Virus record (IMG/VR): IMGVR_UViG_3300031787_000018
Location: 1 to 64,000 of that record
Length of the DNA stretch: 64,000 nt
Source: an uncultured virus (IMG/VR IMGVR_UViG_3300031787_000018)
Taxonomy: Duplodnaviria > Heunggongvirae > Uroviricota > Caudoviricetes
Reading direction: 5' to 3' (one strand)
A program made the position numbers and the translations under genes. This document shows, piece by piece, positions 1 to 64,000 of the stretch (the stretch's first letter is position 1; every line of letters starts with the position of its first letter). Under the pieces are notes generated by a model. It was not told where the DNA came from. It was given only the letters and a program-made list of their open reading frames with translations, and did not search any database.

Positions 1-116
1 GTTTGCTTCTTATACTATTTTGTTTCTAAAAAAAGTTTTGATTTCGATAATGTATTAGCTGTAATGATTTTTATTTCATTGTGGCCAATAATAGTTTTAT
101 TTTATTTTTGTAAAAA

Positions 117-593
117 ATGTTTAAAATATTAAATTACCTACCTTCATGGTTAAAAAAGAAAAAAACAGTAAAAAATACTGAAGATAAAGATGTTAAATCT
201 TTAATCAATCTTCTAAAGAAAGAAGATAAAAAAACACCTAAAATCGAAAGATACGAATATCAAGGACACACTTATAAAATCGGTGATAAGGTTATTTGTA
301 GATCCAATGAACCACATCCATTTTGGTATGGTAAAATAGTTGAGTTTTGGGACAATAATGGTAAATGGAACACGGCAGTACCTAGGGTCAGAAATCTAAA
401 AACTGGTAAAGTTTGGGGTGTTAATGGAATTATTAAACCTTTTTCTAAAGAGTTAGTCGAAAAACTAAAAACCATGAAAGCTTTGGAACAATGGAATTAT
501 TTAGCACCTGAAGAAGCTAGGTATACAGAAAGTGAAATGAAACTTAAAGAAGAAAACTTTAAGAAAAAATCCGAATTATATAAAAAAAGTTAG
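117..593 (+). CDS. hypothetical protein
   Basis: 158-aa ORF in the dominant orientation; no recognised motif. Confidence 0.7.
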   Translation: MFKILNYLPSWLKKKKTVKNTEDKDVKSLINLLKKEDKKTPKIERYEYQGHTYKIGDKVICRSNEPHPFWYGKIVEFWDNNGKWNTAVPRVRNLKTGKVWGVNGIIKPFSKELVEKLKTMKALEQWNYLAPEEARYTESEMKLKEENFKKKSELYKKS

Positions 594-628
594 TATATTT
601 GTAATTAATTAATAAAACGGTCTATTTA

Positions 629-1006
629 TTGTTGATTACAATGTTATTTGAAGAATACGAGAAGATTTTAACAAAAGGTAAACGTGTCGAATGGCACGGA
701 ATTTCAGTACCTAAAGATTTGTTAACCCCAACAGTTCAAGCGGTTGCACAAAATATTATTGAAACAATTAATAAATTTGAATCTATAGCTGTTGATAAAG
801 ACAATAAAAAACAGTATATTTGTACACTTTGGGATAATCTTAAAAATTTACCATATAAATTAAACAATGATTTTTTTCTAATTAAAAAGAATAAAATAGA
901 AGAAAATTTAAAACAAAAACCAATTAAAGAAAGTAAAAAAGAAGAAACAACAAATAGTAAAAAACCCACCAAAAATAGTAGTTTAATATTCGGAAATAAA
1001 AAATAA
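629..1006 (+). CDS. hypothetical protein
   Basis: 125-aa ORF downstream of TATATTTG (594-601); start uncertain. Confidence 0.6.
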   Translation: MLITMLFEEYEKILTKGKRVEWHGISVPKDLLTPTVQAVAQNIIETINKFESIAVDKDNKKQYICTLWDNLKNLPYKLNNDFFLIKKNKIEENLKQKPIKESKKEETTNSKKPTKNSSLIFGNKK

Positions 1007-1016
1007 AGTTACATAT

Positions 1017-1844
1017 ATGAATAACACGACAAACATTAAAAGATTTATTGACACGTCAGAAGAAAGCATCTCTAGATACTTAAAAGACGTAAGAAAGGTT
1101 GATGTATTAACTCCTGAGGAAGAAAACAAATTAGCTTTAGAGGTACAAAATGGTAATCAAATTGCGATGGAAAAGTTAATTACGGCAAATCTTAGATTTG
1201 TCATTAGTGTGGCTAAAGAATATCAAGGGCAAGGTTTACCTTTGGTGGATTTGATATCTGAAGGTAACTTTGGTTTAATTAAGGCGGCACAAAAATTTGA
1301 CCCTAGTCGTGGATTTAGATTTATATCTTATGCGGTTTGGTGGGTTAAACAATCTATCATACAATCTTTAAATGATAACGCTAGAACTGTACGCATACCC
1401 GTTAATGTAACAAATAACGTATCTAAACTTAAAAAAGATATGGCAGCTTTTGAACAAGAACACGGTAGAAAGGCTACTGACGCTGATATGGATTTAAGTT
1501 TGTTAAACTTACCATCTTGTACGTCACTTAATGAAACTATTAATGAAGATGGTGATGAAATGTTGGATGTTATTGCTGATAACACTTTTGAATCACCTGA
1601 CGAATCTTTTCAGAAACCATCCGATATGTTAAAAGTTGAACTAGATAAAACTTTATCGGTGTTATCACCTAGAGAAAGAGTTATTATTGAACTTTACTTT
1701 GGTTTAAATGGTACACCTCTAACTTTAGAAGAAATAGGTGAGGATTATAATCTTACAAAAGAACGTATAAGACAGATTAAAGCAAAGGCTTTACGTAAAT
1801 TAAGAGATAAAAGTCAAAATTTATTTGACTTTGTACACAAATAA
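1017..1844 (+). CDS. rpoD: RNA polymerase sigma-70 factor, short Bacteroidota-type RpoD/SigA
   Basis: region 2 ANLRFVISVAKEYQGQGLPLVDLISEGNFGLIKAAQKFDPSRGFRFISYAVWW; region 4 TLEEIGEDYNLTKERIRQIKAKALRKLR. Confidence 0.95.
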   Translation: MNNTTNIKRFIDTSEESISRYLKDVRKVDVLTPEEENKLALEVQNGNQIAMEKLITANLRFVISVAKEYQGQGLPLVDLISEGNFGLIKAAQKFDPSRGFRFISYAVWWVKQSIIQSLNDNARTVRIPVNVTNNVSKLKKDMAAFEQEHGRKATDADMDLSLLNLPSCTSLNETINEDGDEMLDVIADNTFESPDESFQKPSDMLKVELDKTLSVLSPRERVIIELYFGLNGTPLTLEEIGEDYNLTKERIRQIKAKALRKLRDKSQNLFDFVHK

Positions 1845-1849
1845 AATTG

Positions 1850-1876
1850 AAACCACGGAATTCCGTGGTTTTTTTA
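1850..1876 (+). terminator. intrinsic terminator
   Basis: AAACCACGG-AATT-CCGTGGTTT followed by T-run. Confidence 0.85.
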
Positions 1877-1949
1877 TTTAATTTATACCGATATGTGTTA
1901 TTATTAATATAATAAATAATAAGATATTTATATTAAAAATTAAAATAAC

Positions 1950-2258
1950 ATGAAAACAATTACCGAATTTATTGATAAATGGGCCATCAGGGTGATGTTT
2001 CCATTGGTTATTATTGTTTTTTTTAAAACATGTAACACAAACAACAAGGTAGAAAAAACTAGAGAAGAATTAACCTTTAAAGTTGATAGTATTAACAATG
2101 TTGTTAAACAATCAGCTTCAAAACCTGAAATAGAGAAGATGATTAAGATTGAAGGTTTAAAATCTGAAAAGAGAATGATACAATCAACAGATAGAAAAAT
2201 TTTAGATGTTAATAGACAATCTGAGATTGATAAGGAGATTGAAACATTGAACAAATAA
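1950..2258 (+). CDS. hypothetical membrane-anchored coiled-coil protein
   Basis: N-terminal hydrophobic segment VMFPLVIIVFF. Confidence 0.65.
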   Translation: MKTITEFIDKWAIRVMFPLVIIVFFKTCNTNNKVEKTREELTFKVDSINNVVKQSASKPEIEKMIKIEGLKSEKRMIQSTDRKILDVNRQSEIDKEIETLNK

Positions 2259-2962
2259 TGGGTTTTAGACGTATAATTAAAGAATCTATAACAGAGTTTG
2301 AGTGGAAAAAACTCATAGGTGAGGGTTTGATAAAAACCCATAACCCAAAACAGGTTGTTGATATTTTAAATAGATTCGTTAATAAAACATTAGATGTAAA
2401 ATTACACAAAGAGGAAGATAGTGACACTTCTGGTATTATTTTAGTTTACTTTAAAGAAGATTTTAAAAAAACAAAAATAGACGAATTATTATCTTTTATG
2501 AATAATATGGGATACTATCCGGCTGGATTTTTTAGTAAAACAAATATGTTTACTAAAACGTATCAGGAGTTAGGTGATGATTTATATAGCGTAAGGTTTG
2601 AACCTAAATTTGATACAGAATATATACCGCAAGATAGATATATGTACCACATAACAGATGGTAAACATATCGAAAAAATAATGAGGATAGGGTTAACACC
2701 TAAAACTAAATCTAAAGCATTATATCACCCAGAAAGAATATATTTAACAAAGACAATCAACGATGCTTTAAACATAAAAACAATATTTAGTTTACAGAAT
2801 TTAGAGTCTGATTATGGTTTGATAGTATTGAAAATAGATTTACAAAATTTATTTATACATCTTAGGGAAGATTCACAATTTAAAGGTGGTGTTTATACAA
2901 CCGATAACATACCACCAAATCATATACAAGTGGTGGATTTAAAAAAAACAAATAATGATTAA
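2258..2962 (+). CDS. ADP-ribosyltransferase-fold protein resembling the NAD-binding C-domain of Tpt1/KptA
   Basis: YHIT...IMRIGLTPK...RIYLT...LKIDL...GGVYTTDNIPPNHI pattern. Confidence 0.6.
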   Translation: MGFRRIIKESITEFEWKKLIGEGLIKTHNPKQVVDILNRFVNKTLDVKLHKEEDSDTSGIILVYFKEDFKKTKIDELLSFMNNMGYYPAGFFSKTNMFTKTYQELGDDLYSVRFEPKFDTEYIPQDRYMYHITDGKHIEKIMRIGLTPKTKSKALYHPERIYLTKTINDALNIKTIFSLQNLESDYGLIVLKIDLQNLFIHLREDSQFKGGVYTTDNIPPNHIQVVDLKKTNND

Positions 2963-3614
2963 TTGGTTTAAAAATAACAAGAAAAGTTTAATTAGAGGAG
3001 CATTCCTAGTACCGATAATACTAGTGATGTTTATATCCATATCACACGTAGTTAGTTGGTATGATTTAGCAAACCCTTTTAAATGGGCTATATATCTATC
3101 GGTAGCTATAGAAATAGCTGCTATGAGTTCCATTGCTGCAGCATCTGTAAGAATTAAAGGTGGTGTTTGGTTGGTATTCATATTGGTGACATTGATACAG
3201 TTCATGGGTAACATATTTTTTTGTTTTAATGATATCGATGTTAACTCTAAAGAGTTTAAAAGTTGGGTGGAATTGACAGGACCGATATTTGAGTCTATTG
3301 GTTCTGATATTAAGGATATTGTTGCACAAAAAAGATGGTTAGCTTTATTAGAGGGTGGTTTACTACCTATCATATCATTAACTTCATTGCACTTCTTCAT
3401 TAGATACGGTGGTGAAGATGACACTAAGATTGAACGAATCAACCAAGCTACCGACCAAGCTACAGACCAAGTAGTTGAAGAGGTGAAAGAACCTGAAACC
3501 GTAATACAAGAAATAGTAGAAGAAATTTCTACACCAGAATCACCAACAACAATTACAACTAATGCTATAATAGACAGACCCAAAAAAAGAAATTGGTGGG
3601 GTAAAATTAGTTGA
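2955..3614 (+). CDS. multi-pass membrane protein
   Basis: about four hydrophobic helices; adjacent to an amidase-like gene. Confidence 0.7.
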   Translation: MINWFKNNKKSLIRGAFLVPIILVMFISISHVVSWYDLANPFKWAIYLSVAIEIAAMSSIAAASVRIKGGVWLVFILVTLIQFMGNIFFCFNDIDVNSKEFKSWVELTGPIFESIGSDIKDIVAQKRWLALLEGGLLPIISLTSLHFFIRYGGEDDTKIERINQATDQATDQVVEEVKEPETVIQEIVEEISTPESPTTITTNAIIDRPKKRNWWGKIS

Positions 3615-4213
3615 AAATGATAAATAAAACAACATATCAATTACCAGAAGAAAATTATTATAAAGATATCTTCGATAAGACACAAATAATAATTGGCCAT
3701 ACGTATAGAAATAATATGAAACATTATGGTAGTTGGGTATATAGATTAAATGGTAAAAATAAAAAAACAGCAACATTTACCATAACCAAAGAAGGTAAAA
3801 TATTCCAACATTATGATCCTAAATATTACTCAGACTTTACAAATAATAACCAAGACAAAGCCTCCATATCTATAGTATTAGAAAATTTGGGTTGGTTAAA
3901 AAAAGATGGTATAATTAATCGTTATGTAGATTGGTTAGGTAATACACATAGAAAAGAAGAAGATGAAATTTTAAGTAAACGTTGGCGAAATCATAATTAT
4001 TGGGACAAATACAGTCAAGAACAATTATCGGCATTAAAAATTATCATAAATAAATTGTGTGAAGAATATAATATACCAAAAAATTTTATTGGCCACAATG
4101 TTTATGATGAAAATGTGGATCTTTATAAAGGAATAACATTTAGAAGTAACTATAGTCAGGAATCAACAGACGTTAGTCCTGCTTTTGATATGGAATTATT
4201 AAAAAACTTGTAA
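3611..4213 (+). CDS. N-acetylmuramoyl-L-alanine amidase-like protein, catalytic residues look partly degenerate
   Basis: QIIIGHT, FTITKEGKIFQHYD, YSQEQLSALKIIINKLCEEYNIP, TDVSPAFD. Confidence 0.6.
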   Translation: MKMINKTTYQLPEENYYKDIFDKTQIIIGHTYRNNMKHYGSWVYRLNGKNKKTATFTITKEGKIFQHYDPKYYSDFTNNNQDKASISIVLENLGWLKKDGIINRYVDWLGNTHRKEEDEILSKRWRNHNYWDKYSQEQLSALKIIINKLCEEYNIPKNFIGHNVYDENVDLYKGITFRSNYSQESTDVSPAFDMELLKNL

Positions 4214-4214
4214 A

Positions 4215-4760
4215 ATGAAGAAAAAAGACGATATCAGAGACCTTTTAGGTAAGATTAGAAAATTACAAAATGAAAATCACCAAATCACAACTTTAAATTC
4301 TGATGATATTAGAAAAAGATTAGATGAGTCTAAATCACCTGTAAATAAATTAATTTTATTAAAAGAGGAAGAAGTACAAAACGTTACATCTGATGAACAA
4401 AGAGAAGAAGAAAATAAATTTAAAGATGTTGTGTCTAAATTGGTCAAGTTTGATGAAATTCAAGTTTATAGACAAAATGTAACTTGGGGTGGTTTTTTAG
4501 TTCGTGAAAAAATTAGATGGACATTTTCTCTAGACGAAAATAACGGTTGTTATATAAGTACGGAAAGTTTGGATATGCTACAACTAACAACTGAAGTTAT
4601 TGAATTACTTAAAAAACTTCGTGGTTATTATGAAGTATGGTCGGATGAATGGTCAAGTAGGCTAACAGGTTCACCTAAAGAAGGTGGAGAAGGGGAAGGT
4701 TCTGCAGCACCAGAAGGTGGAGAAACTGCAGCTGAAACAACAGGTGGTTTTGGTGTTTAA
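4215..4760 (+). CDS. hypothetical protein
   Basis: 181-aa ORF in operon. Confidence 0.7.
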   Translation: MKKKDDIRDLLGKIRKLQNENHQITTLNSDDIRKRLDESKSPVNKLILLKEEEVQNVTSDEQREEENKFKDVVSKLVKFDEIQVYRQNVTWGGFLVREKIRWTFSLDENNGCYISTESLDMLQLTTEVIELLKKLRGYYEVWSDEWSSRLTGSPKEGGEGEGSAAPEGGETAAETTGGFGV

Positions 4761-5557
4761 TGGAAAAGAAAGATAAATTTTATGTGGTGTTAATGGCTAT
4801 TATGATATTGGTCATTTTATTTTTAAGTTGGCGTATCGGTAATTTAAAAGTTGGTAATTCTGATGGTATTGATGAACTTAGAAAAACCATAATACAAAAC
4901 GATTCACTAACTAAAATAAAAGAAGGTCAGTATACTAAATTAGTTGATTATTATAATTCAGAAAAAGAATTAAAAGAAGAACTTAAAAAATCTAATCGAG
5001 ATTTATATAACACATTAAAAAAACAAGATGAAAAAATATTAAGTTTAACTAAAGTTGTTATTTCATTAAAAGATACTGTTGTACAAGGTTTTGGTAAATT
5101 TAATCCCAATGACACAAATTTAATTGATTTAAATTTAAAATATCCAGTAAGTGATGAAAAACCTTTTATATTTTGGAATGGTTTTGTTAATAAAAAAACA
5201 GCCTTTTATAAGGGTAATTGGGAGTTTAATACCTTACCAATTCAAATTGTATTGACAGAAGAAAAAAGAGGTTTGTGGAAAACAAATGTTGTTGGACCAA
5301 AATGGTTTAAATTGGATTCCCTAACAATTAAAAGTTTACCACCAGAAGATTTCCCCCAAAAAATAGAAAGAAATATTCAGTTTTTATTAGGTGGAATGTA
5401 TAATTCAAATATTGTACCAATGGTACCTAGAGCTATTGGATTTGGTGGTGGTGTTAGTTTTAAGAATCAACATAATTTAATTATGAACGTAAATTCTGAC
5501 CAATCATTTAGTTTAGGTTATTATTATAAATTTAAAACATTCAAAAAGAATAAGTAG
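4760..5557 (+). CDS. hypothetical membrane-anchored protein
   Basis: N-terminal TM helix, coiled coil, beta-rich C-terminus. Confidence 0.7.
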   Translation: MEKKDKFYVVLMAIMILVILFLSWRIGNLKVGNSDGIDELRKTIIQNDSLTKIKEGQYTKLVDYYNSEKELKEELKKSNRDLYNTLKKQDEKILSLTKVVISLKDTVVQGFGKFNPNDTNLIDLNLKYPVSDEKPFIFWNGFVNKKTAFYKGNWEFNTLPIQIVLTEEKRGLWKTNVVGPKWFKLDSLTIKSLPPEDFPQKIERNIQFLLGGMYNSNIVPMVPRAIGFGGGVSFKNQHNLIMNVNSDQSFSLGYYYKFKTFKKNK

Positions 5558-5558
5558 T

Positions 5559-5873
5559 ATGAGTCAACAAATTAATAGATTATTAGAAGAAATAAAAGAA
5601 AATAATGACAAAAAAGTTATTTTATATACAATGTCACATTGTCCTGCGTGTAAAGAATTGAAAGAAAAATTAGATCACGTTGGTATCTACTATGAAAATG
5701 TTGAAATGGAAGGTAATGACAAAGTATGGTCGGAAATTAAATCTGAAGGTGGTGCTGACTATGTACCACAAGTTAGAGTTTCAAGTAAACTTATACACGA
5801 ATTTGATGAAATTAATGATTTAATCGGTATGGTAATTAGTGAAATGATTGGCCGTAAAATTATTATAAAATAA
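5559..5873 (+). CDS. glutaredoxin-like protein
   Basis: ILYTMSHCPACKELKEKL and YVPQV (CxxC plus cis-Pro motif). Confidence 0.85.
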   Translation: MSQQINRLLEEIKENNDKKVILYTMSHCPACKELKEKLDHVGIYYENVEMEGNDKVWSEIKSEGGADYVPQVRVSSKLIHEFDEINDLIGMVISEMIGRKIIIK

Positions 5874-5883
5874 TTTTTAAGAT

Positions 5884-5910
5884 AAAACCACCATGTTAGG
5901 TGGTTTTTTT
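5884..5910 (+). terminator. intrinsic terminator
   Basis: AAAACCACC-ATGTTA-GGTGGTTTT followed by T-run. Confidence 0.8.
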
Positions 5911-5975
5911 ATGCTCTTTTGATATTTATAGAAAAATGTATTTGTACAAATAACAATAAATTAAAAAATTAAAAA

Positions 5976-6137
5976 ATGGCTAAAAAAGTATTACGTTACA
6001 CAGAAGAACAGTTTATAACACTTCTTGAAAACATTGTAAAAAAAGTTAAAGCTGAAGAAACTTTAAACGAATCAGTAGATCCTAACAGAAATGCCAGAAG
6101 ACAAAATTTAAACGAAAGATTTAAAAAACTAAAATAA
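5976..6137 (+). CDS. small hypothetical protein (53 aa, not in ORF track)
   Basis: MAKKVLRYTEEQFITLLENIVKKV...; A-rich leader; ATATTTAT at 5922. Confidence 0.65.
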   Translation: MAKKVLRYTEEQFITLLENIVKKVKAEETLNESVDPNRNARRQNLNERFKKLK

Positions 6138-6141
6138 TCCA

Positions 6142-6426
6142 ATGAGTAATAATAATATAAAAAGGATTATTAAGGAGGAGTTAAACAAATCTGATGAGGC
6201 TAAAATTAAAAAAATAGCTAAGGATGAGTTTGACAAACTAATTGGTAAACATTTAAAAAGTGAAGATCTTGAAAAAAAGGTTAAAGAATTAGTTCTTAAA
6301 CATATCAAGAAAGATAAACCAACACAAAAAGAAGTGGCTAATATCACCAAAGAAGTGTTAGTTAAACTATACAAAACACTTTGGACTAGGAATAATTTTT
6401 GGAGTAACGGTTTAGAAAATATCTAA
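6142..6426 (+). CDS. hypothetical protein with N-terminal IKRIIKE motif
   Basis: ORF; motif shared with many genes in the window. Confidence 0.7.
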   Translation: MSNNNIKRIIKEELNKSDEAKIKKIAKDEFDKLIGKHLKSEDLEKKVKELVLKHIKKDKPTQKEVANITKEVLVKLYKTLWTRNNFWSNGLENI

Positions 6427-8342
6427 TGGTACAAAAAGATCCAAACGCAAAAGAAGGAATGAGAGTTAGGGTTCTATCTATGGTAGATGACCCTAACCCA
6501 GTACTTGCAGGTACAGAAGGCACTATTGTTTTAATAGATGATATGGGTACATTACATGTTAAATGGGATGATGGTAGAAGATTAGGTTTAATACCTGGTA
6601 TTGATAGGTATGTCTTAGAACCTGAAGAATTTTCTAATTTAATGGACGATGCTTTTAGTACAATAGATGAGGCAGATTCTGGTAAAAATGCCATAAATAC
6701 ATCTATAAATCAAACCCCATCAAACATTAAAAAATCTATGCCAAGTATGCCAAGTTTGTCAAAAAGTAATGTTACCAAAAATTTTAAAACAGCTAACATT
6801 AAAGATGTTAAGGTTGAGTCTAATGAAATTAAAGGTGGTAAGGCCGATAAATTAAGTATTAAAGATTTGGCTAAAAAACATAAAGTTTCTATAGAAGATA
6901 TTAAAAAAGAAATTAAGATTGGTGTAAAGATTGAGAAGGAACATGTTGGTAATGATGTTAACAAGGCTAAAGAAATAGCTATGGATCATATATCAGAGTT
7001 CTCAGACTATTACTCCAACAAAAGATATGGTGTGTTAGCATCGGAAAAAGGTCTTAAAAAATCTAAAAAGAAAAAGGTTAATGAAAATCATGAACCATTG
7101 TATTTGTTAGACGCAATGACCGCTTGGATGGCGTACAGAGGTTATAAAGAATATGGGCTCAAGGGGATGATTAAAAATCTCGGAAATAACCTAAAAGAAA
7201 TCATGAAAGACTTTATTGAATATTCAACAACTGTTTATGGTACACCAGTAACTAAAGATATGACAGAGTATCAATTTAAAGAGTTATTAAAAAAATTTAA
7301 ATCGGATAAAACTGATTATATGACATCGACTGCTGGAGGTGTATCCACAGGGGCTTATACTGGTAATGCTTGGGGTTCAGGACCTTTAACCAAAAGTAAA
7401 TCAGTTGCCAAACCTGGCCCATTAAAAGAAATGACATATACACCCGACGATGATATTAGTGATACTAGTGCTGAAGCTTGGGCTGATAAAAATAAAGATG
7501 GATGGAAGTGGAATGATACCCCTTTATGGGAAGAAGGTGAAATTATCGATCCTTTGGCTAAGATAAAAACATCATGGGATGATGACAATTTGGACATCTC
7601 CAAAGATTGGGATAAAGTTCAAAAGAAAAAAAATCTTAAAAAAGAAGATGTATTAAAGATGGTCGGTATGAGACTTATAGAATCTAAATATAAAATTGTT
7701 AATGATAAGAGTTTAGATAGTATTAAAGATAATTTTAAACCACCAAGAACAGAAGATGAGGAAGAACCAATAGAAGAGACAACAACATTTGGTTCTGTTT
7801 GGGGACCTAATGGACCTCCTGTTGGGCCGGCTTTCGCGGCAAAACAAGGTCAATGGAGAGCAGGAAAAAACCCAATATGGAAAGGTGGTAAAATAGTTCA
7901 AAAAGTTAATAATTCTGGTGTTTTAAACCCTATTACTGAAAATAAAATAGAAGTAGGTGATATGGTAAAAATTAAAAAAGAATACGGTGGTGGTACGGGT
8001 GAAGTTGTTGACATTAAGAAATCATTTGTTGTTGTAAAAACAAAAGACGGTAATAAGTCATACCACATGTCTGATTTAATTACAGAAGCTAATAAGGTTA
8101 AATACAATCCTGATGGTCAAATAGTACAGATAAAAAAGAAGTGTACCAAATACCCTTATTGTAGTCAAGGGGCTATAGACAAACCTTTAAAAATATCAAG
8201 TTCAGTTAGTCAACCAGGGACTTATGTAGAAACAGAGTTATCTAACGAGACAATAAAGAACATACATGAAATATCCAAACAAATTGGTAGACCTTTTATA
8301 GAGGTTTATAATTTGGTTAAAGAAAAATTGGGTGATTATTAA
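6426..8342 (+). CDS. multidomain hypothetical protein (DUF4314-like N-terminus, DUF5661-like segment, KOW-like segment)
   Basis: GTEGTIVLIDDMGTLHVKWDDGRRLGLIPGID; GVKIEKEH...AKEIAMDHISEFSDYY; IEVGDMVKIK. Confidence 0.6.
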   Translation: MVQKDPNAKEGMRVRVLSMVDDPNPVLAGTEGTIVLIDDMGTLHVKWDDGRRLGLIPGIDRYVLEPEEFSNLMDDAFSTIDEADSGKNAINTSINQTPSNIKKSMPSMPSLSKSNVTKNFKTANIKDVKVESNEIKGGKADKLSIKDLAKKHKVSIEDIKKEIKIGVKIEKEHVGNDVNKAKEIAMDHISEFSDYYSNKRYGVLASEKGLKKSKKKKVNENHEPLYLLDAMTAWMAYRGYKEYGLKGMIKNLGNNLKEIMKDFIEYSTTVYGTPVTKDMTEYQFKELLKKFKSDKTDYMTSTAGGVSTGAYTGNAWGSGPLTKSKSVAKPGPLKEMTYTPDDDISDTSAEAWADKNKDGWKWNDTPLWEEGEIIDPLAKIKTSWDDDNLDISKDWDKVQKKKNLKKEDVLKMVGMRLIESKYKIVNDKSLDSIKDNFKPPRTEDEEEPIEETTTFGSVWGPNGPPVGPAFAAKQGQWRAGKNPIWKGGKIVQKVNNSGVLNPITENKIEVGDMVKIKKEYGGGTGEVVDIKKSFVVVKTKDGNKSYHMSDLITEANKVKYNPDGQIVQIKKKCTKYPYCSQGAIDKPLKISSSVSQPGTYVETELSNETIKNIHEISKQIGRPFIEVYNLVKEKLGDY

Positions 8343-8375
8343 CATAAATAGCATATTTATAATAAAAACAAAAAC

Positions 8376-9332
8376 ATGTCAAATATTAATAAACTAATAA
8401 AGAAAGGTCTTAACAAATTATTGGAGACAAAAGGTTTTGAAGAAATGGAATTTGCTTTTGGTACTAAAAAAAATTCCGAATTATCACAAGAGGAAAAAAA
8501 CCAATTTGGTCCCATGGGTAATTTAAAAGACCAAAAAGGTGGTAATATCACAACTCAAGAAGTTAATGGTTTAAAAGTGGTAAACAAAACCAATAAAACA
8601 AATGATAGTGACGCTCAAGCATATTATAAAGAAGTGGCTAAAAAAGTTAAAGACTATCAAACACCAAACGATAAAGAAAAGTTTGATGCACCTAAAGTAG
8701 ATACTAATACAAATGTTGAAGATGAGAGACTTGAGATAACTGGTTATGATGTTGGTGTTTCTGGTTTAGAAGTTACAGCCGATTTAGCTGCTGAAAAAGG
8801 TGGTTCAGAAGGGGTTAAAGCCAAATATAAAGAAAGGATTAAATCTGATGATCCTACGGCAGAGAAAATGATGAAGAACGCTAAGAAAACAAATGATTTA
8901 AAATATAAAAAAGAAGCAAATAACACAAGACCTGTAAAGGCACAAAAATCACCACAACCAATGGGAGAAAATGTGGAATATAGAGGTGTTGATGCTAAGA
9001 ACATCTTTAAAGCTAACGGTAAGTTAATATCAGAAGAACAAGTTTTAAAATTAGCAAATAAAGTACCATCTAGGATTAAAATAGATGAAACAACTTTTGC
9101 TATTACTGACGGTGAAAACACGTATAGACTTATATGGGAAGGTGATGATAAAAACGGTGAGGCAATCATTACAAACCATAAAAACAGTACATTAGTAAAA
9201 GAAGATATTGAAAAAATGAAGAAACTTTGGGGTTTTAAATCTAATAATTCTATATCCACTAAGAAAAACATTACCGAATCTGGTGAAGACGCATTTAAAA
9301 GAATGTTTAAAAAAATAAAAGAAGATAAATAA
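8376..9332 (+). CDS. hypothetical protein
   Basis: 318-aa ORF after ATATTTAT (8353); terminator at 9341-9365. Confidence 0.75.
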   Translation: MSNINKLIKKGLNKLLETKGFEEMEFAFGTKKNSELSQEEKNQFGPMGNLKDQKGGNITTQEVNGLKVVNKTNKTNDSDAQAYYKEVAKKVKDYQTPNDKEKFDAPKVDTNTNVEDERLEITGYDVGVSGLEVTADLAAEKGGSEGVKAKYKERIKSDDPTAEKMMKNAKKTNDLKYKKEANNTRPVKAQKSPQPMGENVEYRGVDAKNIFKANGKLISEEQVLKLANKVPSRIKIDETTFAITDGENTYRLIWEGDDKNGEAIITNHKNSTLVKEDIEKMKKLWGFKSNNSISTKKNITESGEDAFKRMFKKIKEDK

Positions 9333-9416
9333 TAAAAATTAACCCCTCTTCGTGAGGGGTTTTTTATGCTTAACAATATTTATATATAAAATAATAGATT
9401 TTAAAAACAAAATTAT

Positions 9417-9959
9417 ATGAAACCAGGTTATATTTCAGAATACGTAACACTCAAAGAAGTTACTTATAGTGATACAGCAGCAAGAAAAGGTATTGATAAC
9501 ACACCTTCACCAGAACAAATGAAACTAATTGAAGCCGCGGCCGTTAATGTTTTTGATAAATTAAGAGAGTGGGTTGGTGGCCCTATCAAAATCAACAGTG
9601 TGTTCCGTGGTGATAAATTAAATAAAGCTATAGGGGGTAGTAAAACATCACAGCATTGTGTTGGATTAGATCCTAAAACTTCTAGTTATGGGGCGGCTTT
9701 CGATGTGGACGATGATTACTTCCAAAAAAAATTTACAACTAAAAACAACAATGACATGTTTCATTACATCAAGGATAAATTAGATTTCGATCAATTAATA
9801 TGGGAATTCGGCAGTAAATCAAATCCTGATTGGGTTCATTTTAGTTATAGACCTGATGGTAAAAATAGAAAACAAGTTCTCATAGCTGTTAAGAAAGAAG
9901 GTAAAACAGTTTACTTACCATATAAAGGAAATGAAAATTTAACCGGCTCAATTAAATGA
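9417..9959 (+). CDS. peptidase M15A family protein (endolysin-like)
   Basis: PIKINSVFRGDKLNKAIGGSKTSQHC...AAFD...FDQLIWE...WVHFSY. Confidence 0.9.
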   Translation: MKPGYISEYVTLKEVTYSDTAARKGIDNTPSPEQMKLIEAAAVNVFDKLREWVGGPIKINSVFRGDKLNKAIGGSKTSQHCVGLDPKTSSYGAAFDVDDDYFQKKFTTKNNNDMFHYIKDKLDFDQLIWEFGSKSNPDWVHFSYRPDGKNRKQVLIAVKKEGKTVYLPYKGNENLTGSIK

Positions 9960-10014
9960 TAAATCAATTTTAAAATCTATTTAATTTAAAAACTATTGGT
10001 TTATATTATAAATT

Positions 10015-10479
10015 ATGAAAGGGAAAACACAGGCCATAGATTTTATAGAATACATTTCAAAACCTATGAATAAAGAAGATATTTCTTTAATGTATAAGAT
10101 TAATAATATAACCCCTGAGAGAACAGGTTTATATTTAGATTTTACACAAACAATATATCAAACCATAATTTCAACCTATTTGGGCGATGAAGTGATGGAC
10201 AATAAATCAATTAAAGAACATTTTGATTGGTGTTGGAACAAAACCGTAAATTCGTTTAAAAAAGAAGAAATATTTTTCGATAGTAATGAATTATACAATT
10301 ATTTTTATACCTTATTTTTAGAATCTTTTTATTCAGAAAATGATAAATCAGATTTAAATGTAAATAAATTGTTAGAGTTTTGGTTAGATATATTTAACTT
10401 TTCAAAAACCAAAACACGTTCAGAGCTAGAGGCTTTCATAGATTTATATAAACTTTTTGATAAATCTTTACTTAATTAG
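10015..10479 (+). CDS. hypothetical protein
   Basis: 154-aa ORF. Confidence 0.7.
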   Translation: MKGKTQAIDFIEYISKPMNKEDISLMYKINNITPERTGLYLDFTQTIYQTIISTYLGDEVMDNKSIKEHFDWCWNKTVNSFKKEEIFFDSNELYNYFYTLFLESFYSENDKSDLNVNKLLEFWLDIFNFSKTKTRSELEAFIDLYKLFDKSLLN

Positions 10480-10529
10480 TATTTAGTTTTTAATTAAAAC
10501 ACTTAAAATTTAATAAAAAATAATGTTTC

Positions 10530-10757
10530 ATGGATAAAAGAGTTACTGATGTTATATCCAATAAATACATCACCAAAAAAATAGAGATTGAACTTGAGTT
10601 GGAAAAATTGATTAACAACTCTTACAATATTTCCATAGAAGAATCCGTGGAAAGAATAATAAATAACGTATCAAAGTTAAGGTCTACTGTAAATGACATC
10701 CAAATGTGGGAAACTATAGTACAACAATTGTTACCACAAAATCCTGAAAAGGAATAA
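10530..10757 (+). CDS. hypothetical protein
   Basis: 75-aa ORF. Confidence 0.6.
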   Translation: MDKRVTDVISNKYITKKIEIELELEKLINNSYNISIEESVERIINNVSKLRSTVNDIQMWETIVQQLLPQNPEKE

Positions 10758-10783
10758 TAATAAATAAAATAAATAAAAAACAA

Positions 10784-10972
10784 ATGAAAACAACTAGTTT
10801 AGAAACAATGAAAGCTTTGGTTTCAGAATTTGAAACTGATTACACAAAATTTGCTGAAAAAGGAAACAAAGCTGCTGGCACACGTGCTAGAAAAGCTCTA
10901 CAAGAAATCAGAAATCTTGCCAAAGATATTCGTTCTGAAATCAGTGGGGCCAAAAAAGAAAAAGCTGCTTAA
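10784..10972 (+). CDS. histone H1-like protein, Hc1 family
   Basis: KFAEKGNKAAGTRARKALQEIRNLAKDIR signature. Confidence 0.85.
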   Translation: MKTTSLETMKALVSEFETDYTKFAEKGNKAAGTRARKALQEIRNLAKDIRSEISGAKKEKAA

Positions 10973-10973
10973 T

Positions 10974-11180
10974 ATGATAACTTCTCTCATAAATAAAGTT
11001 TTATTTATTCTTTTTTTTCTTTCACTATTAAATGTCATTAGACATGGGTGGAAGATTTTTATGCAACTGAGAGATACGGATTTACCTAATAAATATGAGC
11101 TCACCAAAAGTGAGCTTATATTTTTAGGATTATCTGTTGCTTATTTATTAACAACAATTTTTACAACAATAGAAATATGA
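10974..11180 (+). CDS. small two-TM membrane protein
   Basis: start re-placed to ATG 10974 just after the Hc1 stop; two hydrophobic helices. Confidence 0.65.
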   Translation: MITSLINKVLFILFFLSLLNVIRHGWKIFMQLRDTDLPNKYELTKSELIFLGLSVAYLLTTIFTTIEI

Positions 11181-11392
11181 AAGTAGGGGATAAAGTTTTA
11201 TACGACAGACAAGTTGCCACGGTAGTTAACAAAGTCAACCCAAGATGTCGTTGTAAAGGTAAAGGTTACTATGAATTAAATTTTGAAGGTTATCCTGAAA
11301 ATCATACGATTAGGATTCCTTTAGATACGATTTTAGAACCATATAAACCTTTAACAATGGCAAATCAAAAATTAGAAGTACATAAATTTTAA
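11177..11392 (+). CDS. hypothetical protein
   Basis: ATGA-coupled to the upstream stop. Confidence 0.65.
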   Translation: MKVGDKVLYDRQVATVVNKVNPRCRCKGKGYYELNFEGYPENHTIRIPLDTILEPYKPLTMANQKLEVHKF

Positions 11393-11393
11393 C

Positions 11394-11834
11394 ATGATAC
11401 AAGAACGTTTTAACGAATTACAACCTTATTTAAGAGGTATAAAAATAGCTGATAAATACTCAATTGTCGAATGTATTATTAAAAATACATGGAAGGTTGA
11501 TGGCATAATACCTGAAGGCATACAATACAAATCTTCTGGTAAAGAACCTGAAGAACATAAAGGTTATGTTGGATATATGTTTTGGTCTGAAAATACAATT
11601 GATAGTTTAATCGACAGTTTAGAAAATATCATCAACGTAAATATTGAAATAGAACAAAAACAGGCTCTCTTAAAAAGTAAAGTAGAAGAATTAAAAAGAA
11701 TGTTTGAAAACAAACCTTTAGATGAGTTAAAAAATTTAAAATTTAGTTCCGATGTTGATGTTACTTTAAATGTCAAACCACAACATAAAAAAGAAGAAAA
11801 CATTAAAACAGATGGCGTTACCGAAAAAGTTTAA
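11394..11834 (+). CDS. hypothetical protein
   Basis: 146-aa ORF in operon. Confidence 0.7.
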   Translation: MIQERFNELQPYLRGIKIADKYSIVECIIKNTWKVDGIIPEGIQYKSSGKEPEEHKGYVGYMFWSENTIDSLIDSLENIINVNIEIEQKQALLKSKVEELKRMFENKPLDELKNLKFSSDVDVTLNVKPQHKKEENIKTDGVTEKV

Positions 11835-12147
11835 CGAAACTATAAACCTTAAAAATAGAATTGGGTCTTTAAATGATTTAATATTTTATACAGTAAAATA
11901 TGATTATGTATTGACAGGTAAAAAGGTTGAAGAATTTGATACCGATACAGAAGTTACTGGAATCAAAGAATTTAGTGCTTTGGACGATGAACAAGCCAAT
12001 GCCAAAATCCAAAACTGGTTTAATGTTTTAATTAAAAATGGTGTATTGGAATCCTATGACATAAAATCAACCGAAGTCAGAAGTTTATATGAAACTTTAG
12101 AAGACAAGAAAATATTAGATGTACTAACACACAACAACCCTCAATAA
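11812..12147 (+). CDS. hypothetical protein
   Basis: likely start MALPKKF at 11812; terminator at 12136-12158. Confidence 0.65.
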   Translation: MALPKKFNETINLKNRIGSLNDLIFYTVKYDYVLTGKKVEEFDTDTEVTGIKEFSALDDEQANAKIQNWFNVLIKNGVLESYDIKSTEVRSLYETLEDKKILDVLTHNNPQ

Positions 12148-12156
12148 GAGGGTTTT

Positions 12157-12699
12157 TTATTTCTCCACAAATTCATCCCATTGGTCCGATTTAATTTCAT
12201 TAAGGTAAAAACTATCAATGCGACCCGTGTCTTTAAGTTTTTTACCCCAATCTTTAAAACTTGAAAAATGTTCTAAACGATCATCCCACAATTCAACCTC
12301 CCGAATATTAGGGAATTTATCCAATAAATCATTTAAATGGTTTATTTTTTCGTTTAAAGTATTACCACCACGATTAAATAAATAATAATCAAAACTAAAC
12401 CCTAAATCATTTAATATTGTTTTAACCAAGTTAGATATTTTATTAACCCTACCAGTTAACATAACAACTAAATTAGATGGATCAGATTTAACGGTGTCAT
12501 AATCTTTTTTAACCTCAGGTATTGGGTTCATATCCCAAACCTTTCTATCTAAACTTTCTTCACGTCCCCACCACCCAATGTATGGCCAAGGTTTACCATA
12601 ATGTTTAGACCATTTTTCTTTATTTTCTGGTGACGCAATTGCTGTATTTACAAGTGTTCCATCGAAATCAAACACGCAAAGCTTTCTTTTTTCTATCAT
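12157..12699 (-). CDS. HAD-superfamily phosphatase, Swiss-Army-Knife RNA-repair type
   Basis: VFDFDGTL, GWW, MLTGR, LWDDR..H motifs; TATATTTG on the minus strand at 12717-12724. Confidence 0.85.
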   Translation of the reverse strand: MIEKRKLCVFDFDGTLVNTAIASPENKEKWSKHYGKPWPYIGWWGREESLDRKVWDMNPIPEVKKDYDTVKSDPSNLVVMLTGRVNKISNLVKTILNDLGFSFDYYLFNRGGNTLNEKINHLNDLLDKFPNIREVELWDDRLEHFSSFKDWGKKLKDTGRIDSFYLNEIKSDQWDEFVEK

Positions 12700-12747
12700 T
12701 TCATTAATATTTAATACAAATATAAATATAGTTAAAAAATTGTTAAT

Positions 12748-13104
12748 ATGAAATTATTGTTATTTTTATTTATTGCTTACGGAATCTGTAACATTTTGAT
12801 TTTTGGTTCTATATTCAGATGGTGGAGAGATTTGTGGAACTCGATTAGTCCTGATTTTTTTGGGTCTTTATTTACTTGTTTCATTTGTTTACCAACTTGG
12901 GTTGGGTTTATGGGTTCATATCTTATTTGGTCACCATCAATAGATTATGGTGTTGTTACCCAAGGTGTTTCATTCTTTGGTTTATTTCAGTTCCCCAAAG
13001 AACTTGTGGCAACATTCTTAGACGGTTGCTTAACCTCTGGTGCTGTTTGGTTTATGCATACAACACAAGAGGCTATAGAAAGACATTTTAATGTGGAGAA
13101 GTAA
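12748..13104 (+). CDS. membrane protein (DUF1360-like)
   Basis: FFGSLFTCFICLPTWVGF CxxC motif among TM helices. Confidence 0.55.
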   Translation: MKLLLFLFIAYGICNILIFGSIFRWWRDLWNSISPDFFGSLFTCFICLPTWVGFMGSYLIWSPSIDYGVVTQGVSFFGLFQFPKELVATFLDGCLTSGAVWFMHTTQEAIERHFNVEK

Positions 13105-13136
13105 TGTAGATAAATTTTTTGTATATTTATCTTTGT

Positions 13137-13565
13137 ATGGAAAAAAGAAAAAAATCAGTGGGTATATTAATATTAGCCAAAAAAACTAATAGATTTTTAC
13201 TATTACATCGTGTTAACAAACCTGTAGCTTGGTCTACATTAGCTGGTAAAATGGAAGAAGGTGAAACACCAAAAGAAACCATTAAGAGGGAAATCTTAGA
13301 GGAGATTGGTATAAACTCCAATATTTTAAATGGTATAGAAGAAGTTGGTATGGTTGGTTCACACCATGTTATGGTTGGTATAACAGATAAAGAATTTGAA
13401 ATACCAAACTTAAAATTAGACGAAAATGATGATTATGGTTGGTTTACTGAGAAAACATTACCTTCACCAATGCACCCTAAATGGGAAGATAGTTTTAATT
13501 TAATAAAACCATTAATTAATCTAAGAGAAGTTTTTGTTAAGAATTTTAAAAATTTAATAAAATGA
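13137..13565 (+). CDS. NUDIX hydrolase
   Basis: Nudix box GKMEEGETPKETIKREILEEIG. Confidence 0.9.
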   Translation: MEKRKKSVGILILAKKTNRFLLLHRVNKPVAWSTLAGKMEEGETPKETIKREILEEIGINSNILNGIEEVGMVGSHHVMVGITDKEFEIPNLKLDENDDYGWFTEKTLPSPMHPKWEDSFNLIKPLINLREVFVKNFKNLIK

Positions 13566-13750
13566 GTAGAGATTTGGTTAAAAATGAAGAACGTAAAATG
13601 TTACAAGACATTGTCGCCACTCAAATAAAAAAAGAAAATTTTATTAGAGAGATTGTTGGTGGGTTAGGTGATGAAATAATAGCCGAACCAAGTAAACCAC
13701 AAAAAAAATTAAGTTTTTGGGGTAAATTAAGAAGAATGTTTTTAAAATGA
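13562..13750 (+). CDS. hypothetical protein
   Basis: translationally coupled ORF. Confidence 0.6.
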   Translation: MSRDLVKNEERKMLQDIVATQIKKENFIREIVGGLGDEIIAEPSKPQKKLSFWGKLRRMFLK

Positions 13751-13998
13751 AAAACGCAGTACTATTTAAAACCAACTCCTTAAAAGAGTTTGTTGATTTT
13801 GCCACATCTTTAAAAGAAATGGAAGAAGTTAAAGCCGGTAAATTTCCTTTACCTTTCGGTATTACTTACAAATTAGATAGTATTAATCATGATAATTTAC
13901 AAAAAGAAATTTTAAAACAAAAAAAGTTACCCACAGATGTACTATATGATGAATTTGAGTTAGAATTGTACGGTATAACTTTTAAATTTATAAAATAA
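13747..13998 (+). CDS. hypothetical protein
   Basis: translationally coupled ORF. Confidence 0.6.
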   Translation: MKNAVLFKTNSLKEFVDFATSLKEMEEVKAGKFPLPFGITYKLDSINHDNLQKEILKQKKLPTDVLYDEFELELYGITFKFIK

Positions 13999-14600
13999 TG
14001 GGTAACTTAATTAATTTACCACCACATCTAGATGATACAAAAATTTTTATAGGCCTCGATGAGGCTGGTAGAGGTTCTTTAGCAGGTCCAGTTGTTGTAG
14101 CAGGAGTCATATTACCAAAAGACTTTCAATCAGATATTGTCAAAGACTCTAAAAAATTATCAGAAAAAAAAAGAAAAGAGGCATTCGAGTTGATTAAACG
14201 AGAGGCAATATCTTGGTCAGTATCTTTTATAGGTCCTGAAGATATCGACGATTTAAACATACTTCAGGCAACAATGAAGGGTATGCATCAGTGTCTCACA
14301 GAACTAGAAGGTGAATATAACCATATATTAGTTGACGGTAATTATTTTAAACCATTTAAAGAGGTGGAACATGATTGTATCATCAAAGGTGATAACACCT
14401 ATTACTCAATAGCGGCAGCTTCAATTTTAGCTAAAGTATCTAGGGATGAGTATATGAAAAAACTACACCTTAGTCACCCACAATATGATTGGTGTGGTAA
14501 TAAAGGTTACGGTTCATCGGCCCATATTCAAAAAATAAAAGATATTGGATATACTGAACATCATCGTAAATCATTTTTAAAAAATATCATTCAGACCTAA
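13998..14600 (+). CDS. rnhB: ribonuclease HII
   Basis: GLDEAGRGSLAGPVV, KDSKKL, LVDGN, KGD...IAAASILAKVSRD, NKGYG. Confidence 0.97.
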   Translation: MGNLINLPPHLDDTKIFIGLDEAGRGSLAGPVVVAGVILPKDFQSDIVKDSKKLSEKKRKEAFELIKREAISWSVSFIGPEDIDDLNILQATMKGMHQCLTELEGEYNHILVDGNYFKPFKEVEHDCIIKGDNTYYSIAAASILAKVSRDEYMKKLHLSHPQYDWCGNKGYGSSAHIQKIKDIGYTEHHRKSFLKNIIQT

Positions 14601-14624
14601 TTTTATTTTCATTATTGTTAGGTT

Positions 14625-15104
14625 ATGGAAATACCTAAACATTTACTACAGTCTTTTATTGAAAGTGTTAAAAATATAATACTTTCATATAATAGAAAAT
14701 ACGTTAAAGAAAAATTAACAAAAAAACCTAAAGAAGAAATAGAACAAATTGTTAGATCTTTATATAGTGAAGAAAAAAAGATTGAGTGGTTAAATAATAG
14801 TGTTGATGTTAAAAATAAATTAAATTTAACTGATAAACCTTGGGTCCATCATTATAGTTTAAACATGTCTTGGATTTTGTTTTACAAATCCTTGTATGAG
14901 ATGGTTTTTAATAAAAACATAAATCAACCATCAAAGGAGTTAGAAAATTTTATACAAGAAGGTCATGAAACATACCACAAAGTATACAAACTATATGTTA
15001 TACTTAACACAGTTGACGGTATTATGGAGTCTGACGATACAATCTATTTGGTTAAAACAGATATATCTTTTATTAGACCAAACATCAAAAAGATATTTAT
15101 ATAA
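14625..15104 (+). CDS. hypothetical protein
   Basis: 159-aa ORF. Confidence 0.65.
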   Translation: MEIPKHLLQSFIESVKNIILSYNRKYVKEKLTKKPKEEIEQIVRSLYSEEKKIEWLNNSVDVKNKLNLTDKPWVHHYSLNMSWILFYKSLYEMVFNKNINQPSKELENFIQEGHETYHKVYKLYVILNTVDGIMESDDTIYLVKTDISFIRPNIKKIFI

Positions 15105-15105
15105 T

Positions 15106-15309
15106 ATGGATAATTTAATTACTTATCTTAACTTGATGAAATCTAAATTGGAACCTTTTGAGAATACGGTAAACACTGATATCGTTATGGAAGAATTAAC
15201 CAACATAGCAACTAATAATTGGGTTAAAAATGGTGTACCTAATTTATCAAAAGAACAATTTGATATTGTGTTAAGACGTTCTCTAGCTAGAACTATTATC
15301 TTGAATTAG
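15106..15309 (+). CDS. hypothetical protein
   Basis: likely start MDNLITY at 15106, after ATATTTAT. Confidence 0.55.
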   Translation: MDNLITYLNLMKSKLEPFENTVNTDIVMEELTNIATNNWVKNGVPNLSKEQFDIVLRRSLARTIILN

Positions 15310-15937
15310 AACGGTACAATCTATTATAACCAATACCAGTTCTATCGTGGATTTTTTTATACCACACTTTTCTGTTTTCTTTTGGTACTGAACCGAAAAA
15401 TATAATATCACCTATTTTGTTATCAAAACAATAAGTTCTAATTTTATTATATAATCTTATAGTTTCATCAATATTTTTACATGTAACCATATATAAATCT
15501 AAACCTTCAATTACAATTTTATTGTTTAACATTAATACCTGTTTAGGTGCTTTTTTTTGTTTGTTTGAAATAACAACATGCTCAATAATTTCTTTTGCTG
15601 TTAATTTACGATTAGCATCACTAACATTAAAACTTTCTTCAATATGGAAATATGAAGTATCCATTATAACCCAATCCTCATCATCAACAGTTTCTTCAAC
15701 AAATTTACCCAATTCGTTTTTAATAACTCTATTAACATCACCTTCTTCTCTTTTCTTTAATAAAAGTATTTCATAAACAACATCAACTAATTTTTTATTT
15801 TTATAAACCTTTATTTTAGGAAAAATTACCTCTTGAGATTTAAGTTTTTCAAACCTATAATTAGCATCGTGTTCCCTACTATATGAATGGAGAACTTTGA
15901 TTTTTTTCTTATTTTCAACTAGAACAATTTGATACAT
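15296..15937 (-). CDS. hypothetical protein
   Basis: 213-aa ORF; ATATTTAT on the minus strand at 15945-15952. Confidence 0.75.
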   Translation of the reverse strand: MYQIVLVENKKKIKVLHSYSREHDANYRFEKLKSQEVIFPKIKVYKNKKLVDVVYEILLLKKREEGDVNRVIKNELGKFVEETVDDEDWVIMDTSYFHIEESFNVSDANRKLTAKEIIEHVVISNKQKKAPKQVLMLNNKIVIEGLDLYMVTCKNIDETIRLYNKIRTYCFDNKIGDIIFFGSVPKENRKVWYKKIHDRTGIGYNRLYRSNSR

Positions 15938-15968
15938 ATATTATATAAATATATTCCACACAATTAAA

Positions 15969-16946
15969 ATGAATAAATATTACGAAATATTAGGCATTAA
16001 ACCCGGAGCCTCTAAAGAAGAAATTAAAAAGGCGTGGAAAAAGAAGAGTTTGGAGTATCATCCTGATAGAAACCCATCCGAAGATGCCACAACCAAGATA
16101 CAAGAAATAAATGAAGCCTATGAAATTTTAATAGGTAAAAAACAACCACCAAGAGAAGAAATACCTAATAAAGGTGGTTTTGGTGGTAACCCATTTAATA
16201 ATCCTTTTAATAACCCTTTTGCTGGGTTTAGAATGAAATCTAGACCCATTAGTATACTGGTTAATGTAACATTAGAAGATATTTTTCACGGTGTTAACAA
16301 AAATATAAAATTTAATGTTAATAAAACTTGTAAAACATGTCAGGGTAATGGTGGTAACACCACAACATGTACACATTGTAATGGAAGAGGTGGTAAAATA
16401 GAATACCACCAAGCTATGGGTATGCAAACAATGATAATGTGTAGTCATTGTGGTGGTTCTGGACAAATGAGGGTTGATACTTGTGGTACATGTCACGGTG
16501 CTGGCATTATAAACCATATAGAAAGTTTTGATTTAAAAATACCCAAAGGACTAACCGAAGGTGGTAGATTAATTATACAAGGTTTGGGGGCTGAAGGTCC
16601 TAACTTGGAAAGGGGCGACGTAGTTGTCAATTTTAATATACAACCCCACCCAAAATTCCAATTGGAAGGTTTAAATTTACATAAAACAGAAGAATTACCT
16701 TTTGTTGATATGATATTAGGTAAAGAAATTGAAATAGAAAGTTTTAGTGGTAAGTTTAAAGTTAATATACCTGAATATTGTGAAAGTAACAAAGTCATAA
16801 GATTAAAAGGCCAGGGTTTAATTGACGAGGATACAGGTATTACAGGAGACTTATATGTTAAATTAACACCAAAAGTACCAAAAAATATAACAGATAGAGA
16901 AAAAGAATTGTTACAAGAACTTAGGAGCTCAATCAATTTTTCGTGA
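15969..16946 (+). CDS. dnaJ: DnaJ chaperone
   Basis: J domain with HPD, G/F region, four CxxCxGxG repeats, C-terminal GDLYV. Confidence 0.95.
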   Translation: MNKYYEILGIKPGASKEEIKKAWKKKSLEYHPDRNPSEDATTKIQEINEAYEILIGKKQPPREEIPNKGGFGGNPFNNPFNNPFAGFRMKSRPISILVNVTLEDIFHGVNKNIKFNVNKTCKTCQGNGGNTTTCTHCNGRGGKIEYHQAMGMQTMIMCSHCGGSGQMRVDTCGTCHGAGIINHIESFDLKIPKGLTEGGRLIIQGLGAEGPNLERGDVVVNFNIQPHPKFQLEGLNLHKTEELPFVDMILGKEIEIESFSGKFKVNIPEYCESNKVIRLKGQGLIDEDTGITGDLYVKLTPKVPKNITDREKELLQELRSSINFS

Positions 16947-16958
16947 TATTTATAAAAT

Positions 16959-18098
16959 ATGAAAAAGAAAGAGTTACTTAAAGAAATCATGGGTGTACCC
17001 AAAGCTTTAAATTTTTGGGTTGATTATTTTAGTATTATATTAGCTGGTATGGCCAAATCAATTTCACAATCAGATGAGATGGAAGAAGCTGAAGTAACCT
17101 ATAAAAATCCAAATAACCCTGAAGAAATTGTTGAGGATTTAGCAAATCGTGGTTATAAAACCATGGATGGTAAAACAGTGATGGATTGGGTACAAAAAAT
17201 AGGTGGTTATTCAGACTTAGGGCAATTAATAAAAAATCCAACATATAAAGAATTTCCATTATACAAACCAACAATTGGTTTGATGGTAACATTTGTACCT
17301 GATGAATTATATGAAAGTGAAATTAGTGGTGATTATACAAAATCGATTCATGCCTATCATATTTGGGATCCAAATACAATAAAACTGTCTAAAATGGGTG
17401 GTGACAATTTTGTTTTTCTTGGACAAAGTTTTAATTTTGAAGTTATGGTACCATTTTCATGGATTGAGAATTTTGATACGGATCAGTTTAGAAAAATGTT
17501 AAAACCTGTTATTGGTCATGAGTTGACACATGCTTATGAAACATATAAAAGATTTCTTGGAACAGGTGATCCTCTAAAAGGTCGTGAAACTTTTTTAAAT
17601 GTCGCTTCTGAAACGGCTAAAAAATCCGATAACCCTTATTGGGGAAAATTTTTGTATTTGATATATCTATCATTATCCTATGAAATAAATGCCAGAATAG
17701 TAGAATTATATTCTTTTATTAAAAACAATGACATTAAAAACCAAGAGGAATTTATGAATGTTTTACAAAAAAGTTCTATATGGGATAAGATTAAAAAATT
17801 ACAATCTTTTAATGCTGAAAACTATATTAATAATTTTAGTGACGATGAAATTAAATCTTTAATAGATAATTGGGACCGAACATTACAGGATTTAAACATA
17901 GAAATGACAAATAAATTAGGTCACATATATAAGGGAAAATTAATGGACAAGGTACCACAATCGGCCAAAGAAAACCCAATTAAATTTTTTAAATTTTTTG
18001 AAAAAATATTCCATAAAAAAGGTGAAGATTTTAGAAGAAAGGCATTAAGATTATCTTCTTTATTAATAAATGGTGAACAAGAAAAAATAGTGAAATGA
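16959..18098 (+). CDS. hypothetical protein with zincin-like HExxH motif
   Basis: GHELTHAYE...YEINA. Confidence 0.6.
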   Translation: MKKKELLKEIMGVPKALNFWVDYFSIILAGMAKSISQSDEMEEAEVTYKNPNNPEEIVEDLANRGYKTMDGKTVMDWVQKIGGYSDLGQLIKNPTYKEFPLYKPTIGLMVTFVPDELYESEISGDYTKSIHAYHIWDPNTIKLSKMGGDNFVFLGQSFNFEVMVPFSWIENFDTDQFRKMLKPVIGHELTHAYETYKRFLGTGDPLKGRETFLNVASETAKKSDNPYWGKFLYLIYLSLSYEINARIVELYSFIKNNDIKNQEEFMNVLQKSSIWDKIKKLQSFNAENYINNFSDDEIKSLIDNWDRTLQDLNIEMTNKLGHIYKGKLMDKVPQSAKENPIKFFKFFEKIFHKKGEDFRRKALRLSSLLINGEQEKIVK

Positions 18099-18201
18099 TG
18101 GAAAATTATAAAATTAATAGTGATTTAATTTCACAAGAAGAGATGGCAAAAAGGTGGGAAGAAAAAATAATTGGGTTACTACCTAAATTAAAAAAAATAA
18201 T

Positions 18202-18244
18202 TTGACATTTAAATAAACTTTTGTATATTTGTATCATATTTATT
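18202..18244 (+). promoter_or_regulatory. promoter of tRNA cluster 1
   Basis: TTGACA 18202, TATATTTG 18224, then ATATTTAT; similar to the promoters at 28594 and 33336. Confidence 0.75.
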
Positions 18245-18274
18245 AAACACAAAAAATTATATAGTAAACTCACC

Positions 18275-18364
18275 ATGACAAAGGCGACAACATACATTGT
18301 TTTAACTCACAGAGAGGAGAGAGAACGTTATCTGACTAACAGTCGGAGTGGATGTCGTATATAG
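18275..18364 (+). CDS. attenuator leader peptide 1 (Glu/Arg sensor), MTKATTYIVLTHREERERYLTNSRSGCRI
   Basis: AGA GAG GAG AGA GAA CGT run, followed by a terminator and then tRNA-Glu and tRNA-Arg. Confidence 0.8.
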   Translation: MTKATTYIVLTHREERERYLTNSRSGCRI

Positions 18365-18388
18365 TCATGTCTCTATATATCAAGATAT

Positions 18389-18416
18389 AAACCCCGATTA
18401 AGAGTCGGGGTTTTTT
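18389..18416 (+). terminator. attenuator terminator 1
   Basis: AAACCCCGATT-AAG-AGTCGGGGTTT+T; competing AGTCGGAGT at 18341-18349. Confidence 0.85.
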
Positions 18417-18471
18417 ATTTTGGCCAATAAATAAAAAATTTATACTTTTGTAAAAGTTCTTTGATAAACAA

Positions 18472-18543
18472 GCTCCCGTCGTCTAAAGGCAAGGACACAT
18501 CTCTTTCACAGATGAAATACGGTTTCAAGATCCGTCGGGAGTA
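18472..18543 (+). tRNA. tRNA-Glu(TTC)
   Basis: acceptor GCTCCCG/CGGGAGT; anticodon arm CATCT-CTTTCAC-AGATG. Confidence 0.85.
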
Positions 18544-18548
18544 CAAAT

Positions 18549-18622
18549 GGTTCCGTAACTCAATAGGATAGAGTAACTACCTTCTAAGTAGTAAGTTACA
18601 GGTTCGATCCCTGTCGGAATCA
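18549..18622 (+). tRNA. tRNA-Arg(TCT)
   Basis: GGTTCCG/CGGAATC; ACTAC-CTTCTAA-GTAGT; GGTTCGATCC. Confidence 0.92.
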
Positions 18623-18711
18623 CAAAAAAAGTGATAAAAAATTTATAAAGCGTATTGACAGAAGAGGTTTTTATCACTAGTATTAACAAACAAAAACGAT
18701 ATAGTTCTTTA

Positions 18712-19035
18712 AAATACTGATACTTGAATATTTGAAGCGGTTGGAATGATTACATCAAACAACTATGATTCAGAAAAAGGACATTTTACCTAAGTATTGT
18801 CCAAGGTTTAATTAAAAGATGGGTATTAAGTTATCGTCCTGTTAAACTTAAAAAAACAATGGGAGTTTGTTAGCAACTCTAAAATCTAACAAGTTAGGAA
18901 GGGACTTTAAAACCCCCGAGTTTATTAGTGTCTGTAAAACCTAGTCAGGGTCACTCCTGGTCTTCCCCGAGATGGGGAACACGAAAAGTAACCATTATTC
19001 TGAAACATTCTCAGATATCAAGTTATCTAGTATTT
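18712..19035 (+). ncRNA. Y-RNA-like RNA 1 (about 320 nt, long terminal helix)
   Basis: paired ends (AAATACTGATACTTGA/TCAAGTTATCTAGTATTT, GGAATGA/TTATTCT); GAAGCGGT 18734 and TACATC 18751; upstream of the Ro60 gene. Confidence 0.65.
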
Positions 19036-19042
19036 AAAAATA

Positions 19043-19120
19043 TTCTATTGAAGCGGTGAAGAAAGTTACATCATTATTATTGAAAACGAAAAACACTTTC
19101 ATCTAAAATACTCAATAGGT
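19043..19120 (+). ncRNA. Y-RNA-like RNA 2 (minimal stem)
   Basis: CTATTGA/TCAATAG, GAAAGT/ACTTTC; GAAGCGGT 19050 and TACATC 19067. Confidence 0.65.
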
Positions 19121-19167
19121 ACTTTATTTGTCCACGTTAACTGTAAGAGTTAATTGTGAGACCTTAC

Positions 19168-19201
19168 AGTCCCTACGAGTAAAATTGTGGGGACTTTTTT
19201 T
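19168..19201 (+). terminator. terminator between the Y-like RNAs and Ro60
   Basis: AGTCCCTAC...GTGGGGACT followed by T-run. Confidence 0.7.
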
Positions 19202-19231
19202 ATTTTATTAAACAATATTAAATTTTAAGTT

Positions 19232-20842
19232 ATGACAAAGTTCAAATCAAAAGCAGTGGAAAATTTTGACGGTGGTATTTCTTATACCTTAAACCCATTG
19301 GATACATTACGTATCGTGGCAGCATCATCTATCTTTGGTGAACCATCTTATTACAGAGGTTCTCACGACAAACCATCTAACTTATCTACGTTAAAGACGT
19401 ATGACGTGTTAGGTTTGTACAAAGACCCAAGTGATACAACTACTGATGTTTTCACTAAGGCTATCGACGAGGCTTTAGACTATGACTTCAAGGCAACCCT
19501 TGAGTTAGCTAAGACTCTTCGTCACGAACACTTCATGAGGTTAAACCCAGCGGTTATCTTCATTAGAGCGTCTCAACACCCAAAGAGGGTTGAATTTAAC
19601 GAAGCAAACCCAGGTTTGATGAAACAATACGGTTTGGACATTGTTGGTCGTCCTGATGACATCACCAACCAATTTGATTACTACATGTTCTTAAACGGTT
19701 CTAAGAATGGTTTACCATCTATCGTTAAGAGGACATGGGCTGAGAAGTTGGCGTCTTTCACCAAGTACCAAATCAAGAAATATAAGTCAAAGTCATTAAT
19801 TGACTTGGTTCGTATTTCTCACGCACACTCTGAAGTTATCGATGAGTTAATGAAGACTGGTGACGTGGCTGTTTCTGAAACTGAAACAACTTGGGAATCA
19901 CTTAGGTCTCAAGGTAAGACTTGGAAGGAAATTCTTAACACAATTAAGGTTTCACACATGGCTTTACTTAGGAACTTAAGGGGTATTTTCACTGAGGTGA
20001 ATGATACTGAAGTGGCTAAGAAGGTTTTAACTGACCTTAAGGCAGGTGTTAAGTTTGGTAAGCAATTCCCATTCCGTTACTACACAGCTTACAAGGAAAT
20101 CGATAAGGTTTCTATAAACCACAAGGGTATGATACTTGACGCTTTACAAGAGTGTCTTGACATCTCTATCGAAAACTTCCCTAAGTTAAAGGGTAAGGTG
20201 GCTTGTTTATCAGATAACTCTGGTTCAGCTTGGGGTACAATGACCTCTGAGTATGGTACAACCCATATTGCTGAAATTGCTAACTTATCATCTATCATCA
20301 CAGCTTTATGTTCTGATGAAGGATATGTCGGTGTCTTTGGTGAAAGATTGAGTTTAAAACCTGTTTCTAAAAGAGACGGTATTATTACTCAGTTGGAAGA
20401 AACTTGTAAGAGAGGTAAGTCTCAAGGACAATCTTGTGAACACGGTATTTGGTTATTCTTACGTGAAGCAATCGACACTAAAACTCACTATGATACTATC
20501 TTTATTTATAGTGACATGCAGGCAGGACACGGTGGTCTTTACGGTACAAGTGTAAGCCGTGGTGACGTTCACTCTAGAGGTGGAAGTTATGTAGACGTAC
20601 TTAAAATGGTACAAGAATACCGTAAGAAGGTTAACCCAAAGGTTAACGTATTCACAGTCCAAGTGGCTGGATACAACAACTCTGTTGTACCTGAAAACCT
20701 TTACAGGGGTTCAGTACTTGGGGGTTGGACTGGTAAGGAAGCCTTATACGCTAGTGAGGTAATCAAGACTTGGGATGAAATTGAGTCTAACGACAAGGTT
20801 ACATCTGAGGTTGAAGTTACTGAACAAGTAGTACAATCTTAA
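19232..20842 (+). CDS. rsr: Ro60/Rsr TROVE-domain RNA-binding protein with vWA domain
   Basis: FGEPSYY, MALLRNLRGI, QFPFRYYTAY, MIDAS DNSGSA, IYSDMQ. Confidence 0.92.
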   Translation: MTKFKSKAVENFDGGISYTLNPLDTLRIVAASSIFGEPSYYRGSHDKPSNLSTLKTYDVLGLYKDPSDTTTDVFTKAIDEALDYDFKATLELAKTLRHEHFMRLNPAVIFIRASQHPKRVEFNEANPGLMKQYGLDIVGRPDDITNQFDYYMFLNGSKNGLPSIVKRTWAEKLASFTKYQIKKYKSKSLIDLVRISHAHSEVIDELMKTGDVAVSETETTWESLRSQGKTWKEILNTIKVSHMALLRNLRGIFTEVNDTEVAKKVLTDLKAGVKFGKQFPFRYYTAYKEIDKVSINHKGMILDALQECLDISIENFPKLKGKVACLSDNSGSAWGTMTSEYGTTHIAEIANLSSIITALCSDEGYVGVFGERLSLKPVSKRDGIITQLEETCKRGKSQGQSCEHGIWLFLREAIDTKTHYDTIFIYSDMQAGHGGLYGTSVSRGDVHSRGGSYVDVLKMVQEYRKKVNPKVNVFTVQVAGYNNSVVPENLYRGSVLGGWTGKEALYASEVIKTWDEIESNDKVTSEVEVTEQVVQS

Positions 20843-20847
20843 AAAAT

Positions 20848-21318
20848 ATGGGGGACTTAATGTCCCCCTATTTATTTTATAGTGATATTATATTATTATT
20901 ATATTCCGTGGTAAAGACGGAATATTTTTCATTTCTCAAGTACAACCGATTCAAATTTGGTAAACAGGAGGTTTCACAATTTGTAATTTTTGAGTTTAAG
21001 TGGTTGTTTTCAATAATAATTTTTTATTTTCATAAGTGTGATGATTCACAAGATAGGTTTCATACTCACGCTTTTAATGCCCTATCATTTAAACTATTTG
21101 GTCAATATGATGAACATATATTAGATGATGAATCTAATGGTTCCTATCATACAGAACGTAGAACACAAGTGGTAAAATATTTCCCTAGGGATTCTTATCA
21201 TCGTATAGCAAACAGTAATGGTTGTTGTACTTTGTTGTTATCAGGCCCATGGAAAAAACATTGGAAGGAGTATGTTGACGGTAATGTAATACATTATACT
21301 TGGGGTAGAAAGAAATAG
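20848..21318 (+). CDS. hypothetical cupin-like protein; start may be GTG 20908
   Basis: FHTHAF...YDEH...SYHRI...TLLLSGP. Confidence 0.55.
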   Translation: MGDLMSPYLFYSDIILLLYSVVKTEYFSFLKYNRFKFGKQEVSQFVIFEFKWLFSIIIFYFHKCDDSQDRFHTHAFNALSFKLFGQYDEHILDDESNGSYHTERRTQVVKYFPRDSYHRIANSNGCCTLLLSGPWKKHWKEYVDGNVIHYTWGRKK

Positions 21319-21371
21319 TTTGATTTTAATTTTTTATACACTATATTTGTGGTTAATAAAAACAAACAGTC

Positions 21372-22055
21372 ATGGAAAAAGTAACATTAGAAATTCGAGC
21401 CGCTGAGGGTGGTGAAGATTCGAAACTCCTTGTGGAGGACATGGCTGCAGTCTATCTGAAAGCAGCCAAGAATAAAGGTTTTACCGTAGAGTCCGAACAT
21501 TGAAGAGACGGACTTGTTAGTATTTAGCTGACAGGTAAAGGGGTTAAGAAATACTTCCAAAACGAAGTTGGTTGTCATAGATGGCAAAGAATTCCACCCA
21601 CTGAAAAACGTGGTAGAGTACATACAAGTACAATTACAGTAGCTTTATTAGATTCCCAAAATTATCAGGAGATAGACATCAATATGGATGAATTACGTAT
21701 TGAAACAACTCGTGGTACAGGTAATGGTGGTCAACATAAGAACACAACAGATTCTTGTGTGGTTATAACCCATATACCAACAGGGATAAAAGTGGTTAGA
21801 GATGGTAGAAGTCAACATAAGAATAAGGACGAGGCTTTAAACGAAATAAAACAACGTCTAAATGATTTATACCAACAAAACCATATGGATAAAGTTTCTA
21901 AAGAAAGAAAGGGTCAAATCGGTAGTGGTAATAGGGGTTCTGAAAAGAAACGTACCTACAACCAAAAAATGGATTTGGTTATCGATCATGAAAGTGATAA
22001 GTCTACAAGTCTTAAACAATTCATGAAAGGTAAATTAGAACTATTAATGTGTTAA
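21372..22055 (+). CDS. class I peptide-chain release factor, minimal (PrfH-sized, no domain 1), RF1-type PxT motif, with in-frame TGA (21501) and TAG (21525)
   Basis: one frame from ATG 21372: LEIRAAEGGEDSKLLVEDM...H*RDGLVSI*L...EVGCHRWQRIPPTEKRGRVHTSTITVA...GTGNGGQHKN. Confidence 0.9.
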
Positions 22056-22130
22056 TATTAAAGGTGGGAATTACCCACCTTTTTTGTTTTAAAGAATATT
22101 TATAAGTGTGAGACATTTAGTAGGTGAAAT

Positions 22131-22322
22131 ATGGAAACTTATGAAAGAGAAAAAATAGATAAAATATTAGAACTAATTAAGGAGTTAAACATTAAACACA
22201 ATGATAAGGATTTTGTTATTAGAGAGGTTTTAAATAACGAATTAAGGGCTAACTTAACAATTAATGGACTATTTGTTTCAGACGAATTCATATCAAATTA
22301 TATAAAATATGTTATCGATTGA
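22131..22322 (+). CDS. hypothetical protein
   Basis: 63-aa ORF after ATATTTAT. Confidence 0.55.
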   Translation: METYEREKIDKILELIKELNIKHNDKDFVIREVLNNELRANLTINGLFVSDEFISNYIKYVID

Positions 22323-22325
22323 AAT

Positions 22326-24125
22326 ATGAGACATTTAATCAAGAAAATATTAAAAGAAGACATCTTTCAAATGGATAGATTAAGGCAATTGGAAGAAGGT
22401 GACTTGTTCATCATCACAAAAGTTAATCAAAATCTAGAAGATTGTGATCCAGATGCTCTTAGTGTTCTAAACCCACTTATCGGTAAAGTTTGTAAAGTTA
22501 TAACCACAGATTGGGATGTTAATTTATATGACGGTATGTGTGAAGAACATTATGGTTGGGGTGCTTATATAATGTCAGAAGATATGGTTGGTGGCCACGA
22601 TTTATACGAAAAGAATGGTGAATGTAAAAAGGATAAATGTTATTGGGTTAATGACTACTATATAGATTATGATATAATAGATGATGTAAATACTGATGAA
22701 TTTTTTACACAACTAGACGAACAAGAAGAAGATTTTGGATGGATGGATGATATTATAGATATATCTATAAAAATAGGTGATGTTTTTTATATAGTAGATT
22801 ATAATTACGGTTATGACATGCAACCTATAAATTATAGACCAAATGTAGTAAGATATATTTTTTATGTTACAGATATTTTTGAAGAAGGCGGTAAACTTCA
22901 TTTAAATTACAAATATTGTGAACCTGTAAATGTCACATATAACCCAAAAGACTATATTAAATCCAAATGTCGTTCCACGCAAGATGAGGTTATTGAATAT
23001 GAAAGAGCTTTAGAGTTGGTAGATAAACAATATTGGCGATTTATGGGTAATAACAATATGAGTAATAATATAAACGAACAAGAAGAAGATTTTGGTTGGG
23101 CTGAAGAATCCATCTCAGGTGATTTAAATTTGGGTAAATATTTTGAAAATTCTGATATTTGTTTTGATGATGAAGTTAATGTTGATAACAACTGTAAAAT
23201 TACCGTAACAAAAGATAGTTTTGTTTTTAAACTAAATTATAGTTGGTGGTTGAATAAATTTGGTGAAGACAATTGGATGTTGGATAGACTTATCAGATAT
23301 GGAAGTATGGGATATGACAGTTATTATGTTGATTATGAGTTGGATGATGAGGAGTTTAATTATATTTATTATATGATTAATGAAGAAAATAGATATAAAC
23401 TAGCTGATTGTTTAAGTGTATTAAATGAAGATGTAAGTGAAAATGATTTAAAAAATAATCTATATGATGTTTTTGAAAATTTTAATGGTATCTTACCGGT
23501 AGAAGGAATGGCCTCAGATGTTGTTTATGAACTATCAAGAGCTTTAGAAAAAAATCGAAATCAACAAATAAATTTGGAGTTTGAAGATTTAATGTCAAAG
23601 ACTGTCGCTAAATTTGAACATGTTGGAGGTTGGAAAGAAGACTACATTTTAATAAAAATACCAAAAGAATTGGTTTTAGAAGCTTTAGAGCAAAATAAGG
23701 ATGAAAATTTAACTGATATTGTGAAAAAATACAGTTACGTTTTTGATATAAATTGGGATGATTTTTATTATGGTACTTTTGATTTAAGTGGTTCTGAGGA
23801 TCAAATTAACGATATTATGGCCGATTATTTGGATAAATTAATTGATATATTAAATAATGATGATACGATACAGACATTAAATAATTTTACATCTTCATTA
23901 AAAAAATTAGGTTTTAAAAAAGAAAATAATAAATGGTATAAAACAATTAAAAAAGATAATTTAGATTATGTTTTTATTGTTAGTGATATAAATGGTGAAG
24001 ACATGAATTTAATTCTAACTATAACCGTTTTTTATGATACACAAACCAAATATAAAAATTATAAATATAAAATAAGTTTTGACGAGTTGGGTTATTACAT
24101 TAATAATTATATTTTAGACATATAA
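22326..24125 (+). CDS. acidic modular hypothetical protein with IKKILKE and EEDFGW motifs
   Basis: 599 aa; two EQEEDFGW repeats. Confidence 0.75.
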   Translation: MRHLIKKILKEDIFQMDRLRQLEEGDLFIITKVNQNLEDCDPDALSVLNPLIGKVCKVITTDWDVNLYDGMCEEHYGWGAYIMSEDMVGGHDLYEKNGECKKDKCYWVNDYYIDYDIIDDVNTDEFFTQLDEQEEDFGWMDDIIDISIKIGDVFYIVDYNYGYDMQPINYRPNVVRYIFYVTDIFEEGGKLHLNYKYCEPVNVTYNPKDYIKSKCRSTQDEVIEYERALELVDKQYWRFMGNNNMSNNINEQEEDFGWAEESISGDLNLGKYFENSDICFDDEVNVDNNCKITVTKDSFVFKLNYSWWLNKFGEDNWMLDRLIRYGSMGYDSYYVDYELDDEEFNYIYYMINEENRYKLADCLSVLNEDVSENDLKNNLYDVFENFNGILPVEGMASDVVYELSRALEKNRNQQINLEFEDLMSKTVAKFEHVGGWKEDYILIKIPKELVLEALEQNKDENLTDIVKKYSYVFDINWDDFYYGTFDLSGSEDQINDIMADYLDKLIDILNNDDTIQTLNNFTSSLKKLGFKKENNKWYKTIKKDNLDYVFIVSDINGEDMNLILTITVFYDTQTKYKNYKYKISFDELGYYINNYILDI

Positions 24126-24550
24126 TGAAAAATTTAATTAAAAAGATATTAAAAGAAAACGAAGAAGATTTTGGTTGGGCCGAAAATATTATAAGTTCTG
24201 ATGATTTATTTATAAAAAGAGGGGATAATTATATTATAGATATGTGTAAAGATATGGTTGATCCCAATTTGTTTAAAAAAAAATTTTACGAATTTTATGG
24301 TGAAAAAATAGTTGATGATTTAACTTCAAGAATGGATATTAACATCTTTAACAACCCCAACATTGATGGTTATCTCAGAGAAAAAAAACCATTTCAAATA
24401 TTAGTCGAATATGATGGAATAAAAATAAGTAGGACAGGATGGAATCCTTGTTATAGTGACTATCAAGGTGAAAAATCCAAATTTACCAAAAAATTTCCTA
24501 AATTAAAATCTTTTACACCTTCAGACTTTCTATCGCTTATAATGGTTTAA
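24125..24550 (+). CDS. hypothetical protein with IKKILKE/EEDFGW motif
   Basis: MKNLIKKILKENEEDFGWAENII. Confidence 0.7.
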   Translation: MKNLIKKILKENEEDFGWAENIISSDDLFIKRGDNYIIDMCKDMVDPNLFKKKFYEFYGEKIVDDLTSRMDINIFNNPNIDGYLREKKPFQILVEYDGIKISRTGWNPCYSDYQGEKSKFTKKFPKLKSFTPSDFLSLIMV

Positions 24551-24676
24551 ATTTTTTAACAAACTATTGATACTAATTTACTGTTTGTTTTTTATTGGTT
24601 ATATTTTAATTGTAGGTAACAAAAAATAATACATTACGTATTAAAATGTAGATATTTATTATGAAAGGGTGTATCA

Positions 24677-26311
24677 GTGAAAATAAAATTATCCATATTA
24701 TTTTTTTTATTCAGTTTAATCAATTCGGTTAAGTCACAAGTATCTACATGGTATACATTTTCTGAAACGGTTGGTACTTATACGGCCATAACAGGTGGTA
24801 CTCAATTAGTTACCACAACTGCCGGTGCTATAACATATGATACTGACGGTAATAATATCGTTCTTCCTACCACATCAAGATTTGTCGTAAATGGTATTAT
24901 CATTACAAATGTAAATATGACTGCGGATGGTTCACTATGGTGTAATCCAGTTACACCGACATCTGGTTTTGGTACTACGGGTCCATTACAATCAGGTCAA
25001 GATGCGGCTGGTATAATATCAGTTATGGGAATGGATTTACGTAGTACTGCATTAGCTACACAAGTTTATGAAAGAAGATGGCAAGATGTGGGGACTGAAG
25101 TTGTATTTCAATGGCAGAATTGTGCGAGATATCTACAAAGTGGTACGGAAAGATTTTCATTTCAAATTAGAATAAACAAAACAAATAATCAGATTAGAAT
25201 GGTATATGGTAATATGACAACCATAGCCAACAGTACCACTTATCAACCACAAGTTGGAATACGAGGTCTTACCAATGCTGATTACATAGCCAGACGATTA
25301 ACTAATTCAGTACCCGATGCATCTCCTAATTGGGGCGCACCTAATGGGACGACTAACGCCACTACAAACGCACATACAGTTAGGTTTACATCTAATGGTT
25401 CTTGTTTTCCTGTTTCAGGATTAACATTTATATGGTCATATAGCGGTCCTTTATTCAATAACGATTTGTGTGAGAATGCAACTCTTGTTACATTACCATA
25501 TAATAGTGGAGTTGTAACAACGATAGGTTCAAGTACAGATGTTCCGAATGTCGCATCACCCTGTGACGATTATATTACTCAATCAAATAACTTATGGTAT
25601 AGAGTAGTTGGTACGGGTAATGATATGACTTTTAATACATGTAACGCCTCTACTAATTTTGATTCTGAAATAAGAGTTTATACAGGTGATTGTTCTTCAT
25701 TAAATAGTATGGTTGAAGTTGTATGTAGTGATGATGATCCAAATTGTACTTCAGGTGGTGTGTTAGATCCTTCCGTTACGTGGTGTTCATCATTAGGTGT
25801 TAATTATTTTATATCTGTCGGATATTACACAGTTACAAGTACATTAAGTACTGGTAATTACGTATTAAGTGGTGTAGAAGGAGGTTCTTGTTCATCACTA
25901 CCAGTAGAACTAATTCATTTTTCCGGTAAAGGATTTGAACATTATAATTTATTAAGGTGGAAAACCGCCACAGAAATAAATAATGACCATTTCACACTTG
26001 AAAGAAGTTTAGATGGAATTAGATTTCAAGAAATACAACAAATTGATGGTATGGGTAATTCTAATGTAATTCAAGAATACTCGACACGTGATTTTGAACT
26101 AAATACAGGGTTAATATATTACAGACTTATACAAACAGATTATGATGGTACACGTACCTATTCAGATATAATTGTAATTAATAGAGACCCTTACAAATCA
26201 CTTAAGGTTGTTAGAATTACAAATGTATTAGGTCAAGACATAAATGAATGGAGTCCAGGTATTAAACTCTATCATTATAGTGATGGTAGTATTGAAAAGA
26301 GAATAGAATAA
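24677..26311 (+). CDS. secreted beta-rich protein with a Bacteroidota T9SS-substrate-like C-terminus
   Basis: signal peptide; LPVELIHFSG...WKTATEINNDHFTLERSLDG...YYRLIQTDYDG; ITNVLGQ tail. Confidence 0.75.
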   Translation: MKIKLSILFFLFSLINSVKSQVSTWYTFSETVGTYTAITGGTQLVTTTAGAITYDTDGNNIVLPTTSRFVVNGIIITNVNMTADGSLWCNPVTPTSGFGTTGPLQSGQDAAGIISVMGMDLRSTALATQVYERRWQDVGTEVVFQWQNCARYLQSGTERFSFQIRINKTNNQIRMVYGNMTTIANSTTYQPQVGIRGLTNADYIARRLTNSVPDASPNWGAPNGTTNATTNAHTVRFTSNGSCFPVSGLTFIWSYSGPLFNNDLCENATLVTLPYNSGVVTTIGSSTDVPNVASPCDDYITQSNNLWYRVVGTGNDMTFNTCNASTNFDSEIRVYTGDCSSLNSMVEVVCSDDDPNCTSGGVLDPSVTWCSSLGVNYFISVGYYTVTSTLSTGNYVLSGVEGGSCSSLPVELIHFSGKGFEHYNLLRWKTATEINNDHFTLERSLDGIRFQEIQQIDGMGNSNVIQEYSTRDFELNTGLIYYRLIQTDYDGTRTYSDIIVINRDPYKSLKVVRITNVLGQDINEWSPGIKLYHYSDGSIEKRIE

Positions 26312-26351
26312 TTATGTTTACGTTGTTGTTTTTATTCTTTATATTTTAACT

Positions 26352-27095
26352 ATGGAAAATAGTGAGGATATACGTAAGTTTATAAACAGAGAAATTAAGG
26401 CAAATTCAATTTTTATCATCAAACAAATAGATAAAAAAGTTGCTTATGAATTTGTTAGGGTTTACCATTATTTGGGTGATGCTAAGTTCTTTGCTAAGTT
26501 TTCCTTTGGTTTATACCATAAAGAAACCGATGAATTATTAGGGATTACCGCCTTCTCAAACCCACAAGGTAATGTGGCTTTAAAAGGTTGGTTCGGATTA
26601 CCTAATACAGACCAAACAGTATTAGAACTTAGTAGACTATGTGTTAAACCATACTTAAACGGAACCAACGCAACATCTTATTTATTGGGTAACAGTATAA
26701 AACTTCTTAAGAAAGAAGGGGTTAGAGCTGTTATAACATTAGCAGATGACAGTAGACACAATGGTAGTATATACCAAGTATGTAATTTCAAATACTACGG
26801 TCTAACAGATAAAAAATCAGACTTCTTTCATTTGAACGATAAAGGCGAATGGAAAGTCAATCCAAGAGGACCCACAAAAGATAAAAACGGTGTATGGATT
26901 AATAGAACACAAAAACACAGATATGCCTACATCATAGACGAAAACCTAAAATGTCTATACGAACAACTTTCATATCCTAAAAAAGACGATACAAAACAAT
27001 ATGATTGTTGTGCTGGTACTAAAATTGTAAAAGATAAACGCTTCAATATTGACTATCCGTGCCCCAAATGTACACTTTCTGTATTGGTCGAGTGA
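26352..27095 (+). CDS. Mom-like (GNAT-fold) DNA base-modification protein
   Basis: YHYLG, LELSRLC, SYLLGNSIK, ITLADDSRHNGSIYQVCNFKYYG. Confidence 0.7.
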   Translation: MENSEDIRKFINREIKANSIFIIKQIDKKVAYEFVRVYHYLGDAKFFAKFSFGLYHKETDELLGITAFSNPQGNVALKGWFGLPNTDQTVLELSRLCVKPYLNGTNATSYLLGNSIKLLKKEGVRAVITLADDSRHNGSIYQVCNFKYYGLTDKKSDFFHLNDKGEWKVNPRGPTKDKNGVWINRTQKHRYAYIIDENLKCLYEQLSYPKKDDTKQYDCCAGTKIVKDKRFNIDYPCPKCTLSVLVE

Positions 27096-27108
27096 TATTT
27101 ATTAATAT

Positions 27109-27324
27109 ATGAATATCCATAAATTTATAAGAAGACATGATTTCATAAGTGGTAAACCATTTTATTCATTGTCAATGATTGAGGTTGTACCGAGAATTAT
27201 ATTTGATTTTGTACCAAACCGAATACCAACAAGATATTCAACAACAATGATTGATAGTAGGTATTATTCTACGATAACATATAATAACCCAATGCCAATG
27301 GTCAACGGTACGGTACTATTTTAA
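27109..27324 (+). CDS. small protein resembling the C-terminal segment of T4-like major capsid protein
   Basis: TRYSTTMIDSRYYSTI resembles gp23 TRYAKKMVNxRFYG. Confidence 0.45.
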   Translation: MNIHKFIRRHDFISGKPFYSLSMIEVVPRIIFDFVPNRIPTRYSTTMIDSRYYSTITYNNPMPMVNGTVLF

Positions 27325-27878
27325 TGATAACCAAATCTTTACCAATATTTTCTTTTATCAATCCATCATTTAAATGGAGTTGTGTTCAATCTCGTATTGT
27401 AGTTGGTGAAACTAGGGCTATAAGAGCTATATGGACACCAGAACTCGCTCAAGATTTACAGGCTTTCCACAATATAGATGCTGAAGCTGAATTAACAGCT
27501 TTATTGACGGAAAATCTTAGACAAGAAATTGATACACAAATATTAAACGATTTACGTGTACGTGGTTGGGATAATTTATTTGATGTTAACAGAGGTTTAA
27601 TTAATAACAGACCTGTAAATGATTTTGATAATATACAGTTACCTTTAATTAGACAAGTATCTGCAAGAACATTAGGTATGGATTTAGTAGGGGTACAATC
27701 ATTGGAACTACCTGATGGGTTAATGAATTACCTAGATTATAATTATAGAACTTTACCTAATGAGGAAGGTTGGTACACAAACGATACTTGGGAATCTATA
27801 TTCATTAATATGTATTTAAAACCACATAAATTTTTACCACCGAAACGTAGAAGTAGAAGGGATATAAGAAATTTTTAA
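27324..27878 (+). CDS. major capsid protein (gp23) fragment paralog with rearranged segment order
   Basis: RAIWTPELAQDLQAFHNIDAEAELTALLTENLRQEID, then LPLIRQVSARTLGMDLVGVQSLELPDG. Confidence 0.75.
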   Translation: MITKSLPIFSFINPSFKWSCVQSRIVVGETRAIRAIWTPELAQDLQAFHNIDAEAELTALLTENLRQEIDTQILNDLRVRGWDNLFDVNRGLINNRPVNDFDNIQLPLIRQVSARTLGMDLVGVQSLELPDGLMNYLDYNYRTLPNEEGWYTNDTWESIFINMYLKPHKFLPPKRRSRRDIRNF

Positions 27879-27914
27879 AATTTCATGGATAAATATTTAT
27901 ATGAAACATAGATT

Positions 27915-28586
27915 ATGAGAAACTTAATTAAAAAAATCATAAAAGAAGAAATAATTAATGAATTTAATTTAAAAGAAACATTTACAAGACCATTGAAAAA
28001 TATTTCTAAATTAGATGATTTCACCTACATTGGTTATGAAGACAATGTTAAGGCCATATATAATTTCAGATTAGAAACTGTGGATGATAATATACCGAAA
28101 AGGTATTTTGGGGATTTGATTGATTATTTTTATGAATTTTCATGGAAATTCGACATGGAAATGGATGTAGAATTAAAAAACGATTGGTCTTGGGTTAAAG
28201 CCACAACAACATCTATAAAAATAATAGATGATTTTATTAGAACAATAAACCCAAAACTTATAAAATTTAGTGGTAGAAGTGAAGGTACCAAATCTATGTA
28301 TAATAACGACATTTTTGTTGATAAATTAAGATCAATATTTGGTCAAACACATAATATTATATTAGATGATGACGATCCTGAAAATAGAAAAATCTACATA
28401 TCAAAAAGAGAATACAATATTTTAAGTGAAGATACCATCCGTAAAAACATGGATTGTATGACTTATGAAGAGGCTTATAGAATTGTGAAATTCCCTAAAA
28501 AAAACCAATTTAAAGGTATAGTAAGGAATAAATTTAAAAAAGAACAAATACAAAGAATATTAAACAAAGAAAAATATTTATTTTAA
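27915..28586 (+). CDS. hypothetical protein with IKKIIKE motif
   Basis: 223-aa ORF after ATATTTAT (27893). Confidence 0.7.
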   Translation: MRNLIKKIIKEEIINEFNLKETFTRPLKNISKLDDFTYIGYEDNVKAIYNFRLETVDDNIPKRYFGDLIDYFYEFSWKFDMEMDVELKNDWSWVKATTTSIKIIDDFIRTINPKLIKFSGRSEGTKSMYNNDIFVDKLRSIFGQTHNIILDDDDPENRKIYISKREYNILSEDTIRKNMDCMTYEEAYRIVKFPKKNQFKGIVRNKFKKEQIQRILNKEKYLF

Positions 28587-28593
28587 AAAAAAC

Positions 28594-28640
28594 TTGACAA
28601 GTAATAAACTTTTACTATCTTTGTATCATATTTATTAACA
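28594..28640 (+). promoter_or_regulatory. promoter of tRNA cluster 2 (47-nt block identical to 33336-33382)
   Basis: TTGACAAGTAATAAACTTTTACTATCTTTGTATCATATTTATTAACA. Confidence 0.8.
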
Positions 28641-28657
28641 GTAACAGAATTAAACAA

Positions 28658-28750
28658 ATGAAGACTTTAACAAACATATTATTCGTGATGACACTAACGG
28701 TGTTATTTCAGTTTACACAAACTGAACTCGGGTTCTTATGTCTAAGTTAA
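28658..28750 (+). CDS. attenuator leader peptide 2 (Gln/Phe/Met/Thr/Val/Leu sensor), MKTLTNILFVMTLTVLFQFTQTELGFLCLS
   Basis: 15 consecutive codons from the downstream tRNA set; antiterminator CTCGGGTTCTT 28727-28737. Confidence 0.85.
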   Translation: MKTLTNILFVMTLTVLFQFTQTELGFLCLS

Positions 28751-28778
28751 TCATTTAATATATTAACAAATTTAGAAG

Positions 28779-28806
28779 AACCCGAGAAAAACTCTCGGGT
28801 TTTTTT
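28779..28806 (+). terminator. attenuator terminator 2
   Basis: AACCCGAGA-AAAAC-TCTCGGGTT followed by T-run. Confidence 0.88.
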
Positions 28807-28815
28807 ATTTTATAT

Positions 28816-28889
28816 TATCCCGTCGCCTAATTGGCATGGCACTAGATTTTGACTCTAGCATAGTACAGGTTCGAACCCTGTCGGGATAA
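28816..28889 (+). tRNA. tRNA-Gln(TTG)
   Basis: TATCCCG/CGGGATA; CTAGA-TTTTGAC-TCTAG. Confidence 0.9.
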
Positions 28890-28919
28890 CCGAAGAAGTT
28901 ATTTGACATATTATATTTT

Positions 28920-28992
28920 GTGGAAGTTACCAAGTTGGTCAAGGTGTTGGTCTGAAAAACCAATTATATGAGTTCGATTCTCATCTTCCACA
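28920..28992 (+). tRNA. tRNA-Phe(GAA)
   Basis: GTGGAAG/CTTCCAC; TTGGT-CTGAAAA-ACCAA. Confidence 0.9.
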
Positions 28993-29108
28993 CAACAAGC
29001 CGTAGGTATGAATAAGTATATATATATATATATAATATTATTTTAATAACTTATTTAATCATTAATTAAAATAATCATCTAAAGTTCGATAATTTTTATC
29101 GATATATA

Positions 29109-29957
29109 ATGATATTTATTACTATGAAATGGTATAAAAAAGATATTGAAACATTGATTGAATTAATTCGTCAAGGTAACACCTATGATGAAATAGGTGT
29201 TATAATGAAAAGAAGTAGATCTTCTATTAAAGCTAAATTATTAAAATTGGGTGAGACATATAGAAAGTATTCTGAAAACAATTATTATGAAAAGGTTAAT
29301 TGTAAAAATTGTGGTATAGAATTTAAATCTTTAATGTCTAATAAACAAAAATTTTGTAACCATACATGTGCTGCAAGTTATAATAATGTAATTAGAGGTA
29401 AAAGAAGTCAAGAAACAAAAAATAAAATAAGTAAATCATTAAAAAGTAAAAAAAAGGAGAAATATGATTTAAATCCTAAAAAATGTATGAAATGTGGTGA
29501 ACATATACCATATAGTAAATGGTGTAATTATAGAAAAAATTGTGACGAATGTAACATTATTATTCGTAAAAATATGGGTAGGATTTTAGGTCAAAAAACC
29601 TCACAAACCAAAATAAAAAGATCGAAAGACGAGATAAATTTATATGAGTTATGTAAGATGAGTTTTAACGATGTTGAACATAATAAAATAATAAGTTCTG
29701 GATGGGATGCTGATATTGTTATAAATGATTATAAAATACTTATACTATGGAATGGTCCTTGGCATTATAAACAGTTACCATTAAAAAACCATAGTTTAAA
29801 TCAAGTACAAACTAGAGATAAAATAAAACAAAAATTGTTTGAAAGTTTAGGTTGGAGAGTTATAATATTTGAAGATAGATATTACACACCATATACAGCT
29901 TTTGATTATTTAAAAAATATAATTCGGGATATATCTCCCCACTCTCATAAGGTGTAG
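29109..29957 (+). CDS. putative free-standing homing endonuclease (Zn-ribbon plus Vsr/DUF559-like nuclease)
   Basis: CxxC pairs; DADIVI...ILWNGPWHY...RDKIK...GWRVIIFED; lies inside a tRNA cluster. Confidence 0.7.
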   Translation: MIFITMKWYKKDIETLIELIRQGNTYDEIGVIMKRSRSSIKAKLLKLGETYRKYSENNYYEKVNCKNCGIEFKSLMSNKQKFCNHTCAASYNNVIRGKRSQETKNKISKSLKSKKKEKYDLNPKKCMKCGEHIPYSKWCNYRKNCDECNIIIRKNMGRILGQKTSQTKIKRSKDEINLYELCKMSFNDVEHNKIISSGWDADIVINDYKILILWNGPWHYKQLPLKNHSLNQVQTRDKIKQKLFESLGWRVIIFEDRYYTPYTAFDYLKNIIRDISPHSHKV

Positions 29958-30002
29958 AAAGAGTAATTGGCAACATGTGAGTTCAACTCTCACTATCCCG
30001 AC
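29924..30002 (+). tRNA. atypical tRNA-Met(CAT)-like element lacking a normal D-arm
   Basis: TCGGGAT/ATCCCGA acceptor; CACT-CTCATAA-GGTG; GTGAG-TTCAACT-CTCAC T-arm. Confidence 0.45.
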
Positions 30003-30047
30003 AAAATAATGGTTCGATCTGTTCAAATCAGATATACGGTACTATAT

Positions 30048-30121
30048 TCCGGTGATACTCTGAAGGTAAGGGTGCTCGCCTTGTAAGCGAGATTTAGTCG
30101 GTTCGATCCCGACCACCGGAT
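30048..30121 (+). tRNA. tRNA-Thr(TGT)
   Basis: TCCGGTG/CACCGGA; CTCGC-CTTGTAA-GCGAG. Confidence 0.85.
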
Positions 30122-30126
30122 CAAAA

Positions 30127-30197
30127 GCCCTGATGACGTAATGGTAGCGTACTAATTTTACATGTTAGCAGCAAAGGTTCAATTCCTTTTCAGGGCA
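30127..30197 (+). tRNA. tRNA-Val(TAC)
   Basis: GCCCTGA/TCAGGGC; CTAAT-TTTACAT-GTTAG. Confidence 0.85.
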
Positions 30198-30203
30198 CAA
30201 AAA

Positions 30204-30280
30204 GCCTTCGTGACGTAATTGGTAACCGTGTTAGTTTTAGAAACTAAATTTTGTGAGTTCAAATCTCACCGAAGGCACCA
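30204..30280 (+). tRNA. tRNA-Leu(TAG), short variable loop
   Basis: GCCTTCG/CGAAGGC-ACCA; TTAGT-TTTAGAA-ACTAA. Confidence 0.88.
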
Positions 30281-30328
30281 AAAATTTTGATAATAAATAA
30301 ACTTTTACTATATTTGTATCAACAAAAT

Positions 30329-30402
30329 GTTCCCATGGCGAAATTGGTAAACGCAACGAGTTTAAGCCTCGTATGTTCTCGGTTCAAATCCGGGTGGGAA
30401 TA
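30329..30402 (+). tRNA. tRNA-Leu(TAA), short variable loop
   Basis: GTTCCCA/TGGGAAT; ACGAG-TTTAAGC-CTCGT. Confidence 0.88.
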
Positions 30403-30405
30403 CAA

Positions 30406-30897
30406 AACATTGACGATATGGCGTGTAGGTGTAACTCGTTATAACACCGAGGGGAACATATGGTATACGAGAAACCATTGTGGTGTGTCTGAAGGGTCAA
30501 TGTTGATATGGGGTGAGAATCTTAGTTGGCCACTAAGAAAATATGGAAGGGTGTCGCGTTACCCAATCGGCTCAAATCCGATCCACTCCACTTTGGGTTA
30601 TTTTTTGACCAAAAAATAATGAGTAAGAGATACTCAAGAGTTGGGCTACTGGTCTATATCGCGTGGCAGTCTAGATGAGTGATGAGACTTTAAACTTCAC
30701 CCCTTGGGTTAAAGGAGAAACATCGAACTCCTCCATTGTACGGTTGACAGGTTTTTATGTGGTAAGACACTAATGTAAACTCATAGAATTACCGATTAGA
30801 GACAAAGGGCTCTTCTGCAGGTGTTATGAGATGGTTCTCGAAACAGTCAGAGAAACCCGTTAAAATCTAATCCTCAAAGTAATCTCATTTGGGGTAA
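30406..30897 (+). ncRNA. unidentified structured RNA region, including a tRNA-like element at 30509-30590
   Basis: GC-richer and gene-free; helices AACATTGAC/GTCAATGTT, TGGGGTG/CACTCCA, T-arm-like ATCGG-CTCAAAT-CCGAT. Confidence 0.5.
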
Positions 30898-30901
30898 AAA
30901 T

Positions 30902-31001
30902 AGTCAGGTGGCGTAATTGGTAACCGCTATAGGGTTGAGGCGTGCTAACTACCTATATAAATTGTTTTTAAACAATGCAGGTTCGAGTCCTGTCCTGACT
31001 A
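30902..31001 (+). ncRNA. tRNA-like RNA, AGTCAGG family copy 1
   Basis: AGTCAGG/CCTGACT acceptor, D-arm, GCAGGTTCGAGTCCTGT T-arm; extended non-canonical anticodon arm. Confidence 0.75.
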
Positions 31002-31016
31002 CAAAAATAAAGACAT

Positions 31017-31121
31017 ATGGAATATATATTAGGATTTTTAATTGGTATAAGTATTTTTATTATTTTTCATAAACCTATTATTAGAGCTTTAGAAAAATTA
31101 ATCGACATTATCCAAGAATAG
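31017..31121 (+). CDS. small membrane peptide (34 aa)
   Basis: MEYILGFLIGISIFIIFHKPIIRALEKLIDIIQE. Confidence 0.5.
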   Translation: MEYILGFLIGISIFIIFHKPIIRALEKLIDIIQE

Positions 31122-31220
31122 TCAGGTGGTGAAATTGGTAGCCACAGCATATAAGACCATGGGCGTTGTGTTGAAACCTACTGGGGATTAGATTTACAGG
31201 TTCGAGTCCTGTCCTGACTA
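31120..31220 (+). ncRNA. tRNA-like RNA, AGTCAGG family copy 2
   Basis: same acceptor and near-identical T-arm as copy 1; different interior. Confidence 0.75.
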
Positions 31221-31223
31221 CAC

Positions 31224-31440
31224 GAGTCGAGTTGTGTTCGACTAATGTGCTCCCGCATGATGGAAGTGGTGTCACACCCACAGGGACCTGAGCCGATTAC
31301 TTGAATCTAAGTCGGTTGGTTGGTGTACCAGTAACAGGAGGAAGTTAACACACAAGTCCTAACCCCTCACGTAAGTGGGTTGCCGCTGAAGCCTCGAGAA
31401 GCTATTCGGTATTGGGGACAGTCAGAAATGATTGGGCGAA
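31224..31440 (+). ncRNA. unidentified structured RNA
   Basis: GC-rich non-coding stretch; hairpins AGTCGA/TCGACT, GCCGATT/AGTCGGT, CTCAC-GTAA-GTGGG, CAGTCA-GAAA-TGATTG. Confidence 0.45.
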
Positions 31441-31446
31441 AATTAT

Positions 31447-31521
31447 AGTCAGGTGGTAGAATTGTGATTACACCTTGGGACGAATGTCTAGGAGATACAG
31501 GTTCGAATCCTGTCCTGACTA
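31447..31521 (+). ncRNA. tRNA-like RNA, AGTCAGG family copy 3
   Basis: same acceptor and near-identical T-arm; anticodon arm closed by a 4-nt GAAT loop. Confidence 0.75.
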
Positions 31522-31554
31522 CAAGATATTTATAAAAGAGATAGGAGGGATTAC

Positions 31555-32037
31555 ATGGTACTAATACTTAACGCTGACTACACACCATTAACTGTGGCTA
31601 ACTTTAAAAGAGCCTACAGATTAGTGTATAAAGGTAAGGCAGAAATAGTGGTTTCTCATGGTAAAGTTGATGCTGGTATAATATTGGATAAGCCTTCCAT
31701 AATTAGATTAATTAAATATGTTTACTTTCCATATAAAAAAGTAACCTTATCAAGGTATAACATTTATAGAAGGGATGAACATAAGTGTTTATATTGTGGA
31801 TCCAAAGATAATTTAACGTTAGACCATGTTATACCAAGAAGTAAGGGTGGGCCAAACAGTTGGACAAACTTGGTGACATGTTGTATGAGATGTAATATGT
31901 TAAAGGGTGATAGAACACCTGATGAGGCAGGAATGGTATTATCACATAAACCATTTACACCTAATTATTTATATTTTATAAACAAAATGCATAAAATACA
32001 TGAAGAATGGAAACCTTATTTAATGGATGATAAATAA
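31555..32037 (+). CDS. HNH endonuclease (McrA-like)
   Basis: IYRRDEHKCLYCG...LTLDHVIPRSKGG..SWTNLVTCCMRCNMLKG. Confidence 0.92.
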   Translation: MVLILNADYTPLTVANFKRAYRLVYKGKAEIVVSHGKVDAGIILDKPSIIRLIKYVYFPYKKVTLSRYNIYRRDEHKCLYCGSKDNLTLDHVIPRSKGGPNSWTNLVTCCMRCNMLKGDRTPDEAGMVLSHKPFTPNYLYFINKMHKIHEEWKPYLMDDK

Positions 32038-32225
32038 TGGAAGGAAAAGAATTTAAATTTGTTGAGGGTATAGATTATTACCTAGATAAAGGTAGTATTG
32101 TACTTACTGAAGAATATTTAACACGTAGAAAAAAATGCTGTGGCTCTGGTTGCCGACATTGTCCATTTTGGCCTAGACATACTAAAGGTAATACAGAGTT
32201 AAGAGAAAAACCTAAAGAAAATTAA
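32037..32225 (+). CDS. small Cys-rich protein (DUF5522-like)
   Basis: VLTEEYLTRRKKCCGSGCRHCPF. Confidence 0.75.
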   Translation: MEGKEFKFVEGIDYYLDKGSIVLTEEYLTRRKKCCGSGCRHCPFWPRHTKGNTELREKPKEN

Positions 32226-32275
32226 AAAATACTTGACAGGAGATAAAAATTAATATATAATTGTATCATTAATAT

Positions 32276-32347
32276 CGCGATGAGGGTGTTGGTTCCCCAC
32301 CGGTCTCATAAACCAGGTCCACGGCCGTTCGATTCGGCCCGTCGCCA
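32276..32347 (+). tRNA. tRNA-Met(CAT), initiator-like
   Basis: C1 mismatch in CGCGATG/CGTCGCC; loop CTCATAA; own TTGACA promoter (32233) and terminator, no leader peptide. Confidence 0.75.
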
Positions 32348-32444
32348 CTAAGTCCCCTATAGTATTATAGGGGATTTTTTTTAACATTAAAGACAACTTG
32401 ACAAATTTAACAATCATAACGATATTTATATAAAAAGATATACC

Positions 32445-33023
32445 ATGAGAAATTTTAACGAAGACGATTTTAACAATGAATTTGGTGATGACTTTTTTGG
32501 TCGTTGGGAACGATTTAATGAACGTATGAAAAACGATAGAGATTTTAGACGTGAAATTAATAGATTCCAAAAAGATTTTGAAGAAATGATGCGTATGATG
32601 TCTAAAAATAAAAAAAATGGCATAAATTTATTTGGTTTAAATGATGATATGAGGTTTATACCTTTAAACGATTTTAGGACAAATAATTTTGATGGAATGG
32701 ATATTCCTGAAGATGAAATGGATATTGAAAAAGGTGAGGATGAAAATGGTGAATGGGAAAAAAGAAATTGGGCATCACCTGACGGTTCTGTTTCTTATAC
32801 TTCTTTCACACGTTCATCAGGTATTGAGGATTTTGGTGATAAAATATTTGATAGAGATAAAAACAGAAATATTTTTGACCCTGAAAAAGAAAAATATTTA
32901 AAGTTGGCTAAATTAAAAAAGGCTTTGGATTATTGTGTTGAACAAGAAAAGTATGAAAAAGCCGCTGAACTTAAAAAAGAAATTGATAAAATAACAGCTT
33001 CTTTAAAAAAGAAAGAGGAATAA
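32445..33023 (+). CDS. hypothetical protein with C-terminal UVR (UvrB/C) motif
   Basis: LKKALDYCVEQEKYEKAAELKKEI. Confidence 0.75.
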   Translation: MRNFNEDDFNNEFGDDFFGRWERFNERMKNDRDFRREINRFQKDFEEMMRMMSKNKKNGINLFGLNDDMRFIPLNDFRTNNFDGMDIPEDEMDIEKGEDENGEWEKRNWASPDGSVSYTSFTRSSGIEDFGDKIFDRDKNRNIFDPEKEKYLKLAKLKKALDYCVEQEKYEKAAELKKEIDKITASLKKKEE

Positions 33024-33092
33024 AAACTATAAGTAATATTTTTTTACTGTTTTTTCTTATAGTTAATTTTAAATAATCATACATGGACAGTA

Positions 33093-33323
33093 GTGATGAA
33101 CCGTATAAACAAAGAAAGACTCGCAACCATAAGCTTAATTTTGGCAATGTTCTTCAACCCTCTAGGGTTCGACGCACTATTCAACGCTGTAATGACATTG
33201 ACAGGTTCTTATTGGATTACGGATATAATATTTTACCTTATATCACTATCGTTTCTTGGGTTATATTTCTTATTACAAGGTATTAACCCAATAAAACACG
33301 TAAAAGAAAAAATAAAAAAATAA
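33093..33323 (+). CDS. small membrane protein
   Basis: two hydrophobic helices; FFNPLGFDALF. Confidence 0.6.
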   Translation: MMNRINKERLATISLILAMFFNPLGFDALFNAVMTLTGSYWITDIIFYLISLSFLGLYFLLQGINPIKHVKEKIKK

Positions 33324-33335
33324 TTTAAAAAATAG

Positions 33336-33382
33336 TTGACAAGTAATAAACTTTTACTATCTTTGTATCATATTTATTAACA
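33336..33382 (+). promoter_or_regulatory. promoter of tRNA cluster 3 (identical to 28594-28640)
   Basis: exact 47-nt repeat containing TTGACA, TATCTTTG and ATATTTAT. Confidence 0.8.
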
Positions 33383-33400
33383 AACAAAACAATTAAAGAA

Positions 33401-33496
33401 ATGAAAAATTGGCATAACATATCGAGTATACATAGTAATCGAATTAATAGTTCGGTGTACACATGGTGTGTTTTGTCCAATCAAGATAATACTTAA
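33401..33496 (+). CDS. attenuator leader peptide 3 (Ser/His/Asn/Ile/Trp/Arg sensor), MKNWHNISSIHSNRINSSVYTWCVLSNQDNT
   Basis: 16 consecutive codons from the downstream tRNA set; antiterminator TGGTGTGTTTT 33464-33474. Confidence 0.87.
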   Translation: MKNWHNISSIHSNRINSSVYTWCVLSNQDNT

Positions 33497-33521
33497 TGGG
33501 AATTAAGTTTTTTGTACAAGG

Positions 33522-33556
33522 AAAACCCACCACATGAAAATGTCGGTGGGTTTTTT
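33522..33556 (+). terminator. attenuator terminator 3
   Basis: AAAACCCACC-ACAT-GAAA-ATGT-C-GGTGGGTTTT+TT. Confidence 0.85.
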
Positions 33557-33584
33557 GTTATTTGACATATTGGTAAATTAAAAT

Positions 33585-33673
33585 GGAGAGTTAAGCAGAT
33601 GCATTGGAGCGTCGACCAGCTTTGAAACCTGGGTCTCGTTAAGTCGGGTGGGGGTCGGGTCCTCAGCTCTCCG
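33585..33673 (+). tRNA. tRNA-Ser(TGA)
   Basis: GGAGAGT/GCTCTCC-G; loop TTTGAAA; long variable arm; atypical T-loop. Confidence 0.75.
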
Positions 33674-33679
33674 CAAAAT

Positions 33680-33768
33680 GGTGTTAGAGTCGGATATTGG
33701 TTAGCCGAGCTTGTCTGTGAAACAAGTGTTCTTTAGTGAACGTGCGGGTTCAATCCCCGTCTATCACC
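33680..33768 (+). tRNA. tRNA-His(GTG) with long variable arm
   Basis: G-1:C73; CTTGT-CTGTGAA-ACAAG. Confidence 0.85.
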
Positions 33769-33775
33769 CAAATAC

Positions 33776-33850
33776 GGGTCTGTAGTACTAATTGGATAAA
33801 ACTTTCGGCTGTTAACCGAGATGATGTGAGTTCGAGTCTCACTGGACCCG
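33776..33850 (+). tRNA. tRNA-Asn(GTT) 1
   Basis: GGGTCTG/TGGACCC; TTCGG-CTGTTAA-CCGAG. Confidence 0.85.
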
Positions 33851-33857
33851 CTGATTT

Positions 33858-33933
33858 GGACTGTAAGCTGACAAGGGGTAGCTGTGGCCTGTTAAGCCAA
33901 GGGTGGTGGGTTCGATTCCCACACAGTCCGCCA
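33858..33933 (+). tRNA. tRNA-Asn(GTT) 2
   Basis: GGACTGT/ACAGTCC-GCCA; TGGC-CTGTTAA-GCCA. Confidence 0.85.
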
Positions 33934-33936
33934 AAC

Positions 33937-34008
33937 GGGGGTATAGCTCAGTGGTAGAGCAGAGAGCTGTTAACTCTAAGGTCGTAGGTTCAATCCCTTC
34001 TACCCCCG
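33937..34008 (+). tRNA. tRNA-Asn(GTT) 3
   Basis: GGGGGTA/TACCCCC; canonical D-arm; AGAG-CTGTTAA-CTCT. Confidence 0.9.
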
Positions 34009-34015
34009 CAAATAT

Positions 34016-34088
34016 AGTATCGTGTCTGAACGGTTTAGGAACTATCCTGATAAGATAGGAAAAGTGGGTTCAACTCCCACCGATACTA
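34016..34088 (+). tRNA. tRNA-Ile(GAT)
   Basis: AGTATCG/CGATACT; CTATC-CTGATAA-GATAG. Confidence 0.88.
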
Positions 34089-34095
34089 CTAAAAT

Positions 34096-34169
34096 ACATC
34101 TGAGACCATATAGGAATTGGTACTGGCTTCCAAACCCAGTTGTTGCAGGTTCGAATCCTGTCAGATGTG
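34096..34169 (+). tRNA. tRNA-Trp(CCA)
   Basis: ACATCTG/CAGATGT-G; anticodon loop TTCCAAA. Confidence 0.85.
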
Positions 34170-34174
34170 CAAAA

Positions 34175-34264
34175 GGAAGATAGGTAAATATTGGTTTGTT
34201 ACAGCATCCTGCTAAGATGTCCCGGGTAATACCGGTGAGGGTTCAATTCCCTTGTCTTCCGCCA
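34175..34264 (+). tRNA. tRNA-Ser(GCT)
   Basis: GGAAGAT/GTCTTCC-GCCA; GCATC-CTGCTAA-GATGT; long variable arm. Confidence 0.9.
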
Positions 34265-34267
34265 AAT

Positions 34268-34355
34268 GGAGAGTTAAGGAAGGGAGTGGTTCCCTCGCTT
34301 GTTTGGAAAACAAGAACCCATTAAGTTGGGCACAGTTCGACTCTGTATCTCTCCG
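34268..34355 (+). tRNA. tRNA-Ser(GGA)
   Basis: GGAGAG/CTCTCC-G; CTTGT-TTGGAAA-ACAAG; long variable arm. Confidence 0.85.
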
Positions 34356-34365
34356 CTAATAACAT

Positions 34366-34437
34366 GGGCGTGTCATATAAGGGTTATTATGCGAAGCTTA
34401 TACCTTCGTCAAGGTGGCTCAACTCCACCCACGCCTA
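34366..34437 (+). tRNA. tRNA-Ile(TAT)
   Basis: GGGCGTG/CACGCCT-A; CGAAG-CTTATAC-CTTCG. Confidence 0.8.
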
Positions 34438-34442
34438 CAAAT

Positions 34443-34517
34443 GGTTCCATAGTGTAATTGGATAACACGCAAAGCTACGAACTTTGAGACTTGAGGGTTC
34501 AAATCCTTCTGGAACTA
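34443..34517 (+). tRNA. tRNA-Arg(ACG)
   Basis: GGTTCCA/TGGAACT; CAAAG-CTACGAA-CTTTG. Confidence 0.9.
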
Positions 34518-34522
34518 CTAAC

Positions 34523-34548
34523 AAACCCACCCCATGGTGGGTTTTTTT
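34523..34548 (+). terminator. terminator ending tRNA cluster 3
   Basis: AAACCCACC-CCAT-GGTGGGTTT followed by T-run. Confidence 0.85.
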
Positions 34549-34584
34549 ATTTACATATGCCCCTAGTTTAAGTATAATTTATAT

Positions 34585-35103
34585 ATGATTAAAAATAGTA
34601 TTCCTGAACATAGAATGGGTGTACATGTTTCTGTACCGATAGAAGATATTAGACAGAACATGGATTTTGGTAATATAATCCAACCTAGATGGTTATTAAC
34701 AATACCACACAATCATGGTTTATATCAGTATTTAGTAAAAACAGATGGTCCATCAGTGGTAACAGTTGGTAATATTGATTTTGGTGTACCAAGATTGGAA
34801 TGGCAACCATTAAAATTAACCGTTGTAAGATGTGATGATTATGACACCACAAATACTATAACTTATACCAGTGGTACAATTACATTAGGTGATAGTCCTT
34901 TAGATGTAATCAGAAATTGGATGATGAGTTATGAAAAGAAAAATATTAGGTTGGAAAAAATAAACCATAATGGTTTATGGCATGAAAGGTTTGATATAAG
35001 AGGTTCATTTATAACAGAAATGAATCATGAGGTAATTATGGATAGGGAGATCAGTCAAATGGAGATAACAATAAATTTTGACCATTTACAGTATATATTA
35101 TGA
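34585..35103 (+). CDS. divergent T4 gp19-like tail tube paralog
   Basis: EWQPLKLTV...IRNWM...EKKNIRLEK...ERFDIRGSFITE...EITINFD pattern. Confidence 0.55.
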   Translation: MIKNSIPEHRMGVHVSVPIEDIRQNMDFGNIIQPRWLLTIPHNHGLYQYLVKTDGPSVVTVGNIDFGVPRLEWQPLKLTVVRCDDYDTTNTITYTSGTITLGDSPLDVIRNWMMSYEKKNIRLEKINHNGLWHERFDIRGSFITEMNHEVIMDREISQMEITINFDHLQYIL

Positions 35104-35570
35104 AAGAAAAAATTATGAGCAAGGTGTTGAAAAAGATAATAAAAGAATCGTTATTGTTAGAATCTATAGATATTTTTGATATAAATAACATACCTTGTGA
35201 GTTTAATATACATACTGAAAATAATAATAACATAACAGTAATATTCACACCAAATTCAGAAGACTTTTACCAATTAAGTATTGAAATAAAAGATGACGGT
35301 TGTTATTATGTTATATTCGGTGTTATTATTGATGATGTAGTTAGAACATCTTTGACTTTAAATAGTGATTACAGACTTAAAGTTTTATCTACTGTGTTCT
35401 CTTTAATTAAATACTATACAGATAAGTATAACGTTGAATGTTTGGAAATGGATATAGATGATGAAATGAGATTAAAATTATATAATCTTTATTTTAGTAA
35501 ACATTTTAAAAATTTCCAAGTAGATAAGTTAGGTAACAAAGTGAGATTAGTAAAAAATGATAAACTTTAA
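35100..35570 (+). CDS. hypothetical protein with LKKIIKE motif
   Basis: 156-aa ORF. Confidence 0.65.
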   Translation: MKEKIMSKVLKKIIKESLLLESIDIFDINNIPCEFNIHTENNNNITVIFTPNSEDFYQLSIEIKDDGCYYVIFGVIIDDVVRTSLTLNSDYRLKVLSTVFSLIKYYTDKYNVECLEMDIDDEMRLKLYNLYFSKHFKNFQVDKLGNKVRLVKNDKL

Positions 35571-35874
35571 TCAATATTTTAAAGAAATTGTTAGACCAAT
35601 AATTGGTGGGGATATGATAAAGGATGTTATATTGGTTAATAACGCTAAAATTAAAAATATAACAATAACGGAAGAAATTGAGTTACAAAAAAATAGTGTA
35701 GGTATTGATTTAATTGAGGATTGGACTTTTGATTTTATAGACCTTATTCAAAAAATAGAAAAAGATTATGGAATCACAATAAAAGATGATGAATATTGTT
35801 GTGATAATAACGGTTATTTCACTGTTAAAACTTTTGATGAATTAAATGATATTATAAAAAATAAAACATTATGA
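35557..35874 (+). CDS. acyl-carrier-protein-like protein lacking the DSL serine
   Basis: DFIDLIQKIEKDYGITIKDDE...VKTFDELNDII. Confidence 0.4.
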   Translation: MINFNQYFKEIVRPIIGGDMIKDVILVNNAKIKNITITEEIELQKNSVGIDLIEDWTFDFIDLIQKIEKDYGITIKDDEYCCDNNGYFTVKTFDELNDIIKNKTL

Positions 35875-36143
35875 AAGAAAAAATTATGAGCAAGGTTTTT
35901 ATAACCTTATTGGTTGTATGGGTGTTTTCGGCAGTTTATTTGTCGATTAATTCAATTTTTGGTATCTTTATGGATACAAATCCAAATATATCTAAAGCCA
36001 TATTAGGTTTTAGTTTTTTAGGTATGGTTGGTTCTGGTATCGTTAACAAATTTATTGGTAACGATTTAAATAAAATCGGTGAAGATTTAAAACAAAAAGG
36101 TTGTAAAACTTGTAAACAAAAGAATAAGAATGGGAATGTTTGA
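35871..36143 (+). CDS. small membrane protein
   Basis: two TM helices; C-terminal GCKTCK. Confidence 0.65.
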   Translation: MKEKIMSKVFITLLVVWVFSAVYLSINSIFGIFMDTNPNISKAILGFSFLGMVGSGIVNKFIGNDLNKIGEDLKQKGCKTCKQKNKNGNV

Positions 36144-36603
36144 TTATCTTAATGTTGACATCAATATTCTACCTGATTTAACAGAAGAAGAAAGGGTTAA
36201 ATTAGGTGGTAATAATATTGATTGGCAAACAAAACATTTTGAATGTGAAATGACCCATGTTTATATTGTTGAGGATACAGAAAATAAATTTAGACATTCA
36301 TTCTTAAAAAACAGAACACCTTATAAATTACAAATAAAAAGATTTGATTGGGAAGAGGTACCAAAAGAAGAAAGACCGTACCCAAATGCTGATGAAAATT
36401 CTTTTGAACACCTTCTAGGTTCTTTTAGGGAAATTAATGTAAGAGTTGAAGATTTAGATTATACAGGAACTTTTACTTTCTATACTTATATAAAACCAGA
36501 AGATGAGGGGATTGGTGATGTTAAAAAGTTAAAATGGGTTGAGTTTATTTGTGAAGTTGAAAATGGTAAAATAATTTCAATAAAGCGGTTGACAGATGAA
36601 TAA
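36130..36603 (+). CDS. hypothetical protein (MGMFD-start phage family)
   Basis: MGMFDYL...WQTK...YTGTFTFYT...WVEF. Confidence 0.65.
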   Translation: MGMFDYLNVDINILPDLTEEERVKLGGNNIDWQTKHFECEMTHVYIVEDTENKFRHSFLKNRTPYKLQIKRFDWEEVPKEERPYPNADENSFEHLLGSFREINVRVEDLDYTGTFTFYTYIKPEDEGIGDVKKLKWVEFICEVENGKIISIKRLTDE

Positions 36604-36822
36604 TAATCCTTATATTTGTATAAGAAATAAAAATACATAACATAAATTTAACATAAGCGTTGACAAATAAATAAAACTTTATTAATTTTGTCCATATTTA
36701 TTTATAGAAGTTGTGGTTCTGATGGGTTTCAGGAACCACCCCAAAAAAGACAGATACAGAACGGGGACTGTTTACAACGAAAACCCCACAAAAAAAACTA
36801 TAAACAAATTAAAACTAAAAAA

Positions 36823-36930
36823 ATGAGAAAGAATTACACATATCAACCGAGTACACCGAAAGCAGGGAAAGTAGCCGATAAAGGCTGTGATACCTTGAAT
36901 GGTTGTGGTATGTACAATTCTGTCTCATAA
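36823..36930 (+). CDS. attenuator leader peptide 4 (Tyr/Pro/Asp/Gly/Ala/Cys/Lys sensor), MRKNYTYQPSTPKAGKVADKGCDTLNGCGMYNSVS
   Basis: 11 of codons 12-23, plus Y5, Y7 and P9, match downstream tRNAs; antiterminator GGTTGTGG 36901-36908. Confidence 0.85.
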   Translation: MRKNYTYQPSTPKAGKVADKGCDTLNGCGMYNSVS

Positions 36931-36954
36931 GAATATATAGAGAAGAGTTTAAAT

Positions 36955-36991
36955 AACCCCCACAACCGATAAAAAAGTTGTGGGGGTTTTT
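36955..36991 (+). terminator. attenuator terminator 4
   Basis: AACCCCCACAAC-CGATAAAAAA-GTTGTGGGGGTT+TTT. Confidence 0.88.
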
Positions 36992-37005
36992 GTTTATAGT
37001 TATAC

Positions 37006-37087
37006 CCGTAAGTTGAACAGGTGGTGAGTTCCGTTGACTGTAGATCAACCGTTTTAAACTGTGGGGGTTCGATTCCCTCCTTACGGA
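37006..37087 (+). tRNA. tRNA-Tyr(GTA), C1:G72
   Basis: CCGTAAG/CTTACGG-A; GTTGA-CTGTAGA-TCAAC. Confidence 0.88.
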
Positions 37088-37107
37088 CAAAAACGTTCAT
37101 TGAAAAT

Positions 37108-37231
37108 AAAAAGAATAGAAGCGGTGGTATTGGTTACATCGATAATGGATATCAATTTGACAGCAAATCAAACGTTGTGGGTTCGAGTCCCATGATAAAA
37201 AACACCGATATTTTTATTCTCTGTTCTTTTT
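37108..37231 (+). ncRNA. Y-RNA-like RNA 3 with tRNA-like module
   Basis: AGAATAGA/TCTGTTCT and GTATTGGT/ACCGATAT stems; GAAGCGGT and TACATC motifs; D-, anticodon- and T-arm-like (GTGGGTTCGAGTCCCAT) hairpins inside. Confidence 0.75.
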
Positions 37232-37237
37232 AAATAT

Positions 37238-37316
37238 ATGGGGTTGGAGGAGTCAGGTTTTCCTCGCTTGGTTTGGGACCAAGAGACTTGCGTGGGTTCA
37301 AATCCCACACCCCATA
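37238..37316 (+). tRNA. tRNA-Pro(TGG)
   Basis: ATGGGGT/ACCCCAT; CTTGG-TTTGGGA-CCAAG. Confidence 0.88.
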
Positions 37317-37322
37317 CAAAAC

Positions 37323-37399
37323 GGATACGGCGCATAACGGCTGGTGTACCTGACTGTCTATCAGGTTTTAAGAGGGTTCGACTCCCTTCGTATCCGCCA
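37323..37399 (+). tRNA. tRNA-Asp(GTC)
   Basis: GGATACG/CGTATCC-GCCA; CCTGA-CTGTCTA-TCAGG. Confidence 0.88.
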
Positions 37400-37401
37400 A
37401 T

Positions 37402-37472
37402 GCGGGATTAGCATAAAGTTAATGTACTAGTCTTCCAAACTAGTGAAGTCGGATAGTTACCGGCATCCCGCT
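37402..37472 (+). tRNA. tRNA-Gly(TCC), atypical T-loop
   Basis: GCGGGAT/ATCCCGC-T; CTAGT-CTTCCAA-ACTAG. Confidence 0.82.
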
Positions 37473-37482
37473 CTAAAATTAT

Positions 37483-37557
37483 GGGCTACATCCCGAAGGC
37501 AGGGCACTTGATTTGCACTCAAGTGAAAACGGTAGGGTTCGATTCCCTCGTGGTCCA
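37483..37557 (+). tRNA. tRNA-Ala(TGC)
   Basis: G3:U70 in GGGCTAC/GTGGTCC; CTTGA-TTTGCAC-TCAAG. Confidence 0.85.
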
Positions 37558-37571
37558 CAAATATAATAAAA

Positions 37572-37662
37572 GGGTCTGTGGTGTGAGTGGTTTAAACCAC
37601 CTGTCTGCAAAACAGGGATGACAATTAATTTTGTTACGTCAGTTCGAATCTGACCAGACCCT
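37572..37662 (+). tRNA. tRNA-Cys(GCA) with long variable arm
   Basis: GGGTCTG/CAGACCC-T (U73); CCTGT-CTGCAAA-ACAGG. Confidence 0.85.
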
Positions 37663-37674
37663 CTAAAAAATAAA

Positions 37675-37749
37675 GACCTCGTAACTTAGTTGGTTTAAAG
37701 TGCTAATCTTTTAAATTAGAAATCGTGAGTTCGAATCTCACCGGGGTCA
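37675..37749 (+). tRNA. tRNA-Lys(TTT)
   Basis: GACCTCG/CGGGGTC; CTAAT-CTTTTAA-ATTAG. Confidence 0.9.
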
Positions 37750-37750
37750 C

Positions 37751-38203
37751 TTAACCACCATAACAATCAATACCTTTTATGGTTATTGTTGTATCGTTTT
37801 TAATTGTAATTTCTGTTTTTTCAGGGAAATATTCCTCATGGGTTAAATCATTACTACACTCAACCCTAGGATTGTCCAATTTTATAATAAGTTTATCATC
37901 TGATATCACACCTCTAATTGGTGTGTCTAACTTATAATAAACATTACCACCATCATAATCTTTATGTACTGTTCTTTCGTAAAATATTGAACCAAATATT
38001 GAATCTGAAAATACTGATTTTGTGTAATCTATAGTACAATAATAAGAAGTGTTACCACTCATAGTACTACGAATTTGACCTTCATATCTATAACTCGAAC
38101 TAAACAATCCACAAATCAAGGCAATTATAATCACCAAAAATACTAATCCACCGCCTCCACCACTAGGTGTTGATGGTACCCATACCCAAAAACCTTTTGA
38201 CAT
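37751..38203 (-). CDS. hypothetical membrane protein
   Basis: Gly run followed by a TM helix near the N-terminus. Confidence 0.65.
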   Translation of the reverse strand: MSKGFWVWVPSTPSGGGGGLVFLVIIIALICGLFSSSYRYEGQIRSTMSGNTSYYCTIDYTKSVFSDSIFGSIFYERTVHKDYDGGNVYYKLDTPIRGVISDDKLIIKLDNPRVECSNDLTHEEYFPEKTEITIKNDTTITIKGIDCYGG

Positions 38204-38214
38204 AATCTTTATTT

Positions 38215-38403
38215 TTAATTAAAAACCTCACTACTTAATTTTAAATATTTAATATGTTTTATTGGTAATAAATTACCCTCGTAACGTAATTCCAAACAAA
38301 GTTCACCTTTGTTATTTGTTACAACAATCCCTGTTGAAAATACATCCATTGGTACATCCAGTTCATCACCAATTTTAATTTCGTTACCGTTTAAATCTTT
38401 CAT
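38215..38403 (-). CDS. hypothetical protein (YopX-like start)
   Basis: MKDLNGNEIKIGD. Confidence 0.55.
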   Translation of the reverse strand: MKDLNGNEIKIGDELDVPMDVFSTGIVVTNNKGELCLELRYEGNLLPIKHIKYLKLSSEVFN

Positions 38404-38404
38404 T

Positions 38405-39373
38405 TTAAGTTGTTTTTGGAAAATAAAAATTTGAGTTTGTTATTCTAACACCTTCTAACATTAATTTTATATTTAAATCATTAATGATAGCCTGTGCTTC
38501 TTTTTCATCATACAAGTCTAAATCTACGGTAAAAGAATTATATTTTCCACCGCCACCTTTAACTGAATTGTATTTTACGTTCATGGAATCTAGTCTATCC
38601 ATTAGTCTAAATTTATTGTAAGTTGGTTCCGAAACCTCAAAACTCATAATACAATTTACGTCTGGTTTTTTATACCTAAAACCCATAACTCTTTGACTAT
38701 CTTCGTTTAAATTTTCAATCACGTTATTATCTACAATATAACCCCATTTTCTATATGGTGTTTGTATTAAATGTCTTTTAGCATAATCTCGCCAAGTATT
38801 TAAAACAGTTTTAATTTCATCAGGGTGTATGTTAATACTTTCCAAATAATTACCAAACTCATCAATTAAAATATTTAATGGTTCTTTCATAGTTTTAGCC
38901 TTTTTATATAAACCTCTAACATACGCTTCAACCTCATAAGGTTCCGTAAGGTATTCATAATATTCTAAATCCTCTGGATATCTTCTTTTTGTTGAAAAAA
39001 AGCTTCCACGTTCTTTTACTTTAAATCTATCTTGTGCTATGTGTTCAATTTCGTGCCTAATTATATTTTTTAGTTCAGCAACCAATTTATTTAAATCGGT
39101 ATAAAAATCTTGTTCATTACTAGATACGGTTATATCTAATATCATTTTTTTATATTTACCTCTATTTGGAGACAATTCCATATGGCCACCAACCAAAGGT
39201 TCTTTTAAATTATCCATTTCTTTTATCTTAACGATTACGTCAATAAAAGTTCTACTAAATAACCTTATTCTTGTTCTATATTTTTTTACACCTTTTTTAA
39301 CAGCATAGATAATTTCTTTTGTTAATTCATTAGTTACATTATCGTACCTACCTTCGTTTAATAAATTACTCAT
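38405..39373 (-). CDS. zincin-like HExxH protein, paralog of the C-terminal domain of 56266..58881
   Basis: LLNEGRYD...IRHEIEHIAQ...EVEAYVRGLYKKAK. Confidence 0.65.
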   Translation of the reverse strand: MSNLLNEGRYDNVTNELTKEIIYAVKKGVKKYRTRIRLFSRTFIDVIVKIKEMDNLKEPLVGGHMELSPNRGKYKKMILDITVSSNEQDFYTDLNKLVAELKNIIRHEIEHIAQDRFKVKERGSFFSTKRRYPEDLEYYEYLTEPYEVEAYVRGLYKKAKTMKEPLNILIDEFGNYLESINIHPDEIKTVLNTWRDYAKRHLIQTPYRKWGYIVDNNVIENLNEDSQRVMGFRYKKPDVNCIMSFEVSEPTYNKFRLMDRLDSMNVKYNSVKGGGGKYNSFTVDLDLYDEKEAQAIINDLNIKLMLEGVRITNSNFYFPKTT

Positions 39374-39443
39374 TGATTTTGCTATATGATATAAATATCA
39401 TATATTTGGTGTTATGAATATATTATTTTATAAAAATTGATGT

Positions 39444-40232
39444 ATGCCAGAAATTAGTGAAGTTAGAATAATGTCAGAATACATTAATGAAGTTAGTCAG
39501 GATAAAACTTTTATTAACATTAAAAAATCTGAGGTAAGTAAGATAAAAACTAACTTGGATTATGACTGGTCTGTTGGTTTTAAGTTAAAATCAGAAAGCA
39601 GGGGTAAAGAATTAATTTTAAAGTTAGAAAGTTTAAATAAATCTTTATTAACCAACATGGGAATGTCTGGTAATTGGGTTTTTATTAAAAATAAAATAAC
39701 CCCAAAACACGCACATTTGATATTTGAAACCACAGATGGTGGGTTATTGTGTTTGGTTGATGTTAGAAGGTTTGCCAAATGGAAATGGTCAGAAACTTGG
39801 TCTGAAAATAGGGGACCTGATCCTATAAAAGAACATTTAAAATTTAAAGAAAATATTCTTGATAACTTAAATAAAAAAGATTTTCAAAAACCAATTTATG
39901 AACTGATGATGAACCAAAAATATTTTAATGGTATTGGGAATTATTTAAGGTCGGAAATAATCAACAGAATAAACGATAACCCTTTTTTAACTTCAAAAGA
40001 ATTTATCACAAAAAACCCAAATTTTTTTGATGTTTGTAAAGACGTTATATTGGAATCTTATGTTTTAGGTGGGGGTCAACTTAAAGAATGGGTAAATCCT
40101 TTTAATGAGGATAAAATAACATTTTCAGAATGGTTAAAATGTTATGGCAAAAAAAATATGTCCACAATTATAGATAAAAATGGTAGAAAGTTTTGGTATA
40201 ACCCAAAATTTGATTTATCTTTGGTTAGTTAA
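39444..40232 (+). CDS. Fpg/Nei-family DNA glycosylase
   Basis: N-terminal PE, RGKEL, MGMSG, DVRRFA, GPDP, NQKYFNGIGNYLRSEI (H2TH). Confidence 0.92.
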   Translation: MPEISEVRIMSEYINEVSQDKTFINIKKSEVSKIKTNLDYDWSVGFKLKSESRGKELILKLESLNKSLLTNMGMSGNWVFIKNKITPKHAHLIFETTDGGLLCLVDVRRFAKWKWSETWSENRGPDPIKEHLKFKENILDNLNKKDFQKPIYELMMNQKYFNGIGNYLRSEIINRINDNPFLTSKEFITKNPNFFDVCKDVILESYVLGGGQLKEWVNPFNEDKITFSEWLKCYGKKNMSTIIDKNGRKFWYNPKFDLSLVS

Positions 40233-40248
40233 TTTTAAAAGAAAAAAT

Positions 40249-40446
40249 ATGAGTAAGATTAAAGATGAAAATTTTGACGAAATAATTTTTCGTAAAGAAT
40301 TACTTAAAGTTTATAAAGAATTGGAAAATCATCCAACATTTGAAGAATTTAGTCCTATAGTTTTGGCTAAAAGTCTTTATGGTAAGTTTCATTTAAATGA
40401 TGAAGATGTTTTGATGGCTGTTAAAATGTATTATAATTTTGAGTAA
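40249..40446 (+). CDS. hypothetical protein
   Basis: likely start MSKIKDE at 40249. Confidence 0.55.
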   Translation: MSKIKDENFDEIIFRKELLKVYKELENHPTFEEFSPIVLAKSLYGKFHLNDEDVLMAVKMYYNFE

Positions 40447-40723
40447 GTTTAGTAAATATAGGGAAAAACCTAATTGGAAACCTAAGGAAGGTAACCTTAT
40501 TCTAATAAATACTAATGGTTGTTTGATGGAGGTTGGTGGTACTGAAGATATTGACGGGGAAAGAAAAGTTTCTTTAAATATGGATTGTGGTGATTATAAC
40601 TTAGGGGTTGAAATGGTGCCTATCAGAGATTTAATTCAAAAAGTTAGAAATGGTGAATGGAAAATTGTTAAAGATGGACCGATAGAACCCGAAAAAATAT
40701 TAAAGCAATATAAATTTATTTGA
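40439..40723 (+). CDS. hypothetical protein
   Basis: TTG start overlapping the upstream stop. Confidence 0.55.
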   Translation: MSKFSKYREKPNWKPKEGNLILINTNGCLMEVGGTEDIDGERKVSLNMDCGDYNLGVEMVPIRDLIQKVRNGEWKIVKDGPIEPEKILKQYKFI

Positions 40724-40766
40724 TATTTTCTTGACTGTTAATAATTTTTTTTGTAATTTTACTTTG

Positions 40767-40897
40767 TGACGAGTGGCGGAGGGTATACGCGGTTCATCGA
40801 CGGATGGATTGGTTCAAAACACTAAGGTTACATATTGGTACCTTTAAATATTTGACACGAAATAGAACATCGAAAGGTTTAAATCCTTTCCTCGTCA
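40767..40897 (+). ncRNA. tRNA-like RNA with expanded central region
   Basis: TGACGAG/CTCGTCA acceptor, GCG..CGC D-arm, GAAAGG-TTTAAAT-CCTTTC T-arm; terminator follows. Confidence 0.55.
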
Positions 40898-40987
40898 AAA
40901 AATTCCCCCGATTGATTGAGATTTATCTCTCTCGGGGGGTTTTTAATTTAAAAACTTTTTACTATATTTGTAATAAACCTTAGAATA

Positions 40988-41137
40988 ATGAAAGAATATA
41001 AATTAGTGTCTAAAGGGGGTGAAAAAATTTCTAAATACTCCACATATAGTTTAGAATTAGCTATTGAGTATTTTGCTAAAGTCAAAAAGTTAAAAGTTTC
41101 ACAATTATTAAAAATTTATAACGTAGAAGAATGTTAA
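40988..41137 (+). CDS. small hypothetical protein (49 aa)
   Basis: MKEYKLVSKGG...; follows TATATTTG at 40963. Confidence 0.55.
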   Translation: MKEYKLVSKGGEKISKYSTYSLELAIEYFAKVKKLKVSQLLKIYNVEEC

Positions 41138-41904
41138 TCACACTGGGCGATATACACGGTAATTTTAACTACGTTAAGTGGTATATAAAGGCACACAAGA
41201 TTAAAGATTGTACTATATATCAGGTAGGTGACTTTGGTATTGGGTTTACCAATGAATTCAACGATATGAATACATTGGGTGATTTGAATAAGTTTTTAAA
41301 CGAATATAACATTCAAATGTATGCTATACGTGGTAACCACGATAACCCAAAATACTTTGACGGGCATTTAAGAAACTACTTTACCAACTTACATTTACTA
41401 CCTGATTATACAGTAATAAACGTAGATGGTGTTAACATATTAGGTGTTGGTGGTGCTGTGAGTGTTGACCGTAGACCACATATGAGAGAACAACTTCAAT
41501 ATGCCAGAAATGGTGTTGAGAGAGAGTTATATTGGTACGATGAGGTTTTCGTGTTGGATGAGGAAAAACTAAAAGGTTTTAGGGATATAGATATTGTTGT
41601 AACACATACAGCACCTGATTTCTGTCACCCTGTAAATACAAACGGGTTTGGATATTTGGTTAATCAATTTGCCATGGATGATGAAAAACTAAAAGATGAC
41701 CTTTTAGAAGAGAGAAAATTGGTTACTAAGATGTGGGAGATATTAAAAGAGAATAATAAACCTTTTATGTATTTTTATGGCCATTTTCACAATGTATGGC
41801 TTGAAGATATTGATGGATGTGAATTCAGATTATTAGGTATTAACGAATTCTACGACCCAAAAATCGATTACATGAATTATTTAAACAAAAAATATGGGGA
41901 TTAA
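41131..41904 (+). CDS. calcineurin-like metallophosphoesterase
   Basis: GDIHG, VGDFG, RGNHD, VTHTAP, YGHFH. Confidence 0.92.
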   Translation: MLITLGDIHGNFNYVKWYIKAHKIKDCTIYQVGDFGIGFTNEFNDMNTLGDLNKFLNEYNIQMYAIRGNHDNPKYFDGHLRNYFTNLHLLPDYTVINVDGVNILGVGGAVSVDRRPHMREQLQYARNGVERELYWYDEVFVLDEEKLKGFRDIDIVVTHTAPDFCHPVNTNGFGYLVNQFAMDDEKLKDDLLEERKLVTKMWEILKENNKPFMYFYGHFHNVWLEDIDGCEFRLLGINEFYDPKIDYMNYLNKKYGD

Positions 41905-41949
41905 TGGTTTTCAGTCCCTTTACATATATTTATATGTAAAGGGGTTTTT

Positions 41950-42759
41950 ATGCAAAAATGGTCAACATATGAAATAAATTATTTAAAAGAAAATTATGAA
42001 AATAAAGGTAGTGAATATTGTTCAAAACAATTAAATAGAAGTTTAAACTCTGTTAGGAATAAAGTTAGAAAACTTAAACTATCCATTAATAAAGAACTTA
42101 AATCTGAAATACAATCTAAAAACGGGTCAAAATATGAAAAAATGGTATTCTCCTTTGAAAACCCCCAAGATTTATATATAATGGGATTTTTATGGGCGGA
42201 CGGTTATCTTCACGATACATTTAATAGATTGGAGTTATATACCACTACTGAAGATTTTAAAACCATAGAATGGTTATTTGATGATAATAAATGGTCTATT
42301 TCACATAGAGAAAGGGTGAATAAAAAACCATCAACAACATTAGGATTGTATCAAAAAAATGTTTGTGAAAATTTTAGAGAGTATGGTTATACAGGGAAAA
42401 GTTTATATTCCCCTAATTTTTTACACAAAATACCAGAAAACATAATACATTATTTTTTTAGGGGTTTTTTTGACGGTGATGGATGTTTTTATGTTAGTAA
42501 AGATAATAAACAAAAACAATGTTATTTGGCCGGTAGTTATGAACAAGATTGGTCATGGGTTGAAGATAGGCTTAAAAAATTGAATATTGATTATACCATA
42601 AAAAGAAAAACACAAAAAGGTGGTAAGGAAAAATATTCTATTGTTTACATTAAAAAATCATATATAAAGAATTTCGGTTTTTTTATATATGAAAATTATG
42701 ATATAGATAATATTGGTTTACCTAGAAAATATAATAAATTTTTACAAATAATAAATTAA
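41950..42759 (+). CDS. LAGLIDADG homing endonuclease, free-standing
   Basis: YIMGFLWADG and FFRGFFDGDG motifs. Confidence 0.88.
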   Translation: MQKWSTYEINYLKENYENKGSEYCSKQLNRSLNSVRNKVRKLKLSINKELKSEIQSKNGSKYEKMVFSFENPQDLYIMGFLWADGYLHDTFNRLELYTTTEDFKTIEWLFDDNKWSISHRERVNKKPSTTLGLYQKNVCENFREYGYTGKSLYSPNFLHKIPENIIHYFFRGFFDGDGCFYVSKDNKQKQCYLAGSYEQDWSWVEDRLKKLNIDYTIKRKTQKGGKEKYSIVYIKKSYIKNFGFFIYENYDIDNIGLPRKYNKFLQIIN

Positions 42760-42760
42760 T

Positions 42761-42859
42761 TTTGAAGGTACTAACTTTAGATTGTTAGGGATAAACGAAC
42801 ATTATATGTATCAAAACCATAATGATTATACACCTGAATGGGAGAAGGAATTAAAATAA
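42761..42859 (+). pseudogene. orphaned alternative 3' end of the upstream metallophosphoesterase
   Basis: FEGTNFRLLGINEHY... versus IDGCEFRLLGINEFY. Confidence 0.75.
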
Positions 42860-42904
42860 AAAAGGGACAATTAAGTCCCTTTTTTTATTATTTGTTATTT
42901 TAAT

Positions 42905-43813
42905 TTATTTTAAAGCTGGTACGGCATCCTTAGTATAACCCAAGAACTCACAAATAACTTGACCGCCTTGTCCTTGTCGGTTAGTTTGTGATGTATTTAT
43001 TTGACCATATTTTGTAGAACACTCCACTGGGTAAGATGGGTCAGAACATGGTGTAGGTGGCTCAAACTGTTTATAACCCCAATCACAACCGTAAGGAAAA
43101 ACACCTGGAATATCTACACAACTTTTAAATGATACACCATTAGTTGCTGTAGTAAATTTGGCTAATTGACCAGTACTGTCAGTATATCCAAAATCCCAAA
43201 ACGCACCGAAGTTAGGGTTTAATCCGTTAGTGTTTCTAGGCCCAAAAGAAGTAACACTTTCTCTAAGTACGGAATGTAAACCATCAACACAAGAAATATC
43301 GAAAGATTCGACATCACCTAATACTTTACCGTTTTGCCACCAAGTATTTACTGAAAATTCAAATATATTTAAACCATACGGATAAACTTGTTTTTCATTT
43401 GAATCCAATATACTTTGAGCTGCAGTGCAAGCTTGATTATCAATACCCCAAGTAATAACAACTGAATTTATAGCTAAAGTATCACCCAAATGATATTGTA
43501 CACCTTTTTTTGCCCAAAATATACCTTTACATTTTACTGGTGTACCATCAGGGTTTTTAGCTTCAGGGTTAAAGTTAGTAGAATCCATACCAAACTTACC
43601 TACAATTGATTGTGTACTTGGTAATGTAACAAATACTTGTACGGAATCCAAATTTGAATTATTTATTAATACAACATCAGTGTATTTAGTTGTATCTACC
43701 GTGTTAGTTGATGGTGGAGTTACGGGTTTAGAATTTTTCCAATTCCAAAGAACACCACCCGCAATTATAGAACCTATTCCTATTGCGATTAAAATTTTAG
43801 CGATTTTTTTCAT
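42905..43813 (-). CDS. secreted Cys-rich protein, thaumatin-like motif
   Basis: N-terminal TM segment; IFEFSVN...ESFDISCVDG. Confidence 0.45.
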   Translation of the reverse strand: MKKIAKILIAIGIGSIIAGGVLWNWKNSKPVTPPSTNTVDTTKYTDVVLINNSNLDSVQVFVTLPSTQSIVGKFGMDSTNFNPEAKNPDGTPVKCKGIFWAKKGVQYHLGDTLAINSVVITWGIDNQACTAAQSILDSNEKQVYPYGLNIFEFSVNTWWQNGKVLGDVESFDISCVDGLHSVLRESVTSFGPRNTNGLNPNFGAFWDFGYTDSTGQLAKFTTATNGVSFKSCVDIPGVFPYGCDWGYKQFEPPTPCSDPSYPVECSTKYGQINTSQTNRQGQGGQVICEFLGYTKDAVPALK

Positions 43814-43922
43814 TTTGTTTATTGTTTATTACTAAATATCTCTTAATAATAAAAAAATGTCACATTAAAAAAAGCGTTAACTATTTAAATATTTTTCTTA
43901 TTTTTATATTAAATAATTAATT

Positions 43923-44390
43923 ATGTACTTTTCAGCAATAGTAGCTCACGATAAAAACAAATTAATAGGTGGTAACAATAAACTTTTGTGGCACATACCT
44001 GAAGATTTAAAAAGGTTTAAGAAAATAACCACCAATTCGGTTGTGGTTATGGGTAGAAAAACTTATGAAAGTATAGGAAAACCATTGTCAAATAGGATAA
44101 ATGTTATATTGACTAAAAATAAAAACTATAAGGTAGATGGTTGTATTGTGTTAAATTCTGTTGATGAGATTATTATGGAATTTAAAAACACACCAGAAGT
44201 TTTTATCATAGGCGGTGGTGAAATTTATAAACAATTTTTATCATATATTGATAGAATTTATGTAACTTTGGTGGAAGGAAATTATGAAGGTGATTCTTAT
44301 TTCCCTGAATATTCAGAATATGATTGGAAATGTTTTTATGAAGAAAAGGGCGAAGGTTTTACGTATAAAACTTATATTAGAAAAAAATGA
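43923..44390 (+). CDS. folA: dihydrofolate reductase
   Basis: LWHIPEDLKRFKKIT, VMGRKTYESIGKPLSNR, IIGGGEIY, EGDSYFP. Confidence 0.97.
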   Translation: MYFSAIVAHDKNKLIGGNNKLLWHIPEDLKRFKKITTNSVVVMGRKTYESIGKPLSNRINVILTKNKNYKVDGCIVLNSVDEIIMEFKNTPEVFIIGGGEIYKQFLSYIDRIYVTLVEGNYEGDSYFPEYSEYDWKCFYEEKGEGFTYKTYIRKK

Positions 44391-44767
44391 AACTATTCTT
44401 AGATGATGTACGTACTTTAGATATGATATACCCTAAGGAAAACCATAAAGATTGGGTTATCGTTAGAAGTTACCATGAATTTGTTAACTACATTAAAAAA
44501 TTTGGGTTGCCAACTTTTATTAGTTTCGACCATGATTTAGGTTTTGAACATACTAGATGGTATTTTGAAAACGGTGGTCATGAAAATCCACCCGATCCTT
44601 TTGATACTGATTTTAAAGAAAAAACTGGTTATGATTGTGCAAAATTTTTAGTTGATTATTGTCTTAGTAATAAAAAATCATTACCTATTTGGCAAGTACA
44701 TTCACATAACCCTGTAGGGTCAAAAAACATTAGAAGTTACTTAAAAAATTTTGAAAAATTTTATTAA
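44387..44767 (+). CDS. cyclic-phosphate-processing receiver-like domain protein
   Basis: LFLDDVR, ISFDHDLG, TGYDCAKFL, VHSHNPVG. Confidence 0.8.
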   Translation: MKLFLDDVRTLDMIYPKENHKDWVIVRSYHEFVNYIKKFGLPTFISFDHDLGFEHTRWYFENGGHENPPDPFDTDFKEKTGYDCAKFLVDYCLSNKKSLPIWQVHSHNPVGSKNIRSYLKNFEKFY

Positions 44768-45017
44768 ACAATATAAATTTATAAACATGAGAATTAATAT
44801 CCAAAACCTATTGGTACAACAAGACTTATTTGAAATACTAAACTCTAATTCTATGGAGTTGGGGGTTCAGGAAGATGACAACAAAGTATATTTAATCAAA
44901 ACAATTACAGACGGAGAATATTGGTTGGGTGAATCCAGATATATTTACGACAACAAAGAAGAAGCTTTAAAAGATTTAGAAACCTTAAAAAACATCATGA
45001 AAAGTATTGATGTCTAA
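44751..45017 (+). CDS. hypothetical protein
   Basis: short ORF in operon; start uncertain. Confidence 0.55.
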   Translation: MKNFIKQYKFINMRINIQNLLVQQDLFEILNSNSMELGVQEDDNKVYLIKTITDGEYWLGESRYIYDNKEEALKDLETLKNIMKSIDV

Positions 45018-45019
45018 AT

Positions 45020-45619
45020 ATGAAATACGAAAAACAAAATATATTTTTTATTAGTGATTTACACATAGGACACACCAACGTAATAAGATACGATGGTAGA
45101 CCTTTTGCGGATGTAAATGAAATGCATATAGAATTAATTAAACGATGGAACAATGTTGTGGGTGAAAACGATATTGTCTATTATTTAGGTGATTTGTCTT
45201 TTACTAGAGATGATATCACTAAATGGTTTATAAACTCTATTAAGGGTAAAATACATTTTATTATGGGTAATCACGATAAAATGAAACATATTATAAAATT
45301 TAATAGATGGGAAAATATCTATGAATATGGTACTGAAATTTTTGTTAAAGATGAAAATAACAATAAAACAAGAGGTTCAAACGGTTACCAACAAATTATT
45401 CTATCACATTACCCCATATTAAGTTGGAATAAAGCACATTACGGGAGTGTACATTTGCATGGCCATTGCCACGGTAGTTTGTTAAAATCAAACCAAGAAT
45501 ATTACAAAAGGAGAGTAATGGATGTAGGTGCTAATTGTATTGACTATACACCTATATCGTACCCACAAGTTATGGATGTTATGAGTAAAAAAATTATATC
45601 TAGTGTTGACCATCATTGA
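45020..45619 (+). CDS. calcineurin-like metallophosphoesterase
   Basis: ISDLHIGH, LGD, GNHD, LSHYP, HLHGHCH. Confidence 0.92.
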   Translation: MKYEKQNIFFISDLHIGHTNVIRYDGRPFADVNEMHIELIKRWNNVVGENDIVYYLGDLSFTRDDITKWFINSIKGKIHFIMGNHDKMKHIIKFNRWENIYEYGTEIFVKDENNNKTRGSNGYQQIILSHYPILSWNKAHYGSVHLHGHCHGSLLKSNQEYYKRRVMDVGANCIDYTPISYPQVMDVMSKKIISSVDHH

Positions 45620-45625
45620 TAGTGA

Positions 45626-46261
45626 TTATTTAAAAAACATTTTATTATTATATTTTTTTAATATTTCATTTAAGTAAATAATATTAATGTTTATAACACT
45701 CCCATTTAAATTAGAACCTAACCAAACAAAGGTTTTATTTTTTATTGAAACTATCTTATAATAATAAATCGGTATTTTTATCCTAGATTTACCTAAGTAA
45801 GTTTTTTTATTGTTATCATAAACAACACCAGTTATTATTCTAACATCAGACTTGTATTTTGATATGGTGTCTTCAACACCCAACTCCATCATTTTCCATT
45901 TACCTCTGTTAAAATCTGCCAACTGTGGTGCTTGGTTAAACATTGAGAACGAATGATATTGTAATGTGTCATCATATGATGTTATGTGTGCCGGAGTTAA
46001 ATGACCCAAATCATAACCTGAATTATGATAATATTCTTTTTTGTAAGGCCCATTCGGTTTTTCATTATGCCACCTATCTTTCCTATCAGAATCCAATTTC
46101 TGAAAATCAGCCCATTTTATATTATGTTCTGATATAAAAGTACACGTATCATTATCTAGTGATAGTTTTATATCACCATGATTTATAGTAAATTTAGTTT
46201 TTTGATATGTAATTGGTTTAACTAATAAAACAATTAAAATAATGTAAGATATGATTTTCAT
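45626..46261 (-). CDS. DNA/RNA non-specific endonuclease (NucA family), secreted
   Basis: SGYDLGHLTPA, FNQAPQLADFNRGKWKMME, IPIYYYKIV; signal peptide. Confidence 0.85.
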   Translation of the reverse strand: MKIISYIILIVLLVKPITYQKTKFTINHGDIKLSLDNDTCTFISEHNIKWADFQKLDSDRKDRWHNEKPNGPYKKEYYHNSGYDLGHLTPAHITSYDDTLQYHSFSMFNQAPQLADFNRGKWKMMELGVEDTISKYKSDVRIITGVVYDNNKKTYLGKSRIKIPIYYYKIVSIKNKTFVWLGSNLNGSVININIIYLNEILKKYNNKMFFK

Positions 46262-46647
46262 TTTTTTCTTTTGATTTTTCTTAAAACTTTATGTGATTCC
46301 GTTGTTAACTTATGACCCTTCCTCATGTTAATTGTGGACCTAATAAATCTTAAATTAGATATATGCCCTATTTTTTCTGGTGGTATGTTGTTATAAAATC
46401 CGTAAGAAATAGGTACGATGTGGTCTAAATGCCAGCAATTAACCCCTCTAAAACAACGGCGTTCGTGATTTTTTAATAAATGTAATGGTTGAGATTCGGT
46501 AATAGACCACACCTTTAAGTAGAAAAGGCGCCTATCCAAATCCTTTATTGTATTTAACTTACGTTTTTTAAGGTTTGGGTGTTCTTTTAATATCTTCTTA
46601 CACTCTGTTATTAATAATTTTTCTCTTTCTGTTAAAACTTTCTTCAT
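46258..46647 (-). CDS. HNH-motif protein
   Basis: HLDHIVPISYGF...GHISNLRFI...NMRK. Confidence 0.7.
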   Translation of the reverse strand: MKKVLTEREKLLITECKKILKEHPNLKKRKLNTIKDLDRRLFYLKVWSITESQPLHLLKNHERRCFRGVNCWHLDHIVPISYGFYNNIPPEKIGHISNLRFIRSTINMRKGHKLTTESHKVLRKIKRKK

Positions 46648-46686
46648 TTCTATAAATATTAGATTATATTTATAAAAAATAAAATT

Positions 46687-46872
46687 ATGACAAGAGAAGA
46701 AAAAGCTAAAAAATTTGATGCATTATTACTTGAACACGATAAACTAAGTCGTGAAGTTAGTGTAATACAATCTAAATTTGATTTAACAGTTGAGGATAAT
46801 AAAAAAATCAAGGAGTTAAAGATAAAAATGGATGATTTACAAAGACAGGCAACAAGTTTAGGTAGTTATTAA
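46687..46872 (+). CDS. hypothetical coiled-coil protein
   Basis: 61-aa ORF after ATATTTAT. Confidence 0.55.
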   Translation: MTREEKAKKFDALLLEHDKLSREVSVIQSKFDLTVEDNKKIKELKIKMDDLQRQATSLGSY

Positions 46873-46930
46873 TTTTTATATTGACAGAATACTAATTATT
46901 ACCTATCTTTATATTGTTCTTTGAAATTAT

Positions 46931-47321
46931 GGGGGTGACTTGGAATTGATTGGCTACATTAGTTATTGTAAAAGCATGTCGAGACTTGTTTGTAGGCTCG
47001 TTAAACCAACAATCAAAATTTTAAATGGCGACATTTTCGCAGACGCTACTGTAGGTCACTTTGTGACTGAAGGTGCAGAGGTTGTAGCCTAATTAGATTA
47101 GGGTACACAACGGGGTTGGATTACCTAGGAACAGAAGTCCAAAAAAGGGTGTTACCACTACCACAAAAGGGTAAAGTCAAACATGGAATGTGTCAACTAA
47201 GTCCATGGGAGAACTAAAAGATGAAGTTGTATATTTTGGGTGGTTAGAAAACCACATCCTAAACATGTAGAAGACTTTAATTCATTAGAACAAGACGGCG
47301 GTTCGACCCCGCTCACCTCCA
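46931..47321 (+). ncRNA. ssrA: tmRNA
   Basis: GGGGGTG/CACCTCC-A acceptor with G3:U; GCGGTTCGACCCCGC T-arm; tag ORF 47027-47092 after TTAAAT. Confidence 0.93.
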
Positions 47322-47354
47322 CTTTAGAAATTTATTAACCTAAAAATCGAAAAA

Positions 47355-47648
47355 ATGGACATTACTAAAAAGAAAGAGAAATTCTTAAAAAGACTGAGAA
47401 ATGCTAAATCTGGTGAAACAGTTAAAGTTGTTGAATTTAAAAGAAAACATTTTAAATCAGAACTTTCTACTGAGTTTGGTTTTGGAATTCAAGATATGAA
47501 AAAGAAGTCTAGAGAGTTTTATAATTGGTTAATTACCAGTGGTTATGATATTAACGTAACACCTACAAGTATGGAACCATCTAATTTTGGTGTCTTAGTT
47601 ACAGTTAAGAAGGAAAAAATTGATGAGGTTTATTTTGTTGGTGACTAA
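47355..47648 (+). CDS. hypothetical protein
   Basis: 97-aa ORF. Confidence 0.6.
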   Translation: MDITKKKEKFLKRLRNAKSGETVKVVEFKRKHFKSELSTEFGFGIQDMKKKSREFYNWLITSGYDINVTPTSMEPSNFGVLVTVKKEKIDEVYFVGD

Positions 47649-47806
47649 ACATTTGTTTCTTGGTTCGTAAACCAAGTGGTGGATTCCGAAAAAGATAAAA
47701 TCTTGTCGGCCCTAACCTCTGATTTTCAGGGGTTTTTTATTGCCTAAAAATTTGATAAATTAGTATTTACTTTTTATATTTGTACGTGGTATTAAATTTA
47801 ATCACT

Positions 47807-49717
47807 ATGAAAATAACGGATTTTTTAAACTCAAAAGAAACATTAAATAAAGTTTTGGATGTATTGGTTGAGAGAGGTTTGGATTTTGCCAAACTACCCC
47901 AAGATTGCTTTATCGCAGGTGGTTCAGTTTCTAATGTACTAATATCAATGTTACACGGTGGTGAACCTATCGTTAATGATATTGATGTGTATGTTAAAAC
48001 CGACGATAAAAATGCTAAGGTTGGTAATAGTTGGTACCCTTCTATGTACACAACTGAAGACTCTATTGAGGTGTTGGATGATGATTATGGTCGTATATAC
48101 ATTTCAGAAGGTGGTGATAGAATGAGAGTAGTTGCACATCGTAGAGACGGTGTTTTAAATATTATACAATATGCATACGAAAAAGGTTACCAAAGAATGA
48201 ACGGTAAACCTAGTACTAAGACTGAATGTGAATTAACCATTGAGGGTTTTGATTTGAATTGTTGTATGGCAGGTATTGACCTATCCAATCGTAAGATAGT
48301 TTATAACGAAAACTTTGTGGATTTTTTGAAAACCAAACAATTAAAGGTTGTGAATCCAATGGCACCAATTCAGACAACCATCCGTATCTATAAAAAATTA
48401 AAAGATTTGGATTGTTACTGTAATGTAGAACATGAAATACGTTTTTTAACTGTTGCTTTTAGAAAGTTAACCAATAATCAGTTATGTAAGTATATAGGAC
48501 CTGAAACTGAGGCTAAGTATAGAAAGTATTTTGACTTTGTTTCTAAGTATTTTACAATTCGTGAACCAAAAAATTCTGATGAAATACCCCATAATATGAA
48601 GGATAAATATTTCATCGATACTCCCATAAATCCTAACTGTAAAATTTGGTTATATGAACCTGTGATGGATTTTGATATAATAGAAGAGGTTACTTCGGCC
48701 ATAAGACTAAAACGTATTTGGTATTTGAATTACACGCCAAAGAAAAAATCTGAACAAGATAAGATTAATAAAGTTTTTTATAAAAATGTATTCACAGGTA
48801 ATCTTAGTGAAGATGCTTGGGAATACAAAGAGGGTTGGCCTGTATCTGTCGTAAAACCCATTTACGCGTCAAGTAGATATAGTTATATGATGGTATTAGC
48901 TAAGAAAGATTACCACAAGTGTGATTTTACTATTAAACATTTAAATGTTATAGACGAGTTTACAAAGAAACATTACTACATTAGAAGGGTTTTATCTAAA
49001 CTTGATACTGTTAGTGAACAGTATAAAATGGTTAAATTTATAAAATCTTTAGCTAAAAAAGAGGGTGAATGGATTATTGGTTTGTTGGAAAATGTTGACA
49101 ATAAAGAACTACCTAATAATTTTACAAATGAACAATTAGTAAAGTTTATTGAAGAGGAAAAATCTAAGGATAGTCAAGCACTTGTTGAACCTTTAAATTT
49201 GAATGATTTTATATTTAATAAAAACATCAAAGAGTTAATATCAAACCTTCAATTAAAAATGGAAGGTACTATGATGGGTCATTGTGTAGGTGGTTACGGT
49301 TCTCAAGTGGAAAGAGGGTACTCACGTATTTTTCACGTTGAACATAATGGCATCGGGTCTACTTTAGAACTATCCTTACCTAATCTTGTTAAACCTAATT
49401 ATAATGTTTTCATAGACCGTGGTGACGGACCAAAAATAGAGGAGATTATTAGGTCTACAAAATATGAAGATAAATTTATTGTTAGATATAGTGATGATAG
49501 CACAGCTGTGTTATCAGAAAAGGACCTAGGTTATAAAGTTAGACAACATCAAGGAAGATACCCTGAAAAAGGTAATCTTACACCAACAGAAAGAAATACT
49601 TATGTTGCTACAGAATTAGTTAAATTTTTAAACCAAAAATACTTTTTGGAAAAGTTCAATATTGATTTAACAGAAAATTTTGCCATCAAAAAAAATAATC
49701 TTACATTTGTTGAGTGA
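47807..49717 (+). CDS. nucleotidyltransferase-like N-domain fused to a PcfJ-like C-domain
   Basis: FIAGGSVSN...NDIDVY; FDLNCC; LKMEGTMMGHCVGGY...STLEL. Confidence 0.65.
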   Translation: MKITDFLNSKETLNKVLDVLVERGLDFAKLPQDCFIAGGSVSNVLISMLHGGEPIVNDIDVYVKTDDKNAKVGNSWYPSMYTTEDSIEVLDDDYGRIYISEGGDRMRVVAHRRDGVLNIIQYAYEKGYQRMNGKPSTKTECELTIEGFDLNCCMAGIDLSNRKIVYNENFVDFLKTKQLKVVNPMAPIQTTIRIYKKLKDLDCYCNVEHEIRFLTVAFRKLTNNQLCKYIGPETEAKYRKYFDFVSKYFTIREPKNSDEIPHNMKDKYFIDTPINPNCKIWLYEPVMDFDIIEEVTSAIRLKRIWYLNYTPKKKSEQDKINKVFYKNVFTGNLSEDAWEYKEGWPVSVVKPIYASSRYSYMMVLAKKDYHKCDFTIKHLNVIDEFTKKHYYIRRVLSKLDTVSEQYKMVKFIKSLAKKEGEWIIGLLENVDNKELPNNFTNEQLVKFIEEEKSKDSQALVEPLNLNDFIFNKNIKELISNLQLKMEGTMMGHCVGGYGSQVERGYSRIFHVEHNGIGSTLELSLPNLVKPNYNVFIDRGDGPKIEEIIRSTKYEDKFIVRYSDDSTAVLSEKDLGYKVRQHQGRYPEKGNLTPTERNTYVATELVKFLNQKYFLEKFNIDLTENFAIKKNNLTFVE

Positions 49718-50238
49718 TGACTAAAATATTAATAAATTTTTTTCTAATTATAACTTTGTTTGTAGGTGTAACTTCTTGTAAGAAAGAAAAACCACAAGCA
49801 AAGTATAATTTTATTGTCGGTAAATGGTCATACAGTCCTTTATACCCGATACCTGGTAGACCTAAAAGTAAAGAAGAAAGTTTAGAACAATGTACATTAC
49901 TTTTCAATGAAAAAGGTATTGTAACAATCACAATTGGTGACGACTATTCAAGTGATAATCCAATCAAAAATTATAAAGCAAGGTATTACATTACAGAAAG
50001 TAAGGATACTTTTTTTACATACCAAATAAAAATTGATTTTAAATTAAATTTTGACCATAACCAAAAATACGGTGACATTATAAGAAAAGATTTTTCCCTT
50101 TTTCAAAACAAAACCATAAATTTTAAACACTATTTAAAGGGTGATTATATCGTTGATTTTGGTGAAGGACCAAAGGATAATAATGAATTGATAATATTTA
50201 ATGAGGTAAGTGATAGAACTTTTGTCAGAAATTTTTAA
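49714..50238 (+). CDS. lipoprotein
   Basis: signal peptide II VGVTS-C. Confidence 0.7.
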   Translation: MMTKILINFFLIITLFVGVTSCKKEKPQAKYNFIVGKWSYSPLYPIPGRPKSKEESLEQCTLLFNEKGIVTITIGDDYSSDNPIKNYKARYYITESKDTFFTYQIKIDFKLNFDHNQKYGDIIRKDFSLFQNKTINFKHYLKGDYIVDFGEGPKDNNELIIFNEVSDRTFVRNF

Positions 50239-50297
50239 ATAAAAATATTTTGTAAAGTCAAGTTTATTTATTACTTTTACATAGTCAAAAAAATCAT

Positions 50298-51257
50298 ATG
50301 AAAAATATTTTATACCTTTTATTTTTATTTAACATATTTCTTACTTCTTGTGAGAAAGAAGAAAAATATATACCCAGTACACTTACTGTGGTAGAAAAAG
50401 ACCCTTACGTAAATCCTATTGGGTATAAATGGGAGTTGATTGATGCTAAAGTTTTTGTTACCAAAAGTTTATCAGGTGGTAATGGACAAGTTGTGAGTAA
50501 AAAATATTACGACCATTTTGATGTGAATAAAAATACATCCAACATGGACATATTTGTACCATCTTGGTTACCAATTGATAATGTAATTAAAAATGTAACT
50601 ACCTTTCAATTAAGTACTTCAGGTTTTTTCACTCTAAATGATAATCAACAATATGATTATACTTACACCGAAGTTAAAGGTTTAAACCCCACTATAAGGG
50701 TAAACGGTTTAGAAAATGGTAGTGCTAGGGTTTTTAGTATATTAAAAGCCACCGAAAGTTACATGCATGTTGAGGCTTATCTTAGTCACGCTAGTGATAG
50801 TCAATATGATTATGACTATTACTCTATTTTAGAGTTTGTTAAGGTTGGGGGTAGTGGAAATTATGAAAATTATAAAACACCATATGATTTTGTTTATAGT
50901 GGTGTTTGGAACGTAACGCCACAACCAAATACAAACGATATGACAGGTCAGAAGTGGGTTGTAACTAGATACAATAACGGTTTAAGTGGTAACGTATACC
51001 CAAATGACACTTTAGAGTTTACCTCTCAAACTGAATATAAAATAAATAATGGTTTATTAAGAAATTATACATTAAGTAATGTTACAGGTAATAATATGAA
51101 AAGTTTAAGTTTGTATTCATTTACAACTTTGGGTGGTGATTACAGTGGTCAGGTAATATCTACATTCATAACTGACGGTGTTATAAACAATAATAATTTT
51201 GTGGATATATTCAACGTTAATAACACTGTGACAGTTTGGATGAAACGTGTACAATAA
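50298..51257 (+). CDS. lipoprotein
   Basis: signal peptide II FLTS-C. Confidence 0.75.
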   Translation: MKNILYLLFLFNIFLTSCEKEEKYIPSTLTVVEKDPYVNPIGYKWELIDAKVFVTKSLSGGNGQVVSKKYYDHFDVNKNTSNMDIFVPSWLPIDNVIKNVTTFQLSTSGFFTLNDNQQYDYTYTEVKGLNPTIRVNGLENGSARVFSILKATESYMHVEAYLSHASDSQYDYDYYSILEFVKVGGSGNYENYKTPYDFVYSGVWNVTPQPNTNDMTGQKWVVTRYNNGLSGNVYPNDTLEFTSQTEYKINNGLLRNYTLSNVTGNNMKSLSLYSFTTLGGDYSGQVISTFITDGVINNNNFVDIFNVNNTVTVWMKRVQ

Positions 51258-51283
51258 AAAAATGGGGGTCATGACCCCCATTT

Positions 51284-51481
51284 TTATTCGTTATTATTTT
51301 TATATTTTTTATTAACGTAAATAGCTTTCTTTTTTTGTTTTCTTCTTTTAACTGAACCTTTTTCGTATACACGACGATCGTTCAATTCAGACATTTGACG
51401 CGTCTTAATCACTTTGGAACGATAGTTTTTTAAGGCTTTTTCGATACTACCTTTACCTTCTTTTACCTTTACTTTTAACAT
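51284..51481 (-). CDS. rpsU: ribosomal protein bS21
   Basis: IEKALKNYRSKVIKT...ELNDRRVYEKGSVKRR. Confidence 0.88.
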   Translation of the reverse strand: MLKVKVKEGKGSIEKALKNYRSKVIKTRQMSELNDRRVYEKGSVKRRKQKKKAIYVNKKYKNNNE

Positions 51482-51602
51482 ATATTAATAAATATATCTT
51501 TTTTAATTAAAATTAAAGATTATGTTAAAAAATAGTGTGGAGGATATATAGTACAGATGTTACAAGATATTTATTGAAACAATAAGTCTCAATTAAAACT
51601 GA

Positions 51603-52211
51603 TTGATTATGGATATCGTAAAAATTATGTTACTTGGTAGCGGTTACGATGTAACGAGAGGCATTGTCACAAAGAAGAATTACAAAAAAATTAAAAATTC
51701 TTCAACTCTCGATAATGTATGGATTAAAAAGTTAGGAAAAAAAATAGAAAAAAATTTTACAGGATTTAAAACAGAATTTAATGATTATGGAATATCAAAA
51801 GGTGATTTAATAATAGAAGTAAACGGCGAAGAATTTGTAAATATACCAATAAGTGTTTTAGAAGATTATACATTTAATAATGTTGAACTAATGGAATTGG
51901 AAGGGTATCAATATCCTTCAACAGATGGTGTTGTTGTAACGTCTGTACAAGAATTATATGGTGTTTTTATGGATGTAATATTTGTAACTTCTGAAAAATT
52001 TGATGTCACAAAGTTTAAATTTATTAAAAAAGAAATACAAGACGAAAAAGAAGAAACTTTATTTAATTTAATTTCTGAAGTTTACTATGATGAAGAGTTA
52101 ATTAAATTTGAGGGTGATAACACAGATTTACGTATGTCAAATGTTAACTTTGATATAGGTAAAAAAGAAAAAGTTTCAAAAAATGAAAAAGACGATAATA
52201 GACAACTTTAG
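51603..52211 (+). CDS. hypothetical protein
   Basis: 202-aa ORF. Confidence 0.65.
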   Translation: MIMDIVKIMLLGSGYDVTRGIVTKKNYKKIKNSSTLDNVWIKKLGKKIEKNFTGFKTEFNDYGISKGDLIIEVNGEEFVNIPISVLEDYTFNNVELMELEGYQYPSTDGVVVTSVQELYGVFMDVIFVTSEKFDVTKFKFIKKEIQDEKEETLFNLISEVYYDEELIKFEGDNTDLRMSNVNFDIGKKEKVSKNEKDDNRQL

Positions 52212-52410
52212 GATTAACGATAACGTTTTAATAACAAGTTTTAACCCACCTTTGGAGGGTAGAATAGCTGACATGTATGAAATGGAACCAAATATGATTG
52301 GTGATCCTACTTTAACAAAAATGTATCCTAAAATGGTACCAATTATTGAGGTGATATTGAAAGACGGTAAGTTACGTTCTTTTGTGAAAGATGTTGTAAA
52401 AAAGGTTTAA
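52183..52410 (+). CDS. hypothetical protein
   Basis: 75-aa ORF. Confidence 0.55.
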   Translation: MKKTIIDNFRINDNVLITSFNPPLEGRIADMYEMEPNMIGDPTLTKMYPKMVPIIEVILKDGKLRSFVKDVVKKV

Positions 52411-52412
52411 AT

Positions 52413-52504
52413 CTTTCGTTTATGGGTTTCATACAACTTCAATATATTCGTTTAGTGTTACTTTAACCGCTGTAGATACCTTTCGTTTATGGGTTTCATA
52501 CAAC
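52413..52504 (-). repeat. 25-nt direct repeat pair with 42-nt spacer
   Basis: CTTTCGTTTATGGGTTTCATACAAC at 52413-52437 and 52480-52504. Confidence 0.9.
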
Positions 52505-53409
52505 ATACGCACGCAGATTTTCTGAAATTCTGGGTATTCTACCCCCATTTCTTTACATTTTAACCATATTTTATCATAATCTGCATATAAAACCGGTTTC
52601 TGATCACCAGTATCTATGTTATCTAAAAATAAAAAATCCCCATTTTTATCAATATATTTTGTCCATCCTGGTTGTTTTTCTGATTCTACCAATTCACAAT
52701 CCATTAATTTTTCCATAATAAACCCCTCACATGGGGATAATTCCGGAACATCATTAACCCAATCAAATTCTTCTTCGTTTTCTTTTAACCCTTTTTTACT
52801 TTTCATTAAGTTCTTTAAAACGTAAGAACCGGCTGATAATGATATACCCATCATAAGTTCATCTAAGTTATCAACACTAAAACCTTTTTCTGATGCAATA
52901 TCTTTTAAAGTATTTAAAATCGGAACTGACATAAAAGTAAAAGACAACACATCAATTAAAGTTGTTATAGTAACACCAATCTTCATACCTATAGTTTTAA
53001 ATAAATTAATACTGGCATTCATAAATTTGACAACGCCCTTTAACTCTTCATTTAGTTTACGTTTTTTTAATTCAGAAATTAATTTTTTTAAATCTTCTTT
53101 GGACTTAGATGTCAAAATGTAAACTGCTGTCATAACCAAAAGTGTTGCATCATATTCGGTTATGTTTATGTTTTTATTATGTAATAATTCTATAACAGGC
53201 CCAGAAAAAGCACTAATACCTAAACCATAAGTTAACATAAAGTCAGCATTGATTTTCATATCGTTAATAACTTTTTTAATTATAGGTTTACTACTTGGTA
53301 TACCACCACTACCTTCATTAATTATTTTTTCATACATCATGTGAACTTGACCTTCCATGTACACACGTTCAGTTAATAAGTTTAACGATAATTTTGATAA
53401 GTTACTCAT
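52429..53409 (-). CDS. hypothetical protein with EEFDW motif
   Basis: 326-aa ORF; LKENEEEFDWVNDV. Confidence 0.7.
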   Translation of the reverse strand: MSNLSKLSLNLLTERVYMEGQVHMMYEKIINEGSGGIPSSKPIIKKVINDMKINADFMLTYGLGISAFSGPVIELLHNKNINITEYDATLLVMTAVYILTSKSKEDLKKLISELKKRKLNEELKGVVKFMNASINLFKTIGMKIGVTITTLIDVLSFTFMSVPILNTLKDIASEKGFSVDNLDELMMGISLSAGSYVLKNLMKSKKGLKENEEEFDWVNDVPELSPCEGFIMEKLMDCELVESEKQPGWTKYIDKNGDFLFLDNIDTGDQKPVLYADYDKIWLKCKEMGVEYPEFQKICVRMLYETHKRKVSTAVKVTLNEYIEVV

Positions 53410-53477
53410 ACAATAATAAATATGCTTTACCTTTCTTTAAAGATAATTTAGAATATTTATATAATAAAATATTTAAC

Positions 53478-54140
53478 ATGAAAAAAGTCATAAGATTAAA
53501 TGAAAATGATATTGAAAAATTGGTTAAAAAAATCATCAGAGAAGGTGAAACCAGTTACATGAATGATCACGAAGCTAATACATATATGTTTTGGCAAAAC
53601 CTTGAAACCATTAAACATGCCGCAGAGGAAATTTTGGAGATGGACAGGGAAAAAATAAATGAAATTTTAGCAGATGGTCATGCTTGGGCCATGGACCATA
53701 TTGCGACTTCAGCTGATGATGTTGAAGAAGTATATCATTTTTTGGAAGGTCGTGAAGATGATTATGAAAAACATGAACACAAGGAAGAAGAAGAGGAGGA
53801 GGAAGAATATGGGCAATATATGGAATCCATCAAAGGTAGAATAATTCATGCTGACGAATTTGGCTTCACAGAGTTATTACCAATAAATGAAGGTAAAGGT
53901 AAAGGGGCTTGTGCAAACAGAGATTTAAATAAACCTTGGTTAACACCTGATGGACCTAAAAAACGTTCTGTTTGTGTTAAAAACGCTTCAGGAAATGTGG
54001 TTAAAGTTAATTTTGGTGACCCTAATATGAGAATTAAAAAATCAAACCCTGAAAGAAGAAAATCTTTTAGAGCTAGACATAAATGTGAGAATCCAGGACC
54101 AAAGTGGCGTGCACGCTATTGGTCGTGTAAGTTTTGGTGA
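53478..54140 (+). CDS. hypothetical protein
   Basis: likely start MKKVIRLNENDIEKLVKKIIRE after ATATTTAT (53453); ends VNFGDPNM...RRKSFRARHKC...RYWSCKFW. Confidence 0.75.
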   Translation: MKKVIRLNENDIEKLVKKIIREGETSYMNDHEANTYMFWQNLETIKHAAEEILEMDREKINEILADGHAWAMDHIATSADDVEEVYHFLEGREDDYEKHEHKEEEEEEEEYGQYMESIKGRIIHADEFGFTELLPINEGKGKGACANRDLNKPWLTPDGPKKRSVCVKNASGNVVKVNFGDPNMRIKKSNPERRKSFRARHKCENPGPKWRARYWSCKFW

Positions 54141-55021
54141 TACAACCCAATACCCCTATAAGATTTTAACTTACCCTTAATAACTTTAGTTATATTTGAC
54201 CTATCTAGATTATTTTCTTTACAAAATTTAGATAGGTCATTTTTTAATATATCTATGACTAATTTTTTACCCATATCATAAAGTTTCACCATTTCAACAT
54301 TTAAAACATCGTATTCTTGACATTTTGTTAAAATTTCATCATCAGTTTGTTGGGTGTCTAAAAAACAATAATAACCATTATGTCTTTTAATATTTTTAGT
54401 ATGACCTCTTAGTGTGTTAACAAAAAAATGTATTTTCAAATTATTTTGTTGACAAAAATCCCCCAAATTTTTAATCCTCAAAATATTATTTTTTCCATCA
54501 ACTAAAATCCAACTTTTTGATTTGTTTTTATTTTGTTCAATTAATCTGGGCCCGTTTTTTTGACTTATCTTATTTTTATGTTCTTCGGTAAATTTTTTAC
54601 CTTTGTTGTATCCTATGAATTTGACTTTAATTTTTTCCTTATAATCATTACTGTTTAAAGTTTTTTGCCATTTTTCAGATTTTTTTAAACCTTCAGAAAT
54701 TCTATTAGATAAATCTTCAGATATTATTCTATTTTTCTGACCACCTCCTAAAACATTATACCCATTAGGTGTTAGTGAGTTATGTTCATTTATCCAATAG
54801 ATTTCCTTTTTATCTAACTCATCAATCGATGAAGCCTCATCAATCACTTCCCATTCAAAATTATCTATACCATATTTTTTTATTGCATTTAAAAATGGTC
54901 TATCATTTTTATCATTTTTCGATTCTTTTAGGTGTCCACTAATTCTTTTATCTAAACCCCTTATGGTCTGACCTATGTAAACTTTCCCATTTATTTTATT
55001 TTTAACCATATAAATTACCAT
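54116..55021 (-). CDS. GIY-YIG homing endonuclease
   Basis: VIYMVKNKINGKVYIGQT...R...H; NUMOD3-like GKKFTEEHKNKIS. Confidence 0.9.
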   Translation of the reverse strand: MVIYMVKNKINGKVYIGQTIRGLDKRISGHLKESKNDKNDRPFLNAIKKYGIDNFEWEVIDEASSIDELDKKEIYWINEHNSLTPNGYNVLGGGQKNRIISEDLSNRISEGLKKSEKWQKTLNSNDYKEKIKVKFIGYNKGKKFTEEHKNKISQKNGPRLIEQNKNKSKSWILVDGKNNILRIKNLGDFCQQNNLKIHFFVNTLRGHTKNIKRHNGYYCFLDTQQTDDEILTKCQEYDVLNVEMVKLYDMGKKLVIDILKNDLSKFCKENNLDRSNITKVIKGKLKSYRGIGLYHQNLHDQ

Positions 55022-55086
55022 AACTACTGACTATTTATTATATAAATATCTATAACTTTTAATGGAGTTGTAAATTTTGGTAAAAT

Positions 55087-55533
55087 ATGAAACATATAAT
55101 CAAAGAAGTTCTCTTACAAGAGGCTAAAAAAAAGAAATCGAATGACCGTTGTACACGTATTGCTAAACGTAAATACGACGTATGGCCATCTGCTTACGCA
55201 TCAGGTGCTGTAGTTAAGTGCCGTCAAGGTAAAATTTGGAAAAATGAAGATTTGGAATATGATTTGGATACTTTGATGGAAAATACTGAGTATGAAGATT
55301 TACTTAGTGAAGAACCTAAGAGAGATTTTTCAAAAGAAAAAGAAAAGGGGTTACACGGATGGTTTGAACGTAGAGGTGGAACAGGTAAGGCTAAAGGATG
55401 GGTAGATTGTAACACTTGTCGTGACGGTAAATGTAAACCGTGCGGTAGACAAGAGGGTGAGAAAAGAAAGAAACCTAGATGTAGGCCAACACCATCACAA
55501 TGTAAGGGGTATAAAAGACCGGATCAAAGATAA
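55087..55533 (+). CDS. hypothetical Cys-rich protein
   Basis: YDVWPSAYASGAVVKCR; GWVDC...CGR...PRCRP. Confidence 0.7.
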   Translation: MKHIIKEVLLQEAKKKKSNDRCTRIAKRKYDVWPSAYASGAVVKCRQGKIWKNEDLEYDLDTLMENTEYEDLLSEEPKRDFSKEKEKGLHGWFERRGGTGKAKGWVDCNTCRDGKCKPCGRQEGEKRKKPRCRPTPSQCKGYKRPDQR

Positions 55534-56259
55534 ATGAAAAATTTAATTCGTAAAATATTAAAAGAAGAATTAAAGACTAAAAAATATAAGTCTTTAAAAC
55601 CTGGCGTTGCTGAACTACATGGTAAAAAGATTGTTGTGGTTTTAGATGAGAACGATAGAATAGTTGCACATGGACCTTACATAACTGACACTACAGATAA
55701 AAGGTATATATGTCATATTGCTGAAGGTTTAATAGAAGAACTATTCGATGAAGGTGAAATACAAATGGAAAGTTTGTTAAAAGAACTAGATACAAAAGAT
55801 TTTACTAATATTCAAAAAATAAACTATTGTGACAACATTAGAGAATCCGAAGAAATAGATTCTGAAAATGTTTTATTAAGTGGTCATAAAGGTCACACAG
55901 GTAAAGTGTTTGTACATAGAAATTTAAATAAACCACCTTATTGGACAATAAAGGCTAGAAGTGGTGAAAACGCTGGGATTGTTATTGGTTATGATAAAAC
56001 AGTTTGTTTAACAAATGTTGTATTCTCAGTTAGTGAAAAATCACGTCAAAGGGTTTTAGTGACAAAACAAAAAAACGTACATGCTGGGGTGGTTGGGTAT
56101 TTAAAAGAAAATTGTTCTACGAACACAAGCGGTTGGATTCCTGTCACATATAATCCTTACAAATATAGTACTTTTATTAGATTAGATAATGGTCAACCTA
56201 TATATGAAGCTAGTGAGGCCATATTAAAAAATGAAAAAGAAATTTGGGTAAAAATTTAA
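55534..56259 (+). CDS. hypothetical protein with IRKILKE motif
   Basis: RQRVLVTKQKNVHAGVVG...VTYNPYKYSTF conserved-looking phage domain. Confidence 0.7.
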   Translation: MKNLIRKILKEELKTKKYKSLKPGVAELHGKKIVVVLDENDRIVAHGPYITDTTDKRYICHIAEGLIEELFDEGEIQMESLLKELDTKDFTNIQKINYCDNIRESEEIDSENVLLSGHKGHTGKVFVHRNLNKPPYWTIKARSGENAGIVIGYDKTVCLTNVVFSVSEKSRQRVLVTKQKNVHAGVVGYLKENCSTNTSGWIPVTYNPYKYSTFIRLDNGQPIYEASEAILKNEKEIWVKI

Positions 56260-56265
56260 TTTATT

Positions 56266-58881
56266 ATGCCTTACGAAATAGATCCTAAAAATAAAAAATG
56301 TGTCAGAAAGGCCGATAGCAAAAAACGTGTCGGTTGTACAAAAGGTTCTGTAAAGAAGTACCTTACAGCATTACGTATGAATGTTAGTGAATCTGAAATG
56401 GGTGATTTTGAATGGGCGGAAGAAACTATAAGTGGTGGAGTGGATTTAAACAACCCTGAAGTTTTATTTACAGTTTTAGAAGATACATTTAAAAACAGTA
56501 ATTTTAAAATAGTAAAAAACGGTGGTATCTATCATATCGAAGACCAATACGGTGATATATATTCCTACATAAGTAAAAATGACTTCAACCTACCTTTTAT
56601 TTATCATGATATTAAAGATAATATAACATTTTTAACTGGTGAAGGTGATAATGATTTATTACCTTATTATAGGAGATTACTTAACTTAATAAGACATTTA
56701 TATAAAAACAACATAAACCAATTATTCAAACCCATCAATGAAACAGAAGATGATTTTAGTTGGTTTGATTTGGATAGTGGGGTAAGATTAGGTGACTTAT
56801 GGCAAAGTGGTACCTTAAAAGTTGGTGATGTTATTTTTATCTCTGGTGATGTTTATGATGGTGAAGGTAAGTTATTAACAACATTTAATAAAGAATTATT
56901 CGAAGTCACTCAAATAATCGTACATGGTGATGACCATAGAATGAAATTTAAATGGGTTGATAACACAAAAGAAAAACCTAATGATTGGAAGGATGTTTTG
57001 AGTTATGAAAATACTATAATAGTAGACGGTTTAATTGATTCTGATTTTAAATGGATAATAGAACCTGTAACAAAATCAATTAATGAATCTGAAGAAGGTG
57101 AATTTGGTTGGGTTGAAGATATCTTAGATAACCCAATTAATATGTTAGTAAAGGGTGGTGTTTATTTAGTTAATCACAGAGATAAGGATGAATGGGGGTT
57201 AAATGTTAAAGTTTTAGATTTTACAAGTGATACTGTGTCTTACATAAGAAGAGTAACTGATAATGGTGATCAAACCTTAAATAATAGTGAAAACATAATA
57301 GGTAGAAGTAGGGTTGATAAGTTAATAACCCGTAATTATTGGCAATTAATACCAACCAAAACCTCTTTATTTAGTGATACTATAAAAGAATCCGAAGATA
57401 ATTTTGGATGGGCTGAAGATATAATTGAAAAACCATTTTTAGATTTTACAGGTAAGGAACTTTTAATAGATGTTAGAGGTTTTACAGAGGAAGAACGTGA
57501 AGAATTGTACCAAGTCTTAAAAGGTTATATAGATTTTGATTATGGTAGAGAACATAGAGGTGATTGGAACCCCAAATGTATTATAGATAATTATAATCTT
57601 AAATCGGTTTGTCTTCATTGTGGTACTGAGGATTTTGATTATGAACCACAAAGAGGTCATATATGTTGTTTATCTAACACATATGACGAACAACCGGCTT
57701 ACACCAAAGCAAATATCATACCAATTGACGGTAAAATTTTATTGGGTAAAAATAATTTAAATGAGGCTGAAAAAATTAGTTCTGATGATTTTGGATGGGC
57801 TGAAGATATAATACACGGTGAAGCTATCGGAATTAACATACAAGGTAAAGACGATTTTATAAGAAACCTAAAACCAGGTTCCGTTTTAAAGATAAGTGGT
57901 GACCAAGACGGATTGTTTTTTTATGATGAAATGGTTGAGGTTGTGTCTAATTTTCCTAGTTCCGATGATAGAGCGACAAATTTAAAATTAATAAAATTTA
58001 GTGGTTTTTTAGCAACTGATGATGCTGATGCTGATATGGAAGGTACACATTGTGGTGGTATTTCAACTAATGATGAAATTAAATCTAAATGTGGGTGTGA
58101 AAATTATGGTGAAGGTATAAATCAAGATATGGGTATTGGTAGATGCTGGTGGGTTGATTTGAAAAACTCAGTAGACGAAATATCTTTCTATCCATCCAAA
58201 AGTAATATAATGGAAAATAAAAATAAAAAACCTTTATTAAAAGAAGGTCGTTATGACCGTATAACAAGTAGTGTTGTAAGGGACATTATGGAATTGGTGA
58301 AAACTAATAAAGAAGGTTATTTTCATTTACCCGATGATGTTAGGGATGAATTATATTATGAACAAGAAGGTTTATCTTTTAGTGTTGAAATAACGATAAA
58401 AAAAACAGAAGATCCTATAACATTTGAAGTTGGTACTATTACGGTTGGTGATGAAGAATATGATGAAGAATACGATGAAAACGTGTTAGAAATGTCAATC
58501 TTATTGGGTACAAATTTTAATAGACAAAATTTTGAAAGTTTATTTTATAAACTACAAGAAGATGTGAGACATGAAATAGAACACTTTACTCAAGAAGGTC
58601 CTGATAGAATAAAAGATAAACCTAAATCTAAAGAAAAAACATCAGAATTACCACCATTCGAACATCATACACATATAACTGAAATACCAGCTTTGGTACA
58701 TGGTTTTTATCGTCGAGCTAAATTGGAAAGAAGACCATTAGATGAAATAATGGTTGAAGATTTAGATGAAGATATATCCAAAGGTAATTTAACCAAAGAA
58801 CAGGCTAGTCAAATACTCACATTATGGATTGATTACGCCAAAAAACATTTACCACATGCTCAATATAGTGGTGAATATTAA
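56266..58881 (+). CDS. large modular protein with five DFxW-type linker repeats and a C-terminal HExxH domain
   Basis: 871 aa; VRHEIEHFTQ. Confidence 0.75.
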   Translation: MPYEIDPKNKKCVRKADSKKRVGCTKGSVKKYLTALRMNVSESEMGDFEWAEETISGGVDLNNPEVLFTVLEDTFKNSNFKIVKNGGIYHIEDQYGDIYSYISKNDFNLPFIYHDIKDNITFLTGEGDNDLLPYYRRLLNLIRHLYKNNINQLFKPINETEDDFSWFDLDSGVRLGDLWQSGTLKVGDVIFISGDVYDGEGKLLTTFNKELFEVTQIIVHGDDHRMKFKWVDNTKEKPNDWKDVLSYENTIIVDGLIDSDFKWIIEPVTKSINESEEGEFGWVEDILDNPINMLVKGGVYLVNHRDKDEWGLNVKVLDFTSDTVSYIRRVTDNGDQTLNNSENIIGRSRVDKLITRNYWQLIPTKTSLFSDTIKESEDNFGWAEDIIEKPFLDFTGKELLIDVRGFTEEEREELYQVLKGYIDFDYGREHRGDWNPKCIIDNYNLKSVCLHCGTEDFDYEPQRGHICCLSNTYDEQPAYTKANIIPIDGKILLGKNNLNEAEKISSDDFGWAEDIIHGEAIGINIQGKDDFIRNLKPGSVLKISGDQDGLFFYDEMVEVVSNFPSSDDRATNLKLIKFSGFLATDDADADMEGTHCGGISTNDEIKSKCGCENYGEGINQDMGIGRCWWVDLKNSVDEISFYPSKSNIMENKNKKPLLKEGRYDRITSSVVRDIMELVKTNKEGYFHLPDDVRDELYYEQEGLSFSVEITIKKTEDPITFEVGTITVGDEEYDEEYDENVLEMSILLGTNFNRQNFESLFYKLQEDVRHEIEHFTQEGPDRIKDKPKSKEKTSELPPFEHHTHITEIPALVHGFYRRAKLERRPLDEIMVEDLDEDISKGNLTKEQASQILTLWIDYAKKHLPHAQYSGEY

Positions 58882-58956
58882 TTTACTGTACCAATTATTT
58901 AACCTATATTTGTAATAATAAAGAATTTAATTAAATAAATTTTAAGTTTACAAAAA

Positions 58957-59211
58957 ATGGGTAAAGCAAAAAAAGAACACAGAAAAAGAGTTGAAGCACG
59001 TAATCGTAGAATTGAACAGGCTAGAAAAAGTTTTAGAGACAAGTTCAGAGAAGAACTTTTAAAAGAAATTGAATTGGAAAAGGCAAGAAGAATTGCTGAA
59101 AACCCTGAACTAATGGCAGAATTAGAAAAGAAAGTTAGGGAAGAAGGGGAAAAAATTGTCGAGACAAACCCGAATGACACTGAAACTATTATAACAAAAT
59201 CTATAGAATAA
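58957..59211 (+). CDS. hypothetical basic protein
   Basis: MGKAKKEHRKRVEARNRRI. Confidence 0.65.
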   Translation: MGKAKKEHRKRVEARNRRIEQARKSFRDKFREELLKEIELEKARRIAENPELMAELEKKVREEGEKIVETNPNDTETIITKSIE

Positions 59212-59215
59212 CCAT

Positions 59216-59839
59216 ATGAACAGTGAAGTTTTAGAATACGAAATTATAAACCGCGAAACCAAGTACAAAGGATTTTCCAAATTAGAAGAAGTTACAGTAA
59301 AACACGGTGATACTGAATTTAAACGTGAAGTTTTTGATAGAGGTAATGCTGCGGCAGCTTTAGTTTATAACACAGAAACTAATAAATTTCTTTTTGTGGA
59401 ACAGTATCGTCCAGGTGCCGACGGAGTAACAGTTGAAATTGTGGCCGGTGGTATTGATGACGGTGAAAAACCACAAGATACGGTTAAAAGAGAAATTGCT
59501 GAAGAGTTGGGGTATAAAGTTGATAAGTTGACCCATATTACAGATTGTTACGTATCACCTGGAGCTAACACAGAAGTTACCGCTATATTCTACGCTGAAG
59601 TAAGTGAAAAAATAGGTGAAGGTGGTGGTATTGATAATGAAAATATTAAAATAGTTGAAGTGGACGAGTTGGGTTTAAACGGGAATTTATTTTTTAGTAT
59701 ACCTGAAGATGGTAATATAGTTCCACCATATAAACTTATTGATGCTAAATCCATAATTGCGGTTAGTTGGTTTATGACTTCTAAATTGATGAAATCCCTT
59801 TGGGAAACTATTTCTGATTATAAAATGAAATCTTTATAA
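59216..59839 (+). CDS. NUDIX hydrolase, ADP-ribose/NDP-sugar pyrophosphatase type
   Basis: VEQYRP, AGGIDDGEKPQDTVKREIAEELG, YVSPG. Confidence 0.9.
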   Translation: MNSEVLEYEIINRETKYKGFSKLEEVTVKHGDTEFKREVFDRGNAAAALVYNTETNKFLFVEQYRPGADGVTVEIVAGGIDDGEKPQDTVKREIAEELGYKVDKLTHITDCYVSPGANTEVTAIFYAEVSEKIGEGGGIDNENIKIVEVDELGLNGNLFFSIPEDGNIVPPYKLIDAKSIIAVSWFMTSKLMKSLWETISDYKMKSL

Positions 59840-60456
59840 TGAAAACAATATTCGTAAACGTAAACACACAAGAAGATTTCTTTGGTGAGGATAGTAAAGT
59901 TAAAGTTCCAAATGTGGAATCAATACGTCCTAAATTAAAAGCTTTAACATCATTCGCTAAAGAAAATAAAATAAAGGTGGTCAATGTTATTAGTTGGTAT
60001 GATCCTAAAAATGAAATGTTTAAACCACCACATGATTTTAATAAAACATTTCCTGAACACTGTGTCGCAAACACAAATGGAACCAACTTTATCAAAGAAA
60101 CTTTACCTGAAGATGATTATTTTTTAATCAAATGGGATGCACCTTATATTGTCTTTCCTGAAATACATAAACATCGTAATTTGATTGTTTTCAAAAACAA
60201 CATCAACCTTATTGAAGGTAACAAATTTGCTGACAGTGTATTAAACAATTTAGGTACCGTATTAATGGATAGACCTTTGTATGTTGTTTACGGTGTTGGT
60301 GCGGGATTGGTCGCCAAAGATTTAACACGTAGAGGTTACAATGTTAAAGTTATAACTGATGCTACCATAGAATTTAATAACATACCTTTAAGTTACGAAG
60401 AGGTAGGTGTTGAACCAATAACTACTGAGTATTTATTTTCTTCTGAATTGGCATAA
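59839..60456 (+). CDS. nicotinamidase/isochorismatase-fold protein with a degenerate catalytic triad
   Basis: VNVNTQEDF, FPEHCVANTNG, VYGVGAGLV. Confidence 0.65.
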   Translation: MKTIFVNVNTQEDFFGEDSKVKVPNVESIRPKLKALTSFAKENKIKVVNVISWYDPKNEMFKPPHDFNKTFPEHCVANTNGTNFIKETLPEDDYFLIKWDAPYIVFPEIHKHRNLIVFKNNINLIEGNKFADSVLNNLGTVLMDRPLYVVYGVGAGLVAKDLTRRGYNVKVITDATIEFNNIPLSYEEVGVEPITTEYLFSSELA

Positions 60457-60477
60457 TATTTAATAAAATAATTTAAA

Positions 60478-61095
60478 ATGGAATATACTGAAGATGAAAT
60501 ATTAGAAGTTGTATCTCGTTGGGAAAATTCGGGATTATTATACGGTTTACCTTTATATGAAAAACAAGAGTTAGCACCAATATACGATAACGTTGCCAGA
60601 CTTGCCATCTCTAAATTAGACAAAGGTTTAATAAGTCGTGAAGTATCAGACTTATTGGATAACGTAATGTTTCCTATATGTAGAAGACTTTATCGTAGGG
60701 TTGGTTCAGACTTTGAAATAGAAAGAATGATAGAAAATCTAATCAAAGAAGTTAATGAAAATAAAGATAAATTAAACAGTTTTGTGGTTGACAAAACTAC
60801 AAATCCTATTGTTGAATTTTGTGTTACATTCGCGGACGGGTATGAAGATGAAACAATAAGTAATAAGCAATTTAGTGATGAAGAATATATAGAAAGAGTT
60901 GATAAAGTATTAGATACACTACGTCACATACTCCTCAACAAAGATATGGTATCATTTGTGGATAGAACAAATTCTGATTGGAAGATTATGTTATCTGACG
61001 CTAAAAAATCTTCCAAACAAGTAAGATATTGGAACCAAAAAATATGTAAAGAATTTCTTAGTCAAATTATGTCAGATACAAACAAAGCTATATAA
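60478..61095 (+). CDS. protein resembling the N-terminal segment of T4-like major capsid protein
   Basis: RWENSGLLYGL...LAPIYDNVA...VMFPICRRLY. Confidence 0.55.
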   Translation: MEYTEDEILEVVSRWENSGLLYGLPLYEKQELAPIYDNVARLAISKLDKGLISREVSDLLDNVMFPICRRLYRRVGSDFEIERMIENLIKEVNENKDKLNSFVVDKTTNPIVEFCVTFADGYEDETISNKQFSDEEYIERVDKVLDTLRHILLNKDMVSFVDRTNSDWKIMLSDAKKSSKQVRYWNQKICKEFLSQIMSDTNKAI

Positions 61096-61151
61096 GTATA
61101 TTAAACCATTTTTTCAAACTAATTAATATTTATTGTTAGTAAATAATTTTA

Positions 61152-61676
61152 ATGAGTAAATACAACAAATCCTATCTTATTAATTATGAGATAAAAGCAA
61201 ATAAAGTTCGTATTATAGGTGACAATATAGAACCAAGAATATGTAACATCAAAGAAGCTATCAGTATAGCGGAATCCATGGAAATGGATTTGGTTGAAAT
61301 AAATTCAAATTCAGAACCACCAATATGTAGAATTGTCAGGTATGACAAATTTTTATATGAGGAAAAACGTAAACAAAGGGATGTAGAAAAAAGAAACCGT
61401 GAAAATCGTATAGAAGTTAAAGAAATACAATTATCACCAAACATTGATATTCATGATGTGGAATTTAAATCAAAACATGCCATCAAATTTTTAAAAGAAA
61501 ATAACAAAGTAAAGTTAGTGGTCAAGTTCGGCGGTCGTGAAATTATGTTTAAAGAGCGGGGTGAAAAACTTTTATTAGAATTTGTTCAAAATTTGGAATC
61601 CTTTGGGGTACCTGAGTATTTACCAAAATTAGAAGGTAAAAGAATGCATTTAATTTTAAAACCTAAAAAACAATAA
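61152..61676 (+). CDS. infC: translation initiation factor IF-3
   Basis: INYEIKANKVRII, DLVEINSNSEPPICRI, KEIQLSPNIDIHD, KVKLVVKFGGRE. Confidence 0.95.
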   Translation: MSKYNKSYLINYEIKANKVRIIGDNIEPRICNIKEAISIAESMEMDLVEINSNSEPPICRIVRYDKFLYEEKRKQRDVEKRNRENRIEVKEIQLSPNIDIHDVEFKSKHAIKFLKENNKVKLVVKFGGREIMFKERGEKLLLEFVQNLESFGVPEYLPKLEGKRMHLILKPKKQ

Positions 61677-61686
61677 AAAAAGGGAC

Positions 61687-61881
61687 TTATGTCCCTTTTT
61701 CTGTATTTTGTATTTTTTTATGTGTTTCCATCAGTTCCCTCATGTCAGCATATATTTGTTCAACAGCTAATTTGAGGTATCCGGTTTTTTCTTCATCATT
61801 AGATTTATCCATTTCAGACTTTAACCCTTTTACCTTATCAACCAAATTTTGTAATTTTATATAATATATTTCCTTATCCAT
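61687..61881 (-). CDS. hypothetical protein
   Basis: 64-aa ORF ending in a bidirectional terminator. Confidence 0.55.
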   Translation of the reverse strand: MDKEIYYIKLQNLVDKVKGLKSEMDKSNDEEKTGYLKLAVEQIYADMRELMETHKKIQNTEKGT

Positions 61882-63344
61882 CTTTGTTCTCTTATTCTAT
61901 CATCCACAAGTTTTGGTGGGGGTAGTATTTTAAGCATTGTATTTTTTTCATTTCTAGCTGTTTTTTTATCGTTACTTAAAAAAACAAACTTATCTGTTAA
62001 TCTTACCACTGTTACATTAGTACCTGGACCCCACTTTCTACCCCTTTCTTTATACACAACAGTATCACCAATAGATAAATTTTTGGTGGATTGATTTATT
62101 TTGGTACCTTCTTCACCCATTATTTTATAAAAATTTAAAACTAATCTATACGCAATTTCTTCTTTTGCCTCACTATTTAAATCCTTAGTTACCCCATCTT
62201 CATCTAGTGATTTAATAATTTCTGATAATTTAACAATTTGATTTTTATCTTTTAAATTATTTAAAAAATAATAACCAAAATCATCTTGACTAAAATAATC
62301 CGACATATCTTCAAAGTTAGAGGTCAAAAGTAAAGAAATATCTAATGTTAAAAAAGGTATATCGTAACCGTTATAGTTATTAAAATAACTATTCATCGGT
62401 AAACCCCTATAATTTATTATTATATCATTTAAAAAAGGAACATCTTGAATGACACCATTTAACATTTTAGGGAAAATATGTATGTAACCACGGTTAGTTG
62501 TAATACCTGCGACATAAGGTTTTAATTTATCAAGAAAGGTATTAATTTTATTTTTTTTATTTTTTACAATATCACCTACATATTTTTTACAAGCCTCGAT
62601 ACCATCTTTAGGTAAGATAGTTATCATAAAAGAAGATTCCATTCTTTGGTCCTCCATCGAATACCATTCCCAATCAATTGGTTTTTCAAAAAAAGGAAAC
62701 TTTATATGGACGGCTATTTTGTAATTTCCAACTTCCTGACCTCTAGTTGGGTGTAATTCTTTTTTATCTAACCAAAATATCAAAGAACCTTCTTTAGAGT
62801 ATCTATTCCAATAATTTGAATTAGATGTTGACACACACCAACTTGAGTGTATTCCGTATTTACATGAAGCCTCATGTGTTAAAGGTGAAATAAGTAACCA
62901 TCTATCATCCTCCCAAATTTTAACCCTATTAGCTGTGGCCGGTTTTAATTCTTCAAAGTACTCACACATTGGTTTTATCCAAAGGTGTGAAACATAAGAG
63001 TTAATATCTTTTGGTGCTTTTTTAATCCTATCAAATTCTTTTTTTTGTTCTTCACTTGGATTTTGGAAGTTTTGTTCACTATATATTGCGGCAACAGTTT
63101 TGTCATTTAAACGATTAGTATTTGTATGAAAACATTTAACCGCATCAATTATTTCATTACCACTTTCCGGTGAAATAATAATATTTTTAACCATCCACTC
63201 AAGGTATTTGTTATTACCTGAGGGGTCGTTTCCAGATAAAGAACGTATGGTTTCTTCATCTACATTATTATATTTTTTAATGACATCCTCTAAACGCCCT
63301 TCATTTATAATCTGCTCTAATATAATGTATTTAATATTTGTCAT
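61857..63344 (-). CDS. hypothetical protein
   Basis: 495 aa; DPSGNNKYLEW, PLTHEASCKYG..SSWCVS. Confidence 0.75.
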   Translation of the reverse strand: MTNIKYIILEQIINEGRLEDVIKKYNNVDEETIRSLSGNDPSGNNKYLEWMVKNIIISPESGNEIIDAVKCFHTNTNRLNDKTVAAIYSEQNFQNPSEEQKKEFDRIKKAPKDINSYVSHLWIKPMCEYFEELKPATANRVKIWEDDRWLLISPLTHEASCKYGIHSSWCVSTSNSNYWNRYSKEGSLIFWLDKKELHPTRGQEVGNYKIAVHIKFPFFEKPIDWEWYSMEDQRMESSFMITILPKDGIEACKKYVGDIVKNKKNKINTFLDKLKPYVAGITTNRGYIHIFPKMLNGVIQDVPFLNDIIINYRGLPMNSYFNNYNGYDIPFLTLDISLLLTSNFEDMSDYFSQDDFGYYFLNNLKDKNQIVKLSEIIKSLDEDGVTKDLNSEAKEEIAYRLVLNFYKIMGEEGTKINQSTKNLSIGDTVVYKERGRKWGPGTNVTVVRLTDKFVFLSNDKKTARNEKNTMLKILPPPKLVDDRIREQRWIRKYII

Positions 63345-63439
63345 GGTATTAATTTAATTATTTATTCTAATAAATAAATATCAATTTATTTGTAATAATA
63401 TCTTGACAGTAATATAAAAAATAAGTAATATTAACTTGT

Positions 63440-63578
63440 AATCGAAACGGTGAGACCGACAACAAAACTCAGACAGTAAGGTTAAGGAAAGATTCGAGTG
63501 AATCATGGAAATAATCGAGGACTGTAATTATAAGAAAGGGTCTCTATTGATTAATAGGAGGTAACCCGAAAGTTACCA
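63440..63578 (+). ncRNA. unidentified structured RNA upstream of the Gly-like tRNAs
   Basis: after TTGACA (63403); hairpins CGG-TGAGA-CCG, GATTC-GAGT-GAATC, CTATT-GATT-AATAG, GGTAAC-CCGAAA-GTTACC. Confidence 0.4.
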
Positions 63579-63583
63579 CATAC

Positions 63584-63656
63584 GCGGAAGTAGTTTAACT
63601 ATTAGAACACAACACATCCTGTGTTGGGGTAACAGTGAAAATCTGATTCTTCTGCT
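63584..63656 (+). tRNA. non-canonical tRNA-Gly(TCC)-like RNA 1
   Basis: GCGGAAG/CTTCTGC-T; CAACA-CATCCTG-TGTTG; no TTC T-loop. Confidence 0.6.
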
Positions 63657-63665
63657 CTAATAAAC

Positions 63666-63735
63666 GCGGAGGTCGTATAATGTTAATATGTCGTACATCC
63701 TGTATGAAGATTGTGGACGAACCCACACTTCCGCT
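63666..63735 (+). tRNA. non-canonical tRNA-Gly(TCC)-like RNA 2
   Basis: GCGGAGG/CTTCCGC-T; TCGTA-CATCCTG-TATGA; no TTC T-loop. Confidence 0.6.
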
Positions 63736-63777
63736 CAACCCATAACCCGATAATAAAATATCGGGTTTTTTTATACG

Positions 63778-64000
63778 ATGGAAAAATTAAAAGTAGGTGA
63801 TTTCGTTTCTTGTTTCTATAGTTTTAGAACTGGTACCGCTTACGGTAAAGTTTTAAAAATACATGATTTAAAAAATAATATAGATTGTGATGAATACGGT
63901 CCTATTATTACAGGTATGGGTGATGAGAATAGTAAACTTAAAGTAACCGTAAAAATATTAGGTTATGATATGGGTGAAGATTACGGTATTAACAGTTTAG
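63778..64000 (+). CDS. hypothetical protein, runs off the window end
   Basis: MEKLKVGDFVSCF... open to 64000. Confidence 0.55.
   Translation, partial: MEKLKVGDFVSCFYSFRTGTAYGKVLKIHDLKNNIDCDEYGPIITGMGDENSKLKVTVKILGYDMGEDYGINSL

Follow-up and report, generated by a model that had tools for sequence, protein, structure and literature searches.

A short open reading frame at 33401–33496, upstream of an array of 11 tRNA genes (33584–34518), was identified in the window, a 64,000-nucleotide stretch of the genome of an uncultured tailed phage. Judging from its sequence, this arrangement probably places the phage tRNA operon under ribosome-mediated (leader-peptide) transcription attenuation. This interpretation was proposed in a preliminary description of the same DNA, and it is borne out by computational tests of the promoter, the leader, the alternative hairpins, their covariation and seven unit types, in each of which the leader matches the array. 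Leader-peptide attenuation is a textbook mechanism that is known for genes involved in amino acid synthesis; here, this logic appears to be applied to tRNA genes, in a virus. The elements of the unit described below are on the plus strand.

The array consists of ten clear tRNA genes and a weak one. The ten clear genes (33682–34518) encode His(GUG), three copies of Asn(GUU), Ile(GAU), Trp(CCA), Ser(GCU), Ser(GGA), Ile(UAU) and Arg(ACG). Eight of them (His, the three Asn, Ile(GAU), Trp, Ser(GCU) and Arg(ACG)) are called by ARAGORN with default settings, and the calls for Ser(GGA) and Ile(UAU) appear at the 95% threshold only (in loci L029 and L104, the letters of which are identical to those of the window). 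The remaining gene, a low-scoring tRNA-Ser(UGA)-like sequence with an aberrant T-loop at about 33584–33675, is considered weak because it is called at the 80% threshold only; it has no match in Rfam, even at E<=1, and its homologs in G002, L014 and L048 have normal scores. Altogether, the tRNA genes of the phage clearly cover 19 amino acids, with Met represented by a weak candidate only, and most of these genes are split among four leader-headed units.

The leader ORF, a short frame that precedes the tRNA genes in the 5' leader RNA, starts with an ATG at 33401 and ends with a TAA at 33494–33496 (31 codons plus stop, translation MKNWHNISSIHSNRINSSVYTWCVLSNQDNT*). Codons 3–18 (33407–33454), hereinafter the regulatory run, read N W H N I S S I H S N R I N S S, and on re-reading, the letters are identical to the codon list given in the preliminary description. 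These codons are restricted to Asn, Trp, His, Ile, Ser and Arg, which are the six amino acids of the downstream tRNA array, and all six are present in the leader (6/6). Each of the seven unit types analyzed likewise has a cluster of codons that match the tRNAs of its own operon (7/7). The run includes several rare codons, namely TCG (twice), CGA and ATA; in the long ORFs of the phage, TCG accounts for 4% of the Ser codons and CGA for 3.6% of the Arg codons. Because the six amino acids comprise 28.8% of the residues in the long ORFs of the genome, a 16-codon in-set run has a probability of about 2e-9 per start. The run at 33407 is the longest in the genome (16 codons vs 10 for the runner-up, all six frames, 132,425 bases), and in 200,000 random 30-residue windows drawn from the phage's own proteins, the number of in-set residues stayed below 20 and no in-set run was as long as 16; the leader itself has 10 out-of-set residues among the 30 that follow the Met. 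A match in composition so far beyond chance argues against the possibility that nothing is regulated here, with the hairpin upstream of the tRNAs serving for leaky insulation or as a processing signal, and with an ORF that is an unrelated micro-gene or a chance frame. We consider this possibility very improbable, and further evidence that bears on it is given below.

The conservation pattern of the leader shows signs of coding. Nine distinct homologous leaders are 96, 93 or 87 nt long, so that all indels among them are in frame, these lengths being multiples of three. The third-position changes AAT/AAC and AGC/AGT are synonymous, replacements within the regulatory run always yield N, W, H, I, S or R, and codons 27–30, at the tail of the ORF, are free to vary. 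These observations bear on a second alternative, namely a ribosome-independent RNA switch, in which the leader RNA would bind tRNAs in a T-box-like manner, or a phage protein, and the reading frame would be incidental. Such a switch could employ the alternative hairpins described below with any factor that holds their first strand, and the phage does encode RNA-related proteins, for example, a TROVE/Ro-like protein at 19232–20842. However, the triplets that match the array all belong to one ATG-to-stop frame, the indels and substitutions in the homologs respect this frame and its amino acid set, the in-set run stops where a ribosome would start to cover the second strand in 7/7 unit types, and no T-box or other known leader family is detectable at E<=1. 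We therefore regard a switch that ignores the ribosome as highly unlikely.

The leader RNA can fold into trp-style alternative hairpins, 1:2, 2:3 and 3:4 (fold z-score −4.19). Region 1 (33408–33433), the 5' strand of the 1:2 hairpin, or anti-antiterminator, lies within the regulatory codons. The 1:2 hairpin (33408–33481, −23.3 kcal/mol) is the minimum-energy fold of 33401–33485, and its pairing over the nine homologs is 79.5%, vs 33–53% with slid partners. Region 2 (33455–33481), with the core TGGTGTGTTTT (33464–33474), has either region 1 or the 5' arm of the terminator as its partner. The proposed pairing of this core with AAAACCCACCA (33522–33532) holds at 10 of the 11 positions as originally claimed, with a single, central U.C mismatch that is kept in 9/9 homologs. 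In these nine diverged sequences, this antiterminator is 85.9% paired, vs 28–61% with slid partners, and shows compensatory changes at two pairs (U-A to A-U and G-C to A-U). The antiterminator thus shares a strand with the terminator but is weak in the present unit, where pairing as good as that of the real sequence is reached by 16 of 200 mononucleotide shuffles of the leader. Its energy is −10.2 kcal/mol vs about −19 for the terminator; because the terminator wins at equilibrium, the switch must be kinetic. Among eight unit types, the letters of region 2 and of the terminator arm differ and complementarity is kept, with only 5 of 40,320 swaps as good as the true pairing. Such covariation between regions 2 and 3 would not be expected of an unregulated insulator or processing hairpin.

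The leader lies between a promoter and an intrinsic terminator. A consensus scan identified a promoter at 33336–33365, which consists of TTGACA (33336–33341), a 16-nt spacer and TATCTTTG (33358–33365) and is followed by a conserved GTATCATATTTATTAAC. This promoter resembles the −33/−7 promoters of Bacteroidota. A promoter box of about 50 nt is common to the tRNA units at 18202, 28594, 30287 and 33336, with a looser copy at 36660, and is present in related phages as well. The attenuator terminator, which comprises regions 3 and 4 (33522–33556; AAAACCCACCACAT / ATGT-C-GGTGGGTTTT, with six T at 33551–33556), is an intrinsic terminator located between the leader and the tRNA genes, and its hairpin (33522–33554) has an energy of −18.6 to −20.3 kcal/mol. 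A promoter directly ahead of a strong terminator would be of little use without a switch, and the layout is not confined to this locus: a terminator hairpin is found between the leader and the first tRNA in 49 units of eight leader families, which also speaks against the absence of regulation. Direct reading of the interval between the terminator and the first tRNA found no −10/−7 element at promoter spacing, that is, no promoter-like element that could provide another route to transcription of the tRNAs. The operon is closed by a second terminator at 34523–34551 (AAACCCACCCCATGGTGGGTTT, then a T-run). Searches with the Rfam leader families (Trp, His, Leu, Thr and Phe) produced no match in the leader region; Phe_leader (22.4 bits) and Leu_leader (19.6 bits) hits, against gathering scores of 55 and 50, respectively, both fall on the final terminator (34471–34550). 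The Rfam T-box riboswitch model has no match at E<=1 in 33300–34600.

The positions at which a stalled ribosome would open the switch were modeled by masking a ribosome onto the nascent RNA. The ribosome was assumed to cover positions −15 to +11 relative to the A site, and the result depends on this assumption. Without a ribosome, mask folding gives P(1:2) = 0.97 and P(antiterminator) = 0.00, and with the A site on codons 3–14, P(antiterminator) is 0.76–0.88. With the A site on codons 15–18, the 1:2 hairpin re-forms under plain masking, and these codons are permissive only under the steric assumption that the helix cannot close around the ribosome. When pairs across the ribosome are forbidden, the permissive window and the in-set run end together in 7/7 unit types, and in-set codons make up 107 of the 140 codons inside the window vs 32 of 74 outside (Fisher 2e-6).

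Given these features, the attenuator is predicted to operate as follows. Transcription would start at the TTGACA/TATCTTTG promoter, and a ribosome would begin translating the 31-codon leader as RNA polymerase approaches the terminator at 33522–33556. When aminoacyl-tRNAs for all six amino acids of the array are abundant, the ribosome would pass codons 3–18 and cover region 2 or, alternatively, leave, so that the 1:2 hairpin re-forms. With region 2 either covered or engaged in 1:2, the 5' arm of the terminator would be free, the 3:4 hairpin would form and transcription would stop before the tRNAs. When decoding of any codon of the run is slow, several of these codons (TCG, CGA and ATA) being rare or wobble-read, the ribosome would sit on region 1; 33464–33474 could then pair with 33522–33532, the terminator would be blocked and the 11 tRNA genes would be transcribed. 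Because the product relieves the signal, this would amount to negative-feedback control over the supply of exactly the operon's own tRNAs. The start of transcription, the translation of the leader and termination at 33556 are predictions from sequence; we likewise infer which way the switch works in vivo and what causes the shortage, for which the codon demand of the phage, loss of host tRNAs and amino acid starvation are candidates.

Seven unit types were available for testing the correspondence between leaders and arrays, namely the four in the window and types F, G and H from related uncultured phages. Each of the three sister units in the window has a leader matched to its own array (Glu and Arg in unit A; Gln, Phe, Thr, Val and Leu in unit B; Tyr, Pro, Asp, Gly, Ala, Cys and Lys in unit D), and the same holds for four further unit types in related uncultured phages. 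In all seven types tested, the leader includes every amino acid of its own array (2/2, 5/5, 6/6, 7/7, 13/13, 10/10 and 10/10), and among the 5040 possible re-pairings of leaders and arrays, the true pairing alone attains the observed fit. We treat the seven unit types, rather than the 49 loci, as independent because homologs within a type are close relatives. In type F, tRNA-Ser(UGA) is present in 3/4 arrays with Ser at leader codon 17 and in 0/2 arrays with Gln; this trend agrees with co-variation of leader and array, but the arrays are too few to establish it, and L076 is an exception.

The specificity of these matches also bears on a third alternative, an attenuator that responds to a general signal, such that any slowing of translation or amino acid starvation would open it and the codons would not report particular tRNAs. 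A leader that is read by a ribosome senses aminoacyl-tRNA in any case, and sequence alone cannot separate tRNA shortage from amino acid shortage; the cause of slow decoding is invisible to such a leader. The preliminary description stated that all 16 codons of the run have a reader in the array and took this match to reach the isoacceptor level, thus favoring the sensing of tRNAs over that of amino acids alone. The first statement stands as a count (16/16 decodable), but 15.3 are expected under synonymous resampling, and the reader of TCG, Ser(UGA), is the weakest call in the array. Because the array decodes nearly every codon of its own six amino acids, the count is uninformative, and the second statement loses its footing in the present unit, where the comparison has no power and CGA is the only informative codon. 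Furthermore, the leaders of types F and G list 10–13 amino acids, which makes them close to general sensors. On the other side, each leader fits its own array and not the others, and a general response would not require that one genome maintain four leaders of different composition. Across the seven unit types, 95 of 106 codons are decodable under strict wobble, vs 82.5 expected, with 0 of 5000 resamplings as high, an excess that depends on the wobble rule (260/5000 and 2/5000 under two looser rules). The Arg codons track the anticodon box of the array, with CGN used in 3/3 arrays that have Arg(ACG) only and AGA in 2/3 of the codons for Arg(UCU). Thus, there is some support for isoacceptor-level matching across unit types, and we consider a purely general signal unlikely.

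A more far-reaching reading of the attenuator, which we propose tentatively, is that the phage possesses self-contained control of tRNA supply: each of the four operons would list its own tRNAs in the leader in slow-read codons, shortage would open the matching operon only, and accumulation of the tRNAs would shut it. The shortfall of host tRNAs might arise from phage codon demand, host shut-off or tRNA-cleaving host defences. If this is the case, a transcription attenuator that produces the same molecule it senses would be described here for the first time.

Metatranscriptomes provide some data on the RNA itself. In 4/4 libraries, a single contig spans the leader and the terminator and extends into the array, from position 33353 or upstream to 34476 in three libraries and from 33402 to 34476 in X18. 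Contigs that cross the terminator are compatible with read-through, and also with DNA carry-over; they would be expected of a leaky, unregulated terminator as well. All four contigs stop at 34476, with 34508–34574 uncovered. The loose ends at 33353–33382 continue into the leader of unit B, which marks these contig ends as breaks of the assembly at the promoter repeat. None of the contig ends is readable as a transcript end, and contigs do not reveal transcript levels.

Leader-peptide attenuators are known for the trp, his, leu, thr and pheA genes, and multivalent leaders for ilvGMEDA and ilvBN of enterobacteria. The phage unit shares with the attenuators of amino acid operons the promoter, the short leader with regulatory codons, some of them rare, the mutually exclusive 1:2, 2:3 and 3:4 hairpins and the intrinsic terminator and, with the ilv and thr leaders, the presence of several amino acids in one leader. 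In contrast to these systems, its leader lists six amino acids (as many as 13 in a related unit); it is phage-borne, with four units partitioning most of the phage tRNA genes; and because the controlled genes encode tRNAs rather than biosynthetic enzymes, its product acts on the signal directly. The phage leader has no sequence or covariance-model similarity to the leader families in Rfam. The pheM leader of the E. coli pheST operon, which encodes phenylalanyl-tRNA synthetase, is a known case of leader-peptide attenuation and, like the phage unit, acts on the translation machinery instead of on amino acid synthesis; however, this leader responds to one amino acid only, and the controlled gene is cellular and encodes a protein. 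T-box riboswitches also use antitermination to report the state of a specific tRNA and control translation-related genes; however, they need no ribosome, their specifier codon and T-box sequence making direct contact with uncharged tRNA, whereas the phage unit has many in-frame codons within an ORF.

Arrays of tRNA genes in T4-like and other large phages are thought to supplement or replace host tRNAs, and the present array resembles them as a cluster of phage-encoded tRNA genes. The present findings suggest that phages regulate such arrays through codon-by-codon decoding speed instead of expressing them constitutively, and offer a handle on why large phages carry tRNAs and when these are needed. 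An abstract-level literature search yielded no account of a leader-peptide attenuator ahead of phage tRNA arrays, and PMC2965389, in the part of its text that was covered, has no mention of Bacteroidetes or tRNA operons. The attenuator, if real, would extend ribosome-mediated attenuation to phages with Bacteroidota-like promoters. Since the leaders predict the downstream tRNAs, the idea is testable by survey, and the units are candidate sensors of the supply of specific aminoacyl-tRNAs.

The distribution of the unit was assessed in several sequence collections. The 49 units could be assigned to eight leader families, with a tRNA directly downstream in 44; the unrelated ORFs at L066, L086, L096 and L107 were left out of this count. 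Ten loci (L001–L004, L019, L023 and L029 from IMG/VR; L077, L103 and L104 from metagenomes) were omitted as non-independent because their letters are the same as those of the window (318-kb contigs). The IMG/VR promoter-core scan (21 loci) found no unit at nine loci (L010, L012, L015, L017, L018, L021, L022, L025 and L026) and a different, longer leader at L027. In the metagenome scan, 67 of 101 loci have no tRNA within 2.1 kb, many being only 336 bases long or ordinary promoters of other organisms, and a single match at L088 was dismissed as spurious. The genome scan found the unit in 1 of 38 loci, L155, an 8-kb contig binned into a MAG; as this is the sole unit, the searched pattern gave no evidence of the system in cellular genomes and pointed to no host. 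A search with the flanking protein (34585–35103) returned only the window's own copy. A distant DNA search of GenBank phages with 33000–35200 returned 549 records; among the matches listed, query cover is at most 6%, over tRNA genes, and no annotated phage relative is present. The unit is kept in phages in which the neighboring protein is only 52% identical.

Two small elements complete the picture of the locus. An AU-rich hairpin at 33490–33514 (ACTTAATGGGAATTAAGT), which includes the leader stop codon and is followed by TTTTTT, may serve as a pause site; among the nine homologs, it is present in the window and L117 only. Downstream of the attenuator terminator, a conserved box, TTTGACATATTGG (33561–33573), is located 21–23 nt upstream of the first tRNA. 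This box is found in 20 of 34 distinct terminator-to-tRNA spacers, including all of types C (the present unit), F and G, with a weaker match in one A-type spacer.

Unit C, which consists of a leader ORF (33401-33496), a terminator (33522-33556) and a tRNA array (33584-34518), is likely to be a leader-peptide attenuator of a tRNA operon. This reading, already proposed in the preliminary description, is well supported in silico by the composition of the leader, the match between leader and array, the alternative hairpins and covariation. A consensus scan identifies a promoter-like site upstream of the leader ORF (TTGACA at 33336, a 16-nt spacer and TATCTTTG). The ORF comprises 31 codons (MKNWHNISSIHSNRINSSVYTWCVLSNQDNT and a stop) and is followed by the attenuator terminator, a hairpin with a six-T run (-18.6 to -20.3 kcal/mol). 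The tRNA genes are arranged head-to-tail between this terminator and a second one (34523-34544) that closes the array.

Codons 3-18 of the leader (AAT TGG CAT AAC ATA TCG AGT ATA CAT AGT AAT CGA ATT AAT AGT TCG) were identical, upon re-reading of 33401-33496, to those listed originally, and the observation of 16 consecutive Ser, His, Asn, Ile, Trp or Arg (hereinafter in-set) codons is confirmed. These six amino acids account for 28.8% of the residues in 100 long ORFs of the genome (132,425 bases in the virus record, 29.8% G+C). Across all six frames of the genome, there are 30 in-set runs of at least 8 codons, the longest being the 16-codon run at 33407, with a runner-up of 10. None of the 200,000 random 30-residue windows drawn from the phage's own proteins reached 20 in-set residues or 16 consecutive ones, and only 7.3% of random windows include all six array amino acids, as the leader does. 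Two of the codons in the run are rare in the phage genes, namely TCG (4% of Ser codons) and CGA (3.6% of Arg codons).

Signs of translation are found in nine distinct type C leaders, which are 96, 93 or 87 nt long. All replacements within the run remain in-set (N/H, S/N, I/S, H/N etc.), synonymous changes (AAT/AAC, AGC/AGT) are present, and TCG, CGA and ATA are retained in 9 of 9 sequences; codons 27-30 are variable (K, L, T, A, V, D, I, N).

Of the 11 tRNA genes initially assigned to the array, ten are clear. Default ARAGORN reports His, three Asn(GUU), Ile(GAU), Trp, Ser(GCU) and Arg(ACG), and Ser(GGA) and Ile(UAU) are detected at the 95% threshold in loci letter-identical to the window. The one weak call is Ser(UGA) (~33584-33675), which is recovered only at the 80% threshold and has no Rfam match at E<=1; its homologues in related phages have normal scores. 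The tRNA-His(GUG) gene (33682-33770) is unusual, with 89 nt, a long, class II-like variable arm and only 22 bits in Rfam, and the long form (89-90 nt) is also present in two relatives (L005, L006). A conserved box, TTTGACATATTGG (33561-33573), is located 21-23 nt upstream of the first tRNA and shows no -10 or -7 element at promoter spacing. It is found in 20 of 34 distinct spacers, including all those of types C, F and G and, as a weaker match, one A-type spacer; a box resembling it lies ahead of tRNA-Phe (~28905).

The minimum-energy fold of 33370-33570 (z-score -4.19) contains a long anti-antiterminator hairpin formed by regions 1 and 2 (33408-33481, -23.3 kcal/mol) together with the terminator (3:4). 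The competing antiterminator pairs region 2 (33464-33474) with the terminator 5' arm (33522-33532); the previously noted pairing at 10 of 11 positions was reproduced, with an energy of -10.2 kcal/mol. In an alignment of nine diverged type C leaders (82% mean column identity; in two of the relatives, an adjacent protein shares 52% identity), the antiterminator is 85.9% paired, compared with 28-61% when the partners are slid, and two pairs show double-sided changes (U-A to A-U and G-C to A-U). The corresponding values for the 1:2 hairpin are 79.5% and 33-53%. Among the eight unit types, the sequences of region 2 and the terminator arm vary (CTCGGG, GTTCGGG, CTTAGGG, GGTTGTGG, GGTG...), and the own terminator is the best partner of each leader, with 5 of 40,320 swaps as good. 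In the 19 units examined, region 2 is located 45-91 nt from the ORF start, close to the ORF 3' end in all except one relative (L072).

The nascent RNA was folded to 33540 with a masked ribosome whose footprint was assumed to span -15 to +11 relative to the A site. With no ribosome, P(1:2) is 0.97 and P(antiterminator) is 0.00; placing the A site on any of codons 3-14 raises P(antiterminator) to 0.76-0.88. Under plain masking, the 1:2 hairpin re-forms when the A site is on codons 15-18, which requires the helix to close around the ribosome. If base pairing across the ribosome is disallowed, the permissive window of unit C ends at codon 18-19, and in all seven types it stops where the run of codons in-set for the respective array ends; 107 of 140 codons within the permissive window are in-set vs 32 of 74 outside (Fisher test, 2e-6). 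This geometry is an inference that depends on the assumed footprint and on a steric argument.

Relatives were collected from uncultured phages by a promoter-core scan of IMG/VR and metagenome contigs; GenBank phages yielded tRNA-level matches only. A mechanical parse, with window-identical copies excluded beforehand, gave 53 promoter-ORF-terminator units, of which four with unrelated ORFs (L066, L086, L096, L107) were left out. The 49 units kept form eight leader families (A, 3; B, 10; C, 10; D, 4; F, 13; G, 6; H, 1; T, 2). A tRNA gene directly follows the terminator in 44 of the 49, and 4 of the other 5 are cut by the locus end. The type F leader (MKLVNKQIVKHVIQFCSNWYLRVF...) holds all 13 amino acids of its array (Phe, Ile, Gln, Lys, Val, Tyr, Cys, His, Ser, Arg, Trp, Leu, Asn), and the leaders of types G and H each hold 10 of 10. 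Because homologues within a type are closely related, types rather than loci were counted as independent. For every one of the seven types with known arrays, the best fit of the leader is to its own array; none of the 5040 leader-array re-pairings other than the true one attains the observed summed score (21.2, vs 7.0 for the best of 1854 complete mismatches). In a scan of genomes, the unit turned up on a single short MAG-binned contig (L155) and not in cellular chromosomes. Some units deviate in layout: one (L110) carries a tRNA-like sequence between promoter and leader ORF (~40-145 nt past the promoter), and in two (L032, L053) a 39-codon Lys/Arg-rich ORF (+315 after the promoter) separates the attenuator terminator from the tRNAs.

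It had also been suggested that the match reaches the isoacceptor level and so favours sensing of tRNAs. Unit C alone does not support this suggestion: the array anticodons decode nearly all codons of the six amino acids (16 of 16 leader codons decodable vs 15.3 expected), so that the claim carries no weight there. Across the permissive zones of seven types, the outcome depends on the wobble rules, with 95 of 106 codons decodable under strict wobble vs 82.5 expected (0 of 5000 resamplings as high), 99 vs 94.9 when U34 is additionally allowed to read U in family boxes (260 of 5000), and 104 vs 97.7 when U34 reads all four bases (2 of 5000); the null applies this phage's codon usage to every type and is an approximation. 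CGN codons, which constitute 26.5% of Arg codons, occur in the leaders of 3 of 3 arrays with Arg(ACG) only, and AGA represents 2 of 3 Arg codons with the Arg(UCU) array.

Metatranscriptome libraries from four studies (4 of 4) each contain one contig that extends from the leader across the terminator and into the array. It ends at 34476 throughout and begins at or before 33353 in three libraries and at 33402 in the fourth (X18). These contigs are compatible with read-through transcripts and also with DNA carry-over, and they reflect continuity, not transcript ends or levels.

In its anatomy, unit C corresponds to the classical leader-peptide attenuators and is as such known, the closest systems being the multivalent ilv and thr leaders; it belongs neither to the Rfam leader families nor to the T-box family. 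Unlike the classical systems, the units control tRNA genes, so that their product would act directly on the signal; further differences are the wide range of amino acids in a leader (6 to 13), the viral setting and the partition of most of the tRNA set among four units. The literature searched, at the level of abstracts and in passages of PMC2965389, yielded no account of leader peptides controlling tRNA genes.

The surroundings of unit C show a system, not one isolated oddity. The promoter box of unit C is conserved at the head of further tRNA blocks in the window, three of which have the unit C layout. Unit A (18202-18623) has a leader starting at 18276 that contains REERER, a terminator at 18389-18413, and Glu(UUC) and Arg(UCU). 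Unit B (28594-28993) combines an L/T/F/V/Q-rich leader (start 28658) and a terminator (28773-28807) with Gln and Phe; its array continues at 30048-30403 with Thr, Val and Leu. In three relatives (L028, L090, L101), this array is uninterrupted (Gln, Phe, then Thr, Val, Leu, Leu). In the window, the operon appears to have been split by insertion of a homing-endonuclease gene, the ORF at 29109-29957 (HNH-endonuclease and D5-like matches) located between tRNA-Phe and tRNA-Thr. Unit D (36660-37750) has a Y/P/K/A/G/D/C-rich leader (start 36824) containing PKAGKVADKGCD, a terminator at ~36956-36989, and Tyr, Pro, Asp, Gly, Ala, Cys and Lys. Units A-D partition most phage tRNA genes, and the window blocks jointly provide clear tRNAs for 19 amino acids; Met is covered solely by a low-scoring candidate (32276-32348).

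Several other features were observed in the window. Ahead of the unit D leader ORF is a ~150-nt 5' leader (36700-36820) with segments resembling the arms of its own terminator (GTTGTGG ... CCCCACAA), kept in outline in L075, G001 and G002. Two single-tRNA units have a promoter and lack a leader or attenuator, namely Leu(UAA) (30287-30403), directly behind the shared promoter box, and the low-scoring Met(CAU)-like gene (32233-32377), which is flanked by a perfect TTGACA-17-TATAAT promoter on one side and a terminator on the other. The phage also encodes a sigma-70-family factor with regions 1.2, 2 and 4 (1017-1844), a full-length DnaJ (15969-16946), an RNA-binding TROVE/Ro-like protein (19232-20842) and a tmRNA (46931-47324; 82 bits); next to the tRNA operons, this is an uncommonly well-stocked set of genes for translation and RNA quality control. 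Window-identical sequence is present on ~318 kb contigs from two public collections (L001-L004, L019, L023, L029, L077, L103, L104), so that the 132-kb record may derive from a concatemer or from a longer, jumbo phage genome. Finally, three tRNA-like genes (30902-31001, 31121-31222, 31447-31521) share near-identical acceptor and T arms and have aberrant or enlarged anticodon regions, for which low-threshold ARAGORN gives CTA, TGA (Ser) and a four-base anticodon; the spacers among them (30404-30900, 31223-31446) are G+C-rich, apparently structured RNA.

Follow-up and report, generated by a model that had tools for sequence, protein, structure and literature searches.

A putative leader-peptide attenuator upstream of a tRNA gene array in an uncultured giant phage

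Leader-peptide attenuators such as those of trp, his, phe and leu, together with the multivalent thr and ilv leaders, control amino-acid operons, and the pheST attenuator with its leader pheM controls phenylalanyl-tRNA synthetase; to our knowledge, all classical systems of this type govern genes for amino-acid biosynthesis or aminoacylation. For the tRNA genes themselves, regulation is generally assumed to be global and to follow growth rate and the stringent response, and the tRNA arrays found in phages are viewed as compensation for codon usage or as counter-defence against host systems that cleave tRNAs. In an uncultured freshwater giant phage (record length 132 kb), of which a stretch of 64,000 nucleotides was analysed (the window), a locus termed unit 4 combines, on the plus strand and in this order, promoter boxes (36589-36690), a 35-codon ORF, an intrinsic terminator (36955-36999) and an array of tRNA genes. 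We consider it probable, at roughly 0.8, that unit 4 is a ribosome-mediated (leader-peptide) transcription attenuator gating this phage tRNA operon, in which codon-specific stalling opens the matching genes.

Compared with the amino-acid operon attenuators, the locus shows the same promoter-proximal short ORF with regulatory codons followed by an intrinsic terminator, and the upstream arm of the proposed antiterminator likewise lies in or near the end of the ORF, so that stalling would lead to read-through; as in the thr and ilv leaders, several amino acids are represented in one leader. Unlike in those operons, the genes under control would be phage tRNA genes, the product of which acts directly on the sensed variable, the number of amino acids per leader may reach seven or more, with two to five codons each and no long runs, and the setting is a phage, in which most of the units described here are without a convincing 1:2 hairpin. 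With pheST the locus shares leader-peptide attenuation of a translation-apparatus gene and the sensing of charged tRNA, but pheST is cellular, responds to a single amino acid and concerns a synthetase, whereas here the tRNA genes themselves are affected. T-box riboswitches also choose between terminator and antiterminator according to tRNA status ahead of translation-related genes; they do so, however, independently of translation, by direct binding of the uncharged tRNA to a specifier codon and to the conserved T-box sequence, whereas in unit 4 the signal is an in-frame ORF and no T-box model matches. Other phage tRNA arrays resemble the present one in their large phage-borne tRNA set accompanied by a tmRNA, but the accounts of them treat content and benefit, while here a regulatory leader is concerned. 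The portions of the full-text literature available to us contained no description of leader-peptide control of tRNA genes, nor did the available portions of papers on phage tRNA arrays describe a regulatory leader. The promoters of an E. coli tRNA-Phe gene were reportedly the subject of a 1985 paper, and a precedent in the older literature, concerning one cellular tRNA gene, is possible.

Layout of unit 4 and its sister units

Two promoter-like sites precede the leader. The upstream one (P1, 36589-36618) consists of two boxes in agreement with the two-box pattern and scores 11/12 in a sigma-70 scan; in three metatranscriptome runs, RNA contigs of high depth start 23-28 nt downstream of it, at 36641-36646. 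The second (P2, 36660-36690) also follows the two-box pattern, is a homologue of the motif found before the other tRNA units, and is kept in three of four close relatives in the alignment. A stricter form of this promoter motif occurs four times in the 132-kb record, each time at a tRNA cluster, while a reversed control gave no match; the promoters of these phages we take to be of the Bacteroidota type. The leader ORF (36823-36930) comprises 35 codons and a stop codon, and codons 1-23 form the putative sensing zone. The claim made from the sequence alone, that each amino acid of the seven in the downstream array occurs in the leader, was confirmed, the 35-residue peptide containing Tyr (3), Pro (2), Asp (2), Gly (5), Ala (2), Cys (2) and Lys (4).

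Between the leader ORF and the tRNA genes sits the terminator, which folds into a 12-pair stem with a 10-nt loop (-20.3 kcal/mol). Its 5' arm (36955-36966) together with the first loop base is referred to as region 3 (36955-36967), and its 3' arm (36977-36988) with the following T-rich tail as region 4 (36977-36999). The combined sigma-70 and terminator scan omitted this terminator owing to its loop limit of 8, the actual loop being 10 nt. Downstream, the array (37006-37750, plus strand, ARAGORN and Rfam) begins with tRNA-Tyr(GUA) at 37006-37088, followed by a degenerate tRNA-like element in the array annotation (37134-37201), tRNA-Pro(UGG) at 37238-37317, tRNA-Asp(GUC) at 37323-37399 (found by Rfam, and by ARAGORN at a lowered threshold), tRNA-Gly(UCC) at 37402-37473, tRNA-Ala(UGC) at 37483-37558, tRNA-Cys(GCA) at 37572-37663 and tRNA-Lys(UUU) at 37675-37750, the other six tRNA genes being ARAGORN predictions. 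The genes behind the terminator are thus seven tRNA genes, without any gene for amino-acid biosynthesis or aminoacylation. Since tRNA-Tyr starts only 17 nt past the start of the T-run, there is no room for a promoter between the terminator and the first gene.

Unit 4 is one of four units in the window sharing the order of promoter motif, ORF of 29-35 codons, terminator and tRNA genes, all on the plus strand. Unit A (18202-18623) has a 29-codon leader (18275-18364) ahead of Glu and Arg(UCU). Unit B (28594-30280) has a 30-codon leader (28658-28750) and an array of Gln and Phe, an inserted ORF, and then Thr, Val and Leu; its antiterminator duplex reaches about -20 kcal/mol. In unit C (33336-34544) a 31-codon leader (33401-33496) precedes His, three Asn, Ile, Trp, two Ser, a further Ile and Arg(ACG).

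Codon match between leaders and arrays

In unit 4, 19 of 34 leader residues belong to the amino-acid set of its own array, against 11.8 expected (binomial p=0.0094). The corresponding values for units A, B and C are 8/28, 21/29 and 20/30 against 3.1, 7.8 and 8.7 (p=0.0086, 3.8e-7 and 2e-5), and each of the four leaders tops the ranking of the 147 small ORFs in the window for its set. Matches to the sets of the other units remain at or below expectation, except for leader A against set C (11 vs 8.1, p=0.16). Unit 4 alone is only moderately significant, and it takes the three sister units and the relatives to make the case strong. The relatives were collected from IMG/VR contigs by a promoter-motif search and by a motif-free finder, which takes the first tRNA of an array, a terminator at most 170 nt upstream of it and an ATG-initiated ORF of 20-50 codons, the end of which lies 8-55 nt ahead of the terminator stem. 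Together these searches identified 30 distinct leaders belonging to 14 ortholog groups, which, with the four units of the window, support the reading of this attenuator as a sensor of the seven downstream tRNA species.

Across the 30 leaders, 539 own-set matches were counted against 336.3 expected (z=16.2), and the match is significant at p<0.05 in 23 units. Among the seven units without a significant codon match, three have arrays spanning all 20 amino acids and one has an array cut by the contig end. As orthologous units are not independent, tests at the level of groups are the fair ones: with one representative for each of the 14 groups, the true pairing of leaders and arrays scores 44.0, and the best of 200,000 permutations 34.3. 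For 18 units located by hand beforehand, z was 12.8 and the true pairing came out as the single best of 40,320. Homologous leaders have also shifted together with their arrays; L189, for example, is without a Pro codon and without tRNA-Pro, and in L421 and L430 the amino acids Gln, Thr, Pro, Lys and Tyr are abundant in leaders and arrays alike.

The matched codons are not distributed evenly. Upstream of region 2, the ORF segment proposed as antiterminator arm, their fraction is 0.69, against 0.38 after it (Fisher 1.5e-18), or 0.63 against 0.38 with one unit per group (p=4e-7). In unit 4, 14 of 21 residues in the sensing zone but 5 of 13 in the tail belong to the own set. The cognate amino acids of this leader have two to five codons each, and some of these codons are situated in or after region 2; a stall there would favour termination. 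NNG codons are over-used in the leaders (93/222 vs 43.8 expected) and are wobble-read by the U34 tRNAs of the same array, to which this excess may tune the leaders.

The agreement between leader triplets and array anticodons would also be expected if tRNAs recognised codon-like triplets by direct pairing, much as a T-box does, and thereby stabilised the antiterminator without any ribosome. We regard such sensing at the level of RNA as extremely unlikely. At the gathering threshold, Rfam reports only tRNAs and one tmRNA in the whole window and no T-box, riboswitch or other RNA family, and a permissive Rfam search of 36600-37800 gave no T-box among the 30 matches listed. Moreover, the match is confined to a single frame, that of the conserved ATG-to-stop ORF (match fraction 0.50 vs 0.27 and 0.22 in the two other frames), the stop codon keeps a fixed distance from the terminator, and one short RNA would have to read up to 11 tRNA species. 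The sequence before the start codon is A-rich and very poor in G as well (on average 63% A and 6% G over the 20 nt preceding leader start codons), which also speaks against this explanation.

Antiterminator pairing and ribosome position

Positions 36901-36908 and 36960-36967 are exact reverse complements of each other, the second 8-mer comprising the last seven nucleotides of the terminator 5' arm and the first base of its loop; this complementarity had been pointed out in the sequence-only reading, and all eight pairs proved to be standard. The full antiterminator duplex between region 2 (36900-36909), which ends 19 nt before the stop codon, and 36958-36967 has a predicted energy of -14.5 kcal/mol; when the ORF is shuffled by dinucleotides, an equal or stronger duplex arises in 1.2% of cases, and when its codons are shuffled, in 8.0%. 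The terminator 5' arm finds its best partner within the 3' portion of the ORF in every one of the 30 units, 1-45 nt upstream of the stop codon, and the distance from the stop codon to the 5' arm is 18-34 nt. The antiterminator outperforms dinucleotide shuffles at the 0.05 level in 26 of the 30 units and codon shuffles in 22. Summed over own ORFs and own arms, the pairing energies amount to -393.3, compared with -250.9 (sd 14.1) for permuted arms, and none of 100,000 permutations reached the true value; the own arm is the single best partner in only 11 of 26 units. In the four sublineages of the unit 4 family, the own assignment of ORF and arm is the best by a narrow margin (-52.6 vs -50.1), and the ORF of L189 pairs better with the unit 4 arm than with its own. 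Among the five close sequences the eight antiterminator pairs are invariant, and no covariation was found there, invariant pairs being uninformative either way.

Folding with a ribosome placed at successive codons predicts for unit 4 an antiterminator probability that stays at 0.80 as long as the stall lies within codons 1-22, falls to 0.70 at codon 23 and 0.38 at codon 24, and is 0.00 at codon 25 and all later positions up to the stop codon; the same step is predicted in 30/30 units. In the case of unit 4 the predicted probability drops from 0.80 to about 0.14-0.21 when no ribosome is present. A segment near the leader start (region 1, 36838-36848) had been proposed as an anti-antiterminator arm, and its pairing with 36901-36913 does appear in the minimum-energy fold and would be what brings this predicted drop about; the duplex (-11.1 kcal/mol), on the other hand, is no better than shuffles, 43% of which reach the same energy. 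A 5-mer of region 1 is found at the same ORF position in 11 of the 14 groups, the motif pair being retained in five of the 14, and a drop without ribosome of at least 0.2 below the maximum is predicted in only six of the 30 units. As a general feature of these leaders the anti-antiterminator was rejected as unproven, given the chance level of the duplex and the small number of units with such a drop.

These predictions bear on a second explanation, according to which the switch is indeed mediated by the ribosome, but reports general translation capacity (ribosome availability, initiation, or coupling after host shut-off) and not specific tRNAs; the array would then open whenever the leader is not translated completely. 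It draws on the prediction that without a ribosome the antiterminator forms in most units, an untranslated leader thus being equivalent to the ON state. General capacity leaves unexplained, however, why the true assignment of leaders to arrays beats all permutations, why homologous leaders gain or lose codons jointly with their arrays and why the matched codons cluster in the sensing zone. In addition, units A, C and D of the window have a predicted anti-antiterminator, with antiterminator probabilities without ribosome of 0.18-0.24. We therefore hold this explanation to be improbable, and codon-specific stalling to be the better account of the leaders.

RNA contigs and the proposed regulation

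In all four metatranscriptome runs, one contig spans the terminator into the array. In three runs this bridging contig has the start at 36641-36646 mentioned above for P1, and its depth is 2-15 times that of the covered flanking contigs, while in run X11 one of the flanks is without cover. It should be noted that contig depth is a single mean per contig, from which termination efficiency, transcript ends, strand and conditions are not readable, and that the RNA libraries may contain DNA; a gap at 36664-36775 in run X18 and flanks of low depth were not counted as evidence.

Contigs crossing the terminator in 4/4 runs would equally be expected if ORF and terminator formed an independent mini-gene or small RNA, with the hairpin as a leaky terminator or an element of processing or stability, and with constitutive read-through in place of sensing. 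Unit A and four relatives fit this insofar as they have space for a promoter-like box downstream of the terminator. In unit 4 and most other units, however, the first tRNA follows 6-30 nt after the T-run. Under constitutive read-through, the codon-array match, its frame specificity and its enrichment in the sensing zone would all be coincidences. Also against it, the ORF segment complementary to the terminator arm of the same unit keeps a constant spacing to the stop codon in 30/30 units. This alternative appears very improbable to us, although slightly less so than direct pairing of tRNAs with the leader.

For the attenuator, the following course of events is proposed, in which we infer translation of the leader and read-through upon stalling from sequence and folding models, as well as the natural cause of tRNA depletion. 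Transcription would start from the promoter boxes at 36589-36690 and a ribosome would initiate on the leader ORF. During smooth reading it would cover region 2 and reach the stop codon at 36928, the terminator hairpin (36955-36988) would fold and RNA polymerase would halt 17 nt before tRNA-Tyr. Slowing at any codon for Tyr, Pro, Lys, Ala, Gly, Asp or Cys among the first 23 would leave region 2 free to pair with the nascent terminator 5' arm, so that no terminator would form and the seven tRNA genes would be transcribed. As the tRNA product would relieve the signal, the supply of these tRNAs would be under demand-driven negative feedback, and the three sister units would cover the remaining tRNA sets in like manner.

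A more tentative extension is that the blocks of a near-complete tRNA set, each with its codon-matched leader, act as a distributed sensor of decoding capacity that resupplies the depleted subset, for instance after attack by host anticodon nucleases that serve in anti-phage defence; this we consider possible, but rather doubtful. PrrC cleaves tRNA-Lys, and colicin E5 cleaves the tRNAs for Tyr, His, Asn and Asp; on this extended reading, unit 4 would cover the Lys as well as the Tyr and Asp species hit by PrrC-like and colicin-E5-like nucleases.

If the attenuator reading is true, classical attenuation gives tRNA genes a gene-specific, demand-driven feedback, which would explain how large phages avoid the costly expression of a full tRNA set as long as the tRNA pool of the host is adequate. 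The question of why phages carry tRNAs, whether for codon usage or for counter-defence, would become testable by asking which perturbation opens which unit. Covarying pairs of leader and array would furthermore constitute a natural series of multi-amino-acid sensors, which could be reused as reporters of decoding status for individual tRNAs.

In a metagenome scan for orthologues of unit 4, no related leader was found among at least 120 loci, the best local score being 49 as compared with 57-194 for true members of the family. Searches of a phage collection for cultured relatives found none: the only hits to a 2.4-kb stretch around unit 4 were tRNA genes from phages that are unrelated, an 871-residue ORF gave no match and the unit C leader region a single unrelated partial match there, so these searches yielded no tractable isolate.

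The alignment of the close relatives also bears on the region between the promoters and the leader. The minimum-energy fold includes a long-range contact between 36709-36729 and the terminator arm (-14.8 kcal/mol), which was set aside because the pairing is lost in L410 and the segment forms a conserved local hairpin. This hairpin in the 5' UTR (36713-36739), which lies within the minimum-energy fold, keeps all seven pairs in five of five sequences; of the changes in it, one is compensatory and one a wobble.

Leader, terminator and tRNA array of unit 4

The fourth tRNA unit of the window (unit D) probably is a leader-peptide attenuator; from the comparative evidence, by which the mechanism is judged, we put the chance of this at roughly 80%. 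The sequence-only reading had proposed that its leader and terminator sense Tyr, Pro, Asp, Gly, Ala, Cys and Lys; the sequence features that it described are confirmed, every one of its coordinates proving correct. The leader ORF (36823-36930) comprises 35 codons, and the octamer at 36901-36908 is, as claimed, a perfect reverse complement to 36960-36967, which consists of the last 7 nt of the terminator 5' arm and the first base of the loop. The terminator itself (36955-36966 pairing with 36977-36988; 12 bp, followed by a T-run) folds with -20.3 kcal/mol, and tRNA-Tyr starts at 37006 as the first gene of an array that ARAGORN and Rfam resolve as Tyr, a degenerate tRNA-like element, Pro, Asp, Gly, Ala, Cys and Lys(UUU). 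The leader also matches this array: 19 of its 34 post-start residues are amino acids of the unit's own tRNAs, compared with 11.8 expected from the long ORFs of the window (p=0.0094), a fraction that no other of the 147 small ORFs in the window attains. The degenerate element (37134-37201) scores 21.4 bits in Rfam, which is below threshold, and is called as Cys(GCA) by ARAGORN at lowered threshold only; perhaps it is a copy of tRNA-Cys in decay.

Parts and logic of unit 4 are those of the classical leader-peptide attenuators, whose codon-matched leader ORF, intrinsic terminator and competing antiterminator it shares; the nearest classical relatives of the design are the multivalent thr and ilv leaders and the pheST leader. 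The regulated genes, however, are tRNAs here, which lie outside the classical target class. No T-box was matched by Rfam in the window or among the 30 matches listed in a permissive search of the unit 4 region, and full-text literature searches yielded no publication on tRNA genes controlled by a leader peptide. In nature the switch might be triggered by codon-usage demand, by the loss of host tRNAs or by a defence that cleaves tRNAs.

Leader composition in sister units and relatives

A common promoter motif occurs at 18202, 28594, 33336 and 36660 (units A to D), each time with an ORF of 29-35 codons behind it, then a strong terminator and finally a block of tRNA genes; a leaderless copy lies at 30287. 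All four leaders are enriched for the residues of their own block (8/28, 21/29 and 20/30 in units A, B and C, beside the 19/34 of unit D), whereas against the blocks of the others they stay at or under expectation, except for leader A against block C (11 vs 8.1). The match of unit B takes in Thr, Val and Leu genes located past an inserted ORF; in the relative L193 the corresponding genes stand contiguous.

Relatives were gathered in four scans of viral contigs for promoter or leader patterns, which returned many contigs with this design, and from five further records. Among a first set of 18 units located by coordinates, own-array residues numbered 274 vs 147.4 expected (z=12.8), with a match fraction of 0.50 in frame and of 0.27 and 0.22 out of frame; of the 40,320 possible assignments of leaders to arrays among eight group representatives, the true one alone scored highest. 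Since choice by eye was to be avoided, we also used a finder free of motif and composition, which started from the leading tRNA of each array and required a terminator no more than 170 nt before it, as well as an ORF of 20-50 codons beginning with ATG and ending 8-55 nt ahead of the terminator stem. It covered all viral loci; at least 120 metagenome loci were excluded because none carried a related leader. The 79 matches reduce to 30 distinct leaders, which fall into 14 similarity groups. In such family-wide calculations loci L435 (units D and C), L110 (unit B) and L038 (unit A) of a near-identical contig (317,983 bases) substitute for the units of the window. Own-array residues again exceeded expectation (539 vs 336.3, z=16.2), with p<0.05 in 23 of the 30 units; among the remaining seven are three arrays spanning all 20 amino acids and one truncated at the end of its contig. 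For 14 representatives, the diagonal (true pairing) score reached 44.0, compared with at most 34.3 in 200,000 random permutations.

Within the unit 4 family, homologous leaders and arrays changed together and differ in parallel. L189 lacks both the Pro codon in its leader and tRNA-Pro in its array. In L421 and L430 the leaders abound in Gln, Thr, Pro, Lys and Tyr and precede arrays of those tRNAs, Asp, Ala and Cys being missing. An equally sharp case from another group is L190, where an Arg/Leu/Gln leader precedes an Arg, Leu, Gln, Leu array.

Several further elements accompany these arrays. Endonuclease-type ORFs lie within tRNA blocks at 29109-29957 and 31555-32037 (the latter with HNH), and between terminator and array in relatives (L055, 1803-2440; L101); they look like mobile elements whose insertion broke up arrays that used to be contiguous. 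L192 contains a group I intron (298-597). The gap from terminator to first tRNA measures 60-99 nt in unit A (18413-18471), L065, L193, L430 and L410, with an extra promoter-like box inside it in unit A and L065, and because of these features such arrays may have a further route of expression that bypasses the attenuator. A short conserved box follows the T-run in several groups (unit C, 33557-33581; L088, L094, L100, L116, L137, L408) and in unit B is found again between tRNA-Gln and tRNA-Phe (28892-28919); it could be a processing site.

Antiterminator pairing and ribosome position

In all 30 units, the terminator 5' arm finds its best partner in the 3' portion of the ORF, 1-45 nt ahead of the stop codon, and 18-34 nt separate the stop codon from the arm. 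For the 26 units having distinct arms, the duplex energies of ORFs with their own arms sum to -393.3 kcal/mol vs -250.9 (sd 14.1) with arms permuted, a sum reached by 0 of 100,000 permutations; the own arm is the very best partner in only 11 of the 26, in part because relatives have arms in common. Compared with shuffled ORFs, 26/30 (dinucleotide) and 22/30 (codon) units fall at or below 0.05, the fractions for unit 4 being 0.012 and 0.080. Among four sublineages of the unit 4 family, the own assignment of ORF to arm is best by a narrow margin (-52.6 vs -50.1), and the ORF of L189 pairs better with the arm of unit 4 than with its own. The antiterminator is invariant in the five close relatives of unit 4; compensatory changes occur there once in the 5' UTR hairpin and once in the terminator.

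The matched codons cluster where a stalled ribosome would leave the antiterminator arm inside the ORF (region 2) free. They make up 307/448 codons before this arm vs 136/360 after it in 27 of the 30 units, the three all-amino-acid arrays being left out, 147/232 vs 68/177 with one unit per group, and 14/21 vs 5/13 in unit 4. We modelled a ribosome covering 12 nt past the first A-site base and excluding the RNA behind it, on a transcript that stops just ahead of the terminator 3' arm. With a stall anywhere in codons 1-22 the predicted antiterminator probability of unit 4 is 0.80; it falls to 0.70 at codon 23, 0.38 at codon 24 and 0.00 from codon 25 through the stop. The same step is modelled in 30/30 units, and once the ribosome has reached the stop codon the probability is <0.1 in 17/30.

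The sequence-only reading had further postulated an anti-antiterminator near the leader start (region 1). Its pairing is present in unit 4, but the energy equals that of shuffles (fraction 0.43). Without a ribosome, the antiterminator probability of unit 4 is 0.14 for a transcript from the ORF start; a clear drop of this kind occurs in only 6/30 units, A, C and D among them, and most units would therefore be ON if untranslated. A region 1 pentamer at ORF nt 14-18 is conserved in 11/14 leader groups, and its reverse complement follows region 2 in 5/14 groups vs 2-3 in control pairings, which at most hints at an anti-antiterminator.

Expression, codon choice and genomic setting

Unit 4 has two promoter-like sites in tandem (36589-36690, the upstream one at 36589), and a conserved hairpin (36713-36739; one compensatory and one wobble change among five relatives) in a long 5' UTR peculiar to leaders of this type. 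The two boxes that make up the promoter motif presumably are of the Bacteroidota type. Six metatranscriptome runs contain the stretch, and in each of the four whose contigs were mapped one contig spans the terminator, far beyond 31 nt on either side. It starts between the two sites, at 36641 (X8), 36641 (X11, preceded by adapter letters) and 36646 (X12), and ends in these runs at 37815-38098. Its mean depth is 36, 65.6 and 13.7, and that of flanking contigs 2-6.7, each value being one mean per contig from which the share of transcripts stopping at the terminator is not readable. These contigs fit a transcript begun at the upstream site and reading through into the array, and since they begin at 36641-36646 in three runs, they suggest that this site was active in those samples.

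The 20 nt ahead of the start codon average 63% A and 6% G in the 30 leaders vs 45% and 10% in the long ORFs of the window. Shine-Dalgarno-independent initiation is described for Bacteroidota, and the A-rich, G-poor sequence would fit this type. NNG codons wobble-read by U34 tRNAs of the own array are over-used in the leaders (93/222 vs 43.8 expected); the unit 4 leader has Pro CCG (twice), Gly GGG and Lys AAG of this kind, CCG accounting for 6% of Pro codons in the ORFs of the window. Such over-use may tune leader sensitivity, or may merely reflect the G+C needed for pairing.

The full record comprises 132,425 bases (67% complete by CheckV estimate), of which the window is the first 64 kb, with a G+C content of about 29-30%. 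Most of the runs containing the stretch are freshwater metagenomes, and searches of a phage collection with the unit 4 region, an 871-residue ORF and the leader region of unit C found no close cultured phage. ARAGORN counts 22 tRNAs, Rfam 23 tRNA matches and a tmRNA; Pfam domains in 18 window ORFs include DnaJ, a TROVE/Ro-like protein, Mom, HNH and an Fpg/Nei glycosylase. Three tRNA-like elements near 31 kb (30902-31001, 31120-31221, 31447-31522) have acceptor ends in common and carry inserted segments; ARAGORN calls them only with introns allowed, and Rfam scores two (30902-31001 and 31447-31521) as tRNA at 41-48 bits. The G+C-rich stretches around them (30400-30900, 31215-31440) matched no family. 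Because of the TROVE/Ro-like ORF at 19232-20842, the three elements might be Y-RNA/YrlA-like partners. The phage-encoded tmRNA lies at 46931-47324 (Rfam, 82 bits), and a tmRNA is also present in the relative L190 (8819-9200).
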